A DNA stretch of 58,889 nt, the filler included. It is 7 parts of 7 records of this genome, joined end to end, with 100 filler letters (N's around TTAATTAATTAA, not from the genome) between each part and the next. Parts side by side here need not be neighbours in the genome. Positions count along the whole stretch, not along the records: positions 35,838 to 41,871 come from SRR31147125_51141; 6 more parts are not named here. One strand, written 5' to 3'. Both the position numbers and the translations under genes were made by a program. The notes beneath the pieces were generated by a model. It worked only from the letters and a program-made list of their open reading frames with translations. It was not told the DNA's origin and made no database searches. Each line of letters begins with the position of its first letter. Position 1 is the first letter of the stretch. Of the stretch, positions 1-58,889 are shown piece after piece.

Positions 1-34
1 TTTTTTTATCTTTTTTTACTGGTGGGATTGGAAA

Positions 35-1336
35 ATGATTAGTTTTTTGAAGAGTTATTTTGAGTTTGAGAAGCATAATACGAATTTTCGCAAAGAGACT
101 CTGGCTGGTCTGACAACATTTGTGACAATGGTATATGTACTTGCTGTTGCTCCGGGTATGCTTTCGGCTGCGGGAATGGATAAAGGCGCTGTCTTTACTG
201 CGACTGCAATCGGTGCTTTCCTTGGTACTTCAATAATGGCGTTTGTTGCTAAGTTGCCTGTTGCGCTTGCGCCGGGGATTGGGCTGCTTGCTTTTTTCAG
301 CTATACTGTCTGTCTGACACTCGGGTATAGCTGGCAGTTTGCACTTACCGCTGTATTTATTGAAGGTATCCTCTTTGCTTTGATGTCTCTACTGAATATC
401 AGAGAAATAATCTTCAATGCTATTCCTGCATCACTCAAATTTGCTATCTCGGTAGGTATCGGGCTCTTTATTACATTTATCGGTCTGCAGAGCTCGGGTA
501 TTGTTGTAGATAGCCCAGCAACACTTGTAAGTCTTGGAGATCTGCATAGTCCGGGTGTTATTGTTACTCTTATCGGGCTGGTTGTTACTGGCATGATGCT
601 TATCTGGAAAATTCCGGCTGCTATTCTGCTCGGTATTATCTTCTCTACAGTCATCGGTATCTTCCTTGGTGTAACTACACTTCCAGAAGGTTCTATCTTT
701 TCACTGCCACCTGATATTTCGCCGATTTTCTTCAAATTTGAATGGGGCAGCATCTTTACTCTTGATATGCTGGCTCTACTTATAACATTCCTATTCGTGG
801 ATGTCTTTGATACTATCGGTTCGCTTATCGGGGTTACTTCTAAGGCGAACCTGCTGAGCAAAGAAGGTAAGCTGCCTGCGATCAAGGAAGCTCTCCTTAG
901 TGACTCACTTGCAACAATATTTGGAGCGATCCTAGGTACATCAACTGTTACTGCATATATTGAGAGTGCTTCAGGTGTGAGTGCTGGTGGTAAGAGTGGT
1001 TTTACTGCTGTAATTATTGCGCTTCTCTTCCTGCTTGCTCTCTTTATCAGCCCGCTCTTCCTTATTATTCCGAGTGCATCTACTGCGGCTGCTCTTATTC
1101 TGGTAGGTCTATTTATGATGGCGCCGATTGTTGAGATTGACTTCCATGATTTCACAGAAGCTATCCCTGCTTTCCTTACAATTGTGCTTATCCCGCTTAC
1201 ATATAGTATTGCAGATGGTATTGCTGTCGGCTTTATCTCTTATGTTCTGCTCAACCTGCTTACAGGAAACCACAAGCATCTTACTACAGCAATGTATGTG
1301 CTTACAGTTGTTTTCTCATTGAAATTATTCCTCTAA
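35..1336 (+). CDS. NCS2 family (AzgA-like) purine permease
   Basis: 433-aa multi-TM protein with family motifs E..AGLTTFVTMVY, PVALAPGIGL, LFVDVFDTIG, TAYIESASG, PLTYSIADG. Confidence 0.93.
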   Translation: MISFLKSYFEFEKHNTNFRKETLAGLTTFVTMVYVLAVAPGMLSAAGMDKGAVFTATAIGAFLGTSIMAFVAKLPVALAPGIGLLAFFSYTVCLTLGYSWQFALTAVFIEGILFALMSLLNIREIIFNAIPASLKFAISVGIGLFITFIGLQSSGIVVDSPATLVSLGDLHSPGVIVTLIGLVVTGMMLIWKIPAAILLGIIFSTVIGIFLGVTTLPEGSIFSLPPDISPIFFKFEWGSIFTLDMLALLITFLFVDVFDTIGSLIGVTSKANLLSKEGKLPAIKEALLSDSLATIFGAILGTSTVTAYIESASGVSAGGKSGFTAVIIALLFLLALFISPLFLIIPSASTAAALILVGLFMMAPIVEIDFHDFTEAIPAFLTIVLIPLTYSIADGIAVGFISYVLLNLLTGNHKHLTTAMYVLTVVFSLKLFL

Positions 1337-1375
1337 ATGGGAGTGATTTGAGAAAATATCTTATGGTGTCATAAT

Positions 1376-1407
1376 ATTAAACCCCGCTTATTAAAGCGGG
1401 GTTTAAT
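1376..1407. terminator. bidirectional intrinsic terminator
   Basis: Perfect 14-bp inverted repeat ATTAAACCCCGCTT-ATTA-AAGCGGGGTTTAAT between two convergent genes. Confidence 0.85.
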
Positions 1408-1447
1408 TGTTTCTGTAAAACAGTCCCGTGGAGGGGGAGGAGGGGTA

Positions 1448-3388
1448 TTAAGATGTTTCTGCATTTTCCTGTCGATACAGGTTGAGTGCTGCTGTGTAAC
1501 TTTCAACACCTGTGGCAGTTAAAAAGCCGGCAAGAGCTGTGTCGAATGCAGTGTTGTAGCTGTCCAGCAGGCTTTGAGGTTCGTTATTCTGCAGAGCGCT
1601 TATCTGGCGGTCGCTGTAATACTCCATGCTGGTAATTGCCTGATCCATACCGCCACGCTGATCTAGAATAGTATTATAAAATTCTTCGCCATACTCTACT
1701 GGGACACTGCCATTTTTCTCCAGAAAAACATTTTTGAAGGCATTATTAATGATATTGAGGTTTGATACGACTGCATCTGTATCATTGAGCAACTCGAGTG
1801 CTTTGTTGATATATGGCATGGCAGAATCAAATTCCTCTTTGATCTTCTCTTTGCTATAGCCAGAGCTATCCATTTCATAGATAGTATTTTCAAATTTGCT
1901 GATTGCTATGCGGACATCTTCCTGCGCATCTGAATCAAGTGGAATACCGGTATAATTCTTGCGGATAACCGTATATAACTCTCCTTGCACGCCGTCTTCA
2001 GGTGCGATTTCGCTTTCAGTAGCATCATCTGGCAGTTCGTTGAGCTTACTGCTGATAAAGTCTTCTACTGGTATCGGTTCATAGCCGCTGAAGAAGCTGT
2101 CAATCAGTCCTCTCATCCTTTCCAGTTTTGCTTCCCAGATAGGATCAGCCTCAGTACTGCCTGCATCAAGTGGGTTTTCATCATTATATACATCCATCTC
2201 TGTCTTGAGCGCTTTTATCTTGTCAAGATAAGTATCAATATTGCCGCGCATGGAGAATAGTTCTGCGTTTATTTCACTGTCGCCGGTATCAAGGATGCTG
2301 TAATTACTGCCAGTAAAAGCCGCGTCAAAGATAACATCAATTGACTTGAAGATGCTTTCAACTGTTGTTGGTTCTTCCAGCAGAGTTGTCAGTTCTGCAA
2401 TGTACGGCATTGCGGTATCAAAGTAATCTTTTTTATCGGCTAGTGATTCCTGCTCAGACATCCTGGTGTTGAAATCTATTATAAGATCTTTGAAGTCTGT
2501 CTCAGGCTGGCTGCCATATTCCAGTCCAGTTTTATTTTCTGTCAGGATATTGAATAATGCTTTTATTACAGTGTCATCCTCAATATGATATGGGGATTCC
2601 TCTTCTGCAGTGTTGTCTGTGTCACTACCGGAGGTGCTGTCAGTAGAGTCAGTGTTATCAGTACTATCGGTGTTGTCGGTTGAATCAGTATTATTGCCGC
2701 TGTCTGTATTATCTGTAGAGTCAGTATTATTACTGGTATTATCATCTACTGTTGTTTCTGAGGGAAGTTCGATTATCTTTGAAAAACCGAAGTTTTTAAA
2801 CTCTTCAAATCCTGGAAGGTCAGAGATTGCATTATTAGCGGTCCAGTTGTCTGGTGTGGCATTGGCTTTTTCTGTGTGGTATTTCTCTGAAGTGACTATT
2901 TCCTGATGCATGACATCTACTACAAGTCCGCTCTCAAGCTTGTATCTGCCGGAGTTGTTTTCCCCATAATAATCTTGGTTATTATATTGGCTGAAAGCAC
3001 TGATACGGGCAAATATTGTTGACATTTCAGTTATTTCACTGGCTGAAAGTTCGGCTGTGGTAAATCCGGCATCTTTTAATTTATTATATTCTGTGCTTAT
3101 GGCATTGCTGATATTCTCGGGATCATCAAAGTATTTGTCAGCCCTTGGGTCGGCTGAGTCATTGATATAGTTCTTACTGTTGAGAGAGAAAGAGAAGGTC
3201 TCTTCGCTTTTTGTGTGTATCTCAATTGAAAGCATGCTGTTGGCAGATGATACTGTGGCGGCTTCTGTTGACTCGGTCAGGCTTTTGGTAAAAGAATCAA
3301 GAAAGACAGCACCATTATTTGTACCGATCTGTGAAGAGCTGGTATAATATGTCTGGCGATTCTCGCCGGTTGCGGTAGTAGAAAGCAT
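1448..3388 (-). CDS. acidic hypothetical protein with low-complexity linker and internal domain duplication
   Basis: 646-aa ORF with AGGGG RBS; D/E/S/T-rich; two related segments FDTAMPYI..RGNID and FDSAMPYI..RGGMD. Confidence 0.85.
   Translation of the reverse strand: MLSTTATGENRQTYYTSSSQIGTNNGAVFLDSFTKSLTESTEAATVSSANSMLSIEIHTKSEETFSFSLNSKNYINDSADPRADKYFDDPENISNAISTEYNKLKDAGFTTAELSASEITEMSTIFARISAFSQYNNQDYYGENNSGRYKLESGLVVDVMHQEIVTSEKYHTEKANATPDNWTANNAISDLPGFEEFKNFGFSKIIELPSETTVDDNTSNNTDSTDNTDSGNNTDSTDNTDSTDNTDSTDSTSGSDTDNTAEEESPYHIEDDTVIKALFNILTENKTGLEYGSQPETDFKDLIIDFNTRMSEQESLADKKDYFDTAMPYIAELTTLLEEPTTVESIFKSIDVIFDAAFTGSNYSILDTGDSEINAELFSMRGNIDTYLDKIKALKTEMDVYNDENPLDAGSTEADPIWEAKLERMRGLIDSFFSGYEPIPVEDFISSKLNELPDDATESEIAPEDGVQGELYTVIRKNYTGIPLDSDAQEDVRIAISKFENTIYEMDSSGYSKEKIKEEFDSAMPYINKALELLNDTDAVVSNLNIINNAFKNVFLEKNGSVPVEYGEEFYNTILDQRGGMDQAITSMEYYSDRQISALQNNEPQSLLDSYNTAFDTALAGFLTATGVESYTAALNLYRQENAETS
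2612..2745 (-). repeat. degenerate coding repeats (TDS/TDN tripeptides)
   Basis: Peptide DDNTSNNTDSTDNTDSGNNTDSTDNTDSTDNTDSTDSTSGSDTDNT, with synonymous variation between copies. Confidence 0.8.
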
Positions 3389-3430
3389 GTAATCCCCTGT
3401 AAAAACAATAAATGATCTCGCAGGGATTTT

Positions 3431-3446
3431 AGCAATTTTGATGCCA
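3431..3446 (-). promoter_or_regulatory. sigma54 (-24/-12) promoter
   Basis: Minus strand TGGCATCAAAATTGCT: GG-N10-GC matching TGGCAC-N5-TTGC, about 40 nt upstream of the ATG at 3388. Confidence 0.7.
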
Positions 3447-3644
3447 GTTTGCAGGAGTTCGTGCAGATATCTGCCAGCAATGAAATCATATGGGTGATTT
3501 CATTGCTGTATATAGGAAGTAGAATGGTATTATATAAAATTTTTCTGGAAAATTGTAGAATAATAGCTTCTTACTCTATGTGTTTCCTGATGATTCGTAA
3601 TGTTCTGGCAGATATTTCCGGCAGAAACCTCGATTTCGGCTGTT

Positions 3645-5231
3645 TTATATATTATCGTCTAGTAGCGATATAATGATTTTGTGTTTGAGCGGCTTGGCAA
3701 TAAATTCTCTTATGCCGAGCTTATTCAAAGTTTCCAGTTTAGAAATATCGTTGGTGCCGTAACTTGTTATTACATATATTATAAGTTCCGGATTGTCAGT
3801 CAGGAGTTTTCTGATGATTTTTTCATCGTCCTGGGCGGCAAGAAAGTAATCAATAAATATAGTCTTTATCTCGTTGCTGTGTTCTGAATATGTGAGCCAG
3901 GCTTCAGTATTATCAATGGTTGTAATTACAGATCTGGAAGGAGTACTTATGATGTCTTCCAGCAGGATACGGTTGAGTTTATTATCATCAATTACCAGAA
4001 TCGTCTCCATTTCTGTCTCTTGAGATTGCTCAATGTTTATACTCTGGGTTTCAGCACTTTTTTTCTCACTTGGAAGGATAATTGAGACTGTAGTGCCTTT
4101 TTCAAACTGGCTGTCAATTTTGATTTTACCGTTATGGTTTTCTATAATCCCGTAGACTGCAGCAAGGCTCATCCCTGCACCGAGACTCAAGTCTTTGGTT
4201 GTGAAGAATGGGTCAAAAATTTTATCCAGATTTTCCTTTTCGATACCACCTCCTGTATCTGTGATTGTTATATTGAGGTAATTCCTGCTTGTGTTTGTTG
4301 TCGCAAAGTATACAGGATCTTCGCCGTCTATTACCTCATCTTCAAGAAGAAAAGTCAAGGTGGCATTACTCTTGTCAGTCATTGAGTCGAGTGAATTGTT
4401 GACTATTTCCTGAATAACGTTTTCAATCTGCATATAATCACCCAGAACAACAGGGTTGGCAGCTTTGAATTCCTTTATAATTTTAACTTCAGGGTGATCG
4501 TGCTGGAGAAGTTTCTCAATTGTGTTGATAATCAATTCAACATTAATTTTGCTATTTAGATATTTTCCCTTGCCGGCAAAAGCAAGAAGTTTGCTGGTAA
4601 GTTTTGAGCAACGCTGGCCACACTGAATAATCAGATCGGAGAGTTTATGAATTTTTTTATCTTCTGTCTTATCTTTTATCAGATCAGAAAATCCGATAAT
4701 ACCATTGAGCTGGTTATTGAAGTCATGAGCAATCCCTCCTGCAAGCAGGCTGAGAGATTCTATCTTCTGTGCTTTTACCAAGCGCTGCTGAGTTTCGTTC
4801 AGTTCTTCCTGCTTGAAGATAAAGCGTAGCTGATTATAAATTCTTGCCAGTAGAGTTACACTTGAGAAAGGCTTGGTGATATAATCATATCCTCCAGCGT
4901 CAAAACTGGTAAAGAGAGTTTCATCATCTGTTTTGGCTGTGAGAAAAATTACTGGGATATGAGCTGTCTCATCTTTGTCCTTGAGTATTTTACATGTTTC
5001 TATACCATCAAGATCAGGCATCATGATATCAAGAAGTATCAGGTCGGGTTTTTCCTGTTCAGCGATATTTATGCAGTCTTTTCCTGACTGGGCATAAAGT
5101 AGTACAAATCCTTCCGGTGCAAGAATAGATGCAACAATTTCAATGTTAGCTGAAACATCATCGACTATCAGGATTTTCGCCCGTCTCTTGGTGTCGCTTT
5201 TTATCTTGTTGAATTTAAGTCTATTTATCAT
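3645..5231 (-). CDS. hybrid histidine kinase (REC-HisKA-HATPase-REC)
   Basis: N-terminal REC ([22 protein letters not shown]); H-box [15 protein letters not shown] and [10 protein letters not shown]-terminal REC. Confidence 0.92.
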
Positions 5232-8200
5232 TATTATCCCTGTCAGGTAAAAATAGTTTTATCGTTTTCATGATATCTGGAAGTTTGAAGGTTGCTATGT
5301 AGTGTTCCAGTTTTTTTGCAATGACTGTTAAGTTATTATCGCCGATTTTTTCAGCAAAAGCAATAAACTCTTTGGCTATTTTTTCTGCTTCCTCAAGTAT
5401 CATCCCGTGCTGCAGTGATTTAAACTTGTCTTTGAATTTTTCATATACTGCGTTCTTGATCTCATCAGAGACTATGAGTTTTGTTTCATCTTCACGCAGG
5501 AAGGTGCGGGTTTTGCGCTTTTCCTTTTGAGGAAGGTATTTTTCCAGTATAGTGGTGAAATCTTCAAGTGTAAGCGGGATTACAGCTATTTCATCATACA
5601 GCATAATGTTAAAGATTTCTTCAGGTCTGGGATTACTGGTTATGGCAATTATTGGTAAATCGTCATACAGCGGGTTTGCTCTTATTCTTTCTGGTAGAGT
5701 ATTTGCATCCGCTGCTGTGCGGGTTAATGCATTGATCACAATATCGTATTTGTCAGTGCCTAGTCTTTCAGTTGCTTCATCAACGGAATTCACATTGGTA
5801 TAAGTCAGGTTGAGTTTATTCAGAACATTATCGATTATGTTCAATTCCTGGTGTTGTCTGGAAATAACTACCAGGATATTAGCAGGGTTGAAAATAACCA
5901 GTTCTTTCTGAGTATTCTCTATTTGTTTAACAACTTCTTCTCCTGCTTTGAGCTTATGGATAACTATAGTAAACTTACTACCTTTATTAGGAGTACTGTT
6001 GAGTTGTATTTCACCATTCATAAGCTCTACCAGACTTTTGAAATACTGAGTCCTAGTCCTGAACCCTGATATTTTCGATTACTATTGCTTTCTACTTGTT
6101 CAAATGAATGGAATATTTTCTTCTGTTCTGCAGGGCTGATACCTATACCAGTATCAGAAACAGAAATATTCAGATCATATTCTGTATGACCTTTCTCAGA
6201 AAATTCTCTTACTGTTGTTTCAATGTCTATATTGCCTTTCTGTGTAAATTTGACCGCATTGCCAATTATGTTGATTAGAACCTGTCTAAGTCTGTCATTA
6301 TCCAGAATAAGAGGTGGAATATTCATTTCATTTTTGAAGTTAAGATCAATTTTTTTACTCTTCGCTTTTGCACTGAAAAGAGAATTCATATCTTGAAGTA
6401 AATCGCCTATTCTTGTTGTGTTGTTATTGAGAGCTAGTTTATTTGCTTCCAGACGTGAGAAATCAAGCACATTATTGATCAGGCTTAAGAGGCCTTTGGC
6501 AGCTGTATTGATAGAGTGTGCATAAGAACCTGAATTGGTTCCGAGTTCTTCATACTGCAGAAGGTCAGAGAAGCCGATTATGGCATTGAGCGGTGTACGG
6601 ATTTCATGAGTCATGGTAGAGAGAAATGTACTCTTTGCCTTATTAGCTGTTTCTGCTCTCTGATAGGCTTCTTTCAGGTTGGTCTCAATCTCCTTCATTT
6701 TAGAGATGTCAGAGAATGTCTTTACAAAGTGGGTAATTGAATTATCTTTGTCGCGGATAATATTGGTTGAGGCAAGGAGTTCCTTGTTTTTGTAAGTTAT
6801 CGATTCAACATAGGCATTTTTATTAATATTATTTAAGTGGTTAATCTGGCACTTTTCGCAGATATCCTTCTCTGTATGAAATACCTCATAACAGGCTTTA
6901 CCAATAATCTTTTCCGGATTACATTCAAACATATCTCTGGTAGCTTCATTTACCCAGATAATTTTGTGTTTATTATTGAGATAGGCAACAGATTCCTTGA
7001 TGCTGCCGAGAATAATGCGTTTTTGTTCTTCACTTGCTTTGAGCTCTTTCTGGATGTGGTACAACTCTGTTATATCAAGTACTGCTCCACTGCTATGAAT
7101 CCAGTTACTTGATTGATCATAGGTATTGCTGATAAATATTTTGAGAGTCTTAGTCTTATTATCTTTTGAAATATGTAATTCCTGCTCATAATTGTCAATA
7201 TAAGTGTTTGTTGATGATTCAAAGAAGTTATTGAATTTGTTTTTATCCTGAAAACCGACATTGATAAATAATTCATCAAATAAAATATTATCAGTAATAT
7301 TATTGTCGAGCATGAACATGTCTGCGACTTTTTCATCGCAGCTCAGCTTACTGGTATCAGGGAAGTACTCCAGATATGCCAGCTTGGCAAGATTGTAAGC
7401 CTGTTCTATCTTTTCATTGGCTATCTGCTTCTCTTTTTCAGATTCAATTGCATTGGTTACATCAATTCTTACACCGAAGATTCGGGTAAGGTCTCCTCTA
7501 CTGTCTTTTTCGCTCAGAATATCTGCACGTTTATAGCGTATTTGCTCGTCTGTATATATTTTATAGTTTATGGTAAAACGATGGATTTTCTTGTCCATCA
7601 GTTCCTGCCAGTTGTCACTGATTGTTTCCATATCGCTCTCAACTACATTGAGAAATATGTCTTTGAGGTTGAAAGTCTTCTCGGTAATATACAGGCAGGA
7701 CTCTTCATTGCCGCTACTGACAAGGATTTTATTGTGTTTTATATCATAGGTGAAGTATGTGACTCCGGCAAGACTGATCGCATTGCTTAGTAGTGTCTTG
7801 GTCTGGCTCAGTTGGCGCTTATAGATTGCTTCAGCTCTGATATCTTTAAAGATCAGGACAACACCGATAAGGTTGTCGTTATCCGGTTCTTTGATTGGTG
7901 TGGCTGTGGCATTGATAGGTATTTCGTGATAGTAATTGTTTATCAGGGTTATATTCTGCTGCAGGCTTAAAGCTTTGTTGGTTTGCAGAACTGTCTGTAT
8001 AGGGTCTGGAAATTCTTCGCCCGAAGTGGAGCTGTAGAGGGTAAACAGATTATTGGTATAATGCCCGACAACATCTTTTTCTTTGACATTAAGCAGTTCT
8101 TCTGCAACTGAGTTCATCTGCATGATCATTCCGGTGACATCAGTAGCAATCATGCCTTCACCGATTGAATGCATTGTTGCATTGAGCCATGATTTTTCTT

Positions 8201-10849
8201 TACGTAATGCTATCTCAGACAGATTGAGTTTTTTAAGTGCTTTTCTGGTAGTATAACCCCATAAGAGCAGCAGAATAATTATAAGAATAATTATAGCAGG
8301 AATGATAGTGTTAAGTATCATATCAAGTGTAAGCTTGCTTTTGTCAATGTAGGTGTGCTGTGTTATAATATCTGAAATTCTGCTTTGTGGTATAGTAACA
8401 ATAATTTTATTGAGTATCTCCAGCAGTATTTTATTCTTAGGAGTGTTGAGCATGCTTATTGCAAAATTTAGTTTAAAATTGGATAGGATTTTGCTATGCA
8501 TATTCTTGTATTTTGGTGTGTCAAGTATACGGCTTGCTGAGATACTGCCGAGTATTGCAATGTCGCATATATTTTGGTTTATCATTTCAACTGCATCAAC
8601 TGCAGATTCTGTAAGTATAATAGTATTGTGTGGAAGCGCTTTTTTAAAAAGTAATAATAAGTTATATATGTACTTGGAACGGCAATTACGACATCAGTAT
8701 TATTCAGGTATACGTCCTTCTTCTTGGTTACAGATATAGCAGATAATTGTAGGTAAGGCAGGGTATAGAGAAGGTTTTTGCGTGCTGTCTGCTGCAAAAT
8801 CTAGAAAATCAAGATTATTGTTAAGCAATAGATTGACCTTGTTGGCGTGCATGTTTGAATTTTTGAATGTTATAGAAGAATCTGTTCGGTCAACAATAAG
8901 TCGCATTATATCAGGAATGGCGCCACTGGCAATGCCGTCCTGCCAGCTTTCCATGCCATCCCATTGAGTCAGGGTGTTTGTTGTAAAAGAGTTTTTTTGG
9001 GCTAGGTACTGCTTTTCTATAGGTGTAAAGATAGGGTATGACTTGATGTCTTTACTTAGAAGTGGGGAAAATAATTCATAAATAGTTTTGAAGGATAGTT
9101 TTTCCATCCCATAATTTATGGTCTTGGTTAGACTGGTAATAGCTTTTCTTGATTGTAACTTCTGATCAAAATGGATACCAAGGTTGATCTTGGTCGAACA
9201 GAAATTATTATGAATGAAGCTATTACTTAGCCCACGCTCTTTCAGCAGGTATTTAGCAACGAGATCTTCCATAAAGAAAAAATCAAATTTATTGGTTTCT
9301 ATATCATTGAAAAGAGCCTTGCTGTCTTTGTAGGAGACCAGCATGACTTCAGGAATCTTGTCTTTAAGAAATTTCTTGAAGGAATCATTGTCTACCAGAG
9401 CAATGCGTTTATTGCTCAGATTCTTCCAGTCTGAGATATTGGCGGCATTATTTGGTTTGTATATTGAAGCGGTGGAAATAAGGAATTTATAGCCTTGCTC
9501 CTGCTGATTGCTGTAAAGTATCCTGCTTTGTCCGACTGTTACAGTATAATTGTTTTGTTCATAAAGGTTGGCTTCTTCAGTTGTATTTAGTGAATTTATA
9601 TTTTTGAAATTAATAGGAATATTACTTTTCTCAGACCATAGTTTCCAGATTTTTGCAAGAACTCCATGAATATTTCCTGCTTTATCATCAAATATTAGAG
9701 GCGGTCTTTCACGGTACAGTATATTAAGAATGTGGCTTTTTTTGTTAGGCTTACCAAAGGAGTTTTTGGGGCGATTGAGATAGATTGTGTCGTTCGGGAG
9801 GTCTTTGTAGTCTGAATTATAGGAGACCATCGCATTCCAGTTGAACATCGTGGTGTAGGTATTTATGTCATATTCTGGGAGGTTACTAATATTCACTTTT
9901 TTTATCAGGATAGAAAATATGATTGAATTGATTATGTTGAGTACTGGGTTTATATCTTGAACAATACCTCCAAGTGCGCCAGATTTTATCGCTAGTTCGG
10001 AATTACTGAATACTGGAAATGGACTTGCCTGAGCGATTCTCTTAAAGAGTCTGCTGAGGTTGGGGTATTCTATGTCTTTTTTGTTATGAAGTGTTTCAAT
10101 AAAAACAACAGTGTTTTTAGGCAGGGTGTCTAGCTTTTTAATAATTCTGCTAACGCTGAGTTTGTCCTGATTGAAGTATATGGCTGAAATATTGGTGTTT
10201 AGATTTACATACTCTTTGATCATACTGAAGCGTTTTTTGTTGAGATTCTTGTCACTGGAAATGAAGGCAACATTTTCTGTGTCAGGGAATATCTTAAAAA
10301 TCAAATCAATGTTTTCCTTGATATAGTATTGATCTGAAATGTCTATCGTATTGGAGTCTGAATCACTGTGGGTGGTAGATGTGCCGAGAGTGATCAGTGG
10401 GGTATTGCCAAGAATATCATTGGCAGTACTCTTCTCAATAGTCTGCAGGGCAGCATCATCAATAGCTATTACAAGATCAAAAAAATCTGCGTTATATTGT
10501 TTAAGAAATATTTGCAGGCGATCGTTCCAGTAGGCGGGCTGGGGGATGCGGTGTGCATCAAGTCGGATAATATGTGTTTCAATAGGTATGTTTGAGTTAT
10601 TAAGCATTTCCAGTAATTGTTGGGTGTAGGTGTCACTGCGGAAGTGTCCTTGATGAAACGAATCAATAATCAGTATGTTGTAGGTTTTTTTACTTTATTC
10701 TCTGTTGAAAGAGTGGTGTTTATGATTTCACTTTCAGAGAATGCGATCGCAGGGGTAGAAGCAGCACAGAAATATAAGACTATACAGAGGAATAATGTTA
10801 TATTATTTCTGACAGGTATAGATTTTAATATTTGTGAATCTGACTTCAT
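5221..10849 (-). CDS. very large sensor hybrid histidine kinase (periplasmic binding-protein domains, TM, PAS domains, HisKA-HATPase, degenerate REC), split by about four indels
   Basis: ATG at 10849 with a hydrophobic leader. Fragments 8700-10607, 8582-8797, 6027-8585 and 5221-6021 join into one protein: adding one A at 6036-6039 restores GLSISKSLVELMNGEI, and one A at 10685-10691 restores KKTYNILIIDSFHQG. H-box STMTHEIRTPLN. Confidence 0.85.
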
Positions 10850-10912
10850 AATATATACTCCACGATTCAGACTGTTAAAGCCGATAAATGATGTTTTTAA
10901 ATATATAATAAT

Positions 10913-11970
10913 TCAGTTGTTGCACATTTTCAGTAGTTCGTCCTTGGTTATAATATTGATTCCCAGACTCTCTGCTTTGGTAAGTTTTGAGCCTGCGTTT
11001 GCTCCTGCTACCAGATAATCTGTGCTGCGCGAGACAGCAGAACCGACTTTTCCGCCTGCTGCTGTAATTATTTTTTTGGCTGCAGCTCTTCCCATATCTT
11101 CGAGTGTGCCGGTCAGGATAAAGGTTTTGCCTGCTGCCGGGCTGGATAGGTTCTCTGTCAGCAGGTCATTCTCGGTCTTTACCCCAGCTTTGATAAGTTC
11201 GCTCAGCAGTTGCTGATTTTTGGGGTTATCGAGGAAGCTCTTTATGGATTTAGCTACAACCTCTCCAAGAGTCCGTTTGACTTCTGAAGTACCCAGTTCG
11301 ATGGCTGAGAGTTCTGCTGCTGTTGCATCTATAATCTTTGTTGAGTCGTTTGTAAATGCTGCAGCAACTGCACTGCGCTTTTTCTCACCAAAACCGCTGA
11401 GATTGAGGTATTCCAGTTTCTTCTTGAGTGTCTTTCCAGGTTCACTGATAATCTTCTGTGCCCGCTCCTGCTGGAGGGTCTGATAGAGCAGGTTGGCTGA
11501 TTTCTTGCCAAGTGTCCTGTAGGATGAGGTCTCGCCGGCACTGAGGCTGGAGATATCTTCGACGCTTGCCTGCTGGAGGTTCTCAAGCGATTTGAAGTGT
11601 GCAGCTATAATATGAGCCGCTGTTGCGCCGAGTTGCTCGATTGCGAGGGCTGCCAGTAATTTTTCCAGTCCGATAGTTTTGGATTTTTCTATTGCCTGTA
11701 TAATATTTTCAGCATTTTTATATTCCGGAGGTGTATAACTGTTTCGCCCATTTGTAAGGAGAATTCTACTCCAGCGTTCTCGCAACTGAGTAATGCTTTC
11801 CTCTTGTAGACTTTCTGGAGTGATTGTGTTCTCTTTTTTACAAATATTCTCTATCAGTTTTTTCTGCTCTGTCTCTTCCCATAGTTCACAGAGGTCAGTA
11901 AATGTCAGTTTATAGATATCAGCAACACTTGCCAGTTTGCCGCGGGCAATGAGCTCGTCAATTACTGCAG
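10913..11970 (-). CDS. ligA: NAD-dependent DNA ligase, C-terminal part (HhH + BRCT), 5'-truncated by contig edge
   Basis: KNAENIIQAIEKSK, LLAALAIEQLGATAA, GEVVAKSIKSFL, BRCT GKTFILTGTL..KVGSAVSRSTDYLVAGANAGSKLTKAESLG. Confidence 0.92.
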
Positions 11971-12070
11971 NNNNNNNNNNNNNNNNNNNNNNNNNNNNNN
12001 NNNNNNNNNNNNNNTTAATTAATTAANNNNNNNNNNNNNNNNNNNNNNNNNNNNNNNNNNNNNNNNNNNN
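11971..12070. other. artificial contig spacer
   Basis: N44-TTAATTAATTAA-N44 (stops in all six frames). Confidence 0.98.
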
Positions 12071-12071
12071 G

Positions 12072-12773
12072 ACCTTCTTATTGTTTACATTAATAACATC
12101 TACAATAACAATATGTGCCAGCATTTTGTATGTAAATTCCCTGCAAAAAGGATATCTTTGCCTAGTTGTGCCTGTACAGGCATCAATCCCGTTTTTTATG
12201 ATGATCTGCACCTATTTTCTTTTTAAAGAAGTGCCTTCACTGAAATCCTGTTTTTTTATTGTTATCATTGTTTGCGGAATTGCTTATCTTTTAATAAAAA
12301 CATCCAACAGCAAAACCAATACAAATAAGAAAAGAATGTGGATGCCCTTGCTACACTCTGTTTTAGCAGCCGCACTTTTTGGGATTTCAACCGTTTTTGA
12401 CAGGATTGCTATTTCAGCAACAACCAATGGTGCATTGGCCTATTCTGCCTACTGGCATGTCATGACATCCATTATTTTGATGCCCGTTTTGTTTTTCCAG
12501 AAACAATTTCGTTTCGTAAACAAAACGGATTTGAAGAAGATGAATTTTTACGTCCTGGCCACGTTATGTGCTTTTGTTTTTCAACAACTTGCTGTTCAAT
12601 ATTCCCTGGATGTTGAAAATGGCGTCACCTTTGTAAAATCCATTGTCATGACGCATATCACTTTTGCATCCGGGATTGGGATTCTGTTATTAAAAGAAAA
12701 AATGAGTGTTGATTTTTTTCTTGCCAGTTTGGTGACGTTTATCGGCGGCTTTGGTTTGCTAATGACGATATGA
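12072..12773 (+). CDS. EamA/DMT family transporter (5'-partial)
   Basis: Hydrophobic two-repeat protein with YFLFKEVPS and ILLLKEKMS motifs; open from the contig edge. Confidence 0.75.
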   Translation, partial: TFLLFTLITSTITICASILYVNSLQKGYLCLVVPVQASIPFFMMICTYFLFKEVPSLKSCFFIVIIVCGIAYLLIKTSNSKTNTNKKRMWMPLLHSVLAAALFGISTVFDRIAISATTNGALAYSAYWHVMTSIILMPVLFFQKQFRFVNKTDLKKMNFYVLATLCAFVFQQLAVQYSLDVENGVTFVKSIVMTHITFASGIGILLLKEKMSVDFFLASLVTFIGGFGLLMTI

Positions 12774-12939
12774 TTCAGGTTCCTTTGGAATCGAAAAAAG
12801 TCTGAATGAACACAGGGAACATTAAATTAAAAAAAGTTTTAATTCATTCTCGCTCTTTATAATCTGATGAATCTGGAAAAAAGCTCAGTTTTGTTGTTAT
12901 TTTATAAATTTTTGTTTTGTGCTGGAAGGAGGAACCACC

Positions 12940-13656
12940 TTGCGCAAAGAAATCACACTTGTTGCCTTTGATGCGGATGATACTCTGTGGGTGAATGAAC
13001 CCTTTTATGAAGATGCATCAAAAAAATTAGAAGAAATTATCAAACAATACACGGATATTCAATCCATTTCGGATATACTCTACAAGACGCAGCTAAAAAA
13101 TTTGTCTCTGTTCGGTTATGGCGCCAAAGGTTTTACCATTTCCATGATCGAAACCGCAATCGAGCTTACCGATGAAAACATTTCCGCACCTGAAATTCAG
13201 GATATAATCAATATTGGCAAGTCTATGATCAACAATCCCATTGAATTGTTGCCCCACGTCGAAAAAATAATCAAAAATCTGTCACAACAAATCGATCTGA
13301 TGATCGTCACCAAGGGAGAATTATTTGATCAGGAAAGCAAGATTGCCCGTTCCGGATTATCGGATTTTTTTAAATATATAGAAATTGTCAGCGAAAAAGA
13401 TGATGAAACCTATATGAATATCCTGCAAAACCACAATACAGCACCGGAGAATTTTTTAATGATCGGAAATTCACCACGATCCGATATTTTGCCTGTGGTG
13501 AATATAGGTGCTCATGCCATTCACATTCCCTATGATACAACCTGGATTCATGAACATGTCAGCGATCATGATGTGTATGAAAAATATGAGGAATTGGAGT
13601 CTATCGAATTTTTGCCAGATGTTTTAAAAGAAAAGTTTTATTTACCCCTCGCCTGA
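12940..13656 (+). CDS. HAD superfamily hydrolase
   Basis: Motif I AFDADDTLW, VTKGE, motif IV MIGNSPRSDI; TTG start after AGGAGG. Confidence 0.9.
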   Translation: MRKEITLVAFDADDTLWVNEPFYEDASKKLEEIIKQYTDIQSISDILYKTQLKNLSLFGYGAKGFTISMIETAIELTDENISAPEIQDIINIGKSMINNPIELLPHVEKIIKNLSQQIDLMIVTKGELFDQESKIARSGLSDFFKYIEIVSEKDDETYMNILQNHNTAPENFLMIGNSPRSDILPVVNIGAHAIHIPYDTTWIHEHVSDHDVYEKYEELESIEFLPDVLKEKFYLPLA

Positions 13657-13761
13657 CTGATAAATTATTAAGGAGTTATTCACTAAACTCATAGACTTTT
13701 TTTGTTTAGTTTAATTCACGGTAAATTTATCCAGTGTCTTATAGATTTAAGCAGGGAACTG

Positions 13762-15138
13762 ATGATGCTAAAATTACTTAATTTATCTCGCCTTATTTTC
13801 ATCCTAATGTGTGCCAGTTCTATGCTTTTGGGATGTACAAAAGGCAATTCTTTGAAACCGCGTTTGCTTGTTTTAACAGATATTGGCGGCGATCCGGATG
13901 ATCAACAATCCATGATCCGATTAATGCTTTATACCAATGAAATCGATATAGAAGGATTTATAGCTTCAGCCTCAGGAACTCCGGGCGAGTTGAAAGAGGC
14001 GGTTGTTAAACTCCATTTAATCGAAGAAATTGTTCATGCCTACGACAAAGTACGGGATAATTTAATCCAACATGATCCTGATTACCCCTTTGCCAGTTTC
14101 CTGTCGCAACGGATCAAATCCGGAAATCCTTTTCGTGGAGTCGATGCTATTGGAAAGGGCAAGGATACCGAAGGCTCTAACTGGATCATTTCTGTCGTTG
14201 ATAAACCAGACCCACGGCCTCTTTATATAACGATATGGGGCGGCCAAACCGACCTGGCCCAGGCATTATGGCGGGTGAAAAAGGATCGCAGCCAAAAAGA
14301 CTATTTTGAATTTGTTTCCCGTATCCGTATTTATGATATCGCTGATCAGGATGGTATATACGACTGGATGATGTCTACTTTTCCGGATCTCTGGTATATT
14401 CTCAATAAAAGCGCTCCCGGGGAGGACAAGCGCACAGCTGTTTTTCGTGGCATGTATTTGGGTGGAGATGAATCTCTCACATCGCGCGAGTGGATTGATA
14501 CCTTTATCCGGCTACATCATGGCCCACTGGGAGCACTCTATCCGACCAGAACCTGGACAGCTCCGAATCCACACGGTACGATGAAAGAAGGGGATACACC
14601 TTCCTGGTTTTATATCCTTCAAAACGGCTTGAATGAGCCGGATTTACCACACTATGGCGGCTGGGGTGGACGATTTCAAAAGGTAAATGCAAGATTGTAT
14701 CGCGATGCCGAGGATTTGGTTGATGGTGTCCGGCACGGCCGTGTTACAGTCTGGCGCTGGCGACAGGATTTTCAAAATGATTTTGCGGCACGAATGGATT
14801 GGTGTGTGAACGGATATGGCAAGGCCAATCATCACCCGGTTGTCCGGGTGGCAGGTGACCATTCTCGACTTGTGCTACCCGGCGAAAAGGTTGTTTTGAA
14901 CGCTTCCGAATCCCATGATCCGGATGGTGATGAATTATTGTTTGAATGGCTATATTATCCGGAAGCCGGCACTTTCGAGGGTACCATTCAACTCGAAAAT
15001 AACGGAAATGCCATTTCTTCATTTGTCGCACCTGTTGTTGAAAAACCGGAATCAATACATATTATATCCCGAGTGACTGATAAAGGGCAGCCACCGTTGA
15101 CGCGTTATAAACGGCTTGTTATTAATATTGAACCATGA
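13762..15138 (+). CDS. DUF1593 (Sde182 nucleoside-hydrolase-like) lipoprotein with C-terminal PKD/REJ-like domain
   Basis: LTDIGGDPDDQQSMIRLMLY, IWGG, KEGDTPSW, GGWGGRF, QNDFAARMDW, SHDPDGD; lipobox LLGC. Confidence 0.88.
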   Translation: MMLKLLNLSRLIFILMCASSMLLGCTKGNSLKPRLLVLTDIGGDPDDQQSMIRLMLYTNEIDIEGFIASASGTPGELKEAVVKLHLIEEIVHAYDKVRDNLIQHDPDYPFASFLSQRIKSGNPFRGVDAIGKGKDTEGSNWIISVVDKPDPRPLYITIWGGQTDLAQALWRVKKDRSQKDYFEFVSRIRIYDIADQDGIYDWMMSTFPDLWYILNKSAPGEDKRTAVFRGMYLGGDESLTSREWIDTFIRLHHGPLGALYPTRTWTAPNPHGTMKEGDTPSWFYILQNGLNEPDLPHYGGWGGRFQKVNARLYRDAEDLVDGVRHGRVTVWRWRQDFQNDFAARMDWCVNGYGKANHHPVVRVAGDHSRLVLPGEKVVLNASESHDPDGDELLFEWLYYPEAGTFEGTIQLENNGNAISSFVAPVVEKPESIHIISRVTDKGQPPLTRYKRLVINIEP

Positions 15139-15222
15139 GAGTTTATTATTTTACTAATTCTGAATGCGATTCAGCGCTAAAGCTAGTCAGCCTTTTGAGG
15201 TTATTTTCATTTTGGAGATGTT

Positions 15223-15921
15223 ATGCGCTATCTGTTTATTAGTTTATTTTTTGTCCTGGCCTGCAATCCAACCGACAAATTTGATTTTGCTAAAATGGAA
15301 TCCTCCGGATCTGTTCTACTGCCATCTGAAACACCAGATCAATGGCTTTTGGCACATATTGATGTGGAAACAACAGGATTACTACCGGGATATCATGAGA
15401 TGATCGATATTGGACTTGTGATGACGGATTTACAAGGACATATCCTTGACAGCCTGTTTTTACGTATTCAGCCGCAGCATCCTGAGCGACTTTCAGAAGG
15501 CGCTTTTAAAGTAAATGCATTTGATCCCAAACACTGGGAAGAGTTGGGTGCCCTGACTATCGATGCTGCAGTGGACAGCATTATAACATTTCACAAAAAA
15601 GTGGCTGGTAAAAGGAATGTATTAATGGTAGCAAATAATTCCCATTTTGACGCAGCATTTCTGGATTATTTATTTCGCTCTGCCAATAAAACCTGGCGCC
15701 AGTTGTATTATTATTATATCCTGGACATCCCTTCCATGGCCTGGGGTTTGGGATTACGGGGCCTGAATAATCAGAAACTTATGGAGTATTATAATATTGT
15801 CGATGAACCGCACATAGCTGAGCAGCATACTGGCATCACGGGTGCGAAAAAAAATGTACGCCTCTACCAGGCATTGAATCGTTATCGTCAGGAGAATATC
15901 AACAGAGGATTGGTAAAATAA
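15223..15921 (+). CDS. DEDDh-like 3'-5' exonuclease-fold lipoprotein
   Basis: IDVETTGL, NNSHFDAAFL, LDI, EQHTGITGA; signal peptide with lipobox VLAC. Confidence 0.82.
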   Translation: MRYLFISLFFVLACNPTDKFDFAKMESSGSVLLPSETPDQWLLAHIDVETTGLLPGYHEMIDIGLVMTDLQGHILDSLFLRIQPQHPERLSEGAFKVNAFDPKHWEELGALTIDAAVDSIITFHKKVAGKRNVLMVANNSHFDAAFLDYLFRSANKTWRQLYYYYILDIPSMAWGLGLRGLNNQKLMEYYNIVDEPHIAEQHTGITGAKKNVRLYQALNRYRQENINRGLVK

Positions 15922-16074
15922 AAAATCCTTGTTATTTGTAATTTCTTTTGCTACAATTAATGTTAGTGTAAAATATTTAAGAAATTCTATTCTTTTCTTA
16001 AATATTTTAATAGAATAAGGTGTGATTTTTCAATGGTCTCTATGGGGGACCGCAACTGTTAGCAGGAACTATAC

Positions 16075-17844
16075 ATGCAGTTTCAATTTACAATTTATTT
16101 CTGGATTTTATTTTTTTCAGCAGCTCTTTCTTTGACAGTTGCCCTGATGATTTGGCGGAATCGTCGCAATCCGGGCGGACGATCGTTTTTTTTGATGATG
16201 CTTGCCGTGGCAGAGTGGTCACTTGCTGCTGGTCTGGAAGCAGCGGCAATAGGGGAAACAGCGAAATTTTTCTGGTCAAAGTGGGAGCATCTTGGCTCCA
16301 ACGCAACGGCTGTATTTTTTCTCTTGTTCGCAATTGAATATACCGGCTATGGTTCCTGGCTGACAAAAACAACAAGAAAAGTGATCTGGTACATCCCGAT
16401 TTTAAACATGTTGCTTGCCGCTAGCGATTCATGGCATGGTCTTGTTTGGGCTGGTTTTACCCCTTCGGCGGTTGCCGAGAATATGATTATATACCATCAT
16501 GGTCCGGGATTTTTCTTTATCACATTTATCATTTATGGTTACCTTGCTGTTGCCAGTCTTTTACTCATCATTACAGCCTTTCGTGCATCAAAATTACAAC
16601 AAAAGCAAATTTTTATCCTTGTTTTAGCAGCTGTTATTCCCTGGATTGCGAGTATTATCTATTTGTCAGATATTTCACCTTTACCCGGTCTGAATATCAT
16701 TCCATCAAGTCTTGTGTTTGTCGGTATTTTTATGGGATGGTCTGTATTTAGATTTCGATTTTTAGATCTTATCCCGGTTGCCCGCGATCTCTTGTTGGAA
16801 AAGGTGGGAGATGGAATCATGGTTCTCGATTCCCGGTACCGACTTGTTGACATGAATCAGGCTGCCGAAGTTCTGATACATTTACCGCGACGCAAAGCTA
16901 TTGGTTTGCCTGTTTTTGAAATTTGTGGTTCGCAACCTGAACTCTTGTCTCTTATTCATTCCAAATCAAATGAAAAGCTCGAAATAGAGTGGTTCTTGAA
17001 TAAAGAGAAACACATTTTTGATGTCAGGATTACACCCATTAAAGACTGGAAGGGTGACATCGCGGGTCAATTACTCATCTGGCATGATATCACTGAGAAT
17101 AAACACGCTGAACAGGAACGTGAGGCTATTATCAAGGATCTGGAAAATGCCAATGCAACCAGGGATCGTTTCTTTTCCATTATTTCTCATGATCTTCGTA
17201 ATCCATTTAACGTGATTTTGAGTTTTGTAAGCCTTATAAAAAGTAGCGTGGATACTCTTTCCCGCGATGAAATCGTAGAGTTGACTGACGAACTGTATAA
17301 TAGTACAGAAAAAACACGGCTCTTGCTGGAAAATTTGCTGAGTTGGTCTCAATCTCAGATCGGATCGTTAAAATTTAATCCGGGCATTTATCATTTTAAA
17401 CTGCTGGCTCAATCTGTGTTTGATCTTGTTGAGAATCAGGCAAACGCAAAAGATATCAAAATAGAAAGCAAGATAGCAAAGGACATCTCTGTTTATGCCG
17501 ATAATAACATGACATCCACCATTCTCAGAAACCTGTTTTCCAACGCCATAAAGTTTACACCCAAAGGGGGCATGATTACGCTGGAAACTGAAAGAGACAA
17601 CAATAAGGTTGTTGTTCATGTAAAAGATAATGGTGTCGGCATAGACAAATCAAAACAGGATTTACTCTTTAAAATTGAAAACAAAACCACCACTGATGGC
17701 ACTGACAATGAAAGAGGCAGCGGCATTGGCCTGATCCTCTGCAAGGAATTAGTTGAAAAACAGGGTGGTGAGATATCCGTGCAAAGCGTAGCGGGAGAGG
17801 GGAGTGTTTTTAGTTTTACTATTCCGGCGGCACCAAATGAGTGA
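16075..17844 (+). CDS. HisKA_7TM-PAS sensor histidine kinase
   Basis: About 7 N-terminal TM helices; PAS (GDGIMVLD..VDMN); H-box SIISHDLRNP; NLFSNAIKFT, DNGVGI, GSGIGL. Confidence 0.92.
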   Translation: MQFQFTIYFWILFFSAALSLTVALMIWRNRRNPGGRSFFLMMLAVAEWSLAAGLEAAAIGETAKFFWSKWEHLGSNATAVFFLLFAIEYTGYGSWLTKTTRKVIWYIPILNMLLAASDSWHGLVWAGFTPSAVAENMIIYHHGPGFFFITFIIYGYLAVASLLLIITAFRASKLQQKQIFILVLAAVIPWIASIIYLSDISPLPGLNIIPSSLVFVGIFMGWSVFRFRFLDLIPVARDLLLEKVGDGIMVLDSRYRLVDMNQAAEVLIHLPRRKAIGLPVFEICGSQPELLSLIHSKSNEKLEIEWFLNKEKHIFDVRITPIKDWKGDIAGQLLIWHDITENKHAEQEREAIIKDLENANATRDRFFSIISHDLRNPFNVILSFVSLIKSSVDTLSRDEIVELTDELYNSTEKTRLLLENLLSWSQSQIGSLKFNPGIYHFKLLAQSVFDLVENQANAKDIKIESKIAKDISVYADNNMTSTILRNLFSNAIKFTPKGGMITLETERDNNKVVVHVKDNGVGIDKSKQDLLFKIENKTTTDGTDNERGSGIGLILCKELVEKQGGEISVQSVAGEGSVFSFTIPAAPNE

Positions 17845-18127
17845 TTTTGGCAATGAATAATATTCTTCAACAGCGGAATATTTTAACCCGAGTTTTTGTA
17901 TCAACCGAATTTATCATCTCTTTTAGTTTACCAGCATCACTAAAAACAAACGCAGTTTGTTCATCTTTTAATTTCCTGCTTGACATTAATTTAAATAAGA
18001 AACTGCCTGAGAGAGTTTTTATTGAAAAAAAGTGTTTATTATCCCGTCCTGTTACTCGTTCGAAAAGATAGAACCCAAAAAAATAAACTGATTTAAAATT
18101 ACGAACTCGAGACTAAAAGGTTGAATT

Positions 18128-20879
18128 ATGAAATACCCAATAGCCATTCTCTCCGTTTTTTGCCTCTTGTTTGCCATTTTGCAATGTGAGTTTAACTCGA
18201 AAAAAAATCCCCATTTTGAAAAACTCTTGTGTGAATATGCCAGTAATCCAATAAATGTGGACGTGAAAAATCCGCGATTCTCCTGGATTATCAAATCAAA
18301 TCAGCGTGGTGCACAACAGACCGCTTTTCAGATCCTTGTTGCCTCTTCCTCAAAAATACTGCAGAATAACAATGGTAATATGTGGGACTCGGGAGTAGTA
18401 AATTCCTCCAGTACAACACATCATCTATATAAAGGCCTGAAATTAAAAAGTAATACAACATACTTTTGGAAGGTTCGTGTCTGGTTTGCAAGCGATTCTG
18501 AAATTGAAAGCGATATAGCCAGTTTCAGCACGGCGTTATTAACACAGGAAGAATGGATCGCCAAATGGATCGGCGCCGGACCATTAAAAGAACCGCGCTC
18601 CGAGGCTGGATTTTTCAAAAGTGCCAAAGAACAGTATGCTCTCTCTGATACCGTCCGGCACCAGGGAATATCCGAGTTGTTCCGTAAAGAGATTATATGC
18701 CCACAGGGCATCAAAAAGGCCACTGTTTTTGCGAGCGGGCTTGGTTATTACGAGTTATTTATGAATGGAAGCCGCATATCGGATTTTCTTCTCAATCCCG
18801 CAAAAACACATTACCGAAAACAGGTATTATATGATACCTATGATGTGACGACGTGTCTGAATAAAGGCGCGAACGTCATTGGGCTTCATCTTGGCAACGG
18901 CTGGTTCAATCCCTATAAAAAATGGTGGCGACCTTATCGCATGCAGTGGTTTGGTGCAAAACGGGCCATTCTGCAGATGCATGTGGGAATTCAACGATGG
19001 CTCGAGCCGGATATATTCAACGGATGATAGCTGGAAAACAACACCGGGACCAGTGCTTTTTAATTGTGTCTATGATGGTGAAGTATATGATGCCAATTTG
19101 GAACGTCCCAGCTGGTCAGAGACCGGCTATGATGATTCCAGCTGGGATTTTGTGAATATTGTAGAACCTCCAGGTGGTGAAATGGTATCGCAGATGATGC
19201 CTCCTATCAAAGTAATACAAACATTAAAACCGGTGAAAAAATATACGCCAAAACCGGGTGTCTTTGTCTATGATATGGGACAAAATTTTACCGGCTGGGC
19301 TCGTATGACAGTCAAAGGAGAAAAGGGCACCAAAGTGAGAATCCGCTTTGCAGAAGAAATCACTGATAACGGAGAGCTGGACGTAAAAAGCAACGAAGGT
19401 GCCAAAGCGACTGCTGTTTATATTCTAAAAGGGAATGGAGTAGAGAATTACGAACCTCGGTTTACTTTTTTCGGATTTCGTTATGCCGAGATCACCGCCG
19501 AACCTGATATGCCAACCATCAAAAATGTTGAGGGCTGTGTGGTTCATTCTGCCTGTGAGCCGGCCGGAGAGTTTGAATGTGGCAACACCCTGATAAGCAA
19601 AATCCACCGTGCCACAATCTGGTCGCAAAAAAGTAATATGATAGGATATCCCCTTGACTGTCCGCAGCGAGATGAACGGCTCGGCTGGTTTGGTGACGCA
19701 CAGGTGACTGCAGAGGAAGCTCTGTTTAATTTTGATATGGCGTTATTTTATAAGAACTGGCTCAGCGGTATCAAAGTGAACCAGGATGAAAAGACAGGTG
19801 ATATTCCCATTATTTCACCCAGACCCTATATCTGGGATGAGGGCGTTGAATGGAGCAGCACCTATTTTACCCTCTTGTGGGATTATTATAAATATTATGG
19901 TGATACACAAATCCTGGCCGACCATTATGAGACCATGAAGCTGTACATGGACTTTTTACACTCCATATCCAAAAATTATATTCTGCCGCAGGGATGGATT
20001 GGTGACTGGGGGAGTCTGGTGGAAGGATGGCATGAGGGTGAACCGGAATCTGTGCCGACCGCATTTTATTATTATGATTCAATTATTTTGTCTAAAATCG
20101 CGTTAATTTTGAATAATAAAAAGGACGCAGCCCTTTATCAGGAATTGGCCCAAACAATTAAAGACAGATATAACCAGGCCTGGTTTAATAAAACCACAAA
20201 AAATTATAATGATGGCAGTCAAATGGCGAATGCCTTTCCTTTGTTGTTAGGTATAGTTCCAGATCAATATAAACAGGCTGTTCTTGACAATATCGTTACA
20301 GATGTCATTGAGAAAAACAAGGGCCATCTGACCGCCGGCGTCCTTGGTACCAAATATGTCATCGATGCTTTGACCCGGGAAGGGCGTGCTGATGTTGCCT
20401 GGCTTTTAGCGACGCAGACAGGTTATCCCAGTTGGTCGGATATGGTGGAAAAATATACTACACTCTGTGAATTCTGGACTCTCAAGCAGTCACATAATCA
20501 TGTGATGATGGGTAGCATTGATGCCTGGTTCTATAAAAACCTGGCAGGTATTTACACGGACGAGACATTCCCCGGATTTGAGAAAGTGATTATCAGGCCT
20601 TATATTCCGGAATCCTTAAATTTTGCCAGGGCTTCCATCGAAACGATCAAGGGCCGGGTCGAATCCGGATGGCAAAAATCTAAAAGCGATTTTTCCATGC
20701 ATGTTCGTGTACCCTTTAATACGGTCGCTGATATTTATATCCCGGCAACGGATAAAAACGCAGTTTATGAGAGTGGTAAACCTCTGCCCAGCTCTGATAC
20801 GATAAAATTTCTACGCCAGGAAGGTGGATATCAGGTTGTTTCGGTAAAATCCGGAATTTATGATTTTAAGGTGAGATAG
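18128..20879 (+). CDS. GH78 alpha-L-rhamnosidase (one indel at about 18986)
   Basis: ORFs 18128-19027 and 18879-20879 join after removing one G (QMHVEFNDG); YDMGQNFTGW, DCPQRDERLGWFGDA, SHNHVMMG. Confidence 0.9.
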
Positions 20880-21009
20880 GTCGTAAAAAAGTGGAATGAT
20901 AGCTGCGAAACGATTTTTTATTTGTTTTGAATTTTGCCGCTTTTTTCTAGATTAAAGTGTAGGTATGCTGGTCTATAAGATATTTTGAATTTAAAAAGCG
21001 AGAGTAGTC

Positions 21010-22583
21010 ATGTACGAGATGGACAGACGAACGTTTTTAAGAAAAATGGCTGTTGGTGCTGCAGCTGGCGCTATTGCACCTTTTGGTTGTATGAAGGCAA
21101 AAGGCAGTGGAAATAGACCGAATATCGTGCTCATTGTTGGTGATGATATCGGATATTCCGATATTGGCTGTTATGGTTCTGAAATAAAAACGCCTAATCT
21201 GGACAAGCTGGCTGGCAAAGGACTCCGTTTCACGCAATTTTATAATATGGCAAAATGTAATCCGACGCGCTCTTCTCTTTTTACTGGATTATTTCTGCCG
21301 AGAGAGAATGCAGAGAATGCCCAGTCATTCCCAACTCTGCTGCGACAGGCGGGTTATTTTACGGCTATGAGTGGTAAAGAACATTTTGACGACTGGGTTC
21401 CGAAACGCTGTTACGCTGAGAATTGTTTTGATGAATCTCTGACATTTTGGGCCAATAATGAATACTTTATCCCACCTTCAGGAAAGTTTAAACGTCCTTT
21501 TAAGGTGAATGGTAAGGAAATCCCCATCAGTCAGATGCCTGTTAACGAACCCCCATTTTACAAGACGGATGTGCTCACCGACTATGCTTTGCAGTATCTT
21601 GATTTGGCAAAAGAGACGGGAAAACCATTCTTTCTTTACCTTCCCTATAATGCCGCTCATTATCCGTTACAGGCCCGGAAAAAGATATTGCCAAATACAG
21701 GGGAACGTATAAAAAGGGATGGGATAAAATTCGTGAGGAACGGTATAAAAGACAAAAGACGCTGGGTGTTATTCCTGATGGATGTGAACTGAGTCCGCCG
21801 GAAGATAATATCAACAAATTCCGCGGTCCATACCGAGGCAATATCTACAAGTATCGCCCGTGGGATTCATTACCCGAAAATGAAAAAGATGAACTGGATC
21901 TGGAAATGGCTGTGTTTGCCGCCATTGTGGACCGTATGGATCAGAATATCGGACGGGTGATTCAAAAATTGCAAGATAATGGCGACCTGGAAAACACCCT
22001 GATTCTGTTTTTCTCTGACAACGGATCATGTCCATATGATACCAATAAAGATTTTACCATTCCGCCAGGCGGGCCTGATTCCTTTAGAACACTCTGTGCT
22101 GCCTGGGCAATTGTGGGTAACACACCTTACCGGTTTTACAAACAATATGGCCATGAAGGCGGGCCACGAACACATTTTATCGCCAATTGGCCCGGCAAGA
22201 TAAAACCCGGATTTTGTCAAGCCCCGGCGCATTTGGTGGATATCTATCCGACCCTGCTCGAATTAGCTGGCGCGGAATATCCGCCTAAAACTCCTGATGG
22301 CTCCACACCCACGCTTGATGGAACTTCACTTTTGCCATTATTAAAAGGTCAGGATCGTGAAGAGCCGGAAATTCTTATCTCAGGATTTACAGATCGTTTC
22401 AGAATGGTGCGCGTAGGTGACTGGAAAATCGTTCGTGTCAACGAAGGTCCGTGGGAGCTTTATAATATCAAAAATGATCCGACTGAACTTAATAACCTGG
22501 CCCAAACCACGCCTGACAAAATGACTGAACTTGTCACGCATTATGAATCATGGCTGGCCAATGAAGGAAAAAACGTTCTGTAG
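21010..22583 (+). CDS. Tat-exported arylsulfatase (one indel at about 21681)
   Basis: Tat motif DRRTFL; PNIVLIVGDDIG; CNPTR formylglycine motif; adding one A restores ARKKDIAKYRG and joins ORF 21906-22583 (FFSDNG, WELYNIKNDPTE). Confidence 0.9.
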
Positions 22584-22679
22584 AAAAACAAATAAACAGT
22601 TATGATATCAGTCAGTGAGCTTATGTGGTTTTACTCATTGATATAGATCACTTTTTTAATAATATGGCGGATTGTCTTT

Positions 22680-23750
22680 ATGACAAAAAGAGAAAAGATA
22701 CTTGGTGTATTACGCCGTGAACATTCTCAATTTGTGCCTTTCGAGTTTTCCTTATGTCCGGCTCTTTTTAAAGAATTTAAGAAACGGACAGGAATGGATA
22801 ATTATCAGGACTTTTATCAGTTTCCATTACGATATATTGAACTAAATCCGACACAAAAAAAGAGTGATTATACTGTTTACTATGAAAAACTTCCTCCAAA
22901 CGTCAGCCCGTTGCATTGGAATCCGGAATGGGGTGTTTTAGGTGTTGAGGGATCAGTTGCACATTTCCAACATATGCTGCATCCAATGAAAAATTTTCAA
23001 CATTTGGATGAAATTGATCAATATCCATTTCCGGATTTCATGGAAGATTATCGCTGGCAAGGACTTGAACAGCAAATTCAAAATATTATACAGAATGATT
23101 GCATTGCCGTTGCCTTTATGCAAATGACGATATTTGAAGTCGCCTGGTATCTCAGGGGTATGGATACATTATTGATGGACATGATTATCAATCCTGATTT
23201 CGCAGAACATCTTTTTGACAAAATAACAGAAATTCGTATTGAAATGGCAAAAAGATATGTAAAAAAGGGCGCAGATATTCTGATGTTAGGGGATGATATT
23301 GCATCACAAAACGCGATGATTATGGATCCTGAGTTATGGAGACGGACGCTAAAACCAAGGTTGACAAAAATTATTGATGAGGCACGAAAATATAAAAACG
23401 ATATTTTAATATTTTATCATACGGATGGCAATCCGGACAAGATAATTCCGGATTTAATAGAAATAGGTGTCGATATATTAAATCCTGTTCAACCGGAATG
23501 TATCGATCCTGTAAGATTAAAAAAAGAATATGGCAATGAATTATCCTTTTGGGGTACCCTGGGCACACAGACTATCATGCCATTTGGTACGAAACAAGAA
23601 GTTAAAGACATGTGTCGATTAATGATTGAACATGTTGGACAAGGAGGCGGATTGTGTCTGGCTCCTACTCATGTGTTGGAGCCAGATGTACCCTGGGACA
23701 ATATTGAAGCCTTTATTGAGGTGATAAATGATTTTAATAGCTTGAGTTAA
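22680..23750 (+). CDS. UroD/MtaA-CmuA superfamily protein
   Basis: AWYLRGMD, LGDDIA, FYHTDG, ILNPVQPEC, FWGTLGTQ, LAPTH, VPWDNI. Confidence 0.88.
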   Translation: MTKREKILGVLRREHSQFVPFEFSLCPALFKEFKKRTGMDNYQDFYQFPLRYIELNPTQKKSDYTVYYEKLPPNVSPLHWNPEWGVLGVEGSVAHFQHMLHPMKNFQHLDEIDQYPFPDFMEDYRWQGLEQQIQNIIQNDCIAVAFMQMTIFEVAWYLRGMDTLLMDMIINPDFAEHLFDKITEIRIEMAKRYVKKGADILMLGDDIASQNAMIMDPELWRRTLKPRLTKIIDEARKYKNDILIFYHTDGNPDKIIPDLIEIGVDILNPVQPECIDPVRLKKEYGNELSFWGTLGTQTIMPFGTKQEVKDMCRLMIEHVGQGGGLCLAPTHVLEPDVPWDNIEAFIEVINDFNSLS

Positions 23751-23889
23751 AAATAACACCAGTTTTTCAAAATAAGAAATCTATTATTTGTGATTATTAA
23801 CATTTTTCCTTTAAGAATAAATTAATTTCGTTTAATTAAAGTTTTTACAATAGTGAATAATTGAAAACATGATCCCAGAGGGTAATAGA

Positions 23890-25293
23890 ATGTCTCAAAA
23901 AATGAATCGTCGATCTTTTTTACGTAAAACTGCCACTGGTCTCGGAGCAGCTGCGCTTGGAACGAGTTTTATTCACAATTGCTCCGGATCCAGCAAACAA
24001 CCGAATATTATCTTTTTATTGACAGACGACCAGAGATGGGATGCCATGGGTGCAATGGGCAACAAGATCATTAAAACACCGAATATGGACAAGTTGGCTC
24101 ATGATGGAACTCTGTTTACCAATGCTTTCGTGACAACAGCCATCTGTTGTACCAGCCGGGCTTCTATTTTTACAGGTCAGTGGGCCCGAAGACACGGCAT
24201 TAATGATTTCAGCACTGATTTTTCTGACGAACAAAAAGCAATGACGTATCATCAGCAGTTGCGTCAGGCCGGATATCGGACCGGCTTTATTGGTAAATAT
24301 GGTGTGGGTAAAAATTTGCCCTCCAAAGACTTTGATTATTGGAAAGGCATTCCAGGTCAACCTAAATATGAGCACATTGATGAAAATGGACAATACAAGC
24401 ACCTGACACAAATCATGGGTGAACAATCCATCGAATTTTTACAGGATTGTTCGCAAGATAAGCCGTTTTGCCTTTCAATCAGTTTCAAAGCACCACATGT
24501 ACAGGATTCCGATCCACGACAATTTTTATATGATCCTGCATACAAGGATTTTTATAAGGATGTGGACATACCCCTGCCCAAAACAGCTGATCCGAAATTC
24601 TGGCAAACATTTCCGGATTTTTTCAAGGAAAACAGTGAAGCACGTCGGCGTTGGGAAATCCGGTTTTCGACTCCCGAGAAATATCAGGAATCTGTCAAAG
24701 GATATTATCGACTTGTATACGGTGTGGATGTTGTTATCGGAAAAATACGGCAGGAATTGGAACACCAGGGGCTGGCTGACAATACCGTGATTATGCTTTT
24801 GGGAGATAATGGTTTTTATCTGGGTGAGCATGGTTTGGCAGGCAAATGGTTTGGGCATGAAGAGTCCATTCGCGTACCATTGATGATCTATGATCCACGT
24901 ATTCCACAAACTCAAAAAGGTCAGGTTTTGGAACAAATGGCTTTGAATGTGGATATGGCTCCGACAATGTTGGATCTGGCTGGTTTGCCCATTCCAGCGG
25001 CCATGCAAGGTAAAAGCCTTCTGCCTGTCATGGAGGGGCAGGCAAAAGAATGGAGACAGGACTTTCTTTATGAACATCTCTTTAAACATCCTGGGATACC
25101 ACAATCAGAGGGTGTTGTAGGCAAAAAATACAAGTACATACGGTATATTGAACAATCACCAGTCTATGAAGAACTTTATGATCTGAAACAGGATCCGCAC
25201 GAAGAGCATAATCTGGCCCTTGATAGAACCTTTGCGGGAATTCTTGACCAAATGCGTGAAAAGACGGATGCTCTTATTGAAAAAACTCGATAG
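23890..25293 (+). CDS. Tat-exported sulfatase
   Basis: MNRRSFL; PNIIFLLTDDQ; ICCTSRASIFTG; GKYG; FKAPH; GDNG..GEHG..GKW; EELYDLKQDP. Confidence 0.92.
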   Translation: MSQKMNRRSFLRKTATGLGAAALGTSFIHNCSGSSKQPNIIFLLTDDQRWDAMGAMGNKIIKTPNMDKLAHDGTLFTNAFVTTAICCTSRASIFTGQWARRHGINDFSTDFSDEQKAMTYHQQLRQAGYRTGFIGKYGVGKNLPSKDFDYWKGIPGQPKYEHIDENGQYKHLTQIMGEQSIEFLQDCSQDKPFCLSISFKAPHVQDSDPRQFLYDPAYKDFYKDVDIPLPKTADPKFWQTFPDFFKENSEARRRWEIRFSTPEKYQESVKGYYRLVYGVDVVIGKIRQELEHQGLADNTVIMLLGDNGFYLGEHGLAGKWFGHEESIRVPLMIYDPRIPQTQKGQVLEQMALNVDMAPTMLDLAGLPIPAAMQGKSLLPVMEGQAKEWRQDFLYEHLFKHPGIPQSEGVVGKKYKYIRYIEQSPVYEELYDLKQDPHEEHNLALDRTFAGILDQMREKTDALIEKTR

Positions 25294-25437
25294 TCATTGT
25301 TAATCTATTGGTTATAAGGAAGTATAAATCAGTATAACGTTAACTGAAACCGATTTCAGATTGAACGGCACGATATGGAGAAGTTTATGTTCAGGAAATT
25401 TCTGCTTTATTTATTTATTACTTTCTCATGTTCTTTT

Positions 25438-25537
25438 NNNNNNNNNNNNNNNNNNNNNNNNNNNNNNNNNNNNNNNNNNNNTTAATTAATTAANNNNNNN
25501 NNNNNNNNNNNNNNNNNNNNNNNNNNNNNNNNNNNNN
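25438..25537. other. artificial contig spacer
   Basis: N44-TTAATTAATTAA-N44. Confidence 0.98.
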
Positions 25538-27301
25538 GGTGGTGAGGGGGTAATCCCTGCTATGATTGGATATCACTCGCTGTCTGTCCTTGCTGATGCT
25601 TATGTAAAAGGTATCAGGGATTATGATGTTGCCAAAGCTTATAAAGCAATGGTAGCTCTGGCCAATGATAAAGACAGAGAGGGCAAAGAGCTGTATATGC
25701 ATTATGGATATATTCCATCCGATTTGGAAGGGCAGTCGGTATCCAGAACTCTGGAATATAGTTATAACGACTGGTGTGTTACCAGGCTTGCAAAAGATTT
25801 TAGTGACGAGGATTACCTTTATTTCAGTCAACGTGGTGACTTTTATAAAAATGTATTCTCTAAAGAAGATAATTTCATGCGAGGGCGTCAAAGTAACTTT
25901 CAATTTGTGCCTGATTTTGATCCCATGGTCACCATCAATCATTATACCGAAGCGAATGCCTACCAATACAGCACTTTTGTGCCTCAGGATGTAGCAGGAT
26001 TAATTGAACTGATGGGCGGGGATAAAAATTTTGAACAGTGGTTGGATGATTGTTTTTCTATTCAAACCGATTTTTCTAAAATCAATGTTCAGGATGTCAC
26101 CGGCTTGATTGGACAATATGCGCATGGCAATGAACCGAGTCATCATATTGCCTATTTATATGATTACGTCGGGACTCCCTGGAAGACCCAGAAAATGGTA
26201 AGACAGATACTGTCAACTTTATACACCGACAAGGCTGACGGCATTGACGGCAATGAAGATTGTGGACAAATGTCCGCCTGGTATGTTTTGAGCGCCATGG
26301 GATTTTATTCGGTAACTCCGGGTCAGCCTTATTATGCCATTGGAAGTCCTGTTTTTGACACGATTACGTTTAATCTTGAAAACGGAAACACATTCGAGAT
26401 CATTGCGAAAAATAATGGGGCAGAGAATGTATACATACAGTCGGCAGAGTTAAACGGCAAACCTTATACAAAAACTTTTCTGAACCATCAGGATATAATG
26501 AATGGCGGGAAAATCGTTTTTGAAATGGCAAACAAGCCAAATAAAAAATGGGGAGTAAAAAAAGAAGACCGTCCTTATGCACCGGAGAAAAAGTTCAAAT
26601 ATGCAAAAGCGCCAAAAATAGAGTTCCCCAATATACTGTTTCTGGAAAGCACAACAATAACCATGTCAAGCGATGAACCTGGGGCTAAAATCTATTATAC
26701 CGTGGACGGAACCGAACCAACAGCAAAATCAATTCGCTACACAAAACCAATAACAATAACTGAATCGTCTGTTGTAAAAACAAAGAGTTTTGTTGACGGG
26801 TTTTATCCAAGCTACACTGAAACTGTAAATTTAAACACCATTGAAATGCTCGATGCTGTCAAGGTATCGGGAGAATTGGCGCCGGGAATCAAGTATGTAT
26901 ACAAAGAGGGAGATTTTGGAGATACCAAACGTATGAAAAATTTTCCATCTCTGGGAACCGGATTTTTGGAATACTTTCATGTGAATGCCATCAAAGATCA
27001 AAGGCAATTCGGATATAATTTTGACGGCTATTTAAAAGTCCCGGCAACAGGCGTTTATAATTTCTCGCTTGAGGCGAATGATGGCGCTATTTTATTTATC
27101 AATGACAAGATGATTATCGATAATGATGGCGGACACAGGGCTCAGAGACTGGATACAAAGATAGGACTACAGAAAGGATGGCATCCCATAAAGGTGGATT
27201 ATTTCCAGCAGGGACTTGCCAAAAGCCTTTTCGTAACCTGGGAAGGGCCAGGTGTTGAAAAACAGGAGATTCCCAAGAGTGCGCTTTATTATAAAAAATA
27301 A
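25538..27301 (+). CDS. GH92 alpha-mannosidase with Fn3-like and PA14 domains (5'-partial)
   Basis: MIGYHS, SRTLEYSYND, YTEANAYQY, GQYAHGNEPSHH, GNEDCGQMSAW; IYYTVDGTEPT; PA14 ANDGA..IIDNDGGH. Confidence 0.92.
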   Translation, partial: GGEGVIPAMIGYHSLSVLADAYVKGIRDYDVAKAYKAMVALANDKDREGKELYMHYGYIPSDLEGQSVSRTLEYSYNDWCVTRLAKDFSDEDYLYFSQRGDFYKNVFSKEDNFMRGRQSNFQFVPDFDPMVTINHYTEANAYQYSTFVPQDVAGLIELMGGDKNFEQWLDDCFSIQTDFSKINVQDVTGLIGQYAHGNEPSHHIAYLYDYVGTPWKTQKMVRQILSTLYTDKADGIDGNEDCGQMSAWYVLSAMGFYSVTPGQPYYAIGSPVFDTITFNLENGNTFEIIAKNNGAENVYIQSAELNGKPYTKTFLNHQDIMNGGKIVFEMANKPNKKWGVKKEDRPYAPEKKFKYAKAPKIEFPNILFLESTTITMSSDEPGAKIYYTVDGTEPTAKSIRYTKPITITESSVVKTKSFVDGFYPSYTETVNLNTIEMLDAVKVSGELAPGIKYVYKEGDFGDTKRMKNFPSLGTGFLEYFHVNAIKDQRQFGYNFDGYLKVPATGVYNFSLEANDGAILFINDKMIIDNDGGHRAQRLDTKIGLQKGWHPIKVDYFQQGLAKSLFVTWEGPGVEKQEIPKSALYYKK

Positions 27302-27344
27302 ACAATACCATTTTGAACCACTCGCATAAATCACATGGAGTGAA

Positions 27345-30300
27345 ATGAACATGCTAAACCGACAAAAAATAACGTTATTACTCTCGTTTTTCGTGTTGTT
27401 TCTTTTTATTGCAGAGTTGTATGCTGGCAAGGGAGAACGTCTTTGGACCTATAAATCTGGAAATACCAATTTTGACGCATCAGCGGCTGTTGGCGATGTC
27501 GATCTTGATGGTTATCTTGATATTGTGGTTGTCAGTCTAACGGGTGATGTGATCGCACTCGATGGTCATGGTCGCGAAATCTGGAAAACCGGTCTGGATG
27601 ATAAAATAACGATTGCTCCTACTGTTGTTGATGTAACGGGTAATTCCGGACTGGAAGTGCTGGTATTGACACAATCGGGGCACATTCATTGTATAGACGG
27701 TCTCACCGGAAAAACAGTATGGCAAAACAATTCCCTTGGAGCGATCAAGTGGGCGTGTATGACTGTTGTTGCTGCCGATATTGACCGGGATGGAGATATT
27801 GAAATTCTTGCCGCGGATATGGAAGGAAAACTTTGTGTCTTGCCGGCAATGGTAAAAAACAATGGCAGTATCATGAATCCGAGGGCATTGGCTCTGCTCC
27901 AGCTGTGGGCGATCTTGATGGCGACGGGAAATCAGAAATCATCATTGCTTCAGAAGATACGCCTCTGATTTGTCTGAATCATAAAGGAAAGGTGCAGTGG
28001 CGATTTAAACCACAGGGAGATGTACTGTCTTCCGGACGAAAAAGTGAAGTAACTGCACCGGTAGTCCGGGATCTTGACAAAGACGGGATTGCAGAGATTG
28101 TAACCGGAATGGGATTTGAGCTTGTTGCTGTAAACAGCAAGGGGAAATTGATCTGGTCATTTCCTGTTAAAAACAGGATAGACAGTGCCATTTCCATTGC
28201 GGATGCAGACGGAGACGGAAATATAGAAACATACGCAAGTGAATTGTCCGGAAATATTGTATGTGTAACAGCGGATGGGAAGTCAAAATGGACCGCAAAC
28301 CTTGGCGGCCGCTCCCGTCGGTCACCGGCTATTGCTGATGTTGATGGTAATGGAATCGTTGAAATTCTCGCAGCCGGTTATGGCGGTAAAATGAATGTCT
28401 TTGACCCTGCCGGTAAACTTGAAGAAGAACTTTTAATAAAGGGCGGCACCAATGCCGCTCCGGTCATTGCCGACCTTTTAGGAGATGGCGGGCTATGCGC
28501 CATCGTGCCGGAAATCAGCGGCAACCTTGTAGTTTATCGCTGGGCGCCTGTTATTAAAAATCCTGAAATACTATGGCCTGAATATCGTGCCTGGGCTTCC
28601 CGAACAGCCGGGGAATTTTCTCAAAGCACAAGAAGAATCAGCTCACATAGTGCTCAAGCTGGTCCCGTTAATATTACTGATGCCGAAAAATTAACGTTTT
28701 TGGATAATTTGTCTGGATTGAAAAAGATACAGGGTGAACTTTTAAAACTTGTCCCGCACCTGAAAGATAGCAAAGGAGTGCTGGAGCGTGTACATTACCT
28801 GAGCGATGCTGTTGATCAGGCTCAAAAATCCGTTTTAAAAGTTGCTGATTTGACGCCGATTCAAAGACGTGAGCTGCGGGATAATTTGGCTGAATGGAAT
28901 GTTGAGCTTTTCCGCTTGCTGAAAATATCAAAACAAGCTGTTGAAAAAGGTGACATTCTTGCCGCCTATGCAGCGAATCCATGGGCGCCGTTTGGTGGTA
29001 TGGATGAAATTGTTGAGGAACGTACATCAGAAACAAAAATTTCTGTTGAAGCATTTCAGGGTGAATTCGAATCAGCTGCGGCAAATGTGTTCAATTTTAG
29101 CGGCAGCGCACGAACACTGCGGGTGATGGTTGATGATTTTTCTGCGCCACAAAATGCAGCGGCTGTTTCTGCAGACGATGTAATCACGTTGCGCGAGGTT
29201 GTTGACGTACCAACCCAGGATTCCGATCTTTCTGCAGACGCGCTGCCGGAACTAAACACCGGGAACCTGCTGGTTGTCCCGGCCTGGGAAGGAAGACAGC
29301 TTTGGTTTACAATCAATACGGCCAAACTGACGTCCGGAACATGGAGGACCAGAGTTCATCTTAAAAGCCTGGACGTTCAATTCGTTGAAACAACAGTGGA
29401 ATTGAGCATCCGGATTTGGGATGTACCTTTGCCAAAAGAACAACCATTAAATCTGTGTAATTGGAGTGGAACGACACAGCCGGAAGGAACATTTAAAGAT
29501 CAAATCTCTCATGGCGTAAATGTGTTTACTCGCACTGTTCCCCCAAAAGCAACATTTGATGAATCCGGCAAGATCACAAACATCGATTATTCGGCACACG
29601 ATGCTTTTATGGCAAAACATGCACCAAAGGGAACCATCCTTTTTCACAGTCTGGTACATTTGAATGGCCCTGCGCCTGCATTTTCGGATACATGGCTAAA
29701 AGCATACAAAAGTTTCATTCCCAAATGGATTAAGCATCTGAAAGAGCAAGGTTATGGATATGAAAATTTTGCATTTTATCCTCAGGATGAACCCGGCCTT
29801 GAACATGGAAAAAATGTACAGAGATTTATGAAATGGGCGAAACCTGTGCGTGGAATTGATTCGAAAATTCGCATCTATGCCAATCCGGTTCATCATATTA
29901 CCATGCAGCAGCTTGAAGAGATAGCCCCTTATGTAGATATCTGGGTTCCATTGCAAACTATAGGTTTCCCAAAAGAAAAACTGGATTTTATACATTCCAC
30001 AGGTGCGTTAATGTGGAATTATGATTGTTCTGAAAATGGCAAGAAATTGTCCCCCTTGAATTATTACCGGGGCCAGGCCTGGATGTGCTGGCATTTTGGA
30101 CATACAGGCATTGGATTTTGGACCTATTATTACAACAGTCATTTTTGGTTTCAACCGGAAGCAGGCTTTGAATACGATATGATTTATGAAGGAAAGGGCG
30201 TTGTCACCAGCAAACGCTGGGAAGCGGTGCGAGATGGTGTTGAGGATTATACGCTGTTGTACACTTTGAAAAACGCAGCGGAGGCTGCAGAAAACGAAAC

Positions 30301-30511
30301 ACAAAAAGAACTGGTGCGCAAAGCACAGAGTGTGTTAGTTGAAAAAGCGGCGGTCATTGCAGATTATTCCAAAGACTCTAAACACAATGTTAATTACGTT
30401 GGTAATGAGGGAGGAAAAGACAACGTGCGCACAATTGTTGATAAACGCTATGAAATGCTTTGCAAAGTTCGCCGGGAAATCGCCGAGTTGCTGGTGCAAT
30501 TGCAAAAGTAA
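27345..30511 (+). CDS. secreted FG-GAP/PQQ-like beta-propeller fused to a GH123/DUF4091-like domain (one indel at about 27833)
   Basis: Signal peptide; repeated DxDGDG motifs; one extra T joins 27345-27968 to 27833-30511; C-terminal QDEP, VDIW, SKRWEAVRDGVEDY. Confidence 0.78.
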
Positions 30512-30543
30512 CTTTAGAGGGGGATAAATATCAAGTTATTTTA

Positions 30544-30590
30544 CGCCCGCCATGGTTATGGCGGGCGATCAGAAGCGAAGCAAAGCTTCT
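30544..30590. repeat. REP-like double hairpin near contig end
   Basis: CGCCCGCCAT-GGTT-ATGGCGGGCG followed by AGAAGC-GAAGCAAA-GCTTCT. Confidence 0.5.
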
Positions 30591-30622
30591 TCTGCCAGTT
30601 GCGTCCCAAATTTTAATTTGGG

Positions 30623-30722
30623 NNNNNNNNNNNNNNNNNNNNNNNNNNNNNNNNNNNNNNNNNNNNTTAATTAATTAANNNNNNNNNNNNNNNNNNNNNN
30701 NNNNNNNNNNNNNNNNNNNNNN
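30623..30722. other. artificial contig spacer
   Basis: N44-TTAATTAATTAA-N44. Confidence 0.98.
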
Positions 30723-32531
30723 CCTCTTGATATCCGCACCGACCACCCGCGGGACATTCGCCTCGCCATCAGACACGACGACCACGAGCGGGACGATCTG
30801 TGGCTGCTTCTGTCTGGCAATACGGACAAGCTGCCCGGCCCTGAACAAGCCATCTGCTAATGGGGTCGCGCCACCTACGGTGAGTTGTCGCAAACGCTGT
30901 TGCGCCAAAGAAACACTGGATGTTGGCGGCAGCAGAACATCCGCCTGCTGGCCTCTAAAAGAAACCAGAGCGACCTGGTCCCGTTGCTGGTAAGCCGTCA
31001 ACAGCCAGCCGAGGATCGCTCCCTTGGCGGCTTTCATTCTTTCGATGGTGCCCTGCCCCATGGAATCGGAGGCATCCACAACAAAGACAATCAGCGTTTT
31101 CTGCTTTTTTCTGAAAACTTTCTGTCGCAGATCCTGCTTTTCCAGGCGCTTGAATGAGAATTCAGATCTTTGACGGATAAAACCTGCAACCAGGCTCGCA
31201 CCATAATCCAGCCTGACCCCAGAGTACTGGTGACCCAGTGGCACACTGCGCACATGACGACCAGAGCGCGTATCGCGCTGCAAACGTTTTGAACGCCCAC
31301 CCTGCGGATGCGAAAGGTGTCCCACTTTGAAATTAAGAGGCGCAAGACAGAGGTCGTCTGCGATGTTGATCAGCCGTTCAGAAGTTTTTTTAAAGGTCTC
31401 AAACAGCATGCTGCCTGCGGCAGCCGCTCCCGGAAATTCAAAATCAGCAAGCGGCCCCAGAGACTCCGCGTCAAGGCCGGCATCACAATCCTCACCTTGA
31501 TTCGGTTTATGCTCGCTGAGTGCATGACTCAGAGTCTTTTCAGCCTGTTCCGCATCCATCAGAATTCCACCGGGCAACCGGTGCAGCAGAACCAGCCGGG
31601 CAACCTCGGCCAGTTCAACCGCCGTCACCTGTTCTTTGTCCATGAGCGCCGCCAGGGCACGGGCGGCTTTCAGAAGAGCCAGATCCGCACGGTGGCCCTG
31701 AACTTTCAGCTGCAGCGCCAGTTGGACCGCCATCGCCAGGGCAGCATCGGAAAGGACAACCTGCTCCAGAGCGTGACGAGCCGTTGCAATCTGTGTTCTA
31801 AGGAAATCATCCTGAGCGCTCCATTCAGCGACGAAACGCTGCGGGTCCTGCTCAAAAGCAAGCCGCCTGCGTATCAGCTCTGTGCGCTGTTCCGGGCCAG
31901 TCACCCCCTCAACTGTGACCATCAGACCAAAGCGATCAAGGAATTGCGGACGTAACTCGCCCTCTTCAGGGTTCATCGTACCGATGAGCATAAAGCGGGA
32001 GGGATGAGTGATGCAGAACCCGTCCCGTTCGACCCGGTTGATCCCCGATGCAGCGGCATCCAGCAGGAGATCCACCAAGTGATCTTCAAGCAGGTTGACT
32101 TCATCGACGTAGAGAATCCCACGATTGGCCGTGGCGAGCAGGCCGGGTTCGAAATGGCGCGCTCCCCGCTTCAGGGTCTCTTCCAGGTGGACACTTCCGG
32201 CAACACGATCTTCCGTTGCTCCTAGAGGGAGTTCAACCACAGGAGTCGGGATTGTGATTTGATCGATTTTAGAACCGGCTTCGAGGCTTTCTCGACAGGC
32301 ATCATGCATCTGGTTCGGACGATCGGGAGGGCAATGGTAAGGACAGCCATCAACGGCTGTCAGCTGCGGAAGCAAGCTTGCCAAAGCACGCGCCGCCGTT
32401 GACTTCGCTGTCCCCTTCTGGCCGCGGATCAGCACGCCGCCGATGGTCGGATCGACGGCATTCAACAGCAGTGCAGTTTTCATCGCCTCCTGTCCGACAA
32501 TGGCACTGAAAGGATAGAGCGGTTCATTCAT
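30723..32531 (-). CDS. ChlD/BchD-like chelatase subunit (ChlI-like AAA+ plus vWA), 3'-truncated
   Basis: YPFSAIVGQ, GQKGTAKST, LYVDEVNLL, GTMNPEEGELRPQFLDRF; vWA FVVDASDSM, GGATPLADGL, SDGEAN. Confidence 0.9.
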
Positions 32532-32546
32532 AGGATGTCACCCATG

Positions 32547-33802
32547 TCAGGGCAGGGCCTCCGCAACCAGATCGAGAATGTGAACAGCCCGCTGTTTGCC
32601 ATCGGCGTGGTTAATACTGTCCTGAAGCTGCATAATGCACCCGGGACAATCGGTCGCTACCAATCCGGCACCGCTGTCTGCAATCGCGGTCGCTTTTTTG
32701 GCCCCGATCGTTTTAGCCGTGTCGTAATGATACACGGAGTAAGTCCCGCCCAGACCGCAGCAGCTGGCAGCATTCTCCATTTCGACATAGTCGACCTGTG
32801 GCAGCGCTTTGAGGACTTGTCTCGGCTCTTTAGTAATGCCGTGATTGCGAAGGTGGCAGGGATCATGGTAGGTGACTTTAATCGGCCTATCCGCTTTGGG
32901 AAGTTCGTTCAACTTATCAACAAAACCCTGCTCAACGAGATAGACGAAGATATCCCTGACCTTGTCTTTATAATCACCGATCTCCCCATCCATTCCCGGA
33001 TAAACCTGAGTCAGGCCCGAGTGACAGGAAGCACAGGCAGTGACGACAGTATCGTACTCGTAACGGGAGAGCATCTCGAGGTTCTCAGCCGCGAGGCTTT
33101 CAACCGTTTCGGTCGCCCCGGAGGAGACCGCCGCAAACCGCAGCAGACTTGTGATTTGGGAATGAGAACATTGACACCAATAAATTTCAGCGCCTTCAGC
33201 AAAGCTTCCCCGCTGTCCGGATACATGTAATTGATCCCACAGCCAGTAAAAAACAGAACCGTCGGTTGCCCGTCTTCCCCCTTGATGAATTCCGGGTGAC
33301 GCTCACGGAACGGCTTGCTGGCTACCGGAGGCAGGGTTCGATCAGAACTGATAAAGGGAGCTGGGAAGCGCAGTTTCATGCCGCTGTTGTCGGGCAACTT
33401 CTTGAACAACAAACTGGAGAGCTTGCCCCCCGTTTTCGCCAAAGCATTCATCAGGTTCTGATGCTTGAGCACGGTCGAAACACCGAATCCGAAGGTCGAC
33501 AACCCTTTTCGCGCGGCAATCTCACGCCGGGTCGCGGCGACAATCTCCTCGGTCGGCACCTTGTTCGGACATTGAGAATAGCAGCTGCCACACAGCAGGC
33601 ACTGAGACATATCGAGCAGGAATTTATCTTCGAGATCGATGTCCCCCTTCAGCAGAGAATCCGCCAGGGCAATCTTTCCACGCGCGACACGCCCCTCGTG
33701 CTTCACAGCGCCGAAGGCCGGACAGTGCGCCCGACAACAACCACACTTGACACACTGATCGATGACGTCGCGATACTCTTCAAGTTTTTTCAGTTTAGCC
33801 AT
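32547..33802 (-). CDS. glcF: GlcF-like Fe-S/CCG-domain subunit (one indel at about 33134)
   Basis: CVKCGCCRAHCP, CLLCGSCYSQCP, FFTGC, CCG, ACASC, YHDPCH, CCGLGG, DCPGC; adding one C restores CCGLPAVSSG. Confidence 0.85.
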
Positions 33803-33823
33803 ATCTATGAAACCTTAAACCTG

Positions 33824-34012
33824 TAGCCACGAAGACTCTAAGAACACCAAGAAAAACACAATCAAAGGCTTTTGACGGAGAGACGAAAAGACACAGAGAA
33901 AAGCATTTTTCAGGATTTAAAACCAAATAAATGATTTTGATTTACCCTCTGCGAACTCTCCACCTCTGCGTTAAAAAGGCCTTTCTTTGAGTTCTTTGTG
34001 TCTTAGTGGCTA
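33824..34012. repeat. 189-bp nested imperfect inverted repeat with 9-nt periodic units (REP/MITE-like)
   Basis: Left arm TAGCCACGAAGACTCTAAGAACACCAAG vs reverse complement of right arm TAGCCACTAAGACACAAAGAACTCAAAG; inner pair GACGGAGAGACGAAAAGACACAGAG vs AACGCAGAGGTGGAGAGTTCGCAGAG. Confidence 0.8.
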
Positions 34013-34019
34013 TCGGATT

Positions 34020-35405
34020 TTAAACATCACTGGGGAACATTTTCCCCGGGTTGAGTATGTTTTTCGGGTCCAGGGCTTTCTTAATCGTCTTCATATAGTC
34101 GACAGCCGTATTCGCCAGCTCAAGCGGAATATAGGGAGCCTTCATAATCCCGACGCCATGCTCACCACTCATGGTCCCGCCCAGATCAAGAGCTTCCTTA
34201 AAAACCGCCTCAATCGCTTTTTCGGCCTTTTCAGACTCACCCTCGACCTTGCTGTCGATCATGATATTGACATGAATATTACCGTCGCCCGCATGCCCGA
34301 AGTTAACGATCGGAACATCGTAAGTGTCGGCGATTGTGTCGATCCGGCGAATCATTTCCGGAACCTTGGACCGGGGAACACAAATATCCTCATTGAACTT
34401 GTCAGGATTCACCCGGCGCAGTGATGCGGACACGCTGCGACGGATCTGCCACAGGGCCTCACTCTCTTCCGGTGTTTCCGCGATGCGGGTTTCGACAACG
34501 CCCAGAGGCTGTACGATATCCGAAATCTTCCGGGCCTGTTTATCGAGAAACTCCTTGTCCCCATCAACTTCAATGATCAGAACCGCCCGCGCGCTATCGG
34601 GAACCTCCAGACTGGTCGCCTCGCGCACACAATCGAGCGTCCGGCCATCCATAAATTCCAGGGTGGTCGGAATGATTTTGTTCTTGATAATGGCCGAGAC
34701 CGACTGCGCGGCACCATCAATGGAATCGAACAGAACCAGCATGGTCTTTTTGGCTTCCGGTTTCGGTAACAGCTTGACGATGATCTTGGTGATGATCGCC
34801 AGAGTACCTTCCGAGCCGCAAATCAGCTTGGTCAGATCGTAGCCGACAACACCCTTCATCGTCGGGCCACCGGTCTTGATCACATCCCCGGTCGGGGTAA
34901 CGATCTCCAGACCGATGATGTAGTCCTTGGTGACACCATACTTCACGCAACGTGGGCCACCGGCACATTCGGCCACATTACCGCCGAGGGTCGAAAACTT
35001 CAGGGATGCCGGATCGGGTGGATAGAACAGGCCGACCTTCTCGACCGCCTTCTGAAAATCTTCCGTAACGATCCCCGGTTCAACCGTCGCAACGAGATTT
35101 TCTTCATCGATTTCGAGGATGCGATCGAGCCGGGTCGTGACCATGACGATCCCTCCGTCCACCGGCAGGCTGCCACCGGTAAAACCACTGCCGGCACCGC
35201 GTGGAAAAACGGGGATTCCCGTCTCATTGGCCAGCGTCATGACCTGGCTGATCTCCTCCGGGCTGCCCGGATGGACCACAACATCGGGAAGAAACTGTTT
35301 CTGAGTCGCATCGTAGGAATAGCAGATCAAGTCCGCCTTTTCCGTAGACGTATGATCCGCTCCGACGATCTCTGCTAAACGTTGAAGATGCTGCTCTGCA
35401 ATCAT
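34020..35405 (-). CDS. glcD: GlcD-like FAD-linked 2-hydroxyacid oxidase
   Basis: PRGAGSGFTGG, YPPDPAS, GGNVAECAGG, KYGVT, GSEGTL, GHAGDGNIH, SGEHGVG, LNPGK. Confidence 0.92.
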   Translation of the reverse strand: MIAEQHLQRLAEIVGADHTSTEKADLICYSYDATQKQFLPDVVVHPGSPEEISQVMTLANETGIPVFPRGAGSGFTGGSLPVDGGIVMVTTRLDRILEIDEENLVATVEPGIVTEDFQKAVEKVGLFYPPDPASLKFSTLGGNVAECAGGPRCVKYGVTKDYIIGLEIVTPTGDVIKTGGPTMKGVVGYDLTKLICGSEGTLAIITKIIVKLLPKPEAKKTMLVLFDSIDGAAQSVSAIIKNKIIPTTLEFMDGRTLDCVREATSLEVPDSARAVLIIEVDGDKEFLDKQARKISDIVQPLGVVETRIAETPEESEALWQIRRSVSASLRRVNPDKFNEDICVPRSKVPEMIRRIDTIADTYDVPIVNFGHAGDGNIHVNIMIDSKVEGESEKAEKAIEAVFKEALDLGGTMSGEHGVGIMKAPYIPLELANTAVDYMKTIKKALDPKNILNPGKMFPSDV

Positions 35406-35737
35406 GGTTCACTCTTTCAATCGAATTTGAGTTTTATCAGCGCCTGAAAACAACGATTCTATTGGAACACCGAACAACGGATGAGGTCAACAGAAACACC
35501 CGAAATATGGTTATAAATTCGATAAGTGGTTGCTGCGCCACATTGGCCGTTCAGAGGACAAGATACGACCAAGGCCACAAATCAGAAGACTTGTGGCCCA
35601 TGGTTGACAGTATTTAAGAAAACAATCAATCCGACTAGAAGGGGATCTCATCGTCCGGGTTGAACGCCGGCTCCTCAAAACCACCAGACTGCTGATTATT
35701 CTGCTGACCAGCCTGTCCACCCTGAGGGTTGGACTGA

Positions 35738-35837
35738 NNNNNNNNNNNNNNNNNNNNNNNNNNNNNNNNNNNNNNNNNNNNTTAATTAATTAANNNNNNN
35801 NNNNNNNNNNNNNNNNNNNNNNNNNNNNNNNNNNNNN
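35738..35837. other. artificial contig spacer
   Basis: N44-TTAATTAATTAA-N44. Confidence 0.98.
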
Positions 35838-36882
35838 AAAAGACAGTACGTTGTTTTGTATTAAGTTTATTATAAAATTCATATAGTCCTTCAGGGGTTC
35901 CTGCATATGGCATTGCAGTATTACCAACCGCTTGAATAATATGACCTCCTCTTGTTGTTATATCCTGAATAGTTTGTATCCCTCCTACATATATATCCGG
36001 GGATAACGTGGCTAAAACACCATATACTTTCTTTCCAATATCCAAGTCTTTTGATATATTTTTACATTCTACCGACAATTCAAGCGTTTGCTTATCAAGA
36101 TCATTAATAAGTTTTGGACTGCTAATATCAATATTCTTATCCAATTTGGATTGGATACCGTCTCTCTTTATAAATGCAATAAGATACAATGCTTGCCCCT
36201 CAAAAAATGCTAATAATCCTGGATTGATTTTCACAAAAAAAGTTTTATTTTCCCAGTCATATCCATAACTTTTGATAGGTTGTGGCTTTGCAAACTCAAC
36301 ATTTTCTATATCAAGCAGTAATATGGTTACGAGTTTTTTTTCTTCATTGACATCTTCTTTTTTTGTTTTAATTGATGCCATATGAACTACAACTGGAAGA
36401 TAACTTTTATTACGCAGTGTAGTATTGGTATGTTTATGGTTAAAAGTTATAGGAACACGCGCTATTGCTTTTTTTGATAGAGCAATTTCTCTAAGCATTC
36501 GGTCATGATCCGTTTTAAACTTTTCATAATTTTTGGGGTGCATCATATCTTTAAAAAGCTTATATAACTCTTCGGCTGATTTTTTATTTAGCCGTTTGCT
36601 ACTCTGGCACAGTCCACATATCGCATTAATAGTTGGACTACACTTTATAATTATATTCTCTTTAAGCGTGTCATTTTTAGTAGTTACCTCGTAAATTAAA
36701 ACCGGATGATCCGAATTATATTGCCAGAATTTCTCAACTACATCTTCGGGTTTGATTAAATACTCTTTTAAATTGAACCTTGAAACTCCTGGTAAATCAA
36801 CTTTTATTCCCCATGCTGTTATAGTTCCTCCAGCAATCAATAAAACTAAGCAAGTCGCGACAATGCCAATAAGTTTTGCCAT
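35838..36882 (-). CDS. AT-rich hypothetical membrane-anchored protein (3'-truncated)
   Basis: ORF of at least 348 aa, RBS GAGGTG, N-terminal hydrophobic helix, no recognised motif. Confidence 0.75.
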
Positions 36883-37223
36883 TTTATCACCTCATATTTT
36901 TGGTAGCGCCTGCGTTTTTCTTTTGAATGATTTCTATTGAAAGCAGAATCAAATAATTATCCAGATTTATCTTGAAAGTAGAATGATATCCAAAGTTAGC
37001 GTTATTGGAGAATACCAATATAATATAGGGCGTTGCAAGGGGGATTTTTATACCTTGAACTCATTCCACCACCTGGAGAACCTCCTGGGGAAAACCACTT
37101 TACCCAGTCAGTGGGAGGCGGGGATCAGAATCTTGACAACCTTTCGGGCCGTGACCGAGCAGTCAGTCAAATATCCGCTGTGTCAAAATTGAGGGGATTT
37201 TTGCGATGATGCCGGTCAGCCGC

Positions 37224-37276
37224 CAGGTGGGACCGGATCCCCCTGGGGACCGGATCAGGTGAAATCGGATCCCCCT
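37224..37276 (+). repeat. 21-bp imperfect direct repeat
   Basis: CAGGTG-GGAC-CGGATCCCCCT (37224-37244) and CAGGTG-AAAT-CGGATCCCCCT (37256-37276), with an extra GGGACCGGATC between. Confidence 0.7.
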
Positions 37277-37701
37277 ATAGGCGCCTTAGAAAAGCGCTCA
37301 TAAGGGATAACAGCTATTGCTGTCAGTTCCACCAATAATTCCGGGTCAACAAGACCTGCCACTTTTACGCCAGTTACCGCGGGCCCTGTGGATTTTTTAA
37401 ACCTCCTGATCCTTTCATTTTGGATATCTTGGAGATCTTCATCCCTGACGTAATACATTGTCATAGAGACAACGTCACCAAGCTGGCCACCAAGTTCTGC
37501 AAGTATTTTTATGATGTTATCTATAGCGCACTTCGTTTGCTGACCTGCATCATTTCGTCCAATAACATTTCCATTACGATCCCAAGCCACTTGCCCTGTA
37601 AGATGCACACTTTTCCCCTCTGGTTCGACAACCGCCTGGTTGAATGGGAATTGATTATCGGCCCATACCTTATCTGGATTGATTCGAATTGTATTCACCA
37701 T
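37255..37701 (-). CDS. RidA/YjgF/UK114 family protein
   Basis: FNQAV, VHLTGQVAWD, QTKCAIDNI, PAVTGVKVAGLVDPELLVELTAIA. Confidence 0.88.
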   Translation of the reverse strand: MVNTIRINPDKVWADNQFPFNQAVVEPEGKSVHLTGQVAWDRNGNVIGRNDAGQQTKCAIDNIIKILAELGGQLGDVVSMTMYYVRDEDLQDIQNERIRRFKKSTGPAVTGVKVAGLVDPELLVELTAIAVIPYERFSKAPIGGSDFT

Positions 37702-37917
37702 TCACTCTCCATCTGGATTAAGCGTTCTAATCATACCCCTCCCCTGGTTCAATCAGCCGGGCCCTGCAGGAAATGTTCCAATTGTTACCCCATTTCTTCG
37801 GCCCCGTATGTGCTGACCAATGCGGTTCTCCCGAGCCGCATTGGTCAAATACCAGGAAGGACCCGTCAACAACCTGACCAATAAATATCATGCCCCCGTC
37901 CACCTGGCGCCAGTCAT

Positions 37918-38235
37918 CTATGATTGACCCAGCCGCCCAACGATCCCCACAAGATCCGTTCCGAATACCCCGTCAATGATCGCAATCAGGATCCCGCCGC
38001 TGATGATCAGGGCGGGCACACCAAGGATCATGGCCCAGACAAAGGCCATACCCAGGCTGGTAATAAGTTCAAAGGTTAAACCGACCTCACTGCAGAATTG
38101 ACCTATCTCCCCTGGCTTCACGGTACCGGTTACAAACCGCCCCCATACCTTACCTATCAAGGCCAGGCCGGAAATGAACATGATTAAACCCATGAGCATG
38201 AAGGGGGATAATAAAGCAATGGTGGCGGTGTCCAT
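37918..38235 (-). CDS. small hypothetical membrane protein
   Basis: 105 aa, strong RBS AAAAGGAGG, two long hydrophobic segments. Confidence 0.65.
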   Translation of the reverse strand: MDTATIALLSPFMLMGLIMFISGLALIGKVWGRFVTGTVKPGEIGQFCSEVGLTFELITSLGMAFVWAMILGVPALIISGGILIAIIDGVFGTDLVGIVGRLGQS

Positions 38236-38580
38236 GAATCCTCCTTTTGATCCCTTGCCCGGGATCCGGACAGGGCGGTGAATGTGTCAAGGTGGCCAGG
38301 TCTTCCAGAATGGATAGAGTATTCTTAACCCTGTGTATCTGATCCTGGCTTTTATTTCAACCTGGATCGGTACGGGACCGGTGCCCTCCTGCCTGGTCCA
38401 GGACCACCCGCTCGACCTGTCTTGCCACGACTTCCTTCGCGCCCTTCTCCAGCTCACCCACCAAGGGGATCCGGCTTGGCCCCTGGACACCCCCGCCCTT
38501 ATCGCTGACACTGCCGGCTGAATCCAATTCCCTACCTGGCCGCCGAACGGGCCGGGCTCATTGAATGTCAGGAAAAATCA

Positions 38581-39072
38581 ATGGCAATACCAGAAGCATG
38601 CGGCCTTTGGATTGAGCAGAGGCTTAAAGAAGAAATCGAGGAAACCGGGGACACCATGAAAAGTGTCCGCTCCATTGCTCGGGATGTAACGGACGAAGTG
38701 AACCGGGTTTTTGAAACCAATATCAATGTTGAGACAATCAAATCACGGGCTTTGAGAATAAAGAACCAGGGTGGTTCAAATGAACCAGAGGTCCCAACCG
38801 CCCAGAATGATGAGAAAAATAGCGGGGTACAGGGGGGTACGAAAATCACCCCTAAGGAAGCTGCGCCTATGGTCGAGGAAAAGGTGGCCGAGGGTAAATC
38901 CAAAAGGCAGGCCAGAAAAGAGGTGGCTGCAAAAACCGGCCTGAAAGAAAACTCTGTAAAGGTCGCCCACCAGCGCGCAGAAAAAGAAGAAAAAACCGGA
39001 ACCGTACTTCAACCCGGTTTCTATCATGAAGCCGGGCAGAGGCAAAGCACCGGGCGGATATCTCCCGGTTAG
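38581..39072 (+). CDS. phage-like hypothetical protein, possibly DNA-binding
   Basis: 163 aa, RBS AGGA; two HTH-like segments (KSVRSIARDV..., GKSKRQARKEVAAKTG). Confidence 0.65.
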   Translation: MAIPEACGLWIEQRLKEEIEETGDTMKSVRSIARDVTDEVNRVFETNINVETIKSRALRIKNQGGSNEPEVPTAQNDEKNSGVQGGTKITPKEAAPMVEEKVAEGKSKRQARKEVAAKTGLKENSVKVAHQRAEKEEKTGTVLQPGFYHEAGQRQSTGRISPG

Positions 39073-39128
39073 CACCCCCGGACAGTTCCTCCTTGACAAT
39101 GCCATCCTACCCGTGTCAAATAATCACC

Positions 39129-39176
39129 GTCACGGCAAATTCCGTGACCCGGTTTGACATCCGGAACATCAACAGG
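39129..39176 (+). promoter_or_regulatory. c4 a1/b1 target element
   Basis: Hairpin GTCACGG-CAAATT-CCGTGAC, then CCGG-TTTGACAT-CCGG (a1 TTGACATC, 39154-39161) and b1 TCAACAGG (39169-39176); both complementary to the C4 RNA loops. Confidence 0.85.
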
Positions 39177-39222
39177 CGCATGAACGTCAAGCTATAGTTG
39201 TACTCTCTTTCTGATTTCAACT

Positions 39223-39297
39223 TGGCGGGTCATGTGCGGGGGTTCGTCCCCACCGGTCTCCTGTTGAGCCGGGATGTCAACCGCATGTGACCCGCCA
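39223..39297 (+). ncRNA. c4: C4-type antisense RNA (P1 C4 / P4 CI class)
   Basis: 17-bp closing stem TGGCGGGTCATGTGCGG / CCGCATGTGACCCGCCA; UUCG hairpin; CCGGT/GCCGG hairpin exposing b' CCTGTTGA (39260-39267); unpaired a' GATGTCAA (39273-39280); ends in CCA. Confidence 0.88.
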
Positions 39298-39304
39298 TTT
39301 TTGT

Positions 39305-39348
39305 TTGACATCAAAGACGGCGGTGTTCTTATAACCATCTTCAACAGG
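39305..39348 (+). promoter_or_regulatory. c4 a2/b2 target sites overlapping the downstream RBS
   Basis: a2 TTGACATC 39305-39312; b2 TCAACAGG 39341-39348 overlaps AGGA upstream of ATG 39362. Confidence 0.85.
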
Positions 39349-39361
39349 AACACTTGAACGA

Positions 39362-39481
39362 ATGCAGAACTCTACCTCAGACCAGTACGTTACCAGCACC
39401 CGCCCCGTTCACCCCAACGGCTCATTGACCACCACCACCCCCATGCAGGCCCGGACCTGGAAAGGGGGCCCCGAATGTTAA
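39362..39481 (+). CDS. 39-aa ORF in the icd/kil position (below the ORF-track cutoff)
   Basis: MQNSTSDQYVTSTRPVHPNGSLTTTTPMQARTWKGGPEC; its stop overlaps the next start (ATGTTAA) and it carries the purine-rich RBS of the next gene. Confidence 0.55.
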   Translation: MQNSTSDQYVTSTRPVHPNGSLTTTTPMQARTWKGGPEC

Positions 39482-39843
39482 TCAAAAAAGAACAGATCCT
39501 GTCCGATTCAGATCCGCTTTTCTTGACCTGCCATCCCCTGGGGAAAATTCAATTCATCACGAATGTATTTCTTGAGAATCCCGACCCCGGCCAGAGCAAC
39601 ACTATGGCCGCCATGGAGATCTTGGAGGATGCCAAGGCTGAGATCGAATTCATTATTGACGCCTGTAATGAACGATGGGCAAAGGATCATGCAGAGCTTG
39701 AACGGCTCCGGAAAGAAAACGCCGGATTGAAAGAGCAGCTGAGTCAGCACAACCGGCTTGACACTGAGGTGGCCCCGTCTATTGAATCCCCCAGGCGGCC
39801 TGCGCCATGCAGGAAGGTTTGCCCCTGCCCGGTTCATGCCTGA
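39475..39843 (+). CDS. hypothetical coiled-coil protein downstream of the C4 cassette
   Basis: 122 aa, RBS GGAAAGGGGG, ELERLRKENAGLKEQL heptads, followed by a terminator. Confidence 0.7.
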   Translation: MLIKKEQILSDSDPLFLTCHPLGKIQFITNVFLENPDPGQSNTMAAMEILEDAKAEIEFIIDACNERWAKDHAELERLRKENAGLKEQLSQHNRLDTEVAPSIESPRRPAPCRKVCPCPVHA

Positions 39844-39869
39844 CACGGCTGTAGCCTGATATGAATTTC

Positions 39870-39905
39870 AAAGCCTTAGGCGTTTGCCTGGGGCTTTTTG
39901 TTTTT
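39870..39905 (+). terminator. intrinsic terminator
   Basis: AAAGCCTTAGGC-GTTT-GCCTGGGGCTTT followed by TTGTTTTT. Confidence 0.8.
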
Positions 39906-40315
39906 GGGGAGTATGCCAGACCTTGAAAATATAAAAGATAGCCTTACCTTACTATATAAGACACCCCACTTTTGTCAGACTGGAGCGCTAATAATAATTG
40001 AGAAGTTTTTTTTGTTATTTTTTGTGATTCGAAATTTGGAACAAAAAAGAGAAAGAGGCGCTTACTGTCGGAGGTAAATTCTCAGTTGTTATTAAAAACG
40101 GGTGGGATCAGCTATCACGGTTGGTCCCACCCTATAATATAGGCAGAAAGAATCTATATTAATATCTTGTCTTTTCAGAGATGCGGAAAGAGGCCATTTG
40201 GTAATGTATATTCCTTCTTCTTCAACAGAAAGGGACCACTTTCATATATTGTGGTGGGGCTTCTGCTCAAAATCTAAGGCATATTAACCAGGATTGGTTT
40301 CATGAAATAAGCGGA

Positions 40316-40729
40316 TTAAATAAGTAGTTGCCGATATGTTTTCCTTTTTCTGTTTCGTTTTTTTGCTTCCTTTTCTTCGTGTATAGCAAGGTGGCATTCT
40401 CTACAAAGAACGGTTAGGTGTAAAAATTCTTCGTTGCCAAGTGTATTATATGAATTGTGGTGTACATCAAGCTTTTCACGTTTGCCGCATCTTTCACACT
40501 TGTAATCTGACTCTTTTAGTTTTTCGATTCTCTTAGTTTTCCAGGCGTCTGATGATAAATATTTGTCATAGTCAATCCATCCATCTTTTCTGAGAAAGGT
40601 GGGGTCCACTCCTTTGGCTTTATTAATCTCTGCTTTCTTCTGGTATTTTTTTTCATTCACTTTGGCTCTGGCTGTTGCTCTGGCTTTAAGTAGGTTTAAA
40701 TCTTTTTTCGATAATGTCTTTTTAGGCAT
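40316..40729 (-). CDS. HNH endonuclease
   Basis: YLSSDAWKTKR, CERCG, LDVHH..Y, LTVLCRECHLAIH. Confidence 0.88.
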   Translation of the reverse strand: MPKKTLSKKDLNLLKARATARAKVNEKKYQKKAEINKAKGVDPTFLRKDGWIDYDKYLSSDAWKTKRIEKLKESDYKCERCGKREKLDVHHNSYNTLGNEEFLHLTVLCRECHLAIHEEKEAKKRNRKRKTYRQLLI

Positions 40730-40788
40730 GGTTTCCGAAACCTCATATGGAGTTTGACTGCTGTCTGAAAATCAAGAATATTGCGGTT

Positions 40789-41143
40789 TTAACCAACGGG
40801 GGAAATATCAATCTCCAATTGATTAAGTGAGTAAAATTTATTTAGTTCCAAGGATCATTTTTTGCTCTAAATACTTTATAAATCAAGCTATGAATGCGCC
40901 CGTATAATCTTTGGAAAAAGCAATTAAAAATAAGAAAGGAAGAAATAAACAAGGAAAACAAACCAAGCCATGGATTTAGTATATCAGGGATTTTTTTTGA
41001 TTAAGAACAAAATCAATATATTCTTGAGGAGCAAAGAATAGAAATAAACATGGAACCAACATAGAAAGAAGTACCCATGGATGATATATCGAAGCCATTA
41101 TGTGGTTCATTAGTTCTTTTAATGGGTTAACGAATTTTATCAT
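40789..41143 (-). pseudogene. SieB-like superinfection-exclusion membrane protein, frameshifted and apparently truncated
   Basis: Adding one A at 40991-40998 gives MIKFVN..LLSMLVPCLFLFFAPQEYIDFVLNQKKIPDILNPWLGLFSLFISSFLIF..FYSLNQLEIDISPVG; two-TM pattern resembling SieB. Confidence 0.5.
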
Positions 41144-41765
41144 ATTTCTTTTGCCTTCTTTGAGCCATGAACCGCATAGCTACAATTTTACCTCCTTATC
41201 TAAATAAATGGAATATTTAGCCATTAAGAAGGCTTCAGATACTAATGAAAATCAACTTTGTTGGAGAATACCTCTACAATCCAAATATTGGCAAGAGATA
41301 ATTTTAATACCTTGAAATCTTGCCCCACTGGCAAGGACGGGGGAGACCAGCAAATAAAAAGATTAATAACGGATTGCCCAGACCCTGGCCCTGGTTATAC
41401 CTTGTCCCTCTGCCCGGCCATGAAGCCACCCGGAAGGATCCAGAGCAAGGGGTCGGGGTGAGCCAGGGGTATATCCTCTCTGACACTGCCCTCCCTGGTC
41501 TGTCACCATAGCATTGTCCACCTTACAGGGGTATGATGATCTGGCCCAGGTGGTGGCCATGCCGGCCGGCTGCCGTGTCAGAAAAATATGGGCATTGGCT
41601 GTAGGGCCTCACCCTTTTTCTGTATTATTGTTGTGGAATGCCCAGGTAGAGATAAGCCAGATGCACCCGATTATAATCCAGCAAGCCTGGCAAGGAATAA
41701 AAGAAATAACAGCATGGTTATCGTTTGGGTTATGGAAGTCTCCAGGTGACATAGATGGACCAGGT

Positions 41766-41838
41766 GGTACACTATAGGTACACCCGTCTTTTCCAAAAAC
41801 AAAACAGCCTGTCAGGATTTCTCCTAACCGGCTGTTTT
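41766..41838. promoter_or_regulatory. att-associated direct repeats and hairpin
   Basis: GGTACAC at 41766 and 41777 (11-bp period); 17-bp inverted repeat AAAACAGCCTGTCAGGA / TCCTAACCGGCTGTTTT (41801-41838) just downstream of the tRNA CCA. Confidence 0.6.
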
Positions 41839-41844
41839 TATTAA

Positions 41845-41871
41845 TGGTACCGAAGAGAGGACTTGAACCTC
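41845..41871 (-). tRNA. tRNA 3' fragment (T-arm, acceptor strand, CCA), probably tRNA-Leu; cut by contig edge
   Basis: Minus strand GAGGTTCAAGTCCTCTCTTCGGTACCA; the TCGGTACCA end is typical of Leu tRNAs; anticodon not visible. Confidence 0.8.
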
Positions 41872-41971
41872 NNNNNNNNNNNNNNNNNNNNNNNNNNNNN
41901 NNNNNNNNNNNNNNNTTAATTAATTAANNNNNNNNNNNNNNNNNNNNNNNNNNNNNNNNNNNNNNNNNNNN
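41872..41971. other. artificial contig spacer
   Basis: N44-TTAATTAATTAA-N44. Confidence 0.98.
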
Positions 41972-43156
41972 CGGTTCGTTTGTACCTGCTTTTACAATCT
42001 GCAAGCCAGCAACCAGGCCTTTGCCAAACAGTCCGCCAATTCGGTCCGAATGTTTTTTCTGAATTTCTGCCAGAGGTTGCAAAAGAACGGGTTCCATAGC
42101 AGCGGCATGTTCCACCATTTTTTCATCGAGCATGGCACGTAAATTAGCCAATGCCGAGGCGACAGGTAACGGACTGGCAGAGTGGGTGGATGTCATGCTA
42201 CCGGGTCCATAAATATCCATAATTTCCTGGCGACCAATAACAGCTGCCAGCGGTAGTGAAGAAGAAATTCCTTTACCGCACGCGATCAGATCCGGGATTA
42301 CATCATAATGCTCATATGCAAACATTTTTCCGGAACGACCAAATCCGGACTGAACCTCATCCATGATCAACAGGGCATCATTTTCTTTACAAAAGGCTTC
42401 CAGTTTTTGTGCATAATCCTTTGGCATAAAATAGGGTCCGACTCCCTGGAAACTTTCCGTTATCACACCTGCCACTTTTTTAGGTTCGATATTGTTCTTT
42501 TCCAGTGTTTCCAAAAACAGATCAAAACTTGTATCTTTTACGTTATAGCCATCTGGAAACAGCACATTGACAAAACCCGGATCAACATTGACAATCCATG
42601 TTTTCAGTTTATCCATACCACCGGCTAATTGAGCAGCCAGGGTTCGTCCATGAAAAGCATTGGTAAAACTGACAATAACATTTTTTTCTTTACCACCTTT
42701 ATTAACACCATATGTCCGTGCCAGTTTAATACAATTCTCGGTTGCCTCGGATCCTGTTGATACCAGAAAGACTTTGTCCAGGCCTTCCGGTGCGATGGAT
42801 GCTAAAAGTTCAACCAACTCGGCACGTTGTTCATGATAAAAAATATAAGTTGAAATCAGTTTATTCTCAACCTGCTCTTTAAGCGCTTTGATAATAGCAG
42901 GATGGGAATGCCCGGCATTGGTCACGAGTACACCGGAGGACCAATCCAGCCATTTATTACCCCATTTATCATACACCTGAAATCCCTCGGCACGGTCCCA
43001 AATAATGGGTGGCTGACCTAACATAGATTGTGGTTCATACTTTTCTAACTTTTGTAAAATTGGTAACGATTCTGGTACAGGAAGCTCAGTCTTTATACTG
43101 CGATATTTTGTTTCCACCAGATCAACTTTAACAGGCTTGCGATTATATTCCGCCAT
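41972..43156 (-). CDS. class III PLP aminotransferase (3'-truncated)
   Basis: STGSEATE, FHGRT, ITESFQG, LIMDEVQSGFGRSG, PDLIACGKG. Confidence 0.92.
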
Positions 43157-43299
43157 TAACGTTCTCCTTTTCTTCAATCGATTCGTACAGGAATGTCGGA
43201 TCTCCAGCTGGTATTATTGGTAATAATCTAAAATAATACCTGGATTCAATCTCTAATTCACATTCTATTTTTCTGTTTCATTGATTTAATTACTATTTA

Positions 43300-44592
43300 T
43301 CAAACTGATTTATATTCAGACAGCTCTTTAAAACGGACACAGGGATTTTCACCATACTCAATGACCACATCACGACCACCGCTGAGAATAGACATGCGTC
43401 CTGCTTCAACGACCAATTCATTAAATGAGCTGTTTGCCGGTGTGGCAATAATGCCTTCTGCGTCAATTTCCTTAATTTTCTCCTGGCGTTTGCTCAAACG
43501 CTCTGTTTCGCTGCCATCTATTGCATTCTCCTCAACCCGGTAAATGGCTTGAACAATCCCTTCAATGCTGCGGAAACCATAACCAACAGGTGTAAGCCCC
43601 TTGCCTCCACGTTCGATTAATTTAAAGTAATCCGGGCTGGGTTCATTGTAATAACTGTCTCCACTGGCGCTGCCTTTGTTAATATAGGAATGCTTTACAC
43701 CACGGTATTGATCGTCATGAAACATAATACCGCCTTCCTCTTTGCCTTGCATAAACAACCAGATACCCTGAGAGTTTCCACCGGCACCAACATTGGGATA
43801 GCCCATACCATTGAGCACAGATAGACAAGCACCGTTTTCCCAGATGATCTGACCATTTGTCCACAGATACCCCTTATTGCCATTGGGATATTTTTCAACT
43901 GTACCGTAAACCGAGACCTGAACCGGCAGCAATCCGGTAATCATATGAACCTGATCGACATAGTGACAGCCAATATAGGTAAACATATCTGAATTTTCAG
44001 TTGTACACCAATTCTGGAAATTGGAATCGCGATAATACCAGGGTTCGATGAGAGTGGCCATTCCCAGACGGAATTCACCAAAATCTCCGGACCGATATTT
44101 GAGTCGAGCCATGCCAACCCGGTCATCGAATCGTTTATGATATTCGACGCCAATAAAGAGTCCCCGCTCATAAGCTATTTTTTCCAGTTCTTTTGCCTGC
44201 TCGTATTTGAGAGTCAACGGCTTGACGCACAAAACATGCTGATCCTGTTCCAGCGCGTATTTTATGGCCGAATAATGTAACTGATCCGGCAATGCGACGA
44301 TCACGATATTACGGGATTGCATACCGGCAATAACGTTCTTGAACAAATCCGGGAAATTATTTCCTACCGGCTCATTCACATCCGGATAGGAAGTGAAAGT
44401 GTGTTGTGGAAACGCGGTTTTTAATGTTTCACTCTCCGCCAATGTTTTCAAGGGCGCTGAATTAAGTGCGCAAACCGCTATATCCTTTACAAGCCCATTT
44501 CTCTGTAATTGGTAAACAGATGGGAGAATTTGCATTTCTGTAATCATGCCACCACCTACAATGGTGACATCCATGGGTTTTGAAAATATCAA
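43300..44592 (-). CDS. Gfo/Idh/MocA NAD(P)-dependent oxidoreductase
   Basis: TIVGGGMI, VALPDQLH, HVLCVKPL, EYHKRFD, YIGCHYVD. Confidence 0.88.
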   Translation of the reverse strand: MIFSKPMDVTIVGGGMITEMQILPSVYQLQRNGLVKDIAVCALNSAPLKTLAESETLKTAFPQHTFTSYPDVNEPVGNNFPDLFKNVIAGMQSRNIVIVALPDQLHYSAIKYALEQDQHVLCVKPLTLKYEQAKELEKIAYERGLFIGVEYHKRFDDRVGMARLKYRSGDFGEFRLGMATLIEPWYYRDSNFQNWCTTENSDMFTYIGCHYVDQVHMITGLLPVQVSVYGTVEKYPNGNKGYLWTNGQIIWENGACLSVLNGMGYPNVGAGGNSQGIWLFMQGKEEGGIMFHDDQYRGVKHSYINKGSASGDSYYNEPSPDYFKLIERGGKGLTPVGYGFRSIEGIVQAIYRVEENAIDGSETERLSKRQEKIKEIDAEGIIATPANSSFNELVVEAGRMSILSGGRDVVIEYGENPCVRFKELSEYKSV

Positions 44593-44683
44593 CGAGTCCT
44601 CCTTTATTAACTTTTTTCAAACGAAACTTAAATCAGTAGTATACAATTGATGGACATATTTTTTATTAAAGCCATACACTTTT

Positions 44684-45922
44684 TTAGAATAATTCAATAA
44701 CTGCAAAATAGGTGGTCATTAAGGAAAACAGGATTACTGCAAAAACACCGATATTCATTTTTGACCCAGCAATATGTTCCTTCATGACATTCTTACGATT
44801 TATCAGTATAAAGACAGGAATCGCCACAGCCGGCAATATGCAAGCCTGAAAGGCTTGAGAAAACACCATCACAGCCGGAGGTCTTTGTTCCATAAATTGC
44901 ATACCAAAACAAAACAGAATGCCGACAAATCCAAGAATTCGATACATAGGAGATCGGATATTGCGTGGTTTGCCCGTATAATCACTGATGAGCCAGGGCG
45001 CAATTAAAATAATGGGGAAAATTGTGGAAAGGCCTGCGCCGGCAATACCTAAAATAAGTATAAAAGCAGCAACTTTACCACCAATTGGTTCGAAAAGATG
45101 GATCATTTCTACGGTATCCGTTAACTTGAGATTCATAACATGCAGCGTTCCAGCAGCCACAGCCATGATCACGCCACTCAGGAACAACATCATACCAGCA
45201 GAAACGAATGCATCTCTTTTTTCGCTTCCCAATTGATCAATCGTCCATCCCTTTTCTGCAACCACAGTACTTCTCATAATAAAGACGGCAGCCGAACAAG
45301 TTGTACCTGCCATCGCGGCGACAAGACGAAAAGCACCCGGACTGTCCGGAATACTTGGAACAAGTCCACTCGAAATAGCTGAAAGGCTTGGTTTCACCAT
45401 AAAAAAGACAACAATAAAGCAAATCCCCATAAGAATGACAAAAAATGTCAGGATTTTTTCAAATACCTGGTAACGGCCATACCATAACAAGCAATACAGT
45501 CCAATTACCAGGACAAAAGTTATCCAAAAGGTACTAAAACCTGTACCGCCCCAGATAAGCCGCGTACCCTCCTGCAGCAGATCGGATACAATACCCATGA
45601 CACCCATGAGAGCCAACAGCTCTCCAATTATCAGAGCAATCAAAATGTAAATCGCCAGGGCTTTACCGTACTGAAACTCATTTTTAATATTAAACAGAGC
45701 AGTTTTACCAGTGACCAGCGTCGTTTGCCCATAGGCTACCATAAGGATATAAGTAAAAACACAGGATAAAACAAGAGCCCAAAATAGCGTCATACCGAAT
45801 TCTGCACCGGATTTCGCCATTGTCGTGACACTGCCTGTTCCAATATTGTAACCAATCAAAAACAGACCAGGGCCCACAGCACTCAGGGCTTTGATGACTT
45901 TTTTAACTGTTTTGTTTTGCAT
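44684..45922 (-). CDS. Nramp/MntH-like (APC-fold) transporter
   Basis: GPGLFLIGYNIGTGSVTT, GAEFGMTLFW, AMAGTT, about 11 TM; start after GGAGAGG. Confidence 0.82.
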   Translation of the reverse strand: MQNKTVKKVIKALSAVGPGLFLIGYNIGTGSVTTMAKSGAEFGMTLFWALVLSCVFTYILMVAYGQTTLVTGKTALFNIKNEFQYGKALAIYILIALIIGELLALMGVMGIVSDLLQEGTRLIWGGTGFSTFWITFVLVIGLYCLLWYGRYQVFEKILTFFVILMGICFIVVFFMVKPSLSAISSGLVPSIPDSPGAFRLVAAMAGTTCSAAVFIMRSTVVAEKGWTIDQLGSEKRDAFVSAGMMLFLSGVIMAVAAGTLHVMNLKLTDTVEMIHLFEPIGGKVAAFILILGIAGAGLSTIFPIILIAPWLISDYTGKPRNIRSPMYRILGFVGILFCFGMQFMEQRPPAVMVFSQAFQACILPAVAIPVFILINRKNVMKEHIAGSKMNIGVFAVILFSLMTTYFAVIELF

Positions 45923-46002
45923 TCCAACCTCTCCATTCCTTGTAATTTTTATTACCAGCCAACTTTGGATTTGCATATTAAAAAAATAGTGAACTCTGTT
46001 CA

Positions 46003-49000
46003 TCATAGTCCATCAAAGACAGAAGTCTCTTTTTCCGGTACATTCACGAATGACTTGATCAAACACAACTTGCCATTTCTTGCATGATAGACACCCTGGC
46101 TCTGGAAATTTCGGATTACATATTCGGCCCATTCCATGCAGGTTCCCTGTGTGCCTGTTAAAGGAGTGGCCCGATGGATGAAAGATCAAGGGTCATAGGG
46201 TAAGACTCACTGGCCAAACAATACAATTTTTTTGCCTGCCAGGGTTCCAGCCCAAGTCGGGTCAATTGAGGCCATAAGTCAACCTCACCTCCCGATGTCT
46301 CAAATGCAGGTAAACCTGCCCGGCCGGAAACCTTGTGTCCGGGTTTATCATAATCACCAAAAACAGGGCCATGAATAATCACCACATCCGGTCTGTAAGC
46401 TCTGATAGCAGCCACCATATGTCGAACGACATTTTCTTCACCTTCCCACAACCTTTCGGTAAAATGATAGTAATCACACCCATTATTACCATTTTCAAAT
46501 TCGTTAAAATTGGAGCTGGTGCGTACGCCTGACATCCATACGTCCCGATCATGCTCCAGGTTATAGGTTTCTTCATACTCACTGCTATGGACATCACCCA
46601 TCACACCCACATCGACAATTTGTTTACCTTCATTCATCGTATAATGGGCTAAAAACGCATTCAGATTAATGGGCGAATCATCACCGTGGGCCAGCAGGAC
46701 CATCACATCACTTTTTGGCGCATTTCCATGCAGCACCTGCCAGTTAAATCCCTTGTTTTCTGAACGTAATACTTTCTCACGTTCACCTACAGCAACAATC
46801 CGACCTTCCGCATCAGCCCAGACAGATCGTAACCAATCCGTGTTTGTTATTGGGCGTAACGCCCAGCTTTTGCCACCATCTTCTGTCACCATCATCTGCG
46901 TACCTAATTCACCAACCGCATAACCGGATGTAGGGGTGACAAAATGAATACTTCTCAGATCCAGTAATTCCCTTATTTTTGCATCAAGAAACGTGGCTGT
47001 CGGCTTCCAGGTCTCGCCACCATCATGGGAAATAACAATGGAACCATTCTGGCCTACAATACAACCGGTAGCGCCTTCAAAGGTCACGTCCAAATAAAAC
47101 GGCCGGAATTGATAAAACTTTCTATCTGCTGCCGCATCCATTTTTGTCCAGGTCAAACCGCCATCCGATGTTTTTATGACAATCTCTGACTCACCCACAG
47201 CGACACCAAAAGACTCGTCTCTAAAGTCAATTCCGTATAACCATCTTTGGGTACCTGTAGTGGCCAGCATGCTCCAGTGTTGACCACTGTCCACTGTTTT
47301 TAATAAAAAGCCTCGTTCTCCAACGGCATATCCTGTGTGCTCATTAACAAAAGCCAGTCCAAATAAGTGCCGACCCCGTTCACCATATTGGCATTCCCAC
47401 GTTTTCCCACCATCCATAGTATGAAATATATACCCATAGCCGCCACGTTTATCATGCTGCATATCTTCGTTCTTAACAGCCATGCGAATGCGGCCACCAG
47501 CAGCCCAACCTTCCTTTGAATTGACAAAACAGACACGGTAAAGGTCAACATCGGCCTGAATATCCACAAACTGCCAGCTTTTTCCACCGTCTTCTGATCG
47601 TAAAATGGTTCCCATGGCACCGACTGCCCAACCTTTATCGCCAATAAACTGAACATCCATCAAGGGATATCCACCCTTTGCCGGATGTTCAAAAGCGTGA
47701 AAATGGTCCTGTACATCGATCGTACCAAGCTCATGATCAACTTTCTCCAGAATCTGTTGACAACGAACAAGTTCATTAATCGAATTGTACTTTAATCTGT
47801 TAATCTGCCCGACTAATGATGCGATTAATTTTTTATGCTTTTTAGAATAGGATTTTAATCTCTCCTGCATGGAAACGACTTTACGCTGCACACCGGGTTT
47901 TATAGCAGCCACAGCATCTATACGGATATGTGCCATATTTCCCAGGGTTGCGGGATTGAGGTAATCACCGGCTGTGTACAACCAGGTCTGCAGCTCTGTT
48001 TTTCGTTGATCTGCTATTTCGAACACCCTGTTCCTGAAAATATTCAATCCCCAAATGTCACCACAGCCAACAGGCACATCAAGGGAGCTCAATGGCAGCA
48101 TAATCTCAACACCCCATCCGCTTGCTGTATTAAAAAGATCAACTGTTCCGTCTGGTTGCCAGCTACGATCGGGAGCGCCAAATTGGTCATATTGTATACC
48201 ACCCAATTCACCTCGATTATTCACTGTTATCAAATAATACTTTTGATGAATAGTGTCTAAATTCGGATCGCGTGGCTGAACAAGTAACCAAAAGCCTTCA
48301 TGAGCATATAAAGCATCATCCTTAAAGACTCCATTCACACCTGCCATTTGCCCATGCATACCCTTGCCTGTTACTTTTGTATCCGTTAAACCCGGATCCA
48401 TTTTTGCGCCATCTGCTTCCAGGCAAAAACACAGGACATTGTCCTTAAAGCCGACTTTTGCTTGTGCGATATCCTTGTTCAACTGGACACCCATGCGATC
48501 AGTATGGTCAATCCTGGTCCAGGCCGATTTCTCCCATATCCTATTGTCTGATTTACTATTAATCGCAGGCATTTTTTCCAATTCCACAACAGGAAAAAAA
48601 TCATCTAAAGAGGTCGCTCGGATTTTCGGTTTTATTTCCTTCATAAATTCCGGACGGGGCCAGTAATATTCAACAAGTGGGTCACGCCGAACCATAATGC
48701 CTTGTTCAACGGTAACACCAATTTGTGGCTTACAAAGTTGAACTTTATGCCTCGAATCAATATAACTGGCATGTAAAAAATCACATTTCCAAGTCCAGCC
48801 CGGATTTGATGAATGATCCAGACCTGAAAAAGGAATGACCATTTCCACAAACCATTGATTTCCTTTTCGCAACGTAGCGACTTTGGCATGAGAGTTCCAG
48901 GAAGAGAAAAAATAACCACCACCATATGGATCATAATAGGAATCCCAAACAATACCATTGGCATTAATGGCAATAGAATAATAATATTCCCGGGCCCATT

Positions 49001-49433
49001 TAATGGTATCAGGAAGCCAGGGTTGCAGATTAATCTGGACATAATCATCGTTTGTGATAATTCCATCATGTTCCTGCAATCCGGCTGTTACAGCGTCCTG
49101 TTCGTAGACATTCCAAAAGAGCACTATTTTTTCCTGATCAAAAAGAACATTTACGTTTGTCTTTTCACCCTTTCCCGTGCTATCAATAAAGGCTCCAATG
49201 GTTTGTGACGTTTTCCATATCTCTTCAGACATTTTAGCATCAAGGTCAATTTTAATGTTATCGAACTGTTGCCGAGTGGCAGCCAATTGCTGTCCTGGTA
49301 TTGATTTTACAGAAATAAGCCGATTTCTACGAATAACACGATCTCCATCAGCAATATGTTTCTGCGCCAGGCCAGCTTGAAACAAGAATAACAGATTGAG
49401 TAAAACAGGAATAAAACATTTCATTTTTATCAC
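46003..49433 (-). CDS. secreted multidomain protein: two CBM9-like domains, YCF48-like propeller, PIG-L-like deacetylase (one indel at about 46171)
   Basis: Signal peptide; WFVEMVIPF and WGVEIMLPL..WGLNIFR; repeated (S/T)xDGGxxW; VLLAHGDD, IRAYRPDVV; one extra G extends the frame to FQSQG..SVFDGL and TGA at 46003. Confidence 0.8.
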
Positions 49434-49542
49434 TCCCTGCTCAAATGATGGAACCTGTCAGGTCGACCATCATTATGTTAATTACATACGCTTCTATCAC
49501 AAACAAAAATCGGATTAAAAACACAATAATAAAATAAACAGA

Positions 49543-50811
49543 CTATTTATCACTTGAATAAACAACTTTACCATTCAGGATGGTCTTTTTAATAACCACT
49601 TTATTGTTTTCCAGGGTAAAAAGAATCAAATCCGCCCGTTTTCCGGGTTTGATCTCTCCCCTGTCATTTAATTCAAACATTCGGGCCTGGTTTCTGCTGG
49701 TCATATGAATGGCATCAGCCAGGGAACATTGTGTAAAGTTCATAATTTTGCCAATCATGCTGCTGATTGGAGAAGCCGCCCCTGCCAGTACATTCTCTGC
49801 CGGGAATTTCACCACTTCCGGGGTCAAAAGTAATGTTCTACCATTTCGAATATATTCACCAGGAGGCATTCCAGCTAAATCCAGAGCATCTGATATAACA
49901 AGTGTTCTTTCCGGCCCTTTGACTTTGTAAAAAACCTGAACTTCTTCCGGTGTCAAATGATGGCCGTCCACGATAATGCTGGGACACATTCGATCATCAG
50001 CCAATTGTGGCCACAGGGGATTCTTGTGACGATTTATCATGTTGGCACACCCATTGCCAAGATGGGTCGCAATAACAGCACCAGCATCAATAGCCTGTTT
50101 AACGGTTTCAGCTGTGCCATTATGATGGCCCAGTGCAACCTTTACTCCTGCATTCGTACAATTTCGAATAAATGGAAACGCACCATCTACCTCTGGTGCC
50201 ACTGTAACGAGCAGGATCTTGTTGTCAGCTGCATTGTTGTATTGTGTAAATTCGTCCCAGGCAGGTGGTCTGACCCATTTTTTTAAATGCGCACCACGAA
50301 AACCATCCACCGGAGAAATATAGGGGCCTTCCAAATGATACCCGGGAATGGACAATCCAATTTCAGCATCTTTTGTCGCTGCAGCCATTTTTGCAAAATT
50401 TTCTTTTAATCTTGCATGACTATTGGTGATCAGTGTCGGGAAATAGGTAGTCACACCTGCTTTCCACAAGGCTTCTGTTGCTTTTCGCATATCCTGAACA
50501 GTTAAATCGTCACTACTAAAATCGATAGAAGCATATCCATTAATTTGAATGTCTATCAATCCCGGCGCGACATACACTTTTTGTGAGCCGGAATCTTTGA
50601 ATGAAGATATACGGTTTATTTCAGTGATTTTGCCATCCCTGATCCCGATGGAAACAGGTGCACCATCCAGATAGAATATTCCTTCCACTTTTTTCACATC
50701 TTTTGAAGCGGCAAATACATTGCTAATTGACATGGATAGTATAAGAGAACTGAATAACATTGTCAGACAAAGTAGTTTCGTAACAAGCTTAAAATTTAAC
50801 ACCATTTTCAC
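49543..50811 (-). CDS. nagA: NagA-like amidohydrolase with N-terminal signal peptide
   Basis: PGLIDIQING, FPTLIT, HLEGPYIS, GAH, TVAPE, ALGH, THLGNG, IVDGHH, ISDA, GKRADL. Confidence 0.85.
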   Translation of the reverse strand: MKMVLNFKLVTKLLCLTMLFSSLILSMSISNVFAASKDVKKVEGIFYLDGAPVSIGIRDGKITEINRISSFKDSGSQKVYVAPGLIDIQINGYASIDFSSDDLTVQDMRKATEALWKAGVTTYFPTLITNSHARLKENFAKMAAATKDAEIGLSIPGYHLEGPYISPVDGFRGAHLKKWVRPPAWDEFTQYNNAADNKILLVTVAPEVDGAFPFIRNCTNAGVKVALGHHNGTAETVKQAIDAGAVIATHLGNGCANMINRHKNPLWPQLADDRMCPSIIVDGHHLTPEEVQVFYKVKGPERTLVISDALDLAGMPPGEYIRNGRTLLLTPEVVKFPAENVLAGAASPISSMIGKIMNFTQCSLADAIHMTSRNQARMFELNDRGEIKPGKRADLILFTLENNKVVIKKTILNGKVVYSSDK

Positions 50812-50832
50812 ATTCCTTTTTCCATTATACCA

Positions 50833-50932
50833 NNNNNNNNNNNNNNNNNNNNNNNNNNNNNNNNNNNNNNNNNNNNTTAATTAATTAANNNNNNNNNNNN
50901 NNNNNNNNNNNNNNNNNNNNNNNNNNNNNNNN
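50833..50932. other. artificial contig spacer
   Basis: N44-TTAATTAATTAA-N44. Confidence 0.98.
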
Positions 50933-50933
50933 G

Positions 50934-51500
50934 GTCGGAGGAAAACACAAAGTCTATGTGACCATTTTAGGCCGGTTTGTCGAGCAGTTCCGGGACTTTA
51001 TCCCCGCTATTGAGGCGCATCTCAACAAAGAAGCGTTGGATACCGCCTGTCGATTGGCTCACACGCTGAAAGGGGTTGCCGGAAATATCGGTGCCCGGGA
51101 ATTACAGGATGCCGCTGCAGACGTTGAAAAAGCGATTCATGAAAAGGAGCTGGAAAAAGTATCGGAGGGGTTGGCGAAAGTCGATCCGCTTTTAACCGTG
51201 GTCCTCAACGGCATCACAGTCAGTCATGTACTTTCACACCTCAAAGCACCCGAGGCTGAAAAGGCAGATGGGCCTGTGGATACGGCACATCTGAAAACAC
51301 TTCTGGAAGCACTCCGTACCAAAGCGATGAAACGGATTCCCAAAGCCTGCAAGGAAATCATGAAAGAGATTATGTCTTCTTCTCTGCCGGAAGCGCATAA
51401 AGCCACCTATCAGGAAATGGATAAAAAAATCAAACGATACAAATTCAAGGATGTGGTGGGCTTGGTGGATCAACTGCTTGAAAGCGAAGATAGGGCGTAA
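50934..51500 (+). CDS. Hpt-domain C-terminus of a hybrid kinase (5'-partial)
   Basis: AHTLKGVAGNIGA. Confidence 0.88.
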   Translation, partial: VGGKHKVYVTILGRFVEQFRDFIPAIEAHLNKEALDTACRLAHTLKGVAGNIGARELQDAAADVEKAIHEKELEKVSEGLAKVDPLLTVVLNGITVSHVLSHLKAPEAEKADGPVDTAHLKTLLEALRTKAMKRIPKACKEIMKEIMSSSLPEAHKATYQEMDKKIKRYKFKDVVGLVDQLLESEDRA

Positions 51501-51519
51501 CGATTCAGAAGTGAAAAAG

Positions 51520-51574
51520 TTCTTTTTCCGAATAGTCTCTCAAACGGAGTTGACACCGCTACTCGGAAAAAGAA
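51520..51574. terminator. possible bidirectional terminator
   Basis: TTCTTTTTCCGAATAG ... CTACTCGGAAAAAGAA inverted repeat between convergent genes. Confidence 0.55.
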
Positions 51575-51590
51575 AAAATGCAAGATAGGA

Positions 51591-52103
51591 TTATTCCGCC
51601 GGGGGCACCATCATCACCGGTACCTTAGCCCCTTTGATGATTCTTTTGGCACGGCTCCCCAGAGAAGTGGAGCCTGAAAGCATGGTTTTGTTTGATCCCA
51701 TGACAATGAGCTCACAAGCCTCCTCATCGGCGGTTTCCAAAATGGTGTCAACGACCCCGCCGTCTTTAATCAAGATATTTTCAACCGCGTATTTGCATTG
51801 ATCGGTTTTTGCGGTTTCGGAGAGTGCATTCAGGGCATTGTGGATGGCTGCCAATTCACTCTGCTTTCCAATGAGGATGGATCTGGCTTGATTTTCATGC
51901 TTTTTGTGCATCATATCCCAGTTCTCCTTTCCCAAAAGTCCTTTGAGTCTTGCGTCCAGGGACTCAGGAACATCTTCTATGACATGGAGGATGGTGATGC
52001 TTCCGCAGTAATTGGCAGCCAGACTGGCCGCATAGGTAAATGCATGGCGACAATTGTCTGAAAGGTCGGTGGCAAACAGTATTTTGTTGAAGGATTTAAT
52101 CAT
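51591..52103 (-). CDS. universal stress protein
   Basis: KILFATDLS, ITILHVIE, LIVMGS, LGS..VPVMMV. Confidence 0.92.
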   Translation of the reverse strand: MIKSFNKILFATDLSDNCRHAFTYAASLAANYCGSITILHVIEDVPESLDARLKGLLGKENWDMMHKKHENQARSILIGKQSELAAIHNALNALSETAKTDQCKYAVENILIKDGGVVDTILETADEEACELIVMGSNKTMLSGSTSLGSRAKRIIKGAKVPVMMVPPAE

Positions 52104-52288
52104 GGGTCACTCTTTCTTTTTTTATTTTGATTCCTCAATATGGGTACACAGAATGTAAATGAGTCGCATGATCCTCAACGACTCATCAACACCTTATATA
52201 TCATAAGCACTTTGGTCAAACTCAATTTCCAATAATCTGGCGACCCTTTATCATAACGACAAATTATATGTAAATCAATTTTTAAAAA

Positions 52289-53701
52289 TTACTTTGCAAC
52301 ATTCACCACTTGAATGTTGGTGTATGCCTTTAATCCTTCCACACCGAACTCCGTACCGATTCCGGACATTTTAACGCCGCCGAACGGTGCCAACGGAAAC
52401 AGTTTTCCATGGGAGTTGACCCATACCGTGCCGGCTTCGAGCTGTCGGGCAACATCCTCAGCCTGTTTCGGATCATTGCTCCACACCGATGCCCCCAATC
52501 CGACATCCAGACTATTGGCTCTTTGAACTGCCTCTTCAACGGTTTTATATTTAATAATTGGTAATGCTGTGCCGAACTGCTCTTCTTTGACCAGATCCAT
52601 ATCATCCGTGACATTCGCCACCAAAGTAAGGGGATAAAAATAGCCCGGTTTTGAAAAAGGTTCCCCGCCGCAAAGAATTTTTGCCCCTTTGTTTTTGGCA
52701 TCTTCAACAAATTCCTTGATGGTATTAAGTTGCGGTGCATTGTTGAGCGGTCCCATCAAATTGGCCGCATCCATGCCGTCTCCCATGGGAATTTTTTCAA
52801 CATACGCTGTAAAAGCCTTACAGACGTGATCATAATCATCTTCGTGGACAAAAAGCCGTTTCAAGCATGCACAGGTCTGACCCGCATTGATAAAACATCC
52901 CCAGAAAAGAGGCTCCAACAGCGGGGTGATATCGGTTCCCGGAAGGACAATACCGGCATCGTTACCTCCCAACTCCAGGGTGAGGGTTTTCAAGTTGGAT
53001 GCAGATTGCTTCATGATACTCTGCCCCACACCGATGGATCCGGTAAAAACGATTTTATCGATTCCTTTATGAGACGCCATGCCGTCACCAATCCGATAAT
53101 TACCGGGCACGACATTGATCACGCCGGGAGGCAACACGGTATTCATCAACTCCACCAGCCGCAGGGTGGAAAGGGGGGTATACGATGCCGGTTTGATGAC
53201 GACGGTACACCCCACCCGAATGGCGGGCATGACATGCCATGCAGCAATCATCAGCGGCCAGTTCCAAGGCGTGATGGAGCCCACGACACCAATGGGGTTC
53301 CGGTACATCTCGATCCGCTCCTCATCGGTCTCTGCAATGAGCTCTTTTTCCAGCTTCAATGAGGCGGTCACCCGTGTCCATCCGATGCATCCTTCCACCT
53401 CAAGATTGGCACCGGGGCCGGACTGACATTTTCCTTGTTCCTGCGTAACCAGCTTGGAAAGTTCTTCCCGATGCTGCTCGACCAGATCTGCGATTTTATT
53501 CAACGCCTCCACCCGTTTGTCATCTTCCAGGGAAGACCATGCGGGAAATGCCTTCCGGGCCGCCGTCACTGCCTCTTCCATATGATCGAGAGAGGCTTTG
53601 GGGGATTGAGCAAAAACGTCTCCGGTTGCAGGATTGATCACATCAAAATACTCAATCGTCTCGATGGGGGTTCCATTGATGATTGCCACGTAGTCGGCCA
53701 T
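52289..53701 (-). CDS. aldehyde dehydrogenase
   Basis: ITPWNWP, KPAS, FTGS, LELGGND, NAGQTC, EEQFG, PFGGVKMSG. Confidence 0.93.
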   Translation of the reverse strand: MADYVAIINGTPIETIEYFDVINPATGDVFAQSPKASLDHMEEAVTAARKAFPAWSSLEDDKRVEALNKIADLVEQHREELSKLVTQEQGKCQSGPGANLEVEGCIGWTRVTASLKLEKELIAETDEERIEMYRNPIGVVGSITPWNWPLMIAAWHVMPAIRVGCTVVIKPASYTPLSTLRLVELMNTVLPPGVINVVPGNYRIGDGMASHKGIDKIVFTGSIGVGQSIMKQSASNLKTLTLELGGNDAGIVLPGTDITPLLEPLFWGCFINAGQTCACLKRLFVHEDDYDHVCKAFTAYVEKIPMGDGMDAANLMGPLNNAPQLNTIKEFVEDAKNKGAKILCGGEPFSKPGYFYPLTLVANVTDDMDLVKEEQFGTALPIIKYKTVEEAVQRANSLDVGLGASVWSNDPKQAEDVARQLEAGTVWVNSHGKLFPLAPFGGVKMSGIGTEFGVEGLKAYTNIQVVNVAK

Positions 53702-54266
53702 AATTATTTCCTTCAAGCTTATCAAATTAATTGAATACATGAACGATACAGCGATGTTGGATACTTTGCGTTTCCAACTCCCTTTACGGATAGATTACCA
53801 AAATCCGATTCTCCATATAGATAACACGACGAATCAATATCTATCATAATTAGAAGGCAAAATCCATTCCTGTAGAATCAACATTTAATAGCAGAAACAA
53901 AACATACCATAAACTTCCGATTCCAACCGATTCCAACAATAAAGCATTACTCCCTGTAGTTTTTACAACTTATTGACAACAGATAGGCAGAACCAATAAA
54001 TTACTTCTAACTTGAAATGTGCGGAATCTGGATTTCAATATCAAATTCTTGTTATTCTCGCCAGGAATTGAAGGGTAAGGTTTGAAGAGTCATTAACTTT
54101 TCCGACCTTACCCGATTCACATGAATCCTACCGAGCCTCGGGGCATTATCGACGCTCCAATATTGCCTGTCCACCAATCTCTTTTCGTTATGTGTGTATT
54201 GACATATCGATTATTGAATGCTAACTCATGTTTCCTAAAATGACATGATGAAAAAAAGGAATATAG

Positions 54267-55055
54267 ATGCAGCCACTTGAAAGAGATGAGTCAATATGCC
54301 ACGGTATGGAAAAAGAGATCGCAAACCGTATTCCAGGTGATAATAACGCAGAAGTCCGGGTGCCGTATTACCAAGACTACGATAGAATCGATCGACTCAT
54401 TCGATTTAACAGAGAATTGGATGAGAGTATGAATTTAATTCAATTGAACGAAAGCCTTATTGAATCAAAACTGGAAGAATTAGAATCAATCATGTCTGTT
54501 TCCGACAGTATTGAAAAATGTTCTTTGATTAGATTGACGGAACTGACGCTGTTTTGTGTCGGTAATTATGCAAACCATAATTGCATTACCGATGTTGGAG
54601 ATTTTATGGCCAATCCTCGCCTTCTTCTTGTCCATATAAAAGGCGAACAATATCCTGTTGAAAAAGAACGACATACCGCGTTGTCGGTACAGTTTGGTGA
54701 TAGAGAAACCAACGATTGTTCTGTGGCCGAGTGGTTTGAAACCCATACGGTGATGGAAACAGTAAAGCAACCCATTTTGCCGCATTTAATCAATCTATTG
54801 GAAGAAACCGACTGTTCCAAAAGATATATAGATTCCGTTAAAAGACAAATGAATGCAATGATCGATATTCTCAACTATTTATCCATGGTAAGGGTACCCA
54901 AAGAAACAGATATTGAGGATTGGAAGACGACTTTAGAGAAAAATGACAGAAAGATGATCGAGAGCATGATTTATCGGTTTGATTCAACTCTATTTTATGA
55001 CCTGGGAGAAAAAATTCTCAGTGAATACGAAATTGATCACATTTGCTTTTCATAG
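54267..55055 (+). CDS. hypothetical protein
   Basis: 262-aa ORF with RBS AAGGA; no recognised motif. Confidence 0.7.
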   Translation: MQPLERDESICHGMEKEIANRIPGDNNAEVRVPYYQDYDRIDRLIRFNRELDESMNLIQLNESLIESKLEELESIMSVSDSIEKCSLIRLTELTLFCVGNYANHNCITDVGDFMANPRLLLVHIKGEQYPVEKERHTALSVQFGDRETNDCSVAEWFETHTVMETVKQPILPHLINLLEETDCSKRYIDSVKRQMNAMIDILNYLSMVRVPKETDIEDWKTTLEKNDRKMIESMIYRFDSTLFYDLGEKILSEYEIDHICFS

Positions 55056-55412
55056 GGTGAGAGCTGACGCCTTTCAGACGCAGGTATAAGCTCTTGATAA
55101 GTCCGGGTAGAATCATAACTTATGAACTTCAAAAAACAGAGCTGACATCCTTAACCGTACTGTTTTAGGGCCGGATTCAGAAGGCTCGCCAGACTTTCAA
55201 ATCCTCAGCCCTCAAGCAAAACATCGGTCCTTCGGAGTCCCTTATCCGCTCAAAAAATATCATGAACTTATGGATGCAGGTTATCAATATGCATAACGGC
55301 TTCTTGGATGTGGTAAACTCATTATAATTATTGACTAAACCTCAGGTCAACACTTGTAGACTTATCCGTATGAAAAGAGAGTCGGAGCGTTGCATTTTAC
55401 ACGAATGAAAAG

Positions 55413-56643
55413 TTATAGGGCTTTTATATTTCGCTCAATGGACCGTGAAATGATGGATATGCTCCTTCGAGTTACATCTGCAGAGCTGGCAAAGTCCGTC
55501 CAGGAATGAACCGCATCTAAAACCCGTTCAAGGCTGTCGTCGATTTCATTTTTTGACAATCCCGCCCCTTTTCCGAGGGTCATGATCTCTTTTTTCCCCG
55601 GAGAGAGTCCTTCTCCGGCCAATGTCATGGAGTGCTCCCCCCCGGGCCCTTCAGAATGGGTAACATCGTAGGCCGGAGTCAATTCCCACTCCCGCTCATC
55701 ACCCAACATAAAAGCAAAATTTTTGACATGATCATCTCTGTTGTTGGAAAGAAAATTGAATATCATACGGGTAAATCCTTCGAGTACATCCTTGTGATTT
55801 TCGGTCAAAATTCGAATCACTTTGAAAAACCCTTCGTAATCCATGGAAGGGATTCTATGGCTCACATGAAGCATGTTCCCAAGGGTGTGTACATGAAATC
55901 GATGACTGTCCTTCCTGTCAAATCGCCGTATGCCGAAGAACGAGTCTCCCCCTTTGAAGCGAAAAGACGGGTTTCGGGAAAGACAATGCCGGCTGCGCTT
56001 GCCATGAGCGAATAAGCATATTCCACAGGCCCGGCATCCGGTAAATCATTTTTCGAGTTAAATTTGACAATCCAATGGTCAAACTGTGGGGGAAGTTCAT
56101 CTTCTCCGGATATGATTTGATCCCCATACACTCCGACAAGAACTTTTGGACGCGCCCCCCGGGACTTCCCCCTGCTCGCATGAGTTTTGGAAAAACCGTG
56201 TCGCTTCGCCCCTCAATGATCTCCATGGATTGCCGTGCCAGCGATTGAAGATCAAAATCCCAAGTATCGACAGCGTCGTGCGGCAACGCAGGTTCATAAG
56301 TGAGTGCCCCCATGGTTGTACGCCCCAAAAACGCCAGACGGTCGAGAATGGAAATCCGATGGACGTCGATTCCTTTTTTCCTGAAGTGGCGATCCATCAG
56401 GAGCAATCCCCATCCATCGGGCAGAGAGTCGTCAAAAAGACCGAATAATGGACCGAAATTTAGATCCGAATGTTCGTGAAGCCCCGGCTGGGGAGGAAGT
56501 TTGAACGGAGAGAGCCAGAGTGGGTCGGCAAGAAAAGTCGAATCATATTCGAAGTATATCTTGCTGCCGGCCTCTGCTAATTGTCCCACCGGAAATCGAT
56601 TTTTTTCGTTTCGATGAAAAATGACATTGAGCTTTTTCATCAA
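55413..56643 (-). CDS. hipA: HipA-family kinase toxin (two indels in G-runs)
   Basis: DSLPDGWG, MGAL; adding a G at 56155-56160 gives GGSPGGARPK and at 55948-55952 gives FGIRRFDR; NRDDHVKNF, LTPAYD. Confidence 0.88.
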
Positions 56644-56939
56644 ATGCTCCCTCTTTTCGGGATTTTTCGTTCCAATTGCTCAAGCTCTTTTATGGATTGA
56701 GCGGAGGGTGATTGCAGAAGCTTTTCCACTTCGTCAAGCCTTCCAAGGGCAAAAACCAATTTCAGGAAATTTCCCATGGACACTTTTCCTGTTTGTTCAA
56801 ACCGCCTCAACGATGCCTCGCTAACCCCGGATCTCTGGGCAAGAGTTTGACGTTTCCAGCGTTTTGACAATCGAAGTTCCTTAAGCCTAGTTGCCAAAAT
56901 GGATGAGATCTCTTCGGGGGTATACAAAGAATATTTCAT
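56640..56939 (-). CDS. XRE-family HTH antitoxin (HipB-like)
   Basis: RLKELRL..RQTLAQRSGVSEASLRRFEQTG; overlaps the hipA start. Confidence 0.85.
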   Translation of the reverse strand: MKYSLYTPEEISSILATRLKELRLSKRWKRQTLAQRSGVSEASLRRFEQTGKVSMGNFLKLVFALGRLDEVEKLLQSPSAQSIKELEQLERKIPKRGSI

Positions 56940-57190
56940 GGTCTTGCTATCTAATTTTCCATTAATTAACGATCAAAATAATGTCATTAAAATTCATTTA
57001 TAATAGTTTAAAGTTAATATATTAGCAATAAGGCAATTAAATTTTTATTAATGAAGCACATTTTGTTTGTCGTTGTACTGTCAATAGGTGTGTAGGATAT
57101 TCTAAATAATGAACATTTTTGATATTCAGTTTCTTGATTGTGAGCATGGTTGAAGCAAATTCAAACCCAAAAGCATCTATCCGTTTGGCA

Positions 57191-58888
57191 TTAAGCATTC
57201 CCTTCCAACACCCACGCATCAAACCGTAACCCGGAATCCGGATCATACTCCCTTTCAAACGCTTCGGGATACGATTTTCTCCATTGGTCCATCTCCTCTC
57301 CCGTCACCCGCTGCACCTCGGCAAGATAGCCCTGTACCACATTCCCCACACAGTTTTTGGAGGTGATGGGGCCCGGCGTGATGGTATTGATGGCACCACC
57401 GCGCTCAATCTCTCCGATTTTAATGGGATCATGGCGTGCCCCATGATCAACGGAGATGACACCCGGACGAATTCGCTCGGTGACGTAAGCACCGCATAAA
57501 ACAATACCACGCTCGTTAAACACTTTGACGACATCTCCGTGGTTGATCCCTCGGTTTTTAGCTTCAGAGGGGTGCATCCAGACCGGCTCATACTTATATC
57601 CGTCCGGTCCCAACACCTTACATGTAGGGGCTTCTCTGGTCCAAGTGATATCATCGCACTGCGCATGCACCCGCCAACGTCCATGGTTGGACATCACCAG
57701 CATGGGAAACATTTTGGCCCGGTGGCTGGAGAGGCGCTCATCATGATTGAAACTTTTTTCAATCCATTTGGGGATGGGAGGACGCTCTTCATCATCGGGA
57801 AAGGCGGTTGCAAGGCTTTCGGAGTAGAACTCAAGCTTTCCGGTGGGGGTTCCCAAGGGATACCTTTCCGGATCGTTATAGAAATTTCTCAAGCCCGGAG
57901 GGTCCGCTTCCCAATCTTTTGCCGTATTGTACATCCAATATTTTTTCTCTTTGAGCTGTTCCCATGTGACCAACTCCTCGCCCCCCATGTACCCCCAGAT
58001 TTTTTTCTGAAGATCCGGGATGGTTTGCCCCTCGGTCAGCGTCTCCTCCATATCGAACTGCTTTGCGATCTCCAGCACGATCTCAAAATCACTTTTTGAC
58101 TCTCCCACCGGTTCAATGGCCTTATCCGCGATCATGATATTGGGTTGCATGGTCCCCTGGCGAATATTGGTCAAAATATCATCCACCTCCATGAAGGTGT
58201 TGGCCGGCAGGATGATGTCGGCATATAGACAGTCGTTCTCCAACCAGGGATGCTGGGCCACGATGGTTTCGATATCGGCGTTCTGCATGGCAAGCTCGGT
58301 TTCGTTGCCGTAATTCCAGCAGGTGATCCGACAAGGGGTGTCGGTCCAGATCATGCGAATATCCACACCGCCGTTATCTTCATCAATGGGGTAGGTGTAT
58401 TTATTGAACTGATCTTTGACCAGTGCATTTTGAGCGCCGGTACCACTGAACTCAATGGGACCGTCTCGGTTGATGGCATGCTGGATTAACGTTTTGGGAA
58501 TCACCTGCTCCTGCCACGCCGTAACCGATGAGAATACCGGTAGCGCCAGCCTCTCTTCAATTTCGGGATTCCAGGCAAATGTGCCCCCCAGTCCTTCAGC
58601 TCTTGGCATTCCAAAATAGGTCAATTGATGCTGGTGAACCCCGGGGCCGCCAAGTCCCTGCATTCCCAATAGGATACACTCCAAACGGGCGGGTTCATGG
58701 GCAAATGCCCCTCTGATCATGCCGCCACCGAAATAGTGGGCAATGGAGGTGGTTTTCTCGGCAAACTCCCGGGCAAGGGCTTTGATGGTCCATTCCGGCA
58801 CGCCGCATTTTTTGGTGGCCCATGCCGGTGTTTTCGGAATACCGTCCTCATCCCCCATGACATACGCTTTGACCTTGTCAAATCCGAT
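57191..58888 (-). CDS. DMSO-reductase-family molybdopterin oxidoreductase, catalytic subunit (5'-partial)
   Basis: GDEDGIPKTPAWA, YADIILPA, TPTGKLEFYS, HGRWRVHAQ, MHPSEAKNRGINHGDVVKVFNERG. Confidence 0.9.
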   Translation of the reverse strand: MGFDKVKAYVMGDEDGIPKTPAWATKKCGVPEWTIKALAREFAEKTTSIAHYFGGGMIRGAFAHEPARLECILLGMQGLGGPGVHQHQLTYFGMPRAEGLGGTFAWNPEIEERLALPVFSSVTAWQEQVIPKTLIQHAINRDGPIEFSGTGAQNALVKDQFNKYTYPIDEDNGGVDIRMIWTDTPCRITCWNYGNETELAMQNADIETIVAQHPWLENDCLYADIILPANTFMEVDDILTNIRQGTMQPNIMIADKAIEPVGESKSDFEIVLEIAKQFDMEETLTEGQTIPDLQKKIWGYMGGEELVTWEQLKEKKYWMYNTAKDWEADPPGLRNFYNDPERYPLGTPTGKLEFYSESLATAFPDDEERPPIPKWIEKSFNHDERLSSHRAKMFPMLVMSNHGRWRVHAQCDDITWTREAPTCKVLGPDGYKYEPVWMHPSEAKNRGINHGDVVKVFNERGIVLCGAYVTERIRPGVISVDHGARHDPIKIGEIERGGAINTITPGPITSKNCVGNVVQGYLAEVQRVTGEEMDQWRKSYPEAFEREYDPDSGLRFDAWVLEGNA

Positions 58889-58889
58889 G

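Follow-up and report, generated by a model that had tools for sequence, protein, structure and literature searches.

A C4-family antisense RNA cassette with covarying target sites beside a Desulfobacterales-related gene

A 58,889-base stretch of DNA, called the window throughout, carries an antisense RNA of the C4 family that is flanked on both sides by sites complementary to its two specificity segments, b′ and a′. Across the family this complementarity covaries between RNA and targets. We infer that the region 39093-39897 is likely a complete and working control cassette of the C4 type, as in P1 immI, P4 CI and Gifsy-1 IsrK-STnc1160, whose RNA would repress the genes downstream of it. The cassette is an ordinary member of the known family of P1/P4-type C4 switches and is mildly unusual in the arrangement of its terminators and in its unnamed payload.

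Results

Position of the cassette

The window consists of at least seven contigs that are chained by N44-TTAATTAATTAA-N44 linkers at six places. The C4 cassette lies on the fifth piece (35838-41871, about 6 kb), and its features are listed in Table 1 together with their counterparts in the annotated immI region of the curated P1 record, which served as P1 reference. The original prediction had been made from the letters alone, and all of its coordinates, those of the four target sites and of the ATG at 39362 included, proved correct.

Table 1. Features of the C4 cassette and its surroundings, with coordinates along the window and of the P1 counterparts.
Feature	Position	Strand	Description and basis	P1 counterpart
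163-aa gene	38581..39072	+	ORF call; directly 5′ of the cassette	
Candidate promoter	39093..39121	+	-35 TTGACA 39093-39098, 17-nt spacer, -10-like TCAAAT 39116-39121	P1c4 -35 box 48195
Leader hairpin 1	39129..39148	+	7-bp stem, loop of GCAAAUUC type; predicted folds, c4-a1b1/isrK alignment	
Leader hairpin 2	39149..39164	+	a1 in 8-nt loop UUUGACAU; predicted folds	
a1 TTGACATC	39154-39161	+	9-nt complement to a′	48255-48261
b1 TCAACAGG	39169..39176	+	8-nt complement to b′	48269-48276
C4-family antisense RNA	39223..39297	+	RF01695; 75 nt, 17-bp closing stem, short hairpin 1, hairpin 2	C4 48343-48419
b′ CCTGTTGA	39260-39267	+	Hairpin-2 loop of C4 RNA	
a′ GATGTCAA	39273-39280	+	3′ linker of C4 RNA	
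a2 hairpin	39292..39323	+	39292-39303 pairs with 39312-39323; a2 in loop UUUGACAU; predicted folds	
U-run TTTTTGTTT	39298..39306	+	Directly 3′ of C4 closing stem	
a2 TTGACATC	39305-39312	+	8-nt complement to a′	48423-48429
SD-sequestering hairpin	39322..39354	+	9 bp, 39322-39330 with 39346-39354; predicted folds	
b2 TCAACAGG	39341-39348	+	9-nt complement to b′	48452-48459
39-aa leader ORF (orf39)	39362..39481	+	ORF call; placed like P1 icd or Gifsy-1 orf45	icd 48470-48691
122-aa helical protein ORF (orf122)	39475..39843	+	Presumed regulated payload	ant1 from 48688
Intrinsic-terminator-like hairpin with T-run	39870..39897	+	Closes the small operon; terminator scan	
tRNA-Leu-like fragment	41826..41871	-	Contig end; blastn 84% over 45 nt to the tRNA-Leu gene region of L123	

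The antisense RNA

The Rfam C4 model RF01695 is the only family above threshold anywhere in the window. It matches positions 39218-39302 on the plus strand over its full length (1-87) with 49 bits (E = 2.1e-6), which exceeds the gathering score of 45 by the small margin of 4 bits. Since the same model yields 68.8 bits for P1 and 74.9 bits for P4, the RNA in the window has to be regarded as a divergent member of the family. The scan thereby bears out the proposed P1 C4/P4 CI architecture. It had also been claimed that an ORF track cannot see the cassette; this is correct, yet the C4 RNA shows up in a routine Rfam scan.

The 75-nt RNA has a predicted folding energy of -48.5 kcal/mol (z = -5.7), and none of 200 shuffled sequences was as stable. 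Its 17-bp closing stem contains two G-U pairs, and hairpin 1 has only 3 bp in the RF01695 alignment. With a long closing stem enclosing two hairpins, b′ in the loop of hairpin 2 and a′ in the 3′ linker, it shows the layout of a C4 RNA, the family structure of which is itself supported by double changes at 13 of 20 predicted pairs that covary in an alignment of 51 sequences. The RNA and its stem were thus predicted correctly, whereas the CCA end ascribed to it was not found as such: CCA (39295-39297) is base-paired within the closing stem, and the 3′ tail reads UUUUUGUUU in place of a free ACC/CCA-like tail. Most C4 relatives carry a free tail of the ACC type. The exposure of b′ and a′, which had also been claimed, applies to the family-consensus interior (-41.2 kcal/mol), but a different interior, in which both segments are partly paired (-48.5 kcal/mol), is more stable by 7.3 kcal/mol. 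The 5′ ends of C4 and of the P4 CI RNA are matured by RNase P.

Target sites and covariation of specificity

Exact complements of 8-9 nt to b′ and a′ flank the RNA at four sites, in the predicted order a1-b1-b′-a′-a2-b2. For a comparison across the family, three sets of C4 loci were gathered. IMG/VR contributed 120 loci through a degenerate pattern scan, RF01695 was run against 151 genomes belonging to the order of Desulfobacter latus, and four genomes were included as carriers of relatives of the gene flanking the cassette. In the second set 7 of the 151 genomes had matches above the cut-off, some of them with 5-8 copies. Loci were retained if hairpin 2 had 4 bp, hairpin 1 had 5 bp and no more than one of the 9 inner closing pairs was missing, and de-duplication resulted in 71 loci including the window; these structural filters lost true members with shorter hairpins, and L122-L148 lay outside the scan. 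The longest exact complement to the b′ loop or the a′ linker was then determined within 180 nt 5′ and 130 nt 3′ of each RNA, in its own flanks and in those of the other loci.

The covariation among homologues that the original prediction had called for is strongly positive. A complement of at least 7 nt to a′ is present at a1 in 68 of the 71 cognate cases compared to 2.5% of the non-cognate ones, and at a2 in 67 of 71 compared to 4.7%. For b′, at least 8 nt are complementary at b2 in 47 of 71 loci (non-cognate, 2.3%) and at least 7 nt at b1 in 34 of 71 (non-cognate, 4.4%). All four complements in the window reach or exceed the length typical of the family. Compensatory changes are seen in L121, a locus from a Desulfosarcina metagenome-assembled genome, where b′ CCUUUGUG occurs with CACAAAGG at b1 and b2, and a′ UCUGUCAA with TTGACAG at a2. 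The cassette had been credited with a specificity of its own. This holds for the combination of a′ and b′, which is found in none of the other loci of the set, but not for the segments taken singly: the b′ octamer of the window recurs in L154 and the 7-mer core of its a′ in L040. L170, a variant that lacks hairpin 2, has an a′ identical to that of the window.

These data also bear on the trivial explanation that a GC-rich hairpin happens to lie among coincidental octamer repeats. The bare number of repeats would allow for it, as the four copies of TTGACATC in 58.9 kb are not more than expected from shuffled sequences, 42 of 100 of which contain at least four. However, three of these four copies, and three of the six copies of TCAACAGG on both strands of the window, are confined to 39154-39348, and the sites lie within 200 nt in the canonical order and spacing of the family. 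For non-cognate pairs of C4 RNA and flank, complements of at least 8 nt turn up at a rate of just 0.5-2.3% per site; the window has 8-9 nt at all four, for which these rates multiply to roughly 1e-8. Together with a covariance-model score above the curated threshold and a promoter box at the modal distance of the family, this effectively refutes a chance resemblance.

Promoter and leader

An exact TTGACA is located 59-62 nt 5′ of a1 in 25 of the 71 C4 loci, compared to 1 of 70 for a control interval, and the distance of 61 nt found here is the mode of the family. Because this spacing to a1 is conserved across C4 loci, the TTGACA at 39093 can be assigned as the -35 box from which the cassette is transcribed, with TCAAAT (39116-39121) as a plausible -10 region. 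The TTGACA-N15-TGTCAA motif that had been read as a palindrome does exist, but it is better explained as the -35 box and an overlapping -10 region. As an operator it was rejected, the TGTCAA half being present in 0 of 24 relatives with a TTGACA box. Another promoter-like element, TCAACA-N18-TATAGT at 39169-39198, is unsupported: it agrees at 9 of 12 positions, has an 18-nt spacer and lacks a counterpart in P1 or the relatives.

Transcription is predicted to start at about 39129, the same position at which the first position of the isrK model aligns. Both leader hairpins are in register with the c4-a1b1 and isrK models and the a1 and b1 sites are present, while the scores, obtained in a permissive scan, remain below the gathering thresholds: 33.9 bits versus 46.7 for c4-a1b1 (RF03163), with a match that starts at model position 12, and 35 bits versus 50 for isrK (RF01394).

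Terminator arrangement and the a2 hairpin

Between b1 and the C4 RNA, no significant hairpin (z = 0.16) and no run of five T residues was detected in the window, which means that the leader terminator is missing. Such a run within 50 nt 5′ of C4, representing the IsrK-type leader terminator, is present in 61 of the 71 loci and in P1 as well. The U-run that follows the closing stem in the window may be the tail of an intrinsic terminator. T-runs directly 3′ of C4 occur in 8 of 71 loci, namely the window and seven others, and the window is the only one of the 71 that combines such a run with the lack of a T-run in the leader.

Both the U-run and the 3′ arm of the C4 stem are also taken up into the a2 hairpin. 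This hairpin was recovered in the predicted folds as proposed, but its supposed mutual exclusivity with the C4 RNA is only partial, since a 251-nt fold contains it alongside C4, the stem of which is then 13 bp long. The loop of the a2 hairpin, also given as TTTGACAT, comprises 8 nt and is identical to the a1 loop. The alternative a2 hairpin arrangement is seen in L121, too.

One could imagine that the C4 fold acts mainly in cis as a terminator or attenuator and the a2 hairpin as its anti-terminator, with pairing in trans being secondary. A 17-bp GC-rich stem that is directly followed by UUUUUGUUU, an a2 hairpin that takes up the 3′ strand of this stem along with the U-run, and a distribution of T-runs that is unique among the 71 loci would all suit such a device. 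Still, we consider it very unlikely: the multi-branched C4 structure would be a non-canonical terminator and its stem was not flagged by the terminator scan, the two allegedly competing folds co-form in 251 nt, and a purely cis-acting model leaves four covarying target sites without a role. Control in trans by the antisense RNA is the reading that we follow below.

Ribosome binding site and controlled genes

The Shine-Dalgarno (SD) sequence of orf39 is weak (AGGA) and about 12 nt away from the ATG at 39362. It is overlapped by b2, which lies 13 nt before the ATG, in keeping with the downstream target of a C4 RNA. A hairpin over the ribosome binding site had been proposed and is present in the predicted folds; it holds the 5′ half of b2 in its loop and the 3′ half of b2 plus AGGA in its 3′ arm. 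This is common in the family, as the last 4 nt of b2 are paired as a 3′ arm in 40 of the 53 loci in which a2 and b2 could be placed.

The stop codon of orf39 overlaps the start codon of orf122 (ATGTTAA), an arrangement that suggests translational coupling of the two. Searches of Pfam, PHROGs and NCBIfam returned no match for either protein, and thus neither an antirepressor-type payload (Ant, AntA, Bro-N or Rha) nor an Icd-like first ORF was recognized. For orf122, an exhaustive phmmer search of 1.84 billion representatives gave 8 matches at E ≤ 1e-3 with a best identity of 67%, and 5 of the 8 are of similar length, defining a rare and unnamed family. Three long proteins (445, 324 and 1189 aa) were dropped as homologues, as their coiled-coil part alone matched. 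No match for orf122 was obtained in a word-index protein search. AlphaFold2 predicts a helical hairpin for orf122 (pLDDT 78.8), with which Foldseek found nothing in the PDB at E ≤ 1e-3. Bro-N, Rha or AntA domains are encoded by the controlled genes in 6 of the 9 Desulfobacterales C4 loci scanned, which makes the payload of the window, a member of an unnamed family, atypical. Our guess is that orf122 encodes an antirepressor-like or other element-activating factor. Homologues of orf122 in L131 and L132 adjoin an integrase gene and a tRNA and are divergent from a homologue of the 163-aa gene.

Genetic surroundings

The 163-aa protein encoded upstream of the cassette has a conserved N-terminus (MAIPEACGLWIEQR...) and no known function; a match to Sigma70_r4_2 with 19.1 bits is below the cut-off and amounts to a weak HTH-like similarity. 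Its relatives are few: six homologues are metagenomic, and all four matches on genome contigs are in Desulfobacterales records, where they are placed in mobile elements. The 163-aa gene was considered as an obligate partner of C4 and rejected in this role: C4 is found directly 3′ of it in one of six genome and viral loci (L121). Of 22 metagenome loci fetched, three that end at the 163-aa gene were left out, and the 19 that were scanned have no C4 near its homologues.

L121 is the closest syntenic relative of the window. It combines a homologue of the 163-aa gene, a C4 RNA scoring 66.8 bits, a pair of small ORFs that overlap, and a tRNA-like fragment, and it belongs to a small, satellite-sized element with genes for an integrase, a DnaB-like helicase, a fusion of prohead protease and major capsid protein, and a Nu1-like protein. 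The gene family upstream and the tRNA-fragment neighbourhood are shared between L121/L149 and the window. The tRNA-Leu-like fragment at the end of the window contig, which matches the tRNA-Leu region of Desulfobacter latus, is a probable integration site; ARAGORN found no complete tRNA in the window. A large protein encoded on another contig of the window has weak partial matches in five Desulfobacterales genomes. At the DNA level, the region 39080-39900 had no blastn match (distant mode) among 50,697 phage records, and a sub-lineage-specific DNA pattern had 0 matches in viral contigs.

Pfam/PHROG-type profile scans detected no integrase, repressor or structural/capsid genes on the 6-kb contig. 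Left of the 163-aa gene, the contig carries a RidA-like gene, a membrane protein gene and unknown genes of host-like appearance, and the GC content along the contig is mosaic. Given the lack of integrase, repressor and structural genes and the host-like genes (including RidA) on the left, the cassette may sit in a remnant. One step further, it could itself be a decaying relic within the remnant of an integrated element, homologous to C4 and no longer regulating. The borderline Rfam score, the shortened hairpin 1, the loss of the leader terminator, the weak SD with its long spacing, the very short leader ORF of 39 aa and the reduced gene content and mosaic GC of the contig could be signs of such decay. 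We nevertheless regard it as unlikely that regulation has been lost, as neutral decay should have broken at least one of the four target sites, all of which are perfect over 8-9 nt and exceed the 7 nt typical of the family. Moreover, the 17-bp stem is intact, the reading frame of orf122 is uninterrupted and its product shares 67% identity with a homologue, and on so short a contig the missing genes may lie beyond the ends.

Discussion

The cassette described here agrees most closely with immI of P1/P7 (c4, icd, ant1/ant2), where promoter, a1, b1, RNA, a2, b2, a small ORF and an overlapping ORF follow each other in the same order and with near-identical spacing. From the -35 box to a1 there are 60 nt in P1 and 61 nt in the window, from a1 to b1 14 and 15 nt, and from the end of b2 to the start codon 10 and 13 nt, and the antisense RNAs comprise 77 and 75 nt, respectively. 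The overlap of orf39 and orf122 has its equivalent in the annotated overlap of icd and ant1. The three-way fold is common to P1 C4 and the RNA of the window, b′ being placed in the loop of hairpin 2 and a′ in the 3′ linker, and the leader hairpins are approximately the same in sequence, P1 having GTCGTAGCAAATTCTGCGAC at the position of hairpin 1. The a′ cores differ at 1 of 7 bases, whereas b′ is unrelated (CCUGUUGA in the window, UCACUAAC in P1). Further differences from P1 are the absence of a leader terminator, a U-run where P1 has an ACC tail, and a hairpin 1 of only 3 bp. The first ORF encodes 39 aa without an Icd-like match compared to 73 aa in P1, and the second a 122-aa helical protein rather than Ant. 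A C1 operator (Oc4) as in P1 is not recognizable in the window, and the relatives of the flanking gene belong to Desulfobacterales and not to enterobacteria. The control of Icd and Ant by C4 in P1 is outlined in a summary in PMC8201110.

Similarities also exist with P4, the CI RNA of which is, according to PMC4825925, excised from the leader transcript and binds complementary sites (seqA/seqC) up- and downstream. P4 integrates beside a tRNA gene; correspondingly, the window contig ends in a tRNA-like fragment, and the element of L121 is satellite-sized. In P4, replication genes are controlled by premature termination in an untranslated leader, whereas b2 of the window overlaps the ribosome binding site as in P1. 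None of the P4-like genes (alpha primase, sid, psu, delta) was detected on the window contig, and the protease-capsid fusion of L121 has no counterpart in P4. The third known system is isrK/STnc1160-orf45-anrP of Gifsy-1, for which passages of Hershko-Shalev et al. 2016 (PMC4825925) describe the leader sRNA IsrK, read-through of a terminator, orf45-anrP coupling and a processed downstream RNA, STnc1160, with homology to P4 seqA and CI. The alignment of the window leader with isrK begins at model position 1, and a small coupled upstream ORF and alternative RNA structures near the ribosome binding site are shared with the Gifsy-1 locus as portrayed there (PMC4825925). The payload is not of the AnrP type, and the Rho-independent terminator that defines the short isoform of IsrK is absent from the window, which makes a separate short activator RNA like IsrK unlikely.

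The original prediction had placed the cassette in an element that looks unlike P1 or P4. This is accurate for the 6-kb contig, but the occurrence of C4 beyond these two is on record: in Weinberg et al. 2010 (PMC2864571), "c4 antisense RNA" is assigned to Proteobacteria and phages, and "c4-a1b1" to gamma-Proteobacteria and phages. No publication on C4 RNAs of Desulfobacterales came up, though our literature search was not aimed there. The other C4 loci from Desulfobacterales and IMG/VR (L149-L170 and L001-L120) have the same architecture of promoter box, leader, RNA and targets.

If the cassette works as its relatives do, a promoter of the sigma-70 type (-35 box 39093-39098) would give rise to a transcript that starts near 39129 and carries, in this order, two leader hairpins (the a1 loop, then b1), the C4 RNA of about 75 nt, a2 and b2. 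The C4 RNA could be set free through processing, through self-termination at its stem and U-run, or through both. Its b′ loop and a′ linker would then pair with b2 and a2 on read-through transcripts and thereby cover the ribosome binding site of orf39, and owing to translational coupling orf122 would be silenced as well. By analogy with P1, an early stop of transcription may add to this. The leader with a1 and b1 is expected to bind the same C4 RNA and might act as a decoy or autoregulator.

A more far-reaching version of this model would hold that the cassette has been rewired. After the loss of the IsrK-type terminator, the C4 stem and the U-run would have become an attenuator with the a2 hairpin as anti-terminator, and one fold would serve in cis and in trans. 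The payload would then represent an unnamed antirepressor family of helical proteins of about 100-125 aa in tRNA-integrated elements of Desulfobacterales, at least one of which (L121) is satellite-like and encodes a capsid protein. We put this forward tentatively and think it rather improbable in this full form.

Our findings leave the knowledge of the mechanism unchanged, and for annotating the RNA a standard Rfam scan is sufficient. What they contribute is an extension of the P1/P4-type RNA immunity module to a mobile element with a flanking gene related to those of sulfate-reducing Desulfobacterales. The geometry of leader and promoter, which is almost that of coliphage P1, illustrates the portability of the module, and the rare, unnamed small helical protein is a candidate for a new payload of the antirepressor type.

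Composition of the window and surroundings of the cassette

Six N44-TTAATTAATTAA-N44 linkers interrupt the window, in which at least seven draft contigs are chained together; genes on opposite sides of a linker are therefore not true neighbours. The GC content of one contig (30723-35737) is 49–58%, compared with about 42% for the whole window. On the cassette's own contig, a GC island of 50–55% contains both the C4-type cassette and a gene of the RidA/L-PSP family, which may belong to the host or be cargo. An HNH endonuclease gene is found 400 nt past the cassette terminator. Its single homologue among the loci collected is on the viral contig L126, immediately following a C4-like match of 35.5 bits, which is sub-threshold. 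In a stretch near the tRNA-Leu-like fragment, adjoined by an AT-rich segment, the ORFs of both strands are all short and overlap one another, and there is no Rfam match.

Features of the window and of comparison loci
Feature	Sequence	Position	Strand	Score (bits)
Linker 1	Window	11971-12070
Linker 2	Window	25438-25537
Linker 3	Window	30623-30722
Linker 4	Window	35738-35837
Linker 5	Window	41872-41971
Linker 6	Window	50833-50932
RidA/L-PSP family gene	Window	37255-37701	-	65
HNH endonuclease gene	Window	40316-40729	-
Stretch of short ORFs	Window	41258-41800
HNH homologue	L126	11594-11952
122-aa family paralogues	L131	2174-3016	-
Integrated element	L121	1-7300
C4-like RNA (L170)	G110:C23	11199-11270		34.2

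Related elements, and C4 matches in Desulfobacterales genomes

At loci L131 and L132, the 122-aa family is represented by two or three tandem paralogues, which adjoin an integrase and a tRNA and are divergent from a homologue of the window's 163-aa gene; no C4 is present at these loci. In the Desulfosarcina MAG (L121), a small element, integrated and about 7 kb long, encodes an integrase, a DnaB-like/AAA_25 helicase, a Nu1-like protein, a 158-aa homologue of the 163-aa gene and a 600-aa prohead-protease/HK97-capsid fusion. It also carries a C4 cassette and has an end that resembles a tRNA, and its appearance is that of a capsid-encoding satellite using C4-type immunity.

Single Desulfobacterales genomes contain several C4 matches, eight in G110 and five in G030, and their b' loops differ (loci L151-L170). 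One C4-like RNA of G110 (L170) is devoid of hairpin 2 and b', and its a' linker sequence is identical to that of the window. The occurrence of five to eight C4 matches with different b' loops in one genome suggests that several heteroimmune elements reside there.
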